The notes beneath the pieces are model-generated. The model was not told the DNA's origin, ran no database searches, and worked only from the letters and a program-made list of their open reading frames with translations. From Octopus vulgaris (Eukaryota), in NCBI GenBank assembly GCA_951406725.2, contig OX597824.1, positions 25,606,001 through 25,670,000 on the forward strand: a stretch of 64,000 nucleotides of DNA, in the 5' to 3' direction. Made by a program: the position numbers and the translations under genes. This document shows positions 1 to 64,000 of this stretch, piece by piece. Positions within the stretch are counted from its first letter, which is position 1; each line of letters starts with the position of its first letter.

Positions 1-79
1 AAGCCGTGGTCAGAGTGAGGGTACGAGAAAACAGACACACAGAAAACGCACAGACAAACTGCCGTTTATATAGAGAGAG

Positions 80-110
<31 letters not shown>

Positions 111-130
111 ATATATATATATATATATAA

Positions 131-168
<38 letters not shown>

Positions 169-180
169 TATATATATAAT

Positions 181-212
<32 letters not shown>

Positions 213-216
213 ATAT

Positions 217-341
<125 letters not shown>

Positions 342-633
342 TTATATATATATGTAATATATATATATATTTATATATATATATAATATATATACATTTA
401 TATATAGATAGATAGATAGATATATAGATAGATAGATAGATAGAGATATGTGCGTATATTTTTGTATGTATGTTTACAGATAATTATATGAATATACTAA
501 TCCACGGTTTACCCTTTAAATTACCAACTACTGTTAACCTTATTGCAAGGCCTATACATAGTTAGGTAATACAGCAGTAGGGCCTAAGGATACATTCATC
601 CCTTTGACGGTTGCATAACCTCTAACCATAATT

Positions 634-692
<59 letters not shown>

Positions 693-1029
693 CATAAACA
701 GATGAGTTTATTTTTACCTTGTTAACAATTAACACAGCACAAATAAAGAAAAACTTACCAGGGTAGCAAAAAATCTCACAAGTAAAGAGGTTGTAAATCC
801 TTGGTTATAAAAGTAGAAACTTCGTGTTTACGTGGAATTTTTTGTATAATATATGAATAAATAAATGGAGTTTATTTTTTCTTTTGACACATGTTTCGAA
901 AATTCCACTAATATTATTCAAAAGAATAAATGGTATAAACAATGCAATCTTCTCTACAGGAAAGTGAAAATACGAAACTCTGGGACCTGATTGCTATCTT
1001 CATTATTTTAGCATTTTTTTCTTTTATAT

Positions 1030-3656
1030 TGTAGTAATCTTGTACAGCGGCGCGCGCGCGCGCCGTCCTTTTCTGTTTCGCGCGTGAGTGTTAGCGCCTT
1101 CACCAAGACAGAGAGGAAGGGCCCTCTCGCGCATGCGCGAAGCACCGGAAGTAGGACCCTTTTGCCTACGTGGCAGTTAGCCGAGGCAAGGGGATCGTAG
1201 AACGTTTGACCACTAGCAGCAGTCAGCAGCGACTTGAGACATGGCTATCGAAGGTACAACACGTATATTCTCTCTGTCCGAATTTGATTCTAGCAGCAGC
1301 CTTTACCGAAAGCTTTTAACCAAATTGTTGCAGACTACATCATTTTCCTTTCTCCGGACGCCATCTTTGACAAGTGTCGTTTTGCATTTGAACACTTTCT
1401 TATTTTACAGCGATAAGGTTCAGCTGAGACACATCTATACCAAAGGGATGCCAGATACACCAATTATCTATTACCACATAAGAGAATAAAGTAGATATAT
1501 ATTATTTACGTTTGCGTCTTGTTGTTTCTGACTGGTAGAGAATCTGGATTATTAAAGCAACGGAAAGTGATTGCTTCTCGCCCCCCCAAAAGGTCCAGAG
1601 AAGATATTCACACACTAGTCGTTACACTGGTGACCCCGACGTGATTCTGGTCTAAAACCAGAGATCACTTAACAACAAAGAAATCCAGTTTTTCTGCGAA
1701 GTCGGAACACGATTAACTCTACGCATTCATCTTTCGACGATTTGTTTCCGTCCTCTCGGACCGTTATAGAAGGAGCTTCTTTTATTCTTCGATGCTTTTT
1801 CTCTGCCTTTGTCATCATCATCGTCGTCTTAGAACTTCACGTCGTCGTTATCTTCGTCGCCATCAACACTAAGAACAATGTTGTCTCAAGTCCAATGCAG
1901 TCGCCTCCACCACCGTCGCCTTTCAACACCGTCGACCTCCACAAGATGTACATAGCAACTCGCGGAAGTTTAGCCCACTTGCTGTTTTGTGCATGGCACA
2001 CCAAGGAATTAACAGCCCAGCACTATCTGCGAGATTCTTCTGTACCCAGTTAACCAGTCACAGCATTGAAGCCACAACCGTTACACGATATGTGTTCAAC
2101 CGGCATCTGCATTTGTGATTTCAACATTCTGTTACAGAACGAACTGCTATTGTGCATCAGGCTATTAGAGACTGGTAAATTAACTCCATTGTCTGAGATA
2201 GCTGTGAGAGACATTTTTCCTATGCGCTGTATTTTTATTTTTGCTCGCATTCACCTTGTATGTATTTCTGTCGCACACACGTACACACACATAAATGCTA
2301 TCTCTGTCACATACATACGTCACACATGCTTTTCTCGCTTGTTTTTTCCATGCTAATTTGCTTTTGTGGACACACCTCATTTCTATAGACCCTAGGGGTC
2401 ACGTATACATAGAGAGGGTTGTTTGTCCATTATAACGCGCCAGCATGTCATACTCTTGTTCCTGTACGAACGAGGCATATTATCGCTCAACCACTGGCAT
2501 ATTCATTGCTGTTTTTCGGTCTGGCAAGCCCTATTGCATTTCATGCGCCTTTGCTCCGCACGTGTACTGCCTTGTTTTTGCAACACGTTTGCGTTAGCTT
2601 AATTCTTTTCCCTGTTAGACCCCTGTTGGTCACGTAATTAACAGAGAAAATTATCTGTGTCGCGCATCACACCAGCATGCTTGCACTTTTGCCTTTTGTG
2701 TTACTAGCGATCTATCTGTCGATTCCATTTCCTCTCCTGCAGCAATTGATTTAACTGCTATTTCGCAGGACCAACCACCTTTAGAGGAGTTGGATTTAAT
2801 TTCGCCTAGGTTCATTAACTGTGAGTTTTGCTTCCCTTTAGCGGAAGGCTCTATACTTTGTGACGTATCCACTTTAATGCATGCACTTTTGAATTTTGCT
2901 CATTTTGAGTATTTTTTCCTTTTGGTGAATTTCTTATGTATGATGTAAAATTTTGCCATTTTTATTATATTGTGTGCTATTTGGTTATCTGGTGTCCACC
3001 TTGAGTTTTATAGTCACTACAGGGAATTTTGTGTCGTGCTTCGCACTGGGGTGGAGCTCTGTAGTGATCCTGTACAGCGGCGCGCGCGCGCGCCGTCCTT
3101 TTCTGTTTCGCGCGTGAGTGTTAGCGCCTTCACCAAGACAGAGAGGAAGGGCCCTCTCGCGCATGCGCGAAGCACCGGAAGTAGGACCCTTTTGCCTACG
3201 TGGCAGTTAGCCGAGGCAAGGGGGTCGTAGAACGTTTGACCACTAGCAGCAGTCAGCAGCGACTTGAGACATGGCTATCGAAGGTACAACACGTATATTC
3301 TCTCTGTCCGAATTTGATTCTAGCAGCTGCCTTTACCGAAAACTTTTAACCAAATTGTTGCAGACTACATCATCTTCCTTTCTCCGGACGCCATCTTTGA
3401 CAAGTGTCGTTTTGCATTTGAACACTTTCTTATTTTACAGCGATAAGGTTCAGCTGAGACACATCTATACCAAAGGGATGCCAGATACACCAATTATCTG
3501 TTACCACATAAGAGAATAAAGTAGATATATATTATTTACGTTTGCGTCTTGTTGTTTCTGACTGGTAGAGAATCTGGATTATTAAAGCAACGGAAAGTGA
3601 TTGCTTCTCGCACCCCCAAAAGGTCCAGAGAAGATATTCACACATTTTTCGTTACA
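1030..3656 (+). mobile_element. Non-autonomous LTR retrotransposon (LTRs 1030-1626 and 3060-3656, 597 bp each; ~1.43 kb non-coding interior)
   Basis: Direct repeats begin TGTAGT and end GTTACA, with about 11 differences by eye. PBS TGGTGACCCCGACGTGAT at 1628-1645 is complementary to the tRNA-Trp 3' end. A G-rich tract precedes the 3' LTR. ATAT TSD at 1026-1029 and 3657-3660 is confirmed by the empty paralogous site at ~52141-52160. No gag/pol ORF inside. Confidence 0.92.
1628..1645 (+). promoter_or_regulatory. Primer-binding site (tRNA-Trp) of the LTR element
   Basis: TGGTGACCCCGACGTGAT lies 1 nt after the 5' LTR end and matches the complement of the eukaryotic tRNA-Trp 3' end including CCA. 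Confidence 0.85.
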
Positions 3657-4238
3657 ATATATATTATCTCATTGTCCTGCTGATATATTTCTTCTCCAAT
3701 TATGTTATGTTCCGCTAGTACAAGTACTCAGGGATTGTTCCTTTCGTTTCCTAAGACGTTCTTATGCAGTACGTATGTGTCTGTGTGTCTATGCATGTGT
3801 ATTTGTGTTTGTGATTGTCCCCTGTCACACCTATTGACTACATGCATTGGTTTCTCTAAGTTCCAAAGGTTCAGCAGAAGTGACAACTGATTAACTACAA
3901 GACTTTTAACCAAAGTAAGCAGAGAATTTAATTTCTCCGACTAAACCCTTCGAAGATATTCTCCATCATGGCAGCCATCCAATGATTGAAACAAGTAAAA
4001 GGTAAAACGTAGTCTATGTAAGTTCAGTTCCTTTTAGTACTATTTTCTCTATGTTGTGTGTATATCTAAGTCCTAGAGTTTGATTATGAATTTGTCTATA
4101 CCAAAGTAATGATGGAGCTTGAGGATAATATTCCTTATTTCTATTTTTTCCTATTCAGATTGAACAGAGAAAACACACCCCAAAATTGGAGAAGGATGTC
4201 ATCATATACGAATTTAACATGGATCAGACGGTCACATA

Positions 4239-4730
4239 ATGCGCGCACAATTTGATCAATTTTCTATTGTTAAATTTGGTACTATTATTGAATTACCAGC
4301 CCAACAGAAACCCGGCAAAATGATACCCAAAATTCTATATACATATGATGCTGATTTATCAGGAAATCATTACAATATTGACAATATTAAAAAGGTACAA
4401 ACCACTCGTGTTGCCGTCATGTCTGGTCGTCGTCGCTTGAAATTATCATTCAGACCTCGTTATACTTGGAGAACAGATGACAAAAGTTACGATCCTAATG
4501 ACACCATGCCTTATCCAACAATGTACATGCGCGGTATACAGAAGTGGGACATGGCAGAGGCTCCCTTCGGTCCCGTGCCTGATAAGGCTTTCCCTCAGCA
4601 CTCCATAAATGGTATTGCAATGGTCGTACAGTCTTCGAAAGATACCGTCATGGATTATACTAATTTCGTTGTTATTCGGTGTTATGGTAGGCGCAACGGT
4701 GCTACATATACCGAACATTCACGGGAATGA
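4239..4730 (+). CDS. cap: Putative CRESS-virus capsid protein, N-terminally truncated (no Arg-rich arm)
   Basis: 163-aa uninterrupted ORF convergent with Rep. FDQFSIVKF...P, YTYDAD and RRRLKLSFRPR resemble circo/CRESS jelly-roll capsid blocks. Call rests on position plus weak motif recognition. Confidence 0.65.
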   Translation: MRAQFDQFSIVKFGTIIELPAQQKPGKMIPKILYTYDADLSGNHYNIDNIKKVQTTRVAVMSGRRRLKLSFRPRYTWRTDDKSYDPNDTMPYPTMYMRGIQKWDMAEAPFGPVPDKAFPQHSINGIAMVVQSSKDTVMDYTNFVVIRCYGRRNGATYTEHSRE

Positions 4731-4866
4731 CTATCCACAACAGACACTGCATCAGGATGAGTGATTGAGTAAACGTCGCGCGACGTGACGAAGATGCGAA
4801 TGTTATGGGGTTTTTAGTATACATAAAACGTGCAGAGAATAATGAGAACAAACAAATTTTTATCAT

Positions 4867-4884
4867 TGAATAAAATTTTATTCA
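4867..4884. terminator. Palindromic bidirectional polyadenylation signal of the viral insert
   Basis: Perfect 18-bp palindrome TGAATAAAATTTTATTCA gives AATAAA on + (4869-4874) and on - (4877-4882, overlapping the rep TAA). Confidence 0.7.
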
Positions 4885-5651
4885 GAATCTACACTTTCGT
4901 ATTGATCGAGTTTTTCATTCAACATTTTAATTTTTTCCATTAACATTTCATTCTCTCTTCTAACAAATTGACAGTTACACTTTTCAATGTTATTATTACA
5001 GAAGAAAGAAAGATTTCCATCCATTGCGTCATGTCTATTCAGAGGGACAGGGGAAGTAACTCTTTTCCTCTTGTTGTATTTCTCCATTTCCAGCTCACAC
5101 TCAGATCTACACATTTCATCAATCAGTTCTTCTGTATCTTGACTATACATGTCTGTTATATCTTTCAATGGCGGCATATTCTCAATATCAATTTCATTTT
5201 CCAAAAATTCTTGCAGTATTTCTTTGAAAATCATGGTATTATCCGCTGGTGTTATAGTTCTTATATCCCATCTGTCAGCACTCATTTTAGTTTGGTCAGG
5301 TTCGTAATTTGCGAATACCACAACATGCGGTATTTCAAAACTCTTAGTAACGGAGACATATTTGCATGAGCATATTAAACCATTTTTAATACTCTCCATC
5401 ACTTCATAATTTATATGTTGCTCCTGGCTTCTTGTTAAATCAAATATTACTATTCTCTGTCCATTGTACATGAATTTTAAATCCAGGCTGCGACCATTTT
5501 CAAATCTTATACCATCTAAAGTTTGTAGGTATCTCGATAGGTATGTTTTCCCACTGTTTCCTACAGGGTCTGCATACCATATAATTTTTCTTTGATCTGG
5601 TTCATTCACCAATTCTTTCAATAGTTCATCTTGCCATTTTCTCCAAGTGCT
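4878..5651 (-). CDS. rep: CRESS-virus Rep, SF3 helicase half plus C-terminal extension (HUH endonuclease domain missing)
   Basis: WQ..L...PDQRKIIW, Walker A GNSGKT, Walker B VIFDL, YEVMESIKNG...KY, motif C HVVVFAN, Arg finger SADRW: the layout of nanovirus/alphasatellite-like Reps. The first ~40 aa of the ORF-track call (to 5768) are antisense GPCR sequence. Confidence 0.93.
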   Translation of the reverse strand, partial: STWRKWQDELLKELVNEPDQRKIIWYADPVGNSGKTYLSRYLQTLDGIRFENGRSLDLKFMYNGQRIVIFDLTRSQEQHINYEVMESIKNGLICSCKYVSVTKSFEIPHVVVFANYEPDQTKMSADRWDIRTITPADNTMIFKEILQEFLENEIDIENMPPLKDITDMYSQDTEELIDEMCRSECELEMEKYNKRKRVTSPVPLNRHDAMDGNLSFFCNNNIEKCNCQFVRRENEMLMEKIKMLNEKLDQYESVDSE

Positions 5652-6942
5652 AGACGGTATGGAGTATAATATCACCATCGAAGAACTCAACAGACAACAA
5701 GTTTTGATATGCCTTCCGTTTACTATTCTTATTGCATTAGCTATGACCATGGGTTTTGTTGGGAACATTTTAACTATTTACGTTTATGGATTTCGTTTGA
5801 AATTATCTCCAACTTATTTCTTTGTTGTGATGCTGGCGTGTGTTGATTTGATAATGTGTGCCTGTGTGATACCTGCTCGTATTGTCCAAAACATTTACCC
5901 TTTGATGACCACCTGGGATATATTGTGCAAGTTCCATTACTGTTTAGTAGGATTCACAGTTGCTTCTAACCATGGTTTTCTTCTGGCCATCGCAGCAGAG
6001 ATACAGAAAAGTATGCCAACCACTGAAGTCTCAGATAACAATGAAAGCTGCGAAAATCATCACAGCCTGTATTTTTATTTTCTCCGCAATACAGGGAAGT
6101 ATTGTTCTTCTTAACTATGGAAGTATTAAGAAACCAACTAATTATCCTGGTATCTACAGCTATTCCTGTTCAACAAATAACTACAAGAAGACTAACTATT
6201 ATCAACTTGCATGCTTTGCCTTCGACAGTCCCTTAGTAATGGTTACGTTTGTTATTCTCTTTATTCTGTACATCATAATTCTTCGACATATGAAGGGTTT
6301 GGAGAAAACAAAAGGTGTCGAACAACAACAAAATAGCAATAGTATTACAAACATCTGCTGTCCCGATAATATTCAAGAAAAGTGAACAGCCTTATCATTA
6401 CTGGTACTGTAAACTCTTCGGTTGCATATTTCTGCGAATAATATCATTTTTCTTTGGAATAGAAAAAAGTCTATCTTTATTTCTTCTTTTGCTGGAGTCT
6501 CAAATTTAGGTTAAATCAGTGTTTCTCAAAGGGGACGGTCGGACAAGTTTTTTTGAGAAAATTTGGTTTAAATGTTTGACAACTCAGCACCGTCCATTGG
6601 ACGAGGGTGTTTAGCTCGTATGTATATATATATCTATATGTTCATATATAGTTGAAAGTTCATAACTGTAGCACAGGGCCTTTTCTCTATATAGTATAAC
6701 TGTGAACTATATCGACCTTGATTGAGTAGATGCATGGATAAGAGTTATCAACAATGACCGTTTCAATTTTTGTACATCGCACTCTACATTATTCAGTATA
6801 GAATTCATTATTTAATATGGTATGATGTGATTTAAAGGTGATTTTGTTGCAATTTCTAGCAGGTTAGTAACGGTAGAGAGTGTCTCTCGCTAGAGGTTGT
6901 TAAAATGGAAGACCTCATGTCACTAATGTGTCTTCATATGGT

Positions 6943-7281
6943 GACCCCCTTCGGTCAGACACTGACCATGGGTTTGCACCGAGAGAGTTACCCTCTTAGG
7001 CACAAGTCTGGGCAAGGTTGTTTTTTTATGGAAGACCAGCAGTCGCCCATGCATACCGGCCTCCCCTCTCCACGTCACCGATGTTGTCCAAAGGAAAGGC
7101 AAGGGCCGATACAGCCTGGCACCTGTGACGTCGCAACTGATTTCTACAGCTGAGTGAACTGGAGCAACGTGAAATAAAGTGTCTTGCTCAAGGACACAAC
7201 ACGCAGCCCGGTCCGGGATTCGAGCTCACAACCTCACGATCGTAAGCTCGATGCTCTAACCACTGAGCCACACGCCTTCAC
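6943..7281 (-). mobile_element. tRNA-derived SINE with TSD
   Basis: Minus-strand head has A box TGGCTCAGTGG and B-box-like GCTCGAATCC. TSD ATGTGTCTTCAT at 6926-6937 and 7282-7293. Absent from paralogous sites at ~24690 and ~43070. Confidence 0.85.
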
Positions 7282-7402
7282 ATGTGTCTTCATGTAGTAA
7301 TGAAATACACTATAACATAATAGGATGCGCTAAACAAGTTTCAGGAAATTAAACGACAGCAATGAGTATGGAACATGCACATAAGCTTAAGTGGAGAAAA
7401 GA

Positions 7403-7476
<74 letters not shown>

Positions 7477-8293
7477 TCGCGCGTAGATGTATGTATACAC
7501 ACACTCATTCACGACCCCCACCTCCCACACACACATATTGCTAATATTTTGCAGAAGCAACAGCGTGACTCAAGGTCCGAGAATTTTGTTCGTTTGTGCA
7601 CATATATATAGAGAGAGAGAGACTGACATCCAGAGTTTTCACTTATTCCTGTATGAAGAACATTGTTGCTTTAGCTTCATATCATTGTGTGAGCTCCACA
7701 ACTACCGAACGAACCTAAAATATCTGAGTAAGTGCCTTGTTTTAATTTATTGTGTATTCAAATGGTCTTTTGTGGGGAAGAAATATATGTAGCTGAAACT
7801 AGAAAAAAAAAATTATCTCCTTGCCCTGCTGATATATTTCTTCTCCAATTATGTTATGTTCGTGCAGTACGTATGTGTCTGTGTGTCTATGCATGTGTAT
7901 TTGAGTTTGTGATTGTCCCCTGTCACACCTATTGACTACATGCATTGGTTTCTCTAAGTTCCAAAGGTTCAGCAGAAGTGACAACTGATTAACTACAAGA
8001 CTTTTAACCAAAGTAAGCAGAGAATTTAATTTGTCCGACTAAACCCTTCGAGGATATTCTCCATCATGGCAGCCATCCAATGATTGAAACAAGTAAAAGG
8101 TAAAACGTAGTCTATGTAAGTTCAGTTCCTTTTAGTACTATTTTCTCTATGTTGTGTGTATATCTAAGTCCTAGAGTTTGATTATGAATTTGTCTATCCC
8201 AAAGTAATGATGGAGCTTAAGGATAATATTCCTTATTTCTATTTTTTCCTATTCAGATTAAACAGAAAAAACACACCCCTAAATTGGAGAAGG

Positions 8294-9493
8294 ATGTCAT
8301 CATATCCGAATTTAACAGACGGTACGGAGTATATCACCATCGAAGAACTCAACAGACAACAAGTTTTGATACGACTTCCGTTTACTATTCTTATTGCATT
8401 AGCTATGACCACGGCTTTTGTTGGAAACATTTTAACTATTTACGTTTATGGATTTCGTTTGAAATTATCTCCAACTTATTTCTTTGTTGTGATGCTGGCG
8501 TGTGTTGATTTGATTATATGTACCTGTGTGACACCAGCTCGTATTGTCCAAAACATTTACCCTTTGATGACAACCTGGGATATATTGTGCAAGTTCCATA
8601 TGAGCTTAACAGTATTCACAGGACTTTGTAACTATGGTTTTCTACTGGCCATTGCAACAGAGAGATACAGAAAAGTATGCCAACCACTGAAGACTCAAAT
8701 AAATATGAGAGCTGCGAAAGTCATCACAGCCTGTATTTTTATTTTCTGTGCAACACAGGGAATTATGGCTCTTCTTTACTTTGGAAGTGTCAAGAAACCA
8801 ACTAATTATCCTGGTATCTACAGCTATTCCTGCTCAGCAAATAACTACAACAAGACTAACTATTATCAACTTGGATTCTTTGCCTTCTACAGTCTCTTAG
8901 CAATGGTTACGTTTGTTATTCTCTTTATTCTGTACATCATAATTCTTCGACATATGAAGGGTTGGGAGAAAACAAAATGTGTCGAACAACAACAAAATAG
9001 TAATAGTATTACAAACAACTTCTGTCCCGATAATATTCAAGAAAAGTGGCTTAATGTACCAGAAAGTATTGATTCTAATCGATTACCTTCGAATCTTTCT
9101 ACAGAAGAAGTGGAATTGTCAAATACCAAAATGTCATCTAAAGTTTCCTCAGATGAAATATCAAAGGTATATACAAAAAGTATTGCGCCTCTCAGGGCTA
9201 AACTACGGGAAGCGAACAACGAAAGACGAGCAACCGAACAAGCCGACAGGATAAAGCGCACCACTATAACGATGATGATGATTACTGTAACCTTTATAGT
9301 GACTTATTTACCTACCTTTGGTACCATGATATTAGATGCAGTTTTGAAGTCATTAAACACGATGTCGACACCATCATCATTCTTCTATTGGTTCGCACGT
9401 CATTGCTTTTACATCAGTTCTTGCACAAATCCCATTGTTTACAGCTGCAGGAACCAGAATTTTATGGACGAAATTAAAAAAATTTCAGACTAA
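8294..9493 (+). CDS. Class A (rhodopsin-like, peptide-receptor-like) GPCR paralog B
   Basis: Seven hydrophobic segments with GN (TM1), LACVD (TM2), C..ERY (TM3), YLP (TM6), NPIVY (TM7) and an N-terminal NLT sequon. Likely start is the ATG at 8294, after a polypyrimidine-CAG splice acceptor at 8256 (ORF track starts 8207). Confidence 0.92.
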   Translation: MSSYPNLTDGTEYITIEELNRQQVLIRLPFTILIALAMTTAFVGNILTIYVYGFRLKLSPTYFFVVMLACVDLIICTCVTPARIVQNIYPLMTTWDILCKFHMSLTVFTGLCNYGFLLAIATERYRKVCQPLKTQINMRAAKVITACIFIFCATQGIMALLYFGSVKKPTNYPGIYSYSCSANNYNKTNYYQLGFFAFYSLLAMVTFVILFILYIIILRHMKGWEKTKCVEQQQNSNSITNNFCPDNIQEKWLNVPESIDSNRLPSNLSTEEVELSNTKMSSKVSSDEISKVYTKSIAPLRAKLREANNERRATEQADRIKRTTITMMMITVTFIVTYLPTFGTMILDAVLKSLNTMSTPSSFFYWFARHCFYISSCTNPIVYSCRNQNFMDEIKKISD

Positions 9494-10249
9494 GACAGAA
9501 ATAAATGGAAACGATAGGTCGCATCAGTCAGAAATAGGTATCATCAAACTGTCTGGATATTTTGCATTCTTGTCCAATTTTTGTATTTTTATATATAAAA
9601 AAATTATACCGGCGTACGTACACTTTTTCTCTTATACGAAAGTATATATATATCTAAATTTTGTAGGACTATATTATTAACTCAATTCTTTCATTCTTTC
9701 CTTCTTTCTATCAGTCCCTTAACAATTACTAAGGAAATGGTTTTAAAATATTACCTATATAACTTTATAAATTATATGCAACACTCACCCACCTGAAAAA
9801 AAGAACAGTTATTGGAATCTGTATTTATATATTTCGTATTCATTTTTTTAAAATAAAAAATATCTATATTAAGAAAAGGACTTTCAACATCAAAAAACGT
9901 AAATTCTTAATAACTTTTATGATACGCAATAAAAAAATCTATGGACGAACCTCAAACGAAATACATGAATAGTGAACACCATAAAATAAATATTAATAGT
10001 ATTAACTATTTAATAAAATGACCGTTGTTTTTCCAGTCAAAGTTAGGCAAACGTTGTCTTGATTTATGTACACTTAATATGAATTGTGCCTATTTGCAAA
10101 GCCTATTTTGATTCAGAAGTTTTTGTCTCCAAATTAATAGCATGCTCGACTCTTTGGCCATGACAGGAAAAAAGTATTCCTGTTAATTGTCTTGAACTAG
10201 CTTTATGATCAACATTTGTAAAGTTCTGTAAAACTGGTGGGGGTGATAT

Positions 10250-11160
10250 AACTTGATATTTTTAGTTAATCCTATGCTTCAAAATTAATTTTGTTTGGTA
10301 GTTTGAAATTTCTTAATTCTTCACGGAGCATTCGGGGAAAATTACTTGCTTTAATAATTCGCTGAATTGCTACTTCATTAATGTGTCTTCTTCCATCATT
10401 CAGCATAGACGATAAAATATTCTCTGGATGGGCAAAATACTAACTAGTTTTTAACTATTTCTCCAAAACTTCTTTATGATCTTGCTTCATATCTTGCATT
10501 AGCTGTGCCATATACCAAAAATTACTTGCTCCTCCGAGTAACATTGAGTAAGAACCAGCTTAGAGCATACACTTGCGTTATGATTTTAACAAGATCAATA
10601 ATAATCTTTTGGGGATTGTTTCCGAAACATATAATCGAAGGATTCTGTTTGTACTTGTTAGCCACCTTGCATGATGGATTTTACCAGGTGATCTTCCTGC
10701 AAACTGCTCAGAAACGAAACCTGTCTCAATATTGAGGCACATTTTATACAGATATTTTTTTTATCTTAGCTTAAAGTATCAACTAATTTTAATGGCAATT
10801 CCTTCACTTTAGTTTTTACTGGAGAAAATTTGATTATCTTTAAGTTTCTTACATCTTTAATTTTATTGCCAATTAAGCCTTTTCATATTCATGTTCCTGT
10901 TATTTTTCCAACTATGGATTCAAATACGTGTTGAAATGGAAGCACATTTGTAAGTAGCAGGCTTTTCAAACGCAGATGTGGTTAATTCAATTATTTTAAT
11001 TACCCCTCCTGAATGACCAGTTTTTTCGGGAGTACCATTACATAATACAGCCTTAAAGGTTTCTTGACTGTCAAAATCAATTGAAAAAGTAATAACTTCT
11101 TCTGTAATGCAACGTGCTGTTCCATAATCTAGGGAAACGTAATCTAAATACTCAAGCACT
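10250..11160 (-). pseudogene. Decayed DDE DNA transposase fragment (hAT-related, tentative); paralogous copy at ~31120-32030
   Basis: Minus-strand remnants VLCNGTPEKTGHSGGVIKIIE (cf. CDGTxxNTGxxGGVIxxLE) and RHINEVA (cf. ERHIKEV), with many stops and frameshifts. Confidence 0.5.
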
Positions 11161-11212
11161 TAATATATACATATATATATATACATACATATATATATAT
11201 ATATACATACAC

Positions 11213-11240
<28 letters not shown>

Positions 11241-11243
<3 letters not shown>

Positions 11244-11674
11244 TATAGAAGGAGCTTCTACAGGACTAGTACTGTTTCATTCAAGAGAAATCTTCAGGAA
11301 GCTATTTAACAAGAATTGTATTAGCATTTATACATTTAGGCAGGTTTAAAGGAGTGGTGGTGGGGGACTTTTTGGGGGTAGGCATAGCGCAAAATATCAT
11401 ACTTGGGGGAGTGGTCAAGGAGTCAGTGGTAAGTTAGATGAAAGAATAGATAAATAAAAAAATAAAAAAATAAGAAATAAAAAAATAAAAAAATAAAATA
11501 AAAAAATAAAAAAATAAAAATATAAAAAATATATATAAAAAATATATATATAAAAAATATATATATAAAAAAATATATATATAAAAAAAGGGGGATAGAG
11601 TTATAGGTAAATAAGGAGATTCTCACTTATACCTATACACACATGTATACGTATCTACACACACATACATACAT

Positions 11675-11747
<73 letters not shown>

Positions 11748-12625
11748 CACACATACATACATATCTACATACACACATACATACACCCGCCCACATATAC
11801 AAATTTATACACATGCACATGCCTATACCTGTCTACACATACACACACGTATATATGCATACACTCACTCCCATGCATGCACGCATACACACATGTATAT
11901 ATATATATATATATATACCCACGACCACACATACATATATACACATAAAAATATATATTCATACGCACATACACTCATGCACACACAACACACCTAGTTC
12001 CCTATATACACATATTTACACCTATATATACATACACCCACATACACCTATGTACACATATATATATATAAACATATACACGCATACATATATATACATG
12101 TGTGCACATACATACATACATACACACATATATATACATACACATACACATACACATGTGTACCTATACATACCTACACATACACACATACATACATACA
12201 AATATACATATACATATATATATATACAATCCAATACAGGCCCATTCCCTAATTTTAATTTTATTATCTTCATTTATTACTTTTGTTATCTTTGATCGCT
12301 AGGGCTAAGAATCCTGGCAATGGCTGCATGTCCATTTGTCTGTCTACTAGAAGGCAAGTACTCATTCCCGCACGCACACTCATTAGCACGTACATTCACC
12401 CATTCGTACACTCATACACATACACGTACGCACGCGTTATATTCATACATACAAACATCTACATACGTTCACGTATATACACATACGTACTCGTACCTAC
12501 AGATTCGTGTCTACACTTTAGGAGGCTAGTCTATACATATACACCAATAAATATACATATATATATATATACCCGCATATACATACACACACACACATAT
12601 ATACTCCTACATACAGATACATACC

Positions 12626-12630
<5 letters not shown>
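11241..12630 (-). repeat. Left arm of a ~1.39-kb inverted repeat (Penelope-type pseudo-LTR-like) with hammerhead at 11253-11303
   Basis: Near base-for-base reverse complement of 17991-19385, including the low-complexity body. Confidence 0.88.
11253..11303 (-). ncRNA. Type I hammerhead ribozyme motif
   Basis: Reverse complement of the motif at 19323-19373. Confidence 0.72.
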
Positions 12631-12677
<47 letters not shown>

Positions 12678-12711
12678 TACACATACACACATATATATAT
12701 ATGTATATGTA

Positions 12712-12746
<35 letters not shown>

Positions 12747-12809
12747 GTGTATATGTGTGTATGTATGTGTATGTGTATGTATGTGTATGTGTATCTATAT
12801 ATGTATATA

Positions 12810-12851
<42 letters not shown>

Positions 12852-13633
12852 TGCGTGTGCGTATGTATGCATATATGTATGTATGCATGTATATGTGTAT
12901 GTATATATATGTGTGTAAGTGTGTGCATATATGTATTTGTAAGTATGTGTGCGCGTATGAGTATGTATGTATGCTTGCACACGTGTATATATATGTGTGT
13001 GTGTGTATATATATGGATGCGCGTGCGTGTGTGCACGTGTATGGGTACGCATGTATATGTGTATGTGCGTGTATGCGTATACGTGTATGTATGTATGTGT
13101 GTGCGTAGATTTGTATTTGTATGTGTGAGTGTGTATATATATATATATATATATATACATATATATAGATGGGTGTGTGTATGCGTATAAATGCATGTAA
13201 GTATGGATGTATGGATGTATGTATGTATGTATACGTATGTATGTGTGTATGTGTGTATGTATGTATATATATATATGTGTGTATATATGTTTGTGTATGT
13301 ATATATATGTGTATGTATGTGTGTGTATATGTATGTGTGTATGTGTATGTATGTGTATATAGTAGCAAGCTACACAGCTTCAAAACTAACTGACCTTAAA
13401 TATATATATATTTGTAACCACGTGTTTGCCTACAAACCCGTAAGTACGCTTTCATTTAACTACAAATTGTTATATACACCTGTTTTTCTTTTAATATCCT
13501 CAAACAACCAAATAATCAAAAACTCACACCCTTAAGAGAGAACATTTATATATATATACACTTCTTTAACTCCCAAGAAAGAATATATATATTTTCAAAA
13601 ATCAAAAGGAAAACAAACAAAAGAAAAACAAAC

Positions 13634-14755
13634 ATGACTAACTTGCAGGCCTGCAACAGACGAAATTGGTCTGATAACGAAATTGATGTTTTAATAAACA
13701 CATGGCACTCTCTTTCCCAAACAGAAAATCTAAATGTCTTGTGTTTGAATGAGATTGCCGAAAAAACATCACAAGTGGTCAACACACGATCCGTCAAACA
13801 GATTCGTAGCAAGTTGAAACATATCGAAGTATCTTTCAAACTGATAAGAGGCCATTATGAAAAGCTTCTACATATTTTCACAGTTCAAGAACAACAACAG
13901 CTAGAAAATCAGCAGCCACAACAACAACAACAACAGAATGAGCCACTCCTGGTTCCCAACACAATGGCTGACCCTGACATCGGTCAGGCACAACAACAAC
14001 AACAACAGCCACAGCAACAAGAACAACAACAGCCACTCCTCAACTCTAGCTTACTAGACGATTCACTAAATGCCAGTATCTTTTCACCGCTCTCACAGCA
14101 ACCACCACAATTATCATCATCATCATCACCACCGCTGCCACCATCGTCTTCTATCACCAAAAATACCAACAGAAAACCAAATAAGAAACCACTGCCCTCT
14201 TCCCCCACATCACCACCTCAATACTACTGCAGTAACAAAAACTTAAAGAAACATAGGAAGCAGAATGCGCCCCCCACGGCACAAACAAGAAATCCCCAAA
14301 TATGCCGCTATTCACTGCGCCAGAGACTCTGCACAAATAGTGACTGCATCTTCACGCATCTACCCGGCACTAGACGCACTACTGGCCAAGGCCAAAGCAC
14401 GCATCCCACAATAACATCAACACCACCAAATAGTAAATCGAAATTCAAAACACACACAACTCGGAGTCCCAAAATCTGCCGGTATTCCCAACGTGAGAGA
14501 ACATGTCTACTGAGTGACTGTCCCTTCACTCATCTTCCAGGGACCCGACGCACAAACAGAAACGGGGCCTCAAGCCAACACACAAACCTGAATAACAATA
14601 AAAATAGAAACACACCATGCTGCAGTAATGCTGGTCCAGTCTTTTCAGGAAGACACAAAAACAACAACAACAAAAGTGGAAACTACAACCCTATCCAACA
14701 GTGCAACCACACCTCCAGCCAAAAACTGCTCCCTAAGCAGGAAAATTCTTTTTAG
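13634..14755 (+). CDS. LINE ORF1: Myb/SANT(trihelix)-like N-terminus, polyQ, two CCCH zinc fingers
   Basis: NWSDNEIDVLINTW...RSVKQIRSKLKHI; Q-rich tracts; two CRYSxRxRxCxxxDCxFTHLPGTRR repeats. Confidence 0.8.
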   Translation: MTNLQACNRRNWSDNEIDVLINTWHSLSQTENLNVLCLNEIAEKTSQVVNTRSVKQIRSKLKHIEVSFKLIRGHYEKLLHIFTVQEQQQLENQQPQQQQQQNEPLLVPNTMADPDIGQAQQQQQQPQQQEQQQPLLNSSLLDDSLNASIFSPLSQQPPQLSSSSSPPLPPSSSITKNTNRKPNKKPLPSSPTSPPQYYCSNKNLKKHRKQNAPPTAQTRNPQICRYSLRQRLCTNSDCIFTHLPGTRRTTGQGQSTHPTITSTPPNSKSKFKTHTTRSPKICRYSQRERTCLLSDCPFTHLPGTRRTNRNGASSQHTNLNNNKNRNTPCCSNAGPVFSGRHKNNNNKSGNYNPIQQCNHTSSQKLLPKQENSF

Positions 14756-17700
14756 CCATGTTGAACATGGCAAAAGAGATACACAAAAACATTCTAGCCA
14801 TCACTCAACACCATCCTATGCTATTACCCCAGTGCACCAATTCCCCACATTGCTGCCACTAACACACACAAAAAATCCAAGCCCCCTGCAACAGTCAAAA
14901 CCAGCCACTACACTAACCTCCACATTCCTACTCAATGCACAAGGTGTCAGCCCTTCCATCAATGCACAAAAATGGAAGGTCCAATTCATTGAAGACTGGG
15001 TTGGTAACCATTCACACCACATCCCTTTCTTCATTCTCACTGAGACCCACCTTGACAACTCCCACTTGGAAGCCGAAGTGAGAGTGAAGAATTTCACAAC
15101 CATCCGCGCGGATCGTATCGGCAGGAGGAAGGGTGGAACTGCCATTTTCCTGCATGATTCATTTACGGCAGATGGAAATAGTATATTCTCCAACGGCTAC
15201 TGTGAATCAGTCACCGTGCACAACAAAGCCAATGATCTGACAGTAATTGGGCTCTATAGGCCGCCCCAAACACCCATACTGTGCTTTAAAGAATGCCTCA
15301 ACAGCATTAAGTGCTTTATTCAACAGTGCCATTCTAGCAACATACTCATGATGGGAGACTTCAATCTACCCTGTGTTGACTGGACTACAAACTGTTTGAA
15401 ACCAAGCACTCCCGCCTCAACCGCTGACAAAGAAGCAGCAGAGTCACTTTTCGACTTTACGAATGAGTTTTTCTTGTCCCAACTTGTCCTTGCACCAACA
15501 AGACATCAGAACATTTTGGACCTAGTGTTTAGTAACCACACTAACACTATACATAACGTTACAGTGGAAAAAACCCTTCTTTCAGACCATGACATGGTTC
15601 TCTGTAACATGAAATTCCACCAGCCGAAAGCTAATCCTAGTGACCTTCCTCCAGCCCACCCATTTGACAACATGGATCTCCATAAAGCCAACTGGGATGC
15701 AATCAGGAACGAGCTATCAAATGTTGACTGGTCCTTTACACATACACACATCTCCACCAACCATAAAACATCTTGGCAGATCTTTGTAGACACCGTCACA
15801 GACATATGTGCAAAACACTCCCCACCAAGACCTGTGAACAAAAAGTGCAGAATCCCCCAAAACAGAAAAACCATTATCAGAAAAATAAAAAGAACAAACA
15901 AAAAAATTAACAAACTAAAGTACTGCCAACAGCAACACACACATTCGACGGCTATCGCACTGCTTGAATCCAAAAAATATAACCTCCAACAATGCATGAA
16001 GTCCCTCATCAATAACCAAAGATCAGCTGAGGAGAAGTGGGCCATTGAAAAAATCAAACTCAACCCCAAAGTGTTCTTTTCATTTGCGAGGAAACGCAGG
16101 GTCACTGTCTCCACTGTAGGCCCTCTAATTGACGAAACTGGCACTCTCCAAGATAATGCCAAATCCATGGCCGAGATACTGCAGAAACAATACTGCTCTG
16201 TTTTCAGCAATCCTGATATGGCCGATCTGGGCTGTATCAGTGATGTCAACCCCCAACACACTATATCGGACATAACGTTTAGTGCCCCTGATGTCTTAGC
16301 GGCGATAAACGAAATAAAACACAATTCAGCAGTAGGCCCCGATAGGTTCCCTGCTTGTGTCCTGAAGGTGTGTCGACACCAACTTGCATCTCCCCTTGCT
16401 AATCTGTGGAGAAACTCACTGGATGCTGGCTATATTCCAAAAAACCTTCTGTCCCAGTCTGTTGTCCCAGTTTTCAAAAAGGGAAACAAGTCCCTTGCAG
16501 TGAATTACCGTCCGATCTCACTCACCTCTCATATCATCAAGGTATTTGAGAGGGTGGTGAGATCTCAAATAACCCAATTTCTGGAAAGCAACAGACGGCT
16601 GATCTCCAACCAACATGGGTTCCGTAATGGAAGGGACTGCCTAACGCAGCTCCTGCATCACTTTGAGGACATTTTGAGAGCTTTGGGAGAGGGCTCCAAC
16701 ACCGATGTCATCTACCTTGATTTCAGTAAGGCCTTCGACAGGGTCGATCACAAGATCCTATTGAAAAAACTATCCAACATTGGTGTCTCTGGAAAGTTAC
16801 TGAAATGGATTAAGTGTTTCCTGACAGACAGATCTCAACATGTTGTAGTTGAAGGGGTAAAATCAAGCCCAGCCAAAGTCAGTAGTGGCGTTCCGCAAGG
16901 CACTGTGCTGGGCCCACTTCTTTTCATCATTTACATTAATGACATTAATGACATCATCAAGCACAGCAACATAAAAATCTTTGCAGATGACTCCAAGCTA
17001 CAGAAGGTCATAAATGAGGCGAGTGACCGGACATGCCTTCAGTCAGATCTACTGGCTGTTATCCAATGGGCAGAAAAAAACAATATGCTGCTGAACGAGG
17101 ATAAATTTGAGCTAATCCACTTTGGAAAAGAGGATGCCCTGAAACTCCCATACTCCCTTCCTTCAGGTGAAACTCTCGCGGCGTCCAACAACATCAGAGA
17201 CTTGGGAGTAATTGTGGACAACAACGTAAGCTGGGCCACTCATATAAACACCAAAGTTGACATGGCCCGCAGAATGTGTTCCTGGATTCTCAGAACTTTC
17301 CAGTCGAGAGATATCCACACCATTATCCTTCTCTTCTCCACTTTTGCCCGACCCCACCTTGAATACTGTTGTCCACTGTGGTCTCCCCACACAATACAAG
17401 GTATCATAAAAGTCGAAGCACCTCAAAGGGCAATCACAAAAAAGATAGATGGCATGACAGGCCTCGACTATTGGGGTCGACTAGAAAAGCTAAAACTCTA
17501 TTCTCTCCAACGTCGTCGTGAGCGCTACATCATCTGCATGATGTGGAAAATATTCCATCAGCATTGCCCAAATGATGTTGGCATCACCTTTAAGGTACAT
17601 CCAAGGCTTGGGCCCCGTGCCATCCGCCCAAAACAAAAATCGCACTCTCATCTCATAACAACAATACGGCACAATTATTTCACCTCAATTGGCCCCGCTC

Positions 17701-17867
17701 TCTTTAACATTACACCAAAATACATTAAAACAGAAACTGACCCTATAGGGTTCAAGAAGTCTTTGGACAGATTCCTTCAAGAAATCCCGGATAAACCCCC
17801 TACACCCGGATATGTCTCTGTAAACAATAACTCTCTACTTGAGTGGGCCATAGTGCCCAAATTCTGA
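14628..17867 (+). CDS. LINE ORF2: apurinic endonuclease + reverse transcriptase
   Basis: LTETHL, GGTAIF, YRPP, MGDFNLP, LDLVF, SDH (APE); YRPISLTS, DFSKAFD, GVPQGTVLGPLLF, FADD (RT). 1079 aa without stops. Confidence 0.96.
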   Translation: MLVQSFQEDTKTTTTKVETTTLSNSATTPPAKNCSLSRKILFSHVEHGKRDTQKHSSHHSTPSYAITPVHQFPTLLPLTHTKNPSPLQQSKPATTLTSTFLLNAQGVSPSINAQKWKVQFIEDWVGNHSHHIPFFILTETHLDNSHLEAEVRVKNFTTIRADRIGRRKGGTAIFLHDSFTADGNSIFSNGYCESVTVHNKANDLTVIGLYRPPQTPILCFKECLNSIKCFIQQCHSSNILMMGDFNLPCVDWTTNCLKPSTPASTADKEAAESLFDFTNEFFLSQLVLAPTRHQNILDLVFSNHTNTIHNVTVEKTLLSDHDMVLCNMKFHQPKANPSDLPPAHPFDNMDLHKANWDAIRNELSNVDWSFTHTHISTNHKTSWQIFVDTVTDICAKHSPPRPVNKKCRIPQNRKTIIRKIKRTNKKINKLKYCQQQHTHSTAIALLESKKYNLQQCMKSLINNQRSAEEKWAIEKIKLNPKVFFSFARKRRVTVSTVGPLIDETGTLQDNAKSMAEILQKQYCSVFSNPDMADLGCISDVNPQHTISDITFSAPDVLAAINEIKHNSAVGPDRFPACVLKVCRHQLASPLANLWRNSLDAGYIPKNLLSQSVVPVFKKGNKSLAVNYRPISLTSHIIKVFERVVRSQITQFLESNRRLISNQHGFRNGRDCLTQLLHHFEDILRALGEGSNTDVIYLDFSKAFDRVDHKILLKKLSNIGVSGKLLKWIKCFLTDRSQHVVVEGVKSSPAKVSSGVPQGTVLGPLLFIIYINDINDIIKHSNIKIFADDSKLQKVINEASDRTCLQSDLLAVIQWAEKNNMLLNEDKFELIHFGKEDALKLPYSLPSGETLAASNNIRDLGVIVDNNVSWATHINTKVDMARRMCSWILRTFQSRDIHTIILLFSTFARPHLEYCCPLWSPHTIQGIIKVEAPQRAITKKIDGMTGLDYWGRLEKLKLYSLQRRRERYIICMMWKIFHQHCPNDVGITFKVHPRLGPRAIRPKQKSHSHLITTIRHNYFTSIGPALFNITPKYIKTETDPIGFKKSLDRFLQEIPDKPPTPGYVSVNNNSLLEWAIVPKF

Positions 17868-17956
17868 CTTGAAAGACTTCACCAGGTGGTGCTATTAAGT
17901 TAGACATGGCCTGGGCCAATAATGGCCGAAACCTATCAAAGTATCAAAGTATCAAA

Positions 17957-17990
<34 letters not shown>

Positions 17991-17997
<7 letters not shown>

Positions 17998-18877
17998 TAT
18001 GTATCTGTATGTAGGAGTATATATGTGTGTGTGTGTATGTATATGCGGGTATATATATATATATGTATATTTATTGGTGTATATGTATAGACTAGCCTCC
18101 TAAAGTGTAGACACGAATCTGTAGGTACGAGTACGTATGTGTATATACGTGAACGTATGTAGATGTTTGTATGTATGAATATAACGCGTGCGTACGTGTA
18201 TGTGTATGAGTGTACGAATGGGTGAATGTACGTGCTAATGAGTGTGCGTGCGGGAATGAGTACTTGCCTTCTAGTAGACAGACAAATGGACATGCAGCCA
18301 TTGCCAGGATTCTTAGCCCTAGCGATCAAAGATAACAAAAGTAATAAATGAAGATAATAAAATTAAAATTAGGGAATGGGCCTGTATTGGATTGTATATA
18401 TATATATATATGTATATGTATATTTGTATGTATGTATGTGTGTATGTGTAGGTATGTATAGGTACACATGTGTATGTGTATGTGTATGTATATATATGTG
18501 TGTATGTATGTATGTATGTGCACACATGTATATATATGTATGCGTGTATATGTTTATATATATATATGTGTACATAGGTGTATGTGGGTGTATGTATATA
18601 TAGGTGTAAATATGTGTATATAGGGAACTAGGTGTGTTGTGTGTGCATGAGTGTATGTGCGTATGAATATATATTTTTATGTGTATATATGTATGTGTGG
18701 TCGTGGGTATATATATATATATATATATACATGTGTGTATGCGTGCATGCATGGGAGTGAGTGTATGCATATATACGTGTGTGTATGTGTAGACAGGTAT
18801 AGGCATGTGCATGTGTATAAATTTGTATATGTGGGCGGGTGTATGTATGTGTGTATGTAGATATGTATGTATGTGTG

Positions 18878-18938
<61 letters not shown>

Positions 18939-19456
18939 ATATATATGTGTATGTATGTATGTGTGTGTAGATACGTATACATGTGTGTATAGGTATAAGT
19001 GAGAATCTCCTTATTTACCTATAACTCTATCCCCCTTTTTTTATATATATATTTTTTTATATATATATTTTTTATATATATATTTTTTATATATATTTTT
19101 TATATTTTTTATTTTTTTATTTTTTTATTTTATTTTTTTATTTTTTTATTTCTTATTTTTTTATTTTTTTATTTATCTATTCTTTCATCTAACTTACCAC
19201 TGACTCCTTGACCACTCCCCCAAGTATGATATTTTGCGCTATGCCTACCCCCAAAAAGTCCCCCACCACCACTCCTTTAAACCTGCCTAAATGTATAAAT
19301 GCTAATACAATTCTTGTTAAATAGCTTCCTGAAGATTTCTCTTGAATGAAACAGTACTAGTCCTGTAGAAGCTCCTTCTATATAGTAAATTAATTTTACT
19401 CTGCTATGTATTGAGTACCTTACTTACTGTGGTTAACCCCGAATCAACCCGGGACC

Positions 19457-19460
<4 letters not shown>
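17991..19460 (+). repeat. Right arm of the inverted repeat (to 19385) plus a ~75-bp unique tail before (TA)n
   Basis: Reverse complement of 11241-12630. An extra tail on one arm only is typical of Penelope pLTR ends. Confidence 0.85.
19323..19373 (+). ncRNA. Type I hammerhead ribozyme motif
   Basis: AGCUUC CUGAAGA UUUC-UCUU-GAAU GAAACAG UACUAGUC CUGUA/GAAGCU: 6-bp stem I, intact core, short stem II (U.U closing), 4-bp stem III, GUA cleavage triplet. Confidence 0.75.
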
Positions 19461-19510
<50 letters not shown>

Positions 19511-19793
19511 TATATGTACTACTTATAAACAAAGTCAAAAGAAAAACATTTCAATGCCAAATATGCCGAAATAGACTTAATCTTCAATAACCATCTAATT
19601 TATTACTATAACCTTTATGTATGTATGTATGCATGTGTAACTACTTGTTGTGTAGAGTGAGTTCACTATTCGGAGAAGAGTCATCTCCACTCTTACATTT
19701 CGAATGAGCCCAAACAAATGAATAGGACATATTTCCGTTCGTCATATCTCTCTATCATGTGTATTTATATATATATATATATATGTATGTTTA

Positions 19794-19878
<85 letters not shown>

Positions 19879-20023
19879 ATGTTTATATATGTATACATAT
19901 ATATATGTGTGTGTATGTTTATATATGTATACATATATATATGTATATATATATATATATAGGTATGTATGTATATATATATATATATAGGTATGTATGT
20001 ATATATATATATGTATATAGGTA

Positions 20024-20058
<35 letters not shown>

Positions 20059-20154
20059 GTATGTATGTATTTTGATTTGATTTTGATTTTTCCAGTTTCA
20101 GCTAATGAGCTGTGGCCATGCTGGGGCACCGCCATATATATATAAGTATGTATG

Positions 20155-20192
<38 letters not shown>

Positions 20193-20320
20193 TATGCATA
20201 TATATATATAGGTATGTATGTATATGTATATATATATAGGTATGTATGTATATGTATATATATATATATATATATATAGGTATGTATGTATATATATATA
20301 TATATATATAGGTATGTATG

Positions 20321-20372
<52 letters not shown>

Positions 20373-20384
20373 TATATAGGTATG

Positions 20385-20460
<76 letters not shown>

Positions 20461-20468
20461 TATGTATG

Positions 20469-20512
<44 letters not shown>

Positions 20513-20544
20513 TATGTATATGTATATATATATATGTATATATA

Positions 20545-21764
20545 CTAGCATTATAAGCCGGCGTTCCCGGGTCATGGTGCTAGTTTGGTATAAATTTGTT
20601 AAATAAAAAATATGGAGTAATAAAACATACAATGACATATTAAAAAGACGAATCAAAATTCCAGAGAAAAATACATAGAAGATAAATATACAAATTTACA
20701 AAAATACATAAATGTTAATCTACGGCCGTTTCGGAGATGCATCAATTAATATGAAACATATCATATACTTAAAATTGACACTCCCCTCGTCAGGATGTTT
20801 TTACACACAACACATAGTACACGGAAACATATGCACGATTACATACCTGCTACATGCGAAAGACCAGACATTACGTACTCCCAAAAATTCTCATAGATAC
20901 TGAATGCTACTTTATAAGCATATAATTCAATCTAGCAGCTATAGTAAATGGTATGAGCACAGCCCCATCTGGACTAATTCACTTCTGCACTCAATTAAAT
21001 TTTTCATCTTTTAATTTCTCCCATTCATGCAAAGCCACATATTCGAGTTCAAGTCCTTGATACCTTTTATAATAATTGCTATTTTTTCTTTTAATTGTTA
21101 TATTACGATTTAATTACCATTTTAATAAAATAAAGTATATTTAATTACTACTTACTATATTTACAATATTTAATTCATTTGTTATTATTACCCCTAACTT
21201 TTATTGCAATTTTTATTTCTAAATTTCTTATGGAACGTCGGGTGGATCTTATACGTACAATATATTTTTATATGATGTTTATATATTTCCAAACGTCGGG
21301 CTTTCTGTCTGTTCTGTATGTATAAATGAATATATGAATATATGTATGTGTTTGATCTTTCTGTGGATTTTGTAGTGCTTTTGTAGTTGCTGCTCGCATT
21401 GCCTCCCCTCGGATTAAAAACTGTATACAGCTCATTTGAGCACTAATGTTCCAGTCTGTTATATATTTTGAGCGTTGTTGTCACTAACGATCTCAAGATA
21501 TAACTTTATATTTGGTAATATATATATATATACAGCCATATACATACAATAGAGAGATGTTTTTGTTTCACTTTTAACACGTAATACTGAAATAGTGGAG
21601 AAGATATGATACTGCTGTGGGCTCGCTCTAAGCAGGAAATTAAACACTTTTTTTGCCCATGATACTACTTGGACCCTAAGTAAGGCATGTGAGAATTTTG
21701 ATTGAAATTGGTTGAAATTCTCAAGTTTTAGGGAAACAGACAGACAGACACACATTCTCAGTTT

Positions 21765-21770
<6 letters not shown>
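20545..21770 (-). mobile_element. Non-autonomous Helitron-like element; paralogous copy at 38869-40140
   Basis: Minus strand starts TATATAAAACTGAGAATG(TG)(TCTG)n and ends with a CCGG-GAACG-CCGG hairpin about 10 nt before CTAG, flanked by TA. Confidence 0.65.
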
Positions 21771-21795
<25 letters not shown>

Positions 21796-21829
21796 TAAAT
21801 CAATCAATAAATGGTGGGGTTGTGTTGAC

Positions 21830-23190
21830 CGCACGCGGAGAAATTCCATTATCATGTGGAAATGTTGGAGTATAGGCTTAGAACATCGAAGGAGACCATG
21901 TGGCATTCTTCCTTGACCTGTTCTGGGAGATGGTTCAGCATTCCTAAATAATCTATTTTACACCTTCTAATATGTTTTAGATATGGCTTTAGGAGAATAT
22001 CCATAAAGTAACATAATCTGTGTGTTTCACAGAATGGGGCAGCTATGATAGGTTGTAATTTTAAGTCTCCTGGTGTTGTTGTATGTATGTGTGTGGTGAT
22101 TTGTTGATGGCTTCATTGATGGTTGGTCTTTTGTGGATTTTGGGAAGGCCATAGAAAAGGCTGGGTTTGTATTTAAAGTTTGGTAGGAAATCTACTTCCC
22201 TTTTTGTGAGGCCTTTCCCGTAGGTATGCATTAGTGAAGAGTGGTTTTTCACTATTTTGGTGGGATTGTAGTTGTTGATTTCTTCATAGTACTCATTGTT
22301 GTTTAGTAGGGATATGACTAGATTTCTGTAGTAGGATGTGTCCATAATTACCACTGGGCTACCTTTGTCCGCTTCTTTGATTGTAATTTCTTTATTGTTT
22401 TGTAGTTCATTAATTTCTTTTCATTGGATTTTGTTGAGGTTTGAGATGGTTTTTTGTTTGTGCAGAGTGTGAGAGTGAAAGTTTTCGATGTGTTTGCAAA
22501 ATTCATCAAAGCTTCTGTCGCTTTCTTTGTGGAGGGTGTATTCGCTTTTGTTCTTGACCAGTGATTCATCCTGATCATCAAATTTGGTCAGTGTCTCAAG
22601 TCTTAATTTCCCGCAGAACTCTGAGACGCTGTCTTTAATTTCACTTTGATTGGCTCTTCGGGGAATCAGTGTGAAATTGAATCCTTTGGAGAGGATGTCT
22701 ATCTTAATGTCGGATAAGGATAAGTGGGAGACGTTGATTACTATAGGTTTCTCCTGTGTCTCGGGTTTTACCTTGCTATCGGTTTCCTCTGCTGTGTGAC
22801 AAAAATGTTTGTTGTGGGATGCTGGTTGTTTTTGTGTGTGTAGAGGTTATTCGTGTAAAAACGAGGATTTCCGTTGTGTGGGTGGTGAATTTGAGGGATT
22901 AGGTTGTTATGATTGTATGGGTGTTTGTAGAGTCTATGTTCATAATTTTGTGTAGTGCCTGGTGTTTTTAATAGTCCCCGGGCGCGGTGGATGTTACCGA
23001 ATGGGGTGTAGTCTTGTTCATTATTGTGCGTAGTACCTGGTATTTTCAACAGTCCCTGAGGGGTAGGGTGGCAATACTCCCTCCCCCTCAGCTCCAAGTC
23101 CTCGGACTTTTCCAAAGAGTCCCCCTCCTCGAACCTTTCCAAGAAGTACACATTCCCCTTGTTCATTTATTTCTCACACCAACATAAACA
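21830..23190 (-). pseudogene. Decayed Penelope-like RT fragment (second family); paralogous copy at ~40200-41560
   Basis: LSKGFNF, KEADKGSPVVIMD, FYGLPKIHK, PIIAA and SFDV motifs in broken frames. Confidence 0.8.
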
Positions 23191-23435
23191 CCAAGTAGTA
23201 TGTTGAATCACAGAATAAAATTTCGACCCCTGCCTTGTATGTATGTATGTATGTATGTATGTATGTATGTATGTACTACGTATGCATGTATGTGTAACTA
23301 CCGGTTGAGTAGACTGAGATCACTATCCGGAGAAGAGTCATCTCCACTCTTACATTTTGAATAAGCTCCACCAATTGAATTGGACATATTTCCTTTCATG
23401 ACAACAAAGTGAAATATCTATCTCTCTGTCATAGG

Positions 23436-23478
<43 letters not shown>

Positions 23479-23825
23479 GCAAATCAATTTTGTGGCAATT
23501 ATTTGGTAGCCATGATAAAACTCCGAGTTTCGGACGTCTGGGCGGAAACCCACATCGCTATCTCTTCAGTTATCCGACCATCAAAAAAATGCTATGAAAT
23601 GACTGTTAAGCAAATGCAAATTACTGCGTGATTGACCGTTATTAAGACAAACGAACTATTAGAATGACCGCTAAATGAGGGGAGGGAGTAAAAGTAAGGA
23701 ATTAAAAATGTTCGTAGTATTCGCGTAAGCATGCCCATACCTATACATGCCCGCCCGCACACCCACGTACATGCATATATAAGTATATACTCACCCACTC
23801 TCATTTATATAACTATATATATATG

Positions 23826-24138
23826 TATATCTTTTATATAAAATCCGTTCTGTCTGTCTGTCTGTGTGTGTGTCTTCTCGGAACTCGGGCATCCTCCATC
23901 CGATTGCGCTCAAATTTGATATGTAGATACCGACGGTATCACGGCATGTATAAGTCTTGAAAAAATTACAAAAATCGATTCCAGATGAGAATGCGATCAA
24001 TAAAGCCGTTTTGGTCCTGCTTTTCTTCCGTCAACCTGTACATAACTGCACCTTCCATTTTTTCTTGTTTTTGTACTGCTTAAAGGCACGTTTCTTTCCT
24101 GCCAAGCTTACTGTTTAAACCATGTTTGTGTTCTCCCA
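23826..24138 (+). mobile_element. 5' portion of a Helitron-like non-autonomous element; copy at ~42206-42518
   Basis: TCTTTTATATAAAATCCGTT(CTGT)n start resembles the other Helitron-like heads. 3' end not identified. Confidence 0.4.
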
Positions 24139-24802
24139 GTGAACAGCCTTATCATTAGTGGTACTTTAAACTCTTCGGTTGCATATTTCTGCGAATAAAA
24201 TCACTTTTCTTTGGAATAGAAAAAAGTCTATCTTTATTTCTTCTTTTGCTGGAGTCTCAAATTTAGGTTAAAACAGTGTTTCTCAAAGGAGACAGTCGGA
24301 CAAGTTTTTTTGAGAAAATTTAGTTTAAATGTTTGACAACTCAGCACCGTCCATTGGACGGTAGGCGTTTTGCTCGTATGTATATATATCTATATGTTCA
24401 TATATAGTTGAAAGTTCATAACTGTAGCACAGGGCCTTTTCTATATATAGTATAACTGTGAACTAGATCGACCTTGATTGAGTAGATGCATGGATAAGAG
24501 TTATCAACAATGACCATTCCAATTTTTATACATCGCACTCTACATTGTTCAGTATAAAATTCATTATTTAATATGGTATGATGTGATTTAAAGGTGATTT
24601 TGTTGCAATTTCTAGCAGGTTAGTAACGGTGGAGAGTGTCTCCCGCTAGAACTTGTTAAAATGGAAGACCTCATGTCACTATTGTGCCTTAATATGGTAA
24701 TGAAATACACTATAACATAATAGGATGCGCTAAACAAGTTTCAGGAAATTAAACGACAGCAATGAGTATGGAACATGCACATAAGCTTAAGTGGAGAAAA
24801 GA

Positions 24803-24885
<83 letters not shown>

Positions 24886-25273
24886 TGTGTGTATTCGCGC
24901 GTAGATGTATGTATACACACACACATTCACGAACCCCCCTCCCACACACACATATTGCTAATATTTTGCAGGTGCAACAGCGTGACTCAAGGTCCGAGAA
25001 TTTTGTTCGTTTGTGCACATATATATAGAGAGAGAGACTGACATCGAGTGTTTTAACTTATTCCTGTATGAAGAACATCGTTGCTTTAGCTTCATATCAT
25101 TGTGTGAGCTCCACAACTACCGAACGAACCTATAATTTCTGAGTAAGTGCCTTGCTTTATTTTATTGTGTATTCAAATGGTATTTATAGTAAAGAAATAT
25201 AGCCTGTTTGTCACATACGATACACAGAATATATTTCTTTGGTCATAACTCATTCCTCTTCTTCTTCTTGTCA

Positions 25274-25475
25274 TAATAATTATTATTATTATTATTATCA
25301 TTATTATTATTATCATCATCATCATCATTATTATCATCATCATCATCATCATTATTATCATCATCATCATCATTATTATCATCATCATCATCATTATTAT
25401 CATCATCATCATCATTATTATCATCATCATCATCATCATTATTATCATCATCATCATTATTATCATCATCATCAA
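25274..25475. repeat. Compound (TAT)n/(CAT)n microsatellite; expanded paralog at 43645-43985
   Basis: Directly visible; source of the spurious poly-H/Y and poly-M/I ORFs. Confidence 0.95.
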
Positions 25476-26229
25476 TAATATGCCAGTTTGTTCTTTTTGT
25501 GTGTACCTGAGCGTGGTGACGGAGTTCGTTTTATGTTTTAGGTGTTTATCACATCGCAAGGGAAATAGGTACATAGATACATACATACATTGTTAAATCA
25601 AAAGGGGGGGAGACGAGGGGCACAGAGGATGTGAAAGGGTAAGAGTGAATTTGAGAGAGACAGTAGATACATAATACCAAAAAAATGTTGATACATAGAT
25701 ACATAGACACAGAAAATATTGGGTGTCAATTTCTCTTTTCTTTACCACACGAGGATAAAATTAACTCGCAAATGGCTGGGTACTCCACATACATGTATAT
25801 CATTAACGTAGTTCTGAGACAGATTCATCCTCACACAGAATATGACATGGCTGGCCCCTTTGAATTACAACTACAACTCATTTTGGCCAGCTGAGTGGAC
25901 TGGAGCAAGATGAACTTTCAAGTAGTTGGAAGAAAACGAAAAAAAGATCCTATATAGAAGCAGGAAAATCTTTTAGTCGTTAGGGTCACCATGGAAGTTA
26001 ATCAGGTTCTAACAGCGGTATTCGTGGGTCTCACAGATGTAGAGGCCAAGCCCTCTCATAAACACTGATGTGCAGGCTGTTGTTATCAAACTGAGCGCGA
26101 GTCGTGGGCGAATACAGGACGGAATAGCAATTATTTCCTCTTAGCTTTCACTGCTTATACTAAACACATGACATTTTTGCCTTACGGTATAGAATATTTC
26201 CTTTTCTTCACTCTTTTTAAAGAATGGTA

Positions 26230-26545
26230 CTCCGTCGATTACGACGACGAGGTTCCCGTTTATCTGATCAACGAACAGTCTACTCGTAAAATTAACGCGC
26301 AAGTAGCTGAGTACTCCACAGACATGCATACCATAAGGTAGTTCTCAAGGAGATTCAGCCTCACACAGAATGTGATAAAACTGGCCCCTTTGAATTTCAG
26401 CTACAACTCATTTTTGCCAGCTGAGTGGACTGCAGCAAGGTCAAGTAGAGTGACTGCTCAAAAATACAGCGCGCCGCAGGGAATCGTACTCGTGTCTTTA
26501 CGATCGTGGTCTGAATACCCCTAGCCACTGAGCCACGCACCTTCC
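26230..26545 (-). mobile_element. tRNA-derived SINE; paralogous copy at ~44735-45050, related fragments at ~25760-25915 and ~44265-44420
   Basis: Minus-strand head GAAGGTGCGTGGCTCAGTGG...CGATTCCC. Shares the core CAGCTGAGTGGACTG with the 6943-7281 SINE. Confidence 0.7.
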
Positions 26546-27325
26546 CTCTCTTAACCGCAGAGGGACGGAGTGAAGAGACAGAGACAGAAGAAGGAAAGCA
26601 TCAGTCATCTACAATGACAATCAAACTGAAATAAAATCGATCTTTTCTAGCTTCTTCACTTTTAAGAATGAAGACATTTAGTAATGAATAGAGGGAAGGT
26701 TTTTCAGGTGTTTACGTTTTATTCTGGGAGTTCTAGAACGATTGACTGTTAGTTCTCCCTTCTATCAACCCACCTCCGGTAATTACTCACCTTCTTTCAT
26801 GTCTTTTAGTTGGAGGCGAAGAAGCAGAGACCATGTTTTCTTTTCAGGCACGTTTAATATTTTCTCTACAAACTACAAACAAGCTCCGCTACCTTTTTCT
26901 TCTTCATTCAAAATCTAATGCAAATTTCGAAGGGGATTTAGTTGTGAAAAGAGCCCAGAAAAATGAGTAACATCCCCCTACAAAAGAGGCGGGGGAGAAA
27001 AGTTGCCAACAGGTTAACGAAATTCAACTCTATACATTAAAGAGAGTCTTCAACTACAGCCTCGGGTCGGCCACAGCCTCAGAAGTGAATTTGGTAGACG
27101 GAAACTGAAAGAAGCTCGTCATATACATGTACATATGTGTGTGTGTATATGTTTGTATGTATGTATACAGATAATTATATGAATATACTAAACCACGGTT
27201 TGCCCTTTAAATTACCAACTACTGTTAACCTTATTGCAAGGCCTATACATAGTTAGGTAATACATCAGTAGGGCTTAAGGATACATTCATCCCTTAGACG
27301 GTTGCATAACCTCTAACTCATAATT

Positions 27326-27390
<65 letters not shown>

Positions 27391-27732
27391 CATAAACAGA
27401 TGAGTGTATTTTTACCTTGTTAACAATTAGCACGGAAAAAATAAATAAATAGTTACTAGGGTAGCAAAAAATCTCTCAAGTAAAGAGGTTGTAACTCCTT
27501 GTTTATAAAGGTAGAAACTTCGTGTTTACGTGGAATTTTTTGTATAATATATGAATAAATAAATGGAGTTTATTTTTTCTTTGGACACATGTTTCGAAAA
27601 TTCCACTAATATTATTCAAAAGAATAAATGGTATAAACAATGCAATCTTCTCTTCGGGAAAGTGAAAAAACGAAACTCTGGGACCTGATTGCTATCTTCA
27701 TTATTTTAGCATTTTTTTATTTTATATATATT

Positions 27733-28630
27733 GGGCTGAGGATAATAATATGCAGTTTAATGCTGAAAAATTCCAGGCCCTGCGCTACCAGCATCCAAAA
27801 CTGAATATTAAACTTACAGGATACACCGGTCCACAGGGAATTTCAATCCCAGAGCCTAAGTCTGTCAAGGACCTGGGTATCGACATGAGTGATGATACCT
27901 CTTTCCAAGTGCACATTACCAGGATGCCGACAAAGTGCGGACGACTGGCTGGGTGGATCTTAAGAACATTCAGAACCAGAGAAAAGGAAACCATGATGGT
28001 CCTCTGGCGGACATTCGTCCTCAACTGCCTGGATTACTGCTCACAGCTATGGTCACCCACCAGTGTAAAATTAACAGCGGACCTTAAAGCAATCCAGAAA
28101 AGATTCACAAAGAAGATCGTCTCTTTGCAACAGCTCAGCTACTAGGAAAGGTTGAAACAGCTAAGACTCAACTCCTTGGAGAGAAGACGGGAGAGGTATG
28201 CAGTAATATATGTCTGGAAGATCCTGGAAGGAATTGTGCCAAAATTTGGCATTGTAAGCTACATCAATGCTAGAACGGGACGACACTGCATAGTGCTAAA
28301 GATCCCAGCAATGCCATCACGCTTCAGGACCAGCTTCTGCAACAGCCTGGGTTTCAAGGGCCCACAGCTTTTTAATATTCTCCCAAAGAATCTGAGGAAC
28401 TTGCACAAAGAAGATGTAGCGGTTTTTAAATCAAAGCTGGACATCTTCCTGTCGAGAGTCCCAGATGAACCTACCTGACGGCAAGAGGTGCAAATGAGAG
28501 TAGCTATATAAAACTCCATTCTTCACCAAGTGCCACATATTAGACGAGGTTCTTCATAATAACAGTGTAGCACAAAACAGCGGGGCATCAGCATGGCCGC
28601 AGCTCTGAGCTGAAACTAGAAAAAAAAAAT
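27733..28630 (+). mobile_element. 5'-truncated CR1-group LINE (RT C-terminus, 3' UTR, A tail); its 3' tip also survives at 7791-7811
   Basis: MQFNAEKF, VKDLGI, LDYCSQLWSP, SLERRRERY (homologous to the 14628-17867 ORF2 C-terminus) with an internal stop. Ends CTGAAACTAG(A)10. Confidence 0.88.
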
Positions 28631-29164
28631 TATCTCCTTGCCCTGCTGATATATTTCTTCTCTTATGTTATGTTCAGCTAGTACAAGTACTCAGCTAGTA
28701 CAAGTACTCAGGGATTGTTCCTTTCGTTTCTCGTACAGTACGTATGTGTCTGTGTGTCTATGCATGTGTATTTGAGTTTGTGATTGTCCCCTGTCACACC
28801 TCTTGACTACATGCATTGGTTTCTCTAAGTTCCAAAGGTTCAGCAGAAGTGACAACTGATTAACTACAAGACTTTTAACCAAAGTAAGCAGAGAATTTAA
28901 TTTGTCCGACTAAACCCTTCGAGGATATTCTCCATCATGGCAGCCATCCAATGATTGAAACAAGTAAAGGGTAAAACGTAGTCTATGTAAGTTCAGTTCC
29001 TTTTAGTACGATTTTCTCTATGTTGTGTGTATATCTAAGTCCTAGAGTTTGATTATGAATTTGTCTATACCAAAGTAAAGATGGAGCTTGAGGATAATAT
29101 TCCTTATTTCTATTTTTTCCTATTCAGATTGAACAGAGAAAACACACCCCAAAATTGGAGAAGG

Positions 29165-30373
29165 ATGTCATCATATAAGAATTTAACAAACGGTACGGAG
29201 TATATCACCATCGAAGAACTCAACATACAACATGTTTTGATAAGACTTCCGTTTACTATTCTTATTGCATTAGCTATGACCACGGCTTTTGTTGGAAACA
29301 TTTTAACTATTTACGTTTATGGATTTCGTTTGAAATTATCTCCAACTTATTTCTTTGTTGTGATGCTGGCGTGTGTTGATTTGATTATATGTACCTGTGT
29401 GACACCAGCTCGTATTGTCCAAAACATTTACCCTTTGATGACAACCTGGGATATATTGTGCAAGTTCCATATGAGCTTAACAGTATTCACAGGACTTTGT
29501 AACTATGGTTTTCTACTGGCCATTGCAACAGAGAGATACAGAAAAGTATGCCAACCACTGAAGACTCAAATAAATATGAGAGCTGCGAAAGTCATCACAG
29601 CCTGTATTTTTATTTTCTGTGCAACACAGGGAATTATGACTCTTCTTTACTATGGAAGTGTCAAGAAACCAACTAATTATTCTGGTATCTACAGCTATTC
29701 CTGCTCAGCAAAAAACTACAAGCCTAACTATTATCAACTTGGATTCTTTGCCTTCTACAGTCTCTTAGCAATGGTTACGTTTGTTATTCTCTCTATTCTG
29801 TACATCATAATTCTTCGACATATGAAGGGTTGGGAGAAAACAAAATGTGTCGAACAACAACAAAATAGTAATAGTATTACAAACAATCTCTGTCCCGATA
29901 ATATTCAAGAAAAGTGGCTTAATGTACCAGAAAGTATTGATTCTAATCGATTACCTTCGAATCTTTCTACAGAAGAAGTGGAATTGTCAAATACCAAAAT
30001 CTCATCTAAAGTTTCCTCAGATGAAATATCAAAGATATATACAAAAAGTATTGCGCCTCTCAGGGCTAAACTACGGGAAGCGAACAACGAAAGACGAGCA
30101 ACCGAACAACCCGACAGGATAAAGCGCACCACTATAACGATGATGATGATTACTGTAACCTTTATAGTGACTTATTTAACTATCTTTGGTACCATGATAT
30201 TAGATGCAGTTTTGAAGTCATTAAACACGATGTCGACACCATCATCATTCTTCTATTGGTTCGCACGTCATTGCTTTTACATCAGTTCTTGCACAAATCC
30301 CATTGTTTACAGCTGCAGGAACCAGAATTTTATGGACGAAATTAAAAAGAATTTCAGACTAAAACAGAAATAA
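29165..30373 (+). CDS. Class A GPCR paralog C (nearly identical to B; TM6 proline replaced by Thr)
   Basis: Same 7TM motifs as B. Splice acceptor at 29127, likely ATG 29165 (ORF track starts 29081). Confidence 0.92.
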   Translation: MSSYKNLTNGTEYITIEELNIQHVLIRLPFTILIALAMTTAFVGNILTIYVYGFRLKLSPTYFFVVMLACVDLIICTCVTPARIVQNIYPLMTTWDILCKFHMSLTVFTGLCNYGFLLAIATERYRKVCQPLKTQINMRAAKVITACIFIFCATQGIMTLLYYGSVKKPTNYSGIYSYSCSAKNYKPNYYQLGFFAFYSLLAMVTFVILSILYIIILRHMKGWEKTKCVEQQQNSNSITNNLCPDNIQEKWLNVPESIDSNRLPSNLSTEEVELSNTKISSKVSSDEISKIYTKSIAPLRAKLREANNERRATEQPDRIKRTTITMMMITVTFIVTYLTIFGTMILDAVLKSLNTMSTPSSFFYWFARHCFYISSCTNPIVYSCRNQNFMDEIKKNFRLKQK

Positions 30374-32029
30374 ATGGAAACGATAGGTCGCATCAGTCAG
30401 AAATAGGTATCATCAAACTGTCTGGATATTTTGCATTCTTGTCCAATTTTTGTATTTTTATATATAAAAAAATTATACCGGCGTACGTACACTTTTTCTC
30501 TTATACGAAAGTATATATATATCTAAATTTTGTAGGACTATATTATTAACTCAATTCTTTCATTCTTTCCTTCTTTCTATCAGTCCCTTTACAATTACTA
30601 AGGAAATGGTTTTAAAATATTACCTATATAACTTTATAAATTATATGCAACACTCACCCACCTGAAAAAAAGAACAGTTATTGGAATCTGTATTTATATA
30701 TTTCGTATTCATTTTTTTTAAATAAAAAATACCTATATTAAGAAAAGGACTTTCAACATCAAGAAACGTAAATTCTTAATAACTTTTATGATACGCAATA
30801 AAAAAATCTATGGACGAACCTCAAACGAAATACATGAATAGTGAACACCATAAAATAAATATTAATAGTATTTACTATTTAATAAAATGAGCGTTGTTTT
30901 TCCACTCAAAGTTAGGCAAACGTTGTCTTGATTTATGTACACTTAATATGAATTGTGCCTATTTGCAAAGCCTATTTTGATTCAGAAGTTTTTGTCTCCA
31001 AATTAATAGCATGCTCGACTCTTTGGCCATGACAGGAAAAAAGTATTCCTGTTAATTGTCTTGAACGAGCTTTATGATCAACATTTGTAAAGTTCTGTAA
31101 AACTGGTGGGGGTGATATAACTTGATTTTTTTAGTTAATCCTATGCTTCAAAATTAATTTTGTTTGGCAGTTTGAAATTTCTTAATTCTTCACGGAGCAT
31201 TCGGGGAAAATTACTTGCTTTAATAATTCGCTGAATTGCTACTTCATTAATGTGTCTTCTTCCATCATTCAGCATAGACGATAAAATATTCTCTGGGTGG
31301 GCAAAATACTAACTAGTTTTTAACTATTTCTCCAAAACTTCTTTATGATCTTGCTTCATATCTTGCATTAGCTGTGCCATATACCAAAAATTACTTGCTC
31401 CTCCGAGTAACATTGAGTAAGAACCAGCTTAGAGCATACACTTGCGTTATGATTTTAACAAGATCAATAATAATCTTTTGGGGATTGTTTCCGAAACATA
31501 TAATCGAAGGATTCTGTTTGTACTTGTTAGCCACCTTGCATGATGGATTTTACCAGGTGATCTTCCTGCAAACTGCTCAGAATCGAAACCTGTCTCAATA
31601 TTGAGGCACATTTTATACAGATATTTTTTTTTATCTTAGCTTAAAGTATCAACTAATTTTAATGGCAATTCCTTCACTTTAGTTTTTACTGGAGAAAATT
31701 TGATTATCTTTAAGTTTCTTACATCTTTAATTTTATTGCCAATTAAGCCTTTTCATATTCATGTTCCTGTTATTTTTCCAACTATGGATTCAAATACGTG
31801 TTGAAATGGAAGCACATTTGTAAGTAGCAGGCTTTTCAAACGCAGATGTGGTTAATTCAATTATTTTAATCACCCCTCCTGAATGACCAGTTTTTTCGGG
31901 TGTACCATTACATAATACAGCCTTAAAGCTTTCTTGACTGTCAAAATCAATTGAAAAAAGTAATAACTTCTTCTGTAATGCAACGTGCTGTTCCATAATC
32001 TAGGGAAACGTAATCTAAATACTCAAGCA

Positions 32030-32090
<61 letters not shown>

Positions 32091-33123
32091 GAACACCTTC
32101 GTGACATCCACCTTGCGAACGACACACCGGTCTCACGCCATTTCCGCTCCACCGGTCACTCCTTGCAACACCTCTCTGTGTTCGGTTTGTCCTTACACAG
32201 AGGCCATCCGGATTCCCGTTTGCGCCGTGAACAGGAATTAATCTTCTCTCTTCGCTCTTATACGCCATTTGGTCTCAACTCTCCCCCTCCTCATCTAACC
32301 CCCCTCTCCCCCTCCTCACCTATCCTTTCTCCCCCCGACCCCTACTTCTTCAGTCCTTCATCCTTTCACCCCTACTCCCCTTCCCTTCTTCCCTCTTTCT
32401 CCCTCCCTCTTCCTCTTCCCTCTGCTCCCTCACTCCCTCTCTCCCCTTCTCTCTCCCCCTCTCCCTCTTTCCTCCTTCATCCCTCTCCTCCCCTTCCTTC
32501 TCCCCATCCTCTCCTCTTCACCCTCCCCTCCCCCTCTTCTTCCCCTCCCCTTCTCCCCCTCTTCTCCCCTCCCCCTCTTCTCCTCACTACACCACATGAC
32601 TTTACACATCACATCACATATGATGTGCCATACTAATACACACACCAACTAATACATACTAATACGTACTAATACATACTAGTACATACTAATACTTACA
32701 CCAACCCTATACATACACACGTCCAGACCCCGCATACGCACTTATACTCTCTCACACACACACACACACACCTATACATACCAATACGTACTAATACATA
32801 CTAATACATACTAATACATACACCAACCCCATACATACGCACGTCCAGACCAATCCCACGCACTGATACTCTCTCATACACACACACACACACACACACA
32901 CCCTTATACATACTAATACATACACCAACCCTATACATACACATCCAGACCCCTCCCACGCACTTTTAGCTGGTCCCTCAACCCTATTATCTCCCCTTAT
33001 TTCGCTCTCGCGTCTCATGTTTGATCTTTGACCTCTGGCCGAAATCAGATCGCCATGTTGATTCGTTAGCTACTGCACGCATTTTTTTCTCTCCTTCTTT
33101 CTGTGTTTTTCTCTCTCTGTGTA

Positions 33124-33161
33124 TCTTTCTGTTGAAGAGCGTAGGCTCGAAACGTTAAAGA
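33124..33161 (+). ncRNA. Minimal hammerhead-like motif in pLTR 1 (variant core CUGUUGA)
   Basis: UCUUU CUGUUGA A GAGC-GUAG-GCUC GAAAC GUU/AAAGA: stem I UCUUU/AAAGA, 4-bp stem II, palindromic loopless stem III (AACGUU). Confidence 0.7.
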
Positions 33162-34150
33162 CTTGTTTTATTTATATTTCCTGAGCGCCATACTAATACA
33201 ATTGTTCGTTTGTTTTCCACCTGCCTTCGTCTTTTGTTTATTTTCATAAAGCTTCCCGTTATATATTATGCGCTCACGTGGTCTCACTTTCATCCTATAT
33301 TCTACCAATACCACTATCAACACTTACCTCTACCTTGGATTTTCTTTACCTCTTGGATACTTACCATCGGCTGCACCTCTCTTTCGCGGATCAAAGTGAC
33401 TTTGCATTGATGTGAAATCCTTAAAAAATATACCACGACGTCTACACATTTCTCACCTTGAACTTTCAACCTTGAACTTGTTCGCATAAACTGTCCCGTT
33501 TGTTGTATTTTTATTTTCTCTTATATTACCACTTTTTTTACATTCATTTCATGCTTTCCACATTTTCCTGAATTTTTGTTCTCCTTTCCGTCTTTCTTCC
33601 CTCTCTGGATGTCCATACTCCGTTTCCTCTGCCTGCACCCCCCTTTTTTTTGCCTCCCCCTCTCTCTGCTTCCCTTCTTTCTTTCCCTTTTCCGTTTGCC
33701 CCGTCTTTTCTGCCCCTATCGCTTACTTATCTAGTTTTTTCATACGATTATTATTTATTTTATTTTTTTATTTTTTTTGTTTTTTTGAACGTTTGTTTTT
33801 TCCCCTTTTTTTCTATTTTTTTCATACGATAATTTTTGTTTTTTGTTTTTTTTGTTTTTTCGAACGTTTTTTTTCCGCTATCCCATCATGCCGGATCCTA
33901 GGTCCTACCTCCTCACCCTCAATCACCGTTTGAAGGATCATCTACGTTCGCTTCCTGTATATCGCCTTCAGCCGTCCGTTAATCTCTCTCTACTTCTTTT
34001 AAAAAAACCCGCTTCTCTAGCCATGTCTCTTTCCTAAGCCGCTGCCTACATCACCGACTCATCCCTAAAGGTTTCCGCCTCCACTTCCACCCTGCTCTCC
34101 ACTCGGATTCTTCCATCTTACCCATACTCCGCACCACATCTTACCGCCTT

Positions 34151-37132
34151 ATGCGGGCCACCATTCGCTCCAATCTCTCCAAACTACAAGCCATCAACCG
34201 CCTTCTTCCTCCTGCTTTCTCCACCTTCTTCTCCTCTCTGCCGCCTCTCTATGCTCCAAACACGCTACGCTTCATTATCCATTTGAATCAACTCTTCCAT
34301 CAATTTCTTTCTGATACCAAACTTCGTAAACTCCAATCACTCTTCCATTCCACCCTACCCGACGCCACTACCCCAACTCCTCCACCACCCTTCTCCCCTC
34401 CCGATAGGCTCCATCCACCCACACCTAACCCCACTGCCCCTCCCTACAACCCCTTCTCCCCTCCCGTTAGGCTCCATCCACCTACACCTAACCCTACTGC
34501 CCCGCCCAACCACCCCCCACACACCTCCCCAATCCCTCCCCCTCAGACCTCCACGAGACCTACCACCCCTCCTACTTCTATTCCACCCACCCCTTCTCCA
34601 CTTCCGTCTGTTGTTACCATTCCCCCCGATCTTCCCCTCTCTGCGGCTGAACGCTCCGTCCTTGGTAGGGGTCTGCGTTTCATCCCCCTCACTCCATCCT
34701 GTAAGGAATTCCAGACGCGAGTTGATGTCCACAGCTTTGTGCGCCGTGTCCGGTTGGGTGCGCATTACCACGACTCGCCACCCACACCCAACGAAGAGGA
34801 CGACTGCTTCACTGGCCTGGGCCGCCGACCATCCCCGTGGACGCCTGCCCCTGGCCAGATCCTAGCAGTGGATCTTTTCGCGGGCGCTTGTCAGCGTGCA
34901 TTGGAGCGGTTCAACTTCTCCAGGCGCCAACGCCGCCTCAACATCTCCCCGGCTGAGCTCTTGGCTCTTCGTTCCCTCCAACGGCGCGCTGACATTATCA
35001 TCAAACCGGCTGACAAGGGTGGAGCTGTAGTGGTGTGGCGCGCGGACCTCTATAGGGCCGAGGCTTTCCGCCAACTCAATGACACCTCCTTCTATTCCCC
35101 TCTGCCCTCTAACCCCACACGTAGCTACCAACAGACGGTATCCTCTACTGTCCAAGACCTCATCTCGTCCTCCCGTCTCCCCCGCACCGCATCCAACCTA
35201 ATTGTGCGAACCCCACGTACCCCCACCATTTACTTCCTCCCCAAAATCCACAAACCCAACAACCCTGGCCGCCCCATCGTCTCCGCCTGTAACTGCCCCA
35301 CGGAGCTCATCTCTAAATACCTCGACCGTGTCCTTGCCCCCCTAGTGGCATCTCTTCCCTCCCACATCCACGATACCAACCATGCTCTCCGGCTTTTCAA
35401 CTCTTTCTCCTTTCCTCCCGGCTCCTCCAAAATCCTTTTTACTATGGACATCCAAAGCCTCTATACTGTTATCCCTCACCACGAAGGACTGCAGGCCCTT
35501 CGACACTTTCTTGACCTCCGCTCTAACCCTGTACCTGACACCTCCACACTCATTCGTCTGGCCGAACTTGTCCTTACTCTGAACTGCTTCTCGTTCGCGG
35601 GCGAGTTCTACCATCAGGTCTCGGGAGTGGCCATGGGAACGCGAATGGGCCCCAACTATGCGAACCTGTTCGTTGGCTATGTTGAGGCCCAAATATTCTC
35701 TACTTTCACTGGTCCCACTCCTGAACTATATGGTCGTTATATTGACGACATTATCGGTGCCACCTCACTCTCCCGCGAACATCTAGATTCCTTCCTCTCT
35801 TTCGTCCAATCTTTCCATCCAGCCCTCCACTTCACTTCCACTATCTCCAACACCTCTGTCTCCTTCCTCGACATTTCGGTTAGCATTCTTGACTCCACTC
35901 TTACCACCTCCATTCACTACAAACACACAGACTCACACTCATACCTCAACTTCTCTTCCTCCCACCCAGAACACACCAAGCTTTCCATCCCCTATTCCCA
36001 ATTCCTCCGTCTACGTAGGCTCTGTAGTGACGACCATGACTTTGAGACTCAGTCTCAACGTATGGCTCACCACTTCACCCTACGTGGATACCCCCTCACC
36101 ACTATCCACACCGCCCTTGCCAGAGCACGGTCCGTGGACCGTGTATCTGCTCTCTCTCCCCGAACCCGCCCTGTAGTCTCCCGCCTCCCTTTTCCCCTCA
36201 CTTACCACCCCACGACCCTACGTCTCCAACGCACCATTCTTCGAGCTTTCCGTCGTCTCCAGTCCGACCCGTCCACTTCACACCTCTTCCCTAACCGACC
36301 CCTCCCCTCTTTCAAACGAGCCCACAACCTTCGAGACCTTTTGGTCCATAGCTCCTTCCCTGACCCTACCTCCCAACCCGGCTCGTTCCCCTGCTCCCGC
36401 CCACGTTGCCGCACTTGCCCTTACCTCTCCAACACCACCCGCCTCACTAGCACCCACCATCGACCCTATCCCATCATCCACTCCTTCACCTGCACCTCCA
36501 GCAATATTATCTATTGCATCTCTTGCTCTCTCTGCAATTCCTTGTACATCGGACAAACGGGACGCCGCTTGGCTGACCGGTTCGCGGAACACCTTCGTGA
36601 CATCCACCTTGCGAACGACACACCGGTCTCACGCCATTTCCGCTCCACCGGTCACTCCTTGCAACACCTATCTGTGTTCGGTTTGTCCTTACACAGAGGC
36701 CATCCGGATTCCCGTTTGCGCCGTGAACAGGAATTAATCTTCTCTCTTCGCTCTTATACGCCATTTGGTCTCAACTCTCCCCCCTCCTCATCTAACCCCC
36801 CTCTCCCCCTCCTCACCTATCCTTTCTCCCCCGACCCCTACTTCTTCAGTCCTTCATCCTTTCACCCCTACTCCCCTTCCCTTCTTCCCTCTTTCTCCCT
36901 CCCTCTTCCTCTTCCCTCTGCTCCCTCACTCCCTCTCTCCCCTTCTCTCTCCCCCTCTCCCTCTTTCCTCCTTCATCCCTCTCCTCCCCTTCCTTCTCCC
37001 CATCCTCTCCTCTTCACCCTCCCCTCCCCCTCTTCTTCCCCTCCCCTTCTCCCCCTCTTCTCCCCTCCCCCTCTTCTCCTCACTACACCACATGACTTTA
37101 CACATCACATCACATATGATGTGCCATACTAA
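34151..37132 (+). CDS. Penelope-like polyprotein: reverse transcriptase + GIY-YIG endonuclease
   Basis: KPADKGGAVVV, YFLPKIHK, GRPIVS, MDIQSLYT, GVAMGTRMGP, RYIDD, FLD; CSRPRCRTC and IIYCISCSLCNSLYIGQT...R..EH. Frame is open from ~33983 (FLSRCLHHRLIPKGF), so the true start may be ATG 33888 with one frameshift. The C-terminal ~115 aa are low-complexity read-through. Confidence 0.93.
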   Translation: MRATIRSNLSKLQAINRLLPPAFSTFFSSLPPLYAPNTLRFIIHLNQLFHQFLSDTKLRKLQSLFHSTLPDATTPTPPPPFSPPDRLHPPTPNPTAPPYNPFSPPVRLHPPTPNPTAPPNHPPHTSPIPPPQTSTRPTTPPTSIPPTPSPLPSVVTIPPDLPLSAAERSVLGRGLRFIPLTPSCKEFQTRVDVHSFVRRVRLGAHYHDSPPTPNEEDDCFTGLGRRPSPWTPAPGQILAVDLFAGACQRALERFNFSRRQRRLNISPAELLALRSLQRRADIIIKPADKGGAVVVWRADLYRAEAFRQLNDTSFYSPLPSNPTRSYQQTVSSTVQDLISSSRLPRTASNLIVRTPRTPTIYFLPKIHKPNNPGRPIVSACNCPTELISKYLDRVLAPLVASLPSHIHDTNHALRLFNSFSFPPGSSKILFTMDIQSLYTVIPHHEGLQALRHFLDLRSNPVPDTSTLIRLAELVLTLNCFSFAGEFYHQVSGVAMGTRMGPNYANLFVGYVEAQIFSTFTGPTPELYGRYIDDIIGATSLSREHLDSFLSFVQSFHPALHFTSTISNTSVSFLDISVSILDSTLTTSIHYKHTDSHSYLNFSSSHPEHTKLSIPYSQFLRLRRLCSDDHDFETQSQRMAHHFTLRGYPLTTIHTALARARSVDRVSALSPRTRPVVSRLPFPLTYHPTTLRLQRTILRAFRRLQSDPSTSHLFPNRPLPSFKRAHNLRDLLVHSSFPDPTSQPGSFPCSRPRCRTCPYLSNTTRLTSTHHRPYPIIHSFTCTSSNIIYCISCSLCNSLYIGQTGRRLADRFAEHLRDIHLANDTPVSRHFRSTGHSLQHLSVFGLSLHRGHPDSRLRREQELIFSLRSYTPFGLNSPPSSSNPPLPLLTYPFSPDPYFFSPSSFHPYSPSLLPSFSLPLPLPSAPSLPLSPSLSPSPSFLLHPSPPLPSPHPLLFTLPSPSSSPPLLPLFSPPPLLLTTPHDFTHHITYDVPY

Positions 37133-37619
37133 TACACACACCAACTAATACATACTAATACGTACTAATACATACTAGTACATACTAATACTTACACCAA
37201 CCCTATACATACACACGTCCAGACCCCGCATACGCACTTATACTCTCTCACACACACACACACACACCTATACATACCAATACGTACTAATACATACTAA
37301 TACATACTAATACATACACCAACCCCATACATACGCACGTCCAGACCAATCCCACGCACTGATACTCTCTCATACACACACACACACACACACACACCCT
37401 TATACATACTAATACATACACCAACCCTATACATACACATCCAGACCCCTCCCACGCACTTTTAGCTGGTCCCTCAACCCTATTATCTCCCCTTATTTCG
37501 CTCTCGCGTCTCATGTTTGATCTTTGACCTCTGGCCGAAATCAGATCGCCATGTTGATTCGTTAGCTACTGCACGCATTTTTTTCTCTCCTTCTTTCTGT
37601 GTTTTTCTCTCTCTGTGTA

Positions 37620-37657
37620 TCTTTCTGTTGAAGAGCGTAGGCTCGAAACGTTAAAGA
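37620..37657 (+). ncRNA. Minimal hammerhead-like motif in pLTR 2
   Basis: Identical to 33124-33161. Confidence 0.7.
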
Positions 37658-38054
37658 CTTGTTTTATTTATATTTCCTGAGCGCCATACTAATACAATTG
37701 TTCGTTTGTTTTCCACCTGCCTTCGTCTTTTGTTTATTTTCATAAAGCTTCCCGTTATATATATATATATATATATATGTACTACTTATAAACAAAGTCA
37801 AAAGAAAAACATTTCAATGCCAAATATGCCGAAATAGACTTAATCTTCAATAACCATCTAATTTATTACTATAACCTTTATGTATGTATGTATGCATGTG
37901 TAACTACTTGTTGTGTAGAGTGAGTTCACTATTCGAAGAAGAGTCATCTCCACTCTTACATTTCGAATGAGCCCAAACAAATGAATAGGACATATTTCCG
38001 TTCGTCATATCTCTCTATCATGTGTATTTATATATATATATATATGTATGTTTA

Positions 38055-38131
<77 letters not shown>

Positions 38132-38149
38132 ATGTTTATATATGTATAC

Positions 38150-38181
<32 letters not shown>

Positions 38182-38301
38182 ATGTTTATATATGTATACA
38201 TATATATATGTATATATATAGGTATGTATGTATATATATATATATAGGTATGTATGTATATATATATATAGGTATGTATGTATATATATATATATATATA
38301 T

Positions 38302-38342
<41 letters not shown>

Positions 38343-38433
38343 TATGTATGTATTTTGATTTGATTTTGATTTTTCCAGTTTCAGCTAATGAGCTGTGGCC
38401 ATGCTGGGGCACCGCCATATATATATAGGTATG

Positions 38434-38466
<33 letters not shown>

Positions 38467-38527
38467 GTATGTATATATATATATAGGTATGTATGTATAT
38501 GTATATATATATATATAGGTATGTATG

Positions 38528-38572
<45 letters not shown>

Positions 38573-38661
38573 ATATATATATATATATATATATGGTATG
38601 TATGTATATGTATATATATATATATATATATGTATGTATATATATATATATATATATATAG

Positions 38662-38708
<47 letters not shown>

Positions 38709-38797
38709 ATGTATATATATATATATATATATAGGTATGTATGTATATATATATATATATATATAGGTATGTATATATATATATATATATATGTATG

Positions 38798-38836
<39 letters not shown>

Positions 38837-39839
38837 TATGTATATGTATATATATATATGTATATATACTAGCATTATAAGCCGGCGTTCCCGGGTCATG
38901 GTGCTAGTTTGGTATAAATTTGTTAAATAAAAAATATGGAGTAATAAAACATACAATGACATATTAAAAAGACGAATCAAAATTCCAGAGAAAAATACAT
39001 AGAAGATAAATATACAAATTTACAAAAATACATAAATGTTAATCTACGGCCGTTTCGGAGATGCATCAATTAATATGAAACATATCATATACTTAAAATT
39101 GACACTCCCCTCGTCAGGATGTTTTTACACACAACACATAGTACACGGAAACATATGCACGATTACATACCTGCTACATGCGAAAGACCAGACATTACGT
39201 ACTCCCAAAAATTCTCATAGATACTGAATGCTACTTTATAAGCATATAATTCAATCTAGCAGCTATAGTAAATGGTATGAGCACAGCCCCATCTGGACTA
39301 ATTCACTTCTGCACTCAATTAAATTGTTCATCTTTTAATTTCTCCCATTCATGCAAAGCCACATATTCGAGTTCAAGTCCTTGATACCTTTTATAATAAT
39401 TGCTATTTTTTCTTTTAATTGTTATATTACGATTTAATTACCGTTTTAATAAAATAAAGTATATTTAATTACTACTTACTATATTTACAATATTTAATTC
39501 ATTTGTTATTATTACCCCTAACTTTTATTGCAATTTTTATTTCTAAATTTCTTATGGAACGTCGGGTGGATCTTATACGTACAATATATTTTTATATGAT
39601 GTTTATATATTTCCAAATGTCGGGCTTTCTGTCTGTTCTGTATGTATAAATGAATATATGAATATATGTATGTGTTTGATCTTTCTGTGGATTTTGTAGT
39701 GCTTTTGTAGTTGCTGCTCGCATTGCCTCCCCTCGGATTAAAAACTGTATACAGCTCATTTGAGCACTAATGTACTAGTCTGTTATATATTTTGAGCGTT
39801 GTTGTCACTAACGATCTCAAGATATAACTTTATATTTGG

Positions 39840-39907
<68 letters not shown>

Positions 39908-40136
39908 CCATATACATACAATAGAGAGATGTTTTTGTTTCACTTTTAACACGTAATACTGAAATAGTGGAGAAGATATGATACTGCTGTGGGCTCGCTC
40001 TAAGCAAGAAATTAAACACTTTTTTTGCCTATGATACTACTTGGACCCTAAGTAAGGCATGTGAGAATTTTGATTGAAATTGGTTGAAATTCTCAAGTTT
40101 TAGGGAAACAGACAGACACACACACATTCTCAGTTT

Positions 40137-40167
<31 letters not shown>

Positions 40168-41799
40168 TAAATCAATCAATAAATGGTGGGGTTGTGTTGA
40201 CCGCACGTGGAGAAATTCCATTATCATGTGGAAATGTTGGAGTATAGGCTTAGAACATCGAAGGAGACCATGTGGCATTCTTCCCTGACCTGTTCTGGGA
40301 GATGGTTCAGCATTCCTAAATAATCTATTTTACACCTTCTAATATGTTTTAGATATGGCGTTAGGAGAATATCCATAAAGTAACTTAATCTGTGTGTTTC
40401 ACAGAATGGGGCAGCTATGATAGGTTGTAATTTTAAGTCTCCTGGTGTTGTTGTATGTATGTGTGTGGTGATTTGTTGATGGCTTCATTGATGGTTGGTC
40501 TTTTGTGGATTTTGGGAAGGCCATAGAAAAGGCTGGGTTTGTATTTAAAGTTTGGTAGGAAATCTACTTCCCTTTTTGTGAGGCCTTTCCCGTAGGTATG
40601 CATTAGTGAAGAGTGGTTTTTCACTATTTTGGTGGGATTGTAGTTGTTGATTTCTTCATAGTACTCATTGTTGTTTAGTAGGGATATGACTAGATTTCTG
40701 TAGTAGGATGTGTCCATAATTACCACTGGGCTACCTTTGTCCGCTTCTTTGATTGTAATTTCTTTATTGTTTTGTAGTTCATTAATTTCTTTTCATTGGA
40801 TTTTGTTGAGGTTTGAGATGGTTTTTTGTTTGTGCAGAGTGTGAGAGTGAAAGTTTTCGATGTGTTTGCAAAATTCATCAAAGCTTCTGTCGCTTTCTTT
40901 GTGGAGGGTGTATTCGCTTTTGTTCTTGACCAGTGATTCATCCTGATCATCAAATTTGGTCAGTGTCTCAAGTCTTAATTTCCCGCAGAAATCTGAGACG
41001 CTGTCTTTAATTTCACTTTGATTGGCTCTTCGGGGAATCAGTGTGAAATTGAATCCTTTGGAGAGGATGTCTATATTAATGTCGGATAAGGATAAGTGGG
41101 AGACGTTGATTACTATGGGTTTCTCCTGTGTCTCGGGTTTCACCTTGCTATCGGTTTCCTCTGCTGTGTGACAAAAATGTTTGTTGTGGGATGCTGGTTG
41201 TTTTTGTGTGTGTAGAGGTTATTCGTGTAAAAACGAGGATTTCCGTTGTGTGGGTGGTGAATTTGAGGGATTAGGTTGTTATGATTGTATGGGTGTTTGT
41301 AGAGTCTATGTTCATAATTTTGTGTAGTGCCTGGTGTTTTTAATAGACCCCGGGCGCGGTGGATGTTACCGAATGGGGTGTAGTCTTGTTCATTATTGTG
41401 CGTAGTACCTGGTGTTTTCAACAGTCCCTGAGGGGTAGGGTGGCAATACTCCCTCCCTCTCAGCTCCAAGTCCTTGGACTTTTCCAAAGAGTCCCCCTCC
41501 TCGAACCTTTCCAAGAAGTACACACTCCCCTTGTTCATTTATTTCTCACACCAACATAAACACCAAGTAGTATGTTGAATCACAGAATAAAATTTCGACC
41601 CCCGCCTTGTATGTATGTATGTATGTATGTATGTATGTACTACGTATGCATGTATGTGTAACTACCGGTTGAGTAGACTGAGATCACTATCCGGAGAAGA
41701 GTCATCTCCACTCTTACATTTTGAATAAGCTCCACCAATTGAATTGGACATATTTCCTTTCATGACAACAAAGTGAAATATCTATCTCTCTGTCATAGG

Positions 41800-41858
<59 letters not shown>

Positions 41859-43182
41859 GCAAATCAATTTTGTGGCAATTATTTGGTAGCCATGATAAAA
41901 CTCCGAGTTTCGGACGTCTGGGCGGAAACCCACATCGCTATCTCTTCAGTTATCCGACCATCAAAAAAATGCTATGAAATGACTGTTAAGCAAATGCAAA
42001 TTACTGCGTGATTGACCGTTATTAAGACAAACGAACTATTAGAATGACCGCTAAATGAGGGGAGGGAGTAAAAGTAAGGAATTAAAAATGTTCGTAGTAT
42101 TCGCGTAAGCATGCCCATACATATACATGCCCGCCCGCACACCCACGTACATGCATCTATAAGTATATACTCACCCACTCTCATTTATATAACTATATAT
42201 ATATGTATATCTTTTATATAAAATCCGTTCTGTCTGTCTGTCTGTGTGTGTGTCTTCTCGGAACTCGGGCATCCTCCATCCGATTGCGCTCAAATTTGAT
42301 ATGTAGATACCGACGGTATCACGGCATGTATAAGTCTTGAAAAAATTACAAAAATCGATTCCAGATGAGAATGCGATCAATAAAGCCGTTTTGGTCCTGC
42401 TTTTCTTCCGTCAACCTGTACATAACTGCACCTTCCATTTTTTCTTGTTTTTGTACTGCTTAAAGGCACGTTTCTTTCCTGCCAAGCTTACTGTTTAAAC
42501 CATGTTTGTGTTCTCCCAGTGAACAGCCTTATCATTAGTGGTACTTTAAACTCTTCGGTTGCATATTTCTGCGAATAAAATCACTTTTCTTTGGAATAGA
42601 AAAAAGTCTATCTTTATTTCTTCTTTTGCTGGAGTCTCAAATTTAGGTTAAAACAGTGTTTCTCAAAGGAGACAGTCGGACAAGTTTTTTTGAGAAAATT
42701 TGGTTTAAATGTCTGACAACTCAGCACCGTCCATTGGACGGTAGGCGTTTTGCTCGTATGTATATATATCTATATGTTCATATATAGTTGAAAGTTCATA
42801 ACTGTAGCACAGGGCCTTTTCTCTATATAGTATAACTGTGAACTAGATTGACCTTGATTGAGTAGATGCATGGATAAGAGTTATCAACAATGACCATTCC
42901 AAATTTTGTACATCGCACTCTACATTGTTCAGTATAAAATTCATTATTTAATATGGTATGATGTGATTTAAAGGTGATTTTGTTGCAATTTCTAGCAGGT
43001 TAGTAACGGTGGAGAGAGTCTCCCGCTAGAACTTGTTAAAATGGAAGACCTCATGTCACTATTGTGCCTTAATATGGTAATGAAATACACTATAACATAA
43101 TAGGATGCGCTAAACATGTTTCAGGAAATTAAACGACAGCAATGAGTATGGAACATGCACATAAGCTTAAGTGGAGAAAAGA

Positions 43183-43258
<76 letters not shown>

Positions 43259-45641
43259 GTGTATTCGCGCGTAGATGTATGTATACACACACACATTCAC
43301 GAAACCCCACCTCCCACACACACATATTGCTAATATTTTGCAGGTGCAACAGCGTGACTAAAGGTCCGAGAATTTTGTTCGTTTGTGCACATATATATAT
43401 AGAGAGAGACTGACATCGAGTGTTTTAACTTATTCCTGTATGAAGAACATCGTTGCTTTAGCTTCATATCATTGTGTGAGCTCCACAACTACCGAACGAA
43501 CCTATAATTTCTGAGTAAGTGCCTTGCTTTATTTTATTGTGTATTCAAATGGTATTTATAGTAAAGAAATATAGCCTGTTTGTCACATACGATACACAGA
43601 ATATATTTCTTTGGTCATAACTCATTCCTCTTCTTCTTCTTGTCATAATTATTATTATTATTATTATTATTATCATTATTATTATTATCATTATTATTAT
43701 TATCATCATCATCATTATTATTATCATCATCATCATCATTATTATCATCATCATCATTATTATTATCATCATCATCATCATTATTATCATCATCATCATC
43801 ATTATTATCATCATCATCATCATTATTATTATTATCATTATCATCATTATTATCATCATCATCATCATTATTATTATTATCATCATCATTATTATTATCA
43901 TCATCATCATTATTATTATCATCATCATCATTATTATTATCATCATCATCATTATTATTATCATCATCATCATCATCATCATCAATAATATGCCAGTTTG
44001 TTCTTTTTGTGTGTACCTGAGCGTGGTGACGGAGTTCGTTTTATGTTTTAGGTGTTTATCACATCGCAAGGGAAATAGGTACATAGATACATACATTGTT
44101 AAATCAAAAGGGGGGAGACGAGGGGCACAGAGGATGTGAAAGGGTAAGAGTGAATTTGAGAGAGACAGTAGATACATAATACCAAAAAAATGTTGATACA
44201 TAGATACATAGACACAGAAAATATTGGGTGTCAATTTCTCTTTTCTTTACCACACGAGGATAAAATTAACTCGCAAATGGCTGGATACTCCACATACATG
44301 TATATCATTAACGTAGTTCTGAGACAGATTCATCCTCACACAGAATATGACATGGCTGGCCCCTTTGAATTACAACTACAACTCATTTTTGCCAGCTGAG
44401 TGGACTGGAGCAAGATGAACTTTCAAGTAGTTGGAAGAAAACGAAAAAAAGATCCTATATAGAAGCAGGAAAATCTTTTTAGTCGTTAGGGTCACCATGG
44501 AAGTTAATCAGGTTCTAACAGCGGTATTCGTGGGTCTCACAGATGTAGAGGCCAAGCCCTCTCATAAACACTGATGTGCAGGCTGTTGTTATCAAACTGA
44601 GCGCGAGTCGTGGGCGAATACAGGATGGAATAGCAATTATTTCCTCTTAGCTTTCACTGCTTATACTAAACACATGACATTTTTGCCTTACGGTATAGAA
44701 TATTTCCTTTTCTTCACTCTTTTTAAAGAATGGTACTCCGTCGATTACGACGACGAGGTTCCCGTTTATCTGATCAACGAACAGTCTACTCGTAAAATTA
44801 ACGCGCAAGTAGCTGAGTACTACACAGACATGCATACCATAAGGTAGTTCTCAAGGAGATTCAGCCTCACACAGAATGTGATAAAACTGGCCCCTTTGAA
44901 TTTCAACTACAACTCATTTTTGCCAGCTGAGTGGACTGCAGCAAGGTCAAGTAGAGTGACTGCTCAAAAATACAGCGCGCCGCAGGGAATCGTACTCGTG
45001 TCTTTACGATCGTGGTCTGAATACCCCTAGCCACTGAGCCACGCACCTTCCCTCTCTTAACCGCAGAGGGACGGAGTGAAGAGACAGAGACAGAAGAAGG
45101 AAAGCATCAGTCATCTACAATGACAATCAAACTGAAATAAAATCGATCTTTTCTAGCTTCTTCACTTTTAAGAATGAAGACATTTAGTAATGAATAGAGG
45201 GAAGGTTTTTCAGGTGTTTACGTTTTATTCTGGGAGTTCTAGAACGATTGACTGTTAGTTCTCCCTTCTATCAACCCACCTCCGGTAATTACTCACCTTC
45301 TTTCATGTCTTTTAGTTGGAGGCGAAGAAGCAGAGACCATGTTTTCTTTTCAGGCACGTTTAATATTTTCTCTACAAACTACAAACAAGCTCCGCTACCT
45401 TTCTCTTCTTCATTCAAAATCTAATGCAAATTTCGAAGGGGATATAGTTGTGAAAAGAGACAAGAAAAATGAGTAACGCCCTCTACAAAAGAGGCGGGGG
45501 AGAAAAGTTGCCAAAAGGTCAACAAAGAGAGTCTTCAACTACAGCCTCGGGCCGGCCACAGCCTCAGAAGTGAATTTGGTAGACGGAAAATGAAAGAAGC
45601 TCGTCATATACATGTATATATGTATACATATGGTCATATGT

Positions 45642-45676
<35 letters not shown>

Positions 45677-45681
<5 letters not shown>

Positions 45682-46953
45682 AAATCAAATTGCGATAAAA
45701 TAAAAATAATTATAATCGCTGGTATTACTAACACAAGCCATATATTTTCCATATATCAGTACATTAAGGCGAAATATGTGCTAGGAACACAGAAGCTTGA
45801 TAAATTAAGTGAAATGAAGATAAAAACATTTACTAACTCGGTTATTCTCAGACTGCAGTTTCTTTCTTTTCAGCAATAAAGATAATTTATTTGCTCAGGG
45901 AGAATTCGTCAGTGAGAGCCCTGTTTTTCTGAGATCCTAACTCACTAGAAGCATGTGCATCTAATGATTTACTCTCTCTAACTAATCATATCACTGCGCA
46001 GACTCCGAACGTCCCGACAAAACTAGGGATTTCTGGTATATCGTCTAGCGCTCATAATTTATCGAGAAATATGTAAACAAATCAAATTGCGATAAAATAA
46101 AAATAATTATAATCGCTGGTATTACTAACACAAGCCATATATTTTCCATATATCAGTACATTAAGGCGAAATATGTGCTAGGAACACAGAAGCTTGATAA
46201 ATTAAGTGAAATGAAGATAAAAACATTTACTAACTCGGTTATTCTCAGACTGCAGTTTCTTTCTTTTCAGCAATAAAGATAATTTATTTGCTCAGGGAGA
46301 ATTCGTCAGTGAGAGCCCTGTTTTTCTGAGATCCTAACTCACTAGAAGCATGTGCATCTAATGATTTACTCTCTCTAACTAATCATATCACTGCGCAGAC
46401 TCCGAACGTCCCGACAAAACTAGGGATTTCTGGTATATCGTCTAGCGCTCATAATTTATCGAGAAATATGTAAACAAATCAAATTGCGATAAAATAAAAA
46501 TAATTATAATCGCTGGTATTACTAACACAAGCCATATATTTTCCATATATCAGTACATTAAGGCGAAATATGTGCTAGGAACACAGAAGCTTGATAAATT
46601 AAGTGAAATGAAGATAAAAACATTTACTAACTCGGTTATTCTCAGACTGCAGTTTCTTTCTTTTCAGCAATAAAGATAATTTATTTGCTCAGGGAGAATT
46701 CGTCAGTGAGAGCCCTGTTTTTCTGAGATCCTAACTCACTAGAAGCATGTGCTTCTAATGATTTACTCTCTCTAACTAATCATATCACTGCGCAGACTCC
46801 GAACGTCCCGACAAAACTAGGGATTTCTGGTATATCGTCTAGCGCTCATAATTTATCGAGAAATATGTAAACAAATCAAATTGCGATAAAATAAAAATAA
46901 TTATAATCGCTGGTATTACTAACACAAGCCATATATTTTCCATATATCAGTAC

Positions 46954-46957
<4 letters not shown>
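45677..46957 (-). mobile_element. 397-bp head-to-tail tandem array (~3.2 units) with one hammerhead per unit: candidate non-LTR retrozyme
   Basis: Unit marker CAAATCAAATTGCG at 45681, 46078, 46475 and 46872. Units are near-identical (one substitution seen, ~46753), have no ORF and are flanked by (TA)n. Confidence 0.8.
45846..45917 (-). ncRNA. Type I hammerhead ribozyme motif (also 46243-46314 and 46640-46711)
   Basis: Minus strand: UCUCA CUGACGA A-UUCU...AGCAAAUAAA-UUAUC-UUUAUUGCU...AGAA-A GAAAC UGCA GUC/UGAGA. Canonical core, GUC triplet and palindromic UGCA loop III; stem II closes with A.A. Confidence 0.75.
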
Positions 46958-47001
<44 letters not shown>

Positions 47002-47011
<10 letters not shown>

Positions 47012-47182
47012 TATTAGAGACAAAACTACTATTTTGCAAAACAAACAAGGAAAGACTTAATCAATACATAAAATTTTAATAAATAGTCTATTTTTGACTA
47101 TTTATTAAAATTTTATGTATTGATTAAGTCTTTCCTTGTTTGTTTTGCAAAATAGTGGTTTTGTCTCTAATAATATTTTATA
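47002..47182. repeat. 87-bp-arm inverted repeat with 7-nt spacer (47089-47095), followed by an ~85-bp tail, inside (TA)n
   Basis: Arms 47002-47088 and 47096-47182 are reverse complements with one mismatch. Confidence 0.92.
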
Positions 47183-47262
47183 ATATTTTACTATAAAATT
47201 GGATTTAATCCTAAATCTGATTTTTTTCCCCTGTAAATTTGGATTTATTCCCTAATATTTAT

Positions 47263-49372
<2,110 letters not shown>

Positions 49373-49382
49373 CATAATATAT

Positions 49383-49780
49383 GTAGCTGTGTGGTAAGTA
49401 GCTTGCTAACCAACCACATGGTTCTGGGTTCAGTCCCACTGTGTGGCAACTTGGGCAAGTGTCTTCTGCTATTGCCCCGGGCCGACCAATGCCTTGTGAG
49501 TGGATTTGGTAGACGGAAACTGAAAGAAGCCTGTCGTATATATGTGTATATATATAAGTGTGTGTGTATGTTTGTCTGTCTGTGTTTGTCCCCTTAGAAT
49601 TGCTTGACAACCGAAGCTGGTGTGTTTACGTCCCCGTCACTTAGCGGTTCGGCAAAAGAGACCGATAGAATAAGTACTGGGCTTACAAAGAATAAGTCCC
49701 AGGATCGATTTGCTCGACTAAAGGCGGTGCTCCAGCATGGCCGCAGTCAAATGACTGAAACAAGTAAAAGAGTAAAGAGT
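49383..49780 (+). mobile_element. tRNA-derived SINE (abundant family); relatives at ~3775-4010, 7870-8105, 27055-27120, 28740-28980, 50050-50275, 52260-52495, 59845-60010
   Basis: A/B-box-like head (AGCTGTGTGGTAAG...GGTTCAGTCCC), core GGATTTGGTAGACGGAAACTGAAAGAAGC, tail CAGCATGGCCGCAG...TGAAACAAG(TAAAAG)n, repeated many times in the window. Confidence 0.8.
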
Positions 49781-50013
49781 ATAACATATATATATATTTA
49801 TATACATATATAGATAGATAGTTAGATATATATATAGATAGATATGTGTGTATGTATGTATGTATACAGATAATTATATGAATATACTAAACCACGGTTT
49901 ACCCATTAAATTTCCACGTACTGTTAACCTTATTGCAAGGCCTATACATAGTTACGTAATACACATTCATCCCTTAGACGGTTGCATAACCTCTAACTCA
50001 TAGTTTATATATA

Positions 50014-50049
<36 letters not shown>

Positions 50050-52684
50050 TTTTATGCGTGTGTGTTTGTGTCTGCGTTTGTCCCCCACCACCATCGTTTG
50101 ACAACCGATGTTGGTGTGTTTGCGTCCCCGTAACTTAGCTGTTTGGTAAAAAAAATGATAAAATAAGCACCAGGCTCATAGGGATTAAGTCCAGGAGTCG
50201 ATTACTTCGACTAAAGGGCGTTGCTCCGGCATGGCCACCATAAAATTACTGAAACAAGTAAAAGAATAAAAGAATACCGGAAGAACGTTCCGTACCACTA
50301 AGCCAAGAAGATTCTTTGAATATGTACGATGTACATATCTTCTAAGGGGTATCATCATTCCAGTCAGCGGGATAGTAGAAAGGTAAAGTTCCATATATGC
50401 CTTTCAACCACTCACCTAAAAGACTTCTGTCCTAAATTGAATGAAAAAGAAAAGAAAGCACCTCTCCTACAAGCATCAACAACAGCCAACAAGTCTCAAA
50501 CAAAATAATTAACAGTACTATCGCTTGCAACTACATCAGCCGCGGCAGTACCAATACCTACCATACGAACTCCAAATTCCTCCAAACACTTTTCATCCCC
50601 AGAATATACTACATTTCCCGATGCCAAGCGATCAGACATCACATGTATAGAGAGTCTGGTCAGAACTAGTCGTGAAAAACAAAAAAACAAAAGAAGCAAA
50701 ATCAGGAAGAAAAACAAGTCCACTGACAAAGAAAAGTCTACATCCACATAAATAGAAGAGAGGAAAAAATAAAAGCTGAAAAGCTTTTGGGTGTTTTTAA
50801 CACCCAAAACATACACTACATCACCACCACTGTCATAAATACCTGAAGCACTACTTCGAATTCATTAATATTCAGTTGATCTGAGGCAGCGAGCTGGCAG
50901 AAACGTTAGCACGCCGTCGGAGTCGGACGTTATTTTTTTGTTCGGAAGGACGGAAAAAAAGTGAAAAATTGTAAAAAAGAAAGACGTAACGAGATCAAAT
51001 CGCGCGAGGCGCTTGTCGTTGCGTGCCGTTGCTTTATAGAAGGAACGCTTGTTGTTACTTTTTATAGAAGTTGTCAATTGAATTGTCTATGTTATAACCG
51101 GGATTTTATTACCAGCTGTTGTTTTTTGGAAAAAAAAAGTAAGTTCTTTTTGAATTGTTATTCGAAGTATATTATTTGATTGTCATTTATTGAAGTCGCT
51201 AAGGAGGGGTAGGCCAATAATGGCCAGCCCGAAGGCGGACAGAACTGAGGACCGAACCTAGGTCCTAAGCAAAAGTCCAGTTAGCAGAATGTCCAGTCCA
51301 GAAAGAATACCAGTTAGCAGGATGTCCAGTCCAGAAAGAATGGGTATACCCGGTTTTTTCTCTGATACCGATGAAGAGGAAAAAAGCGTAACCAAAAAAG
51401 AAAAATTGCAGGTACGCAGAAATATAGACGTGCCAAGCTTGGCAAAGAAGATGTTAAACTTCGCCGAAGCGGCAGGTCCCAAAGAAAGAAAAATTAATTT
51501 ATCAAAACTGGAAGAAATAAAGAAGACTATATCAAGAAACTGTTATGAAATAAAAAATACGGCAGTCACAGGAATCTCGTGAAGGGATAGAGAAAAGAAC
51601 AATAATTTATAACTTTTTTCATATATTCTAACCCGTTCTGCTTTTATATATACGCATTATTTCAGAGTCTCTTTGATAACAGGAAAACTGTATTCATTTG
51701 TTATTTCGTACTTTGCATAACTTTTCTTACTTTTATAGTTTTGTTATTCATTCACTTTGAAAAGTAGTCAACAATCGACACATCGGCACTTCCCTTTCCA
51801 GATGATAAACTTCTATATAAATTTTGACTTAGTACTTCGGTTGTCTGTTGACATGCTTATTCTTCTATTTCTATATTCTAAGTCCAATTTCGTTACGCTG
51901 ATGGCTGTTAAGTCAGATTCCTTTTTCCCTCAGTATTTCTTTCATTCTTACATTTTATACTTCAACTTTATATGCGCTGTTTTTTTTTTATTATTTCAGT
52001 GTTTGGGGTTATACTCAGTTCTTTAATAATGTCTTTCTTGGTTGCTGCGATTTCATTCTTGTGTTATTGAAGAAGTGGGATATCATCATCTTCATTTTCT
52101 GGGACCTGATTGCTATCTTCATTATTTTAGCATTTTTTCTTTTATATATATTATCTCATTGCCCTGCTGATATATTTCTCTTTTCCAATTATGTTATGTT
52201 CAGCTAGTACAAGTACTCAGGGATTGTTCCTTTCGTTTCCTAAGACGTTCTCATGCAGTACGTATGTGTCTGTGTGTCTATGCATGTGTATTTCAGTTTG
52301 TGATTGTCCCCTGTCACACCTCTTGACTACATGCATTAGTTTCTCTAAGTTCCAAAGGTTCAGCAGAAGTGACAACTGATTAACTACAAGACTTTTAACC
52401 AAAGTAAGCAGAGAATTTAATTTGTCCGACTAAACCCTTCGAGGATATTCTCCATCATGGCAGCCATCCAATGATTGAAACAAGTAAAAGGTAAAACGTA
52501 GTCTATGTAAGTTCAGTTCCTTTTAGTACTATTTTCTCTATGTTGTGTGTATATCTAAGTCCTAGAGTTTGATTATGAATTTGTCTACCCCAAAGTAATG
52601 ATGGAGCTTGAGGATAATATTCCTTATTTCTATTTTTTCCTATTCAGATTGAACAGAAAAAACACACCCTTAAATCGGAAAAGG

Positions 52685-53899
52685 ATGTCATCATATACGA
52701 ATTTAGCAGACGATACGGAGAATAATATCACCATCGAAGAACTCAACAGACAACAAGTTTTGATAAGACTTCCGTTTACTATTTTTCTTGCATTAACAAT
52801 GACCATTGGTTTCGTTGGAAACATTTTAACTATTTACGTTTATGGATTTCGTTTGAAATTTTCACCAACTTATTTCTTTGTCGTGATGCTGGCTTTCGTT
52901 GATTTGATAATATGTACCTGTGTGATACCAGCTCGTATTGTCCAAAACATTTACCCTTTGATGACAACCTGGGATATATTGTGCAAGTACCATTTGTGTT
53001 TAGCAATATTCACAGGATTTTGTACCTGTGGTTTTTTACTGGCCATTGCAACGGATAGATACAGAAAAGTATGCCAACCACTGAAGACTCAAATAAATGT
53101 GAAAGCTGCGAAAATCATCTCAGTCTGTATTTTTATTTTCTGTGCAACACAGGGAAGTATTGCTCCTCTTTATTATGGAAGTATTAAGAAACCAACTAAT
53201 TATCCTGATATCTACAGCTATTCCTGCTCAGCAAATAACTACAAGAAGCCTAACTATTATCAACTTGGATTCTTTGCCTTCTACAGTCTCTTAGCAATAG
53301 TTACGTTTGTTATTCTCTTTATTCTGTACATCATAATTCTTCGACATATGAAGGATTGGGAGAAAACAAAATGTGTCGAACAACAACAAAATAGCAATGG
53401 TATTACAAACATCCGCTGTCCCGATAATATTCAAGAAAAGTGGCTTAATGTACCAGAAATTATTGATTCTAATCAATTACCTTCGAATCTTTCTACAGAA
53501 GATGTGGAATTGTCTAATACCAAAATGTCATCAAAAGTTTCCTCAGATGAAATATCAAAGGTATATACGAAAAGTATTGCGCCTCTTAGGGCTAAACTAC
53601 GGAAAACGAACAAAGAAAGACGAGCAACCGATCACGCCGACAGGATAAAGCGTACCACTATAACGATGATGATGATTACTGTAATCTTTATAGTGACTTA
53701 TTTGCCTGGCATTGGTGCCATGATATTAAGTGCAGTTTTGAAGTCATTAAACACGATGTCGATACCATCGTCATTCTTCTATTGGTTAGCACGACATAGT
53801 TTTTACATCGGTTCTTGCACAAATCCCATTATCTACAGCTGGAGGAACCAGAATTTTATGAACGAAATTATAAAAATGTTCAGTCTAAAACATAAATAA
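52685..53899 (+). CDS. Class A GPCR paralog D (most divergent intact copy)
   Basis: GN, LAFVD, DRY, YLP and NPIIY motifs. Splice acceptor at 52647, likely ATG 52685 (ORF track starts 52598). Confidence 0.92.
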   Translation: MSSYTNLADDTENNITIEELNRQQVLIRLPFTIFLALTMTIGFVGNILTIYVYGFRLKFSPTYFFVVMLAFVDLIICTCVIPARIVQNIYPLMTTWDILCKYHLCLAIFTGFCTCGFLLAIATDRYRKVCQPLKTQINVKAAKIISVCIFIFCATQGSIAPLYYGSIKKPTNYPDIYSYSCSANNYKKPNYYQLGFFAFYSLLAIVTFVILFILYIIILRHMKDWEKTKCVEQQQNSNGITNIRCPDNIQEKWLNVPEIIDSNQLPSNLSTEDVELSNTKMSSKVSSDEISKVYTKSIAPLRAKLRKTNKERRATDHADRIKRTTITMMMITVIFIVTYLPGIGAMILSAVLKSLNTMSIPSSFFYWLARHSFYIGSCTNPIIYSWRNQNFMNEIIKMFSLKHK

Positions 53900-54094
53900 A
53901 TCGAAACGAAGAAATATGTAGGGATACGAAAAGCTACGAAACTGTAACAAAAATTTCCGACAGATACACAGCTTCTTCTTCTTCTTCTTCTTCTTCTTCT
54001 TCTTCTTCTTCTTCTTCTTCTCCTCCTCCTCCTCCTTCTTCAGCCTACTTCTTCTTCTTTTTCTTCCTCTTCTTCTTCTTCTTCCTTCTTTCTC

Positions 54095-54140
<46 letters not shown>

Positions 54141-55837
54141 CATACATACATATACATATATATACACATATATACATGCATACATATATATATGTGTGTG
54201 TAGACAGATAAATATATATGTGTATACACATGCAACATATATGTACAGGCATGTACTTCGACACATACATGCATAGACACACACATACACATAAATACAT
54301 ACATACATACATACATACATACATACATACATACATACATACATACATACATACATACGGATAATGTACATGAACAAAGGCACGATGACTAGTAGTGAGT
54401 CAAAACCGTGGTGGCTACTATGCTAGAGGCGGGCAGTGCATTATGTTCTTGAGCAAAACACTTCATTTCACGTTGTTCTGCAATCACTTCGACATTTGAC
54501 ATGTAGTGCGCCGTGTACCTGCACAGGCAATGTCGATTTGGATGGAGAGAGTGAGCTAACGTAAAACACCAGCATATACGACGCGAGAGTCCGCCATACA
54601 TACATGCTCAGAGAAAATGAAAACTCTCATACACACATCTAGACAAATTGGGCAAGGTGGCAGAGTGGCAAAAATTTTAGAGCATCGAATAGAGTGCATT
54701 GCAGTGTTTTTTTTTTTTTTCAATCTTTCTAATCTCTGAGTTCAAATCCCACCGAGTACAGGTTTGCATTTCATTCTTTCTACGTCAAAAATGAAACACC
54801 AATCAAGTACTGAAATACTTATCTTACCCTTTCAGAATTTACTATTGTCTGCAAGATGTTGACTTGCAGAAAATGAAACAAAGGAAGAGAACGGAAAACC
54901 GCTTTCATATTATCCCACAAAAATTCCATAACAAGCACCATGATAAAGACCTCACGTTATTTCCATTAATGAATCAATTTTTGATATACTCTATTTTCCT
55001 TTTTCATATGTTACTCTTTACTCAGGAAAAGATGTGTAGGGGGAGTGTGTGCATGAGTGTTTGTGTGTAAAGGCTAGAAAGCTGAAACTCCGAAATCACT
55101 ATCAACCACCTTCTTGTAAAAGAACATATATGTAATATATTTTATCCATTTCTTTAACATTTATTTTTGTATAAATCAGGTATTCAGGAAGACTACTAAC
55201 ACTCCTAAAAGCTGAATTGCTATATAATGTTATCACCTTATACAAAGTACATCATCATCCTGGCACATGTTCAGACCACTGCCAGACGAAGGCCTCAGTA
55301 TTTTCTCTACACCAAATACAACCTAATGTTTTCTGCATCCCTGTTTGGGTGCCAAAGAATTTAACAAAAACTTTGTTCCAACTTCTGCTCTTTCCCTCCA
55401 TTTTTTGGACGTGGTATCCACTCTCACATTTTTTTCTGACCGGTATGATCTCAAAAATTCAATCATCTTTATAATCAAAGAATACACACTGCTAAATGGT
55501 ATATAATTTTTCATTGATAATCATAAAAATATATCATATCTCCTTATCTGTCATTTACGTATAGAATATATGCCAATGATCAAATAACACTTGTCAAGAC
55601 AGTCTACGCTAGTTCCATTAGTATATAAGGAACAATTCAAACGGCAAACATTTTCTGTTCAATCCTTTGGATTGAGACTCTGGAGGTCTAGAAACGTTGG
55701 ATATGAATTTAGGAACTATTTAAAAATAGTTAAATGTATGTAAGAATATATGTGTGTGCATATGTATGCAAAAACTATATACATTACCTTGCATGTAATT
55801 TGGACCTAAACTAAGATCGTTTGTAAGAAATGTATAC

Positions 55838-55898
<61 letters not shown>

Positions 55899-56466
55899 GC
55901 AATATTCTATTTTAGTAAAATCTCAGTACATCATATTTTATTTTTTTAACTTCATCATATTTTATTATCTATTTCTGTAAGACGTGTATATATGTGCATG
56001 TATTTTTGTTTATTAATACTTTATATTATTTCTGGCTTTAGAAAAACTAAATATGTGTATAACAAGTATACTTATGTGCATATATAAATAGATATTTGTA
56101 TATATATTTCATTTTACTTTATTATACGATTTCTTTCATGGCTCTATAATAGTAAGAATGTATGCAAGGAGTATATATATATATTTTGAGATTTTGCTGC
56201 CCTGGTAACTATTCATTCATTTATCCGTGTTAATTGTTAACAAGGTAAAATACACTCATCTATTTATATATATATATATATATATATGCATGTACTGGTG
56301 TATACAAATGTGTGATTTTTATATATACAAACGCGTGTACATATACGCGTGAATATATAAAAGTATGCATTGCATGTAGGATAGACTTTCAGTCCAACAT
56401 GTATTAATATTTATATAAACAGTTAAAATAGTATATATGTGTATATGTATACGTGTATGTATTATG

Positions 56467-56560
<94 letters not shown>

Positions 56561-56563
<3 letters not shown>

Positions 56564-56710
56564 AGCGGAAATTTACAGAAAAACAAAAGACGAAGACAGG
56601 TGTATGAACAACGAGCAGGTGTATTAGTTTGACGCTTAGTAAAGTAAGAAAGTCTTTCATGTTTCGAGCCTACGCTCTTCAACAGAAAAGAATACGAGAA
56701 AATAAAGATA
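56561..56710 (-). mobile_element. Solo 3' remnant of a Penelope pLTR related to the 32091-37762 family, with hammerhead remnant (~56652-56690)
   Basis: Reverse complement reads CTGTTGAAGAGCGTAGGCTCGAAACATGAAAGAC...CACCTGTCTTCGTCTTTTG, matching the pLTR end at 33124-33260. Confidence 0.8.
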
Positions 56711-56936
56711 TGTGCGTGTGTGTGTGTGTATAAATATATATATATATATATACACGAAACAATGAAACAATGAATAAAAATGGCTTTTCTGCTAATTTTT
56801 CCACTTTAATAATTATTTACAAAATAATGGTTTACAAAATTTTTTTCGGTTTGAGGCAAGGATGTAAATAGGTGTTTTTTATTAATTTTGGTGTGGTGAA
56901 TTCAATTTTATGAAGTTTTGTTTTATTACCTCAGAA

Positions 56937-59700
56937 ATGGCGAGAAAATCTAGGAGTTACCGAAAACGTGAATTATTCAGATTGGGCAGCATCGACTGTT
57001 TATGTAAAGTAAAACAATAACAAAATACGAGTATGAGCGGACTTTTCAACAGGGTTGAACGAATGTTTAAGGACATACAATTATCCACTACCAAGCCCAG
57101 AAGGAATTTTCGCGAAACTCAATGGAGGAATTTTTTTCTCAAAATAAGACTTGAAGGAGGTGTATTTACAGTTACAAGTCGAGGAAGACTGTTCGAAATT
57201 ATTAACGATAAACACTCTTAAAGGTTTATATAAATCCAATCGACTTCCTTGTGATGGACACGATGCTTGCAGATACGGATTTTGCTATAGCATATTTTGA
57301 TGACATACTCATAAGAAGTGAGTCTAGAGACCAGCATGAGGAACATGTTAAAATGGTTTTTGAGAAGATAAAGGAGTATGGATTCAAACTTAGCGCAGAA
57401 AAACGCAAATTTTTCATGCCAGAAATAAAGTATATTGGGTAAGTTATCGATAAAAATGGTCGCAGGCCAGATCCTTTAAGATCGACAGCAATAAAAAATA
57501 TGTCTACTCCGAAAAATATTACATCACGAGTGTTCTTAGGGTTCGCGAACTATTACCAAACATGCATGAGCTAAGAGCACCCCTAAACAACCTATTGAAA
57601 AGAGGCGTAATATGGTATTGGTCAGACAGGTGTCAAAAAGCGTTCGAGGAAATTTTAAAAGTTTTAATATCGGAAGTGTCATTATCGCATTTTGATCCAA
57701 ATTTTAAAATAATAGTAGCATCAGATGCTAGCGAAAGTGGTATAGGGGCGGTAATTTTGCTCAAGTATGAAAATGGGAGCATAAAATCCATCGCTCATGC
57801 TTCATGTTCATTTTTGCCTGCTGAAAAAACTACAGCCAAATTGAGAAGGAGGTACTAGCCATTATTTTTCAAGTGAAAAAATTTCAAATAATTCATATAC
57901 GGAAGGAAATTCAGTCTGCAGACAGATCACCGCCCATTGTTATCAATTTACTGATCGAGAAAGGGTATCCCCACACACACACAGCCAACCGATTGCAGCG
58001 CTGGGGGACGATCCTGCTAAGTTATGATTTAAAGATGGAATTTCTACCATCGAAAAGTTCTTGGACATGTGGATGGGCTATCAGGATTGATACCTAAATA
58101 CAATGAACCGTTTGAGGACACAATAATAGCGGCATTAAAAGCTGAAATCGAAATAAAAAATATACGCGAACTACCTGTCACTTTAGAAGAAATAAAAATT
58201 AAAGCAGAAAAGGATGCGTTCATAATAAAAATGAAAAAAGTAGTGAAGTTTGAAACAAATACAAAAACTCATGTAACCGAGCGTAACACAGTTTCGAAAT
58301 GATATTCGATATGCGACAACGTTCTTATGTGCGCTCAGAGGGTTGTAATACCTGTTTCTTTGCAAATGTTAAAAGAATTCTACATGGGACATCCAAGAAT
58401 CTTGAGAATAAAAGCATTGATGAGAAGCTATGTTTACTCGCCGAATATGGATCAGGATATTACAAAATTGGTGAAAGCCTGCAGGGGTTGTGCCCTGGCA
58501 GCAAAAGCACCACCTGCTAAAATTCAACCTTGGCCTAACACTGACCTACCTTGGTCAAGATTACACATAAATTTCGCAAGACCGTTAAATGGAGGGTATT
58601 ATCTAATAGTCATGGATAGTTACATGAAATGGCCGGAAATATGTAAATGTAGGAAGCCAACCTACAAAGTAACGATGGAATTTCTGGATGAACATTTTGC
58701 GCGATATAGAATCCCAGACACTATAGTGTCGGGTAACGGAACACAGTTCACGTCGAAGGAATTTTAAAACTTTCAAAAAACGCATGCAATGGGGCATATT
58801 ACTACTCCACCAGACCATCCGAGGTCGAGTGGACTAGCGGAACGTTTCGTAGATACAGGGCACTGAAAAAAATCTACAAATGAATTACTAACTGATACTG
58901 CATTGACGCAATTCTTAAGTGTCTACCGAATAACACCTAACCCCAACACCACATCAGGTATGTGGCTGGTTGAACTAATGTTCGCCAGGAAAGTCAGGTC
59001 AGTGTTTGACAAATTACTACCAGGAAGAAAAGAAAAAATGGAAAGAAACATCGGAAATAAGATGATATCCTTCAGAATCGGTGACAAGGTTTTTTTCTTA
59101 ATATTCAGAAACAGAAAAGAAAGTTGGAAAGAAGGTATGGTGAGTAAACGTTTAGGAAAAATAACCAACTGAAATAAAGCTTTACGGAAGAAAGAATAAG
59201 ATATGAAGAACCAATGGAATTTCTTTATGACATTTTAGACGTTCCGATATATCAAGGAATAATCGAACAAATGATTACAGCGACTAGGAAGAGAAAGCAA
59301 ACAGAAATTTTGCAAGTAGACCCAAAACGAAAAAGTGATTCCAATTTTTTTCCTGGGGAATTGAAAAAGAAAAAAGTGGGGAGCATTGATAATAAAGATA
59401 AAAAAAAAAAAAGAACTCAAAAAGGGGGGATGTTGTGGTGAAATCCTGACACCCCTGTGGGATATCAAGTCAACTCTCCTAAATCGTATAAAGGCTCCTG
59501 TGCAATGACAGTGACGGACAGTGTGGTTTGTGCAGTTGCTTTGTGAAGGCAGTCACAGACATCGTCGAGAAGAGATATTGTTTGTTACGTGTTGTTTCTG
59601 ATTTATATTTGTATTGTTATAACCTTGTTATAAGTCCACGTTATAAAGTGGCATATACAGTGAGTCAAAGAAGAACACAACAGTATCGACGAGACAATAA
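56937..59700 (+). mobile_element. Decayed Ty3/Gypsy LTR retrotransposon (RT-RNaseH-integrase; PPT; 3' LTR from 59431)
   Basis: AYFDDILI, SDASESGIGAV, RLQRW, GHP...CRGC, PWSRLHINFA, PDTIVSGNGTQF and AERFV in broken frames. PPT AAAAAGGGGGGA then TGTTG at 59431. Ends approximate. Confidence 0.88.
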
Positions 59701-60008
59701 TATATACACACACACACGCACACACATACCAATTGAATATTTATGCATTTTACTTATTTACTTATATACGCAGAAAGTCTTCTCCTAACATAATATTCGT
59801 TTATGTGTGTGTGTATGTATGTAGTTTGTTTGTATGTATATATATAGTCGCAGCAGTGGCTTTGTGATAAGTAGCTTTCTTATCAACCGCGTAGTTCTGG
59901 GTTCAGTCCCACTTGCATGGCACCTTGGGCAAGTGCCTTCTACTATAGCCTCGGGTCGACCAAACCCTTGTGACTGGATTTTCTAGACGGAACTGAAAGA
60001 AGCTGGTC

Positions 60009-62270
<2,262 letters not shown>

Positions 62271-62275
62271 TAATA

Positions 62276-62322
<47 letters not shown>

Positions 62323-62353
62323 AACTGTAACAGTAACAACAATAAAAAATTAA

Positions 62354-62421
<68 letters not shown>

Positions 62422-62450
62422 TGATGATGACGATGACGACGACGACGACA

Positions 62451-64000
<1,550 letters not shown>

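What the first reader, a model, noticed from the sequence alone, without database searches (positions are those of the whole stretch)
4220..5651. Endogenous CRESS-DNA virus fragment (cap + rep) inserted inside a host GPCR exon
Seen: a 1.43-kb segment absent from three paralogs splits GPCR copy A after codon 8 with essentially no loss of host bases and no TSD. It carries two stop-free convergent ORFs. Established: the minus ORF has the SF3 helicase motif set (GNSGKT, VIFD, VFAN, DRW) of nanovirus/alphasatellite-like CRESS Reps, and convergent cap/rep is a standard ambisense CRESS layout. Inference: this is a recent integration of a probably undescribed ssDNA virus infecting this animal (likely a cephalopod). 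It would give a host link for a lineage mostly known from metagenomes. Both junctions are in identifiable host sequence, which argues against simple contamination.
Basis: partly seen in the sequence, partly recalled or inferred. Interest (0 to 1): 0.92.

Follow-up and report, generated by a model that had tools for sequence, protein, structure and literature searches.

The report
Young virus fossil in octopus pseudogene
A 1.4-kb piece of a small single-stranded DNA virus sits in an already broken octopus receptor gene and, with similar pieces elsewhere in the genome, points to octopuses as hosts of a virus group known mainly from environmental sampling.

Summary
The insertion is real. Window 4220-5651 splits GPCR copy A after codon 8 with no host loss. 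It holds the 3' halves of a convergent cap and rep and the region between them; it has no origin and no Rep endonuclease, so it cannot replicate. Contigs from two samples in two studies match it without a difference and run into host DNA; a related organism has a join across the site. Rep, Cap and layout point to Anicreviridae (Mulpavirales) or its sister group, not nanoviruses: helicase 50-58% identical to three named anicreviruses, Cap model closest to anicrevirus capsids. The octopus Reps form their own clade (100/97), but its grouping with the family is weakly supported (80/62). Related pieces lie at 12 other places in this genome, and an Octopus bimaculoides record is 89% identical. Copy A was already 3'-truncated before the insertion, so no working gene was lost. 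Likely mechanism: chance capture of viral DNA at a germline break. It is a new member of a known kind; its value is the host link.

The parts
4220..5651 (.). Whole viral insert, 1,432 bases: 3' part of cap, 3' intergenic region, 3' part of rep; no replication origin
   Evidence: two nonanucleotide-like words inside rep, stems of 1 and 3 bp only
4218..4730 (+). Capsid gene fragment (170 codons, internal ATG at 4239); lacks the basic N-terminal arm; circovirus-type single jelly roll
4731..4877 (.). 3' intergenic region between the convergent stops; 14-base perfect palindrome at 4773-4786; AATAAA on plus at 4869 and on minus at 4877-4882; 51-base run (4754-4804) identical in the C12 copy
4878..5651 (-). 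Rep gene fragment (257 codons): SF3 helicase (Walker A, B, motif C, arginine finger; motif names recalled) plus a ~120-residue tail shared only with the octopus-linked Reps tested; endonuclease domain absent
4220..4232 (+). Left junction: a few bases of unclear origin followed by an 8-base match to the host target site; possible templated repair, weak
4196..4219 (+). Host GPCR copy A, codons 1-8
5652..6384 (+). Host GPCR copy A, rest of the exon: 2 bases missing near 5996; cut at 6384 and joined through 4 shared bases to a repeat that also lies at 24138 and 42518
   Evidence: (7tm_1 on paralogue B)

Best explanation
A recent germline insertion of part of a circular ssDNA virus of an octopus-infecting lineage in or beside Anicreviridae. 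Shown: a contiguous 1.43-kb stretch spanning both convergent gene ends sits at a clean break in GPCR copy A, in more than one sample. Inferred: a linear piece of the double-stranded replicative form was patched into a chromosome break by host end joining. The ends are not at the viral origin, the Rep nuclease part is absent, and the insert reads through both polyadenylation signals, which argues against Rep-directed integration and against an mRNA retrocopy. The target was already a truncated pseudogene in a tandem GPCR array, so the insertion was probably neutral and drifted. The element cannot replicate, and its open frames reflect youth rather than host use. Independent captures of related viruses left the other copies.
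For: Junctions: contigs 4775-5695 in runs X1 and X2 (two samples, two studies) carry 44 host bases; contigs starting at 4190 carry 30; all four have 0 differences; a third sample (X4) has an identical 250-base internal piece. Organism B (X5) has a contig joining 4218 to 5652, and copy-A-type contigs (5911-6019 with 0 mismatches, where paralogues differ at 17 places over 5911-6026) that keep the 2 bases near 5996 and run across the 6384 truncation. Identity: most full-length hits among the 120 listed carry PF02407. Of 79 viral contigs found with a relative's Rep, 7 match the Cap profile at E <= 2e-13, all with cap opposite rep, and these 7 are among the best 9 by helicase score. Three are named anicreviruses. 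Cap model pLDDT 77; 4 of the best 5 BFVD matches are anicrevirus capsids. Independent captures: window and C12 cap differ at 78 synonymous against 26 amino-acid-changing codons of 159; the O. bimaculoides Rep extends beyond this junction.
Against: One of the two full holders may be the source of the assembly. The left-junction contigs hold 30 host letters, one short of the tool's 31-letter bridging rule; no long read was seen. The joins across the site in X1 and X5 could come from a paralogue, not from copy A. The clade of octopus Reps plus named anicreviruses has only 83/76 and 80/62 support, and no nanovirus or alphasatellite Rep was in either tree. The alignment used for the fold held the capsid that came first in BFVD. 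No free circular genome of this lineage was found. The repair mechanism is inferred from sequence alone.
Confidence: 0.85

Rival explanations
1. The virus replicates in a resident parasite or symbiont of octopuses, and its DNA only now and then reaches the octopus germline.
For: Several cressdnavirus families were tied to protist parasites rather than to the sampled animal (PMC9615429, passages). No free virus or octopus RNA holder was seen here.
Against: 13 places in this genome and a record from a second octopus species; the three or four closest Reps form one tight clade. So many germline captures fit direct infection better.
Confidence: 0.08
2. The fragment is kept and used by the host: the GPCR promoter drives a shortened Cap or small RNAs that interfere with the related virus.
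For: Cap lies in the GPCR's sense just downstream of its start, with an in-frame ATG at 4239 and a polyadenylation signal at 4869; both frames are open.
Against: No differences among the samples laid, so youth alone explains the open frames; two ATGs (4196, 4219) lie upstream in other frames; several other copies are broken.
Confidence: 0.04
3. Rep- or retrotransposon-driven insertion with a short target-site duplication instead of host break repair.
For: Seven to eight target bases recur near the left end; the window holds long reverse-transcriptase frames.
Against: Extra bases lie outside the repeat, the match is reached by 4 of 91 controls, there is no poly(A) tail, the insert spans both polyadenylation signals, and neither end is at an origin.
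Confidence: 0.06
4. Assembly chimera or contaminating virus.
For: The site is in a tandem array; CRESS sequences are common contaminants (recalled).
Against: Identical junction-crossing contigs in two studies; split exactly within a host exon with no loss.
Confidence: 0.02

Closest known systems
Anicreviridae (Mulpavirales): Dragonfly larvae associated circular virus-10 (Manawavirus), Littorina sp. associated circular virus (Rakkovirus), Palaemonetes grass shrimp associated circular virus (Otevirus)
   Same: Helicase 58, 55 and 50% identical over 131 columns; same Cap family by profile and fold; monopartite ambisense layout of about 2.1-2.3 kb; the C12 copy has an origin-like TAGTATTAC on the cap strand as they do.
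   Different: Own strongly supported clade; a ~120-residue Rep tail not found in the named members; Cap only about 24% identical to the best one; the C15 copy has its origin-like site on the rep strand; named members come from environmental or whole-animal sampling, here the link is a germline junction.
CRESS-derived endogenous elements of invertebrates (PMC6069186)
   Same: Rep-like sequences in assemblies of mussels and snails, some with open frames (section 6 read).
   Different: All new elements in that screen were rep-derived, none cap; O. bimaculoides was screened (supplement) but is not in its Table 1. Here cap and rep are together and the empty site is defined.
Nanoviridae and Alphasatellitidae
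   Same: Nanoviridae share the order Mulpavirales; similar helicase motifs (recalled).
   Different: One gene per segment or no cap, plant hosts (recalled; segmented and plant hosts in PMC11945456 table).
Circoviridae
   Same: Ambisense layout and capsid fold: best VIA matches are bat circovirus (Z 6.8, rmsd 3.7, 134 aligned) and BFDV capsids (Z 6.4, rmsd 3.5, 121 aligned).
   Different: Helicase only 20-24% identical, and separated by a starred branch in both trees.

Membership tests
Cressdnaviricota | Rep with SF3 helicase | tested here: met
   Motifs present, PF00910 hit, hits to PF02407-bearing Reps down to E 1.6e-50
Cressdnaviricota | HUH endonuclease domain at the Rep N-terminus | tested here: inconclusive
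   Cut off in this fragment; parts of it occur in the C15 copy and at C14
Cressdnaviricota | Single jelly-roll capsid protein | tested here: met
   AF2 pLDDT 77, 96 BFVD matches at E <= 0.001, listed named ones all capsids; PDB matches are weak (no Foldseek E <= 0.001; VIA Z 6.8)
Cressdnaviricota | Circular ssDNA genome with stem-loop origin | tested here: inconclusive
   No origin in this insert; TAGTATTAC sites in the C15 (stem 9) and C12 (stem 5) copies; no free circle seen
Anicreviridae | Rep falls inside the family's clade | tested here: inconclusive
   Groups with 3 named members (plus one inferred) at 83/76 and 80/62, apart from ourobo-, amesu- and circoviruses; only 3-4 of 9 genera sampled
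Anicreviridae | Monopartite ambisense genome with the family's Cap | tested here: met
   the feature is taken from the named genomes, the ICTV definition itself was not read
Anicreviridae | Genus and species thresholds on full Rep or genome identity | not testable with these tools
   No intact natural genome of this lineage was found, and the demarcation text was not in the library
Nanoviridae / Alphasatellitidae | One gene per DNA circle, or Rep without Cap | tested here: not met
   cap and rep are contiguous and convergent; the defining feature is recalled
Circoviridae | Circovirus-type Rep clade | tested here: not met
Endogenous viral element | Viral DNA joined to host chromosome in more than one individual, with an empty site | tested here: met
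   contigs only, and one holder may be the assembly's source

The most novel reading that the evidence does not exclude
Octopuses host a still-circulating, undescribed genus-level lineage in or beside Anicreviridae that has entered their germline many times, and this insertion is so young that it still segregates in the species. It would be the first germline-based host link for the family that my searches could find, and a marker for when and where the virus circulated.
Probability: 0.5. Interest if true: 0.72.

Novelty: new member of a known kind. Interest (0 to 1): 0.55.

Why it matters
Named anicreviruses come from whole invertebrates and environmental samples, where the true host is uncertain. 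A clean junction in an octopus gene, repeated captures and a second octopus species tie a lineage in or next to this family to cephalopods. The fossils give probes to look for the living virus in wild and farmed octopus, and a presence/absence marker for population work. Elements that keep cap as well as rep are uncommon in the one screen read here. It is not a new mechanism, and the host gene was already broken.

Tried and rejected
Single-sequence fold of Cap failed (pLDDT 29); only the 21-row alignment worked. Direct Pfam scan of Cap: no family; 4 of 13 Cap homologues scanned hit Circo_capsid, all under the curated cut-off. PDB sequence searches with the Cap profile and Rep: nothing significant. 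IMG/VR scans with Cap and with the helicase, and a metagenome scan with the Cap profile: no confirmed relative. Rfam: 0 matches. The intergenic region folds no better than shuffles (z -0.84). Atlas search of the Rep tail: no usable hit. Sequencing runs: no RNA holder listed; of 24 runs listed only X1, X2, X4 and X5 were laid, so the small shares of the others are not used. Contig depth was considered for zygosity and dropped as unreliable in a paralogue array. The idea that the O. bimaculoides record is the same insertion was rejected: it extends 5' of this junction; its flanks were not seen. The target-site copy at the left end was tested and is weak (7 bases, 4.6% of overlapping windows, where the shared A was counted twice; 8 bases, 4 of 91). 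Earlier findings of the scan: none. Literature: searches gave no paper on cephalopod CRESS elements; most subscription papers are outside the library. Zhao, Lavington and Duffy 2021, a broad survey of endogenous CRESS sequences, is not held (reference line only) and may list the O. bimaculoides Rep. One supplement file of PMC6069186 could not be searched.

Full report
Observation. The window is G000:C11:25606001-25670000. Host sequence left of 4220 matches three GPCR paralogues in the window at 93-98%, and from 5652 at 90-91%; the 1,432 bases between have no second match in the window. Paralogue B is a 7tm_1 receptor, and the array has about 10 copies on C11 (12 matches from 11 candidates, two of them short pieces). 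The break follows codon 8, loses no host base, and one A is shared by both sides. Two convergent frames without internal stops fill the insert: plus 4218-4730 and minus 5651-4878.

Rep. A homologue search gave 154 hits among 321 candidates; most full-length ones among the 120 listed have the viral Rep family PF02407. The best named hits are octopus records: O. bimaculoides at 89% and O. vulgaris at 53%, so the host is taken to be an octopus. The fragment begins at residue 180 of 365 of a named viral Rep, so the endonuclease is missing. Its last ~120 residues align with the 4 octopus-type sequences tested (two named Octopus, two unnamed) and with none of 7 other Reps.

Cap. The plus frame has no direct Pfam hit. 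A profile of 7 close copies found 18 proteins among 1.84 billion; 4 of 13 scanned hit Circo_capsid below its cut-off. The Atlas put it nearest Cressdnaviricota clusters, with a recognition value under the tool's threshold. With a 21-row alignment the model reached pLDDT 77 and is a beta sandwich. Four of the best five BFVD matches are anicrevirus capsids, the fifth unnamed; the first was in the alignment. The best solved matches are circovirus capsids at modest Z.

Family. A scan of IMG/VR with a full-length relative gave 79 contigs. Seven match the Cap profile strongly, all ambisense, with a nonanucleotide stem-loop on the cap strand, and they are among the best 9 by helicase score; one of the seven (L023) has its capsid in the profile, but that capsid was first found by the close-copy profile. 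Three are named Anicreviridae; a fourth label (L025) is inferred from its length matching a table entry in PMC6186406 (passages). Helicase identity is 50-58% to these, 41% to an amesuvirus, 39% to an ourobovirus and 20-24% to circoviruses. In a 70-row helicase tree and a 31-row Rep-core tree the octopus Reps are one clade (100/99, 100/97) inside a weakly supported group with the anicreviruses (83/76, 80/62). Rows were a chosen subset of the hits; one row counted as 'octopus' (P0005) has no known organism; no nanovirus was included. I file it as anicrevirus-like, probably a new genus, not as a proven member.

Is it in animals? Three of 24 listed runs hold about 90% of the words: two samples, two studies. 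Four runs were laid. X1 and X2 each have contigs 4190-47xx and 4775-5695 with no differences; the right junction is bridged by 44 host bases, the left by 30. X4, a third sample, has an identical internal 250 bases. One holder may be the assembly's source. X5, another organism, has a join from 4218 to 5652 and only one short loose-ended match inside the insert. X1 also has this join, and the left contigs in X1 and X2 begin exactly where a branch at 4219 would put them, on a 30-mer that differs from B, C and D. This suggests an empty copy-A allele in the same species, but a paralogue haplotype is not excluded; I put segregation at about 60%.

Order of events. Copy A lacks 2 bases near 5996 and is cut at 6384, where 4 shared bases join it to a repeat. 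X5 has copy-A-type contigs that run across the cut (16 bases beyond it within the stretch laid) but keep the 2 bases. So truncation came first and is shared; the frameshift and the virus came later or sorted differently. The X5 pieces differ from the window at 3 of about 576 bases, gap aside, so the two organisms are close and the insertion is young.

A family of fossils. Rep helicase matched 9 places among 17 candidates (8 loci with this one), Cap 6 among 7, and PF02407 1 among 3: 13 places in all, a lower bound; the weak Rep hits were not placed in a tree and may be other lineages. The two C31 copies share flanks at 95% and are one insertion duplicated. The C12 copy holds cap, the intergenic region, the last ten rep codons and then an origin-like site 109 bases on, like a rep-deleted defective molecule. 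Its cap differs from the window's mostly at third positions (92 of 134 differences; 78 synonymous against 26 changed codons), which marks divergence as viruses and separate captures; the intergenic region is 145 of 155 identical with a shared 14-base palindrome, a likely cis signal. The C15 copy has both genes, both broken, between two origin-like sites 2,144 bases apart.

Mechanism. Shown: DNA spanning both gene ends, no origin, no poly(A), no host loss. Inferred: host end joining captured a linear piece of replicative-form DNA at a germline break. The short target-site copy at the left end fits templated repair but is statistically weak. No function is needed to explain the open frames.

Print. 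Nine answered searches found no paper on cephalopod CRESS elements. PMC6069186 (section 6, passages, 4 supplement files searched, one not searchable) lists rep-only elements in bivalves and gastropods and screened O. bimaculoides without listing it. Seen as passages only: PMC9615429 (plus one supplement, no hit), PMC11945456, PMC6668415, PMC6186406, PMC6011040, PMC13282606 (no 'virus' or 'viral'), PMC5923481 (no hit). Zhao et al. 2021 was not available and may already note the Rep.

Verdict. Real, recent and correctly read in outline. A new member of a known kind, of moderate interest for the host link and the clear order of events.

Noticed in passing
P0123 (WP_400166885.1): A protein 83% identical to this Cap is filed under Erwinia amylovora on a 2,467-base contig; probably viral or animal DNA misfiled in a bacterial assembly.
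   Followed up: no
L097 (G000:C15, near 38.11 Mb): Related copy with both genes broken, between two origin-like stem-loops 2,144 bases apart; its origin-like site is on the rep strand, unlike the C12 copy and the named anicreviruses.
   Followed up: partly
L002 (G000:C12, near 6.09 Mb): Copy resembling a rep-deleted defective viral molecule; intergenic region far better conserved than the coding part.
   Followed up: partly
window 5241-4878 (minus): Rep tail with an acidic stretch and a cysteine cluster, found only in the octopus-type Reps tested; no Atlas hit.
   Followed up: partly
G000:C11:25.49-25.74 Mb: Tandem array of about 10 single-exon-like GPCR paralogues, 77-91% identical to copy A.
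   Followed up: no
window 13460-17867 and 33983-37132: Long open frames that read like a two-ORF non-LTR retrotransposon and a Penelope-like reverse transcriptase (labels recalled, not tested).
   Followed up: no
P0007, P0012, P0014, P0090, P0193: Related Reps on long ENA contigs (34-716 kb) and in a gastropod record (Batillaria attramentaria); possibly further endogenous copies in other animals.
   Followed up: no
L102 (G000:C14, near 64.34 Mb): Lone Rep endonuclease fragment, about equally close to anicre-, circo- and ourobovirus Reps.
   Followed up: partly
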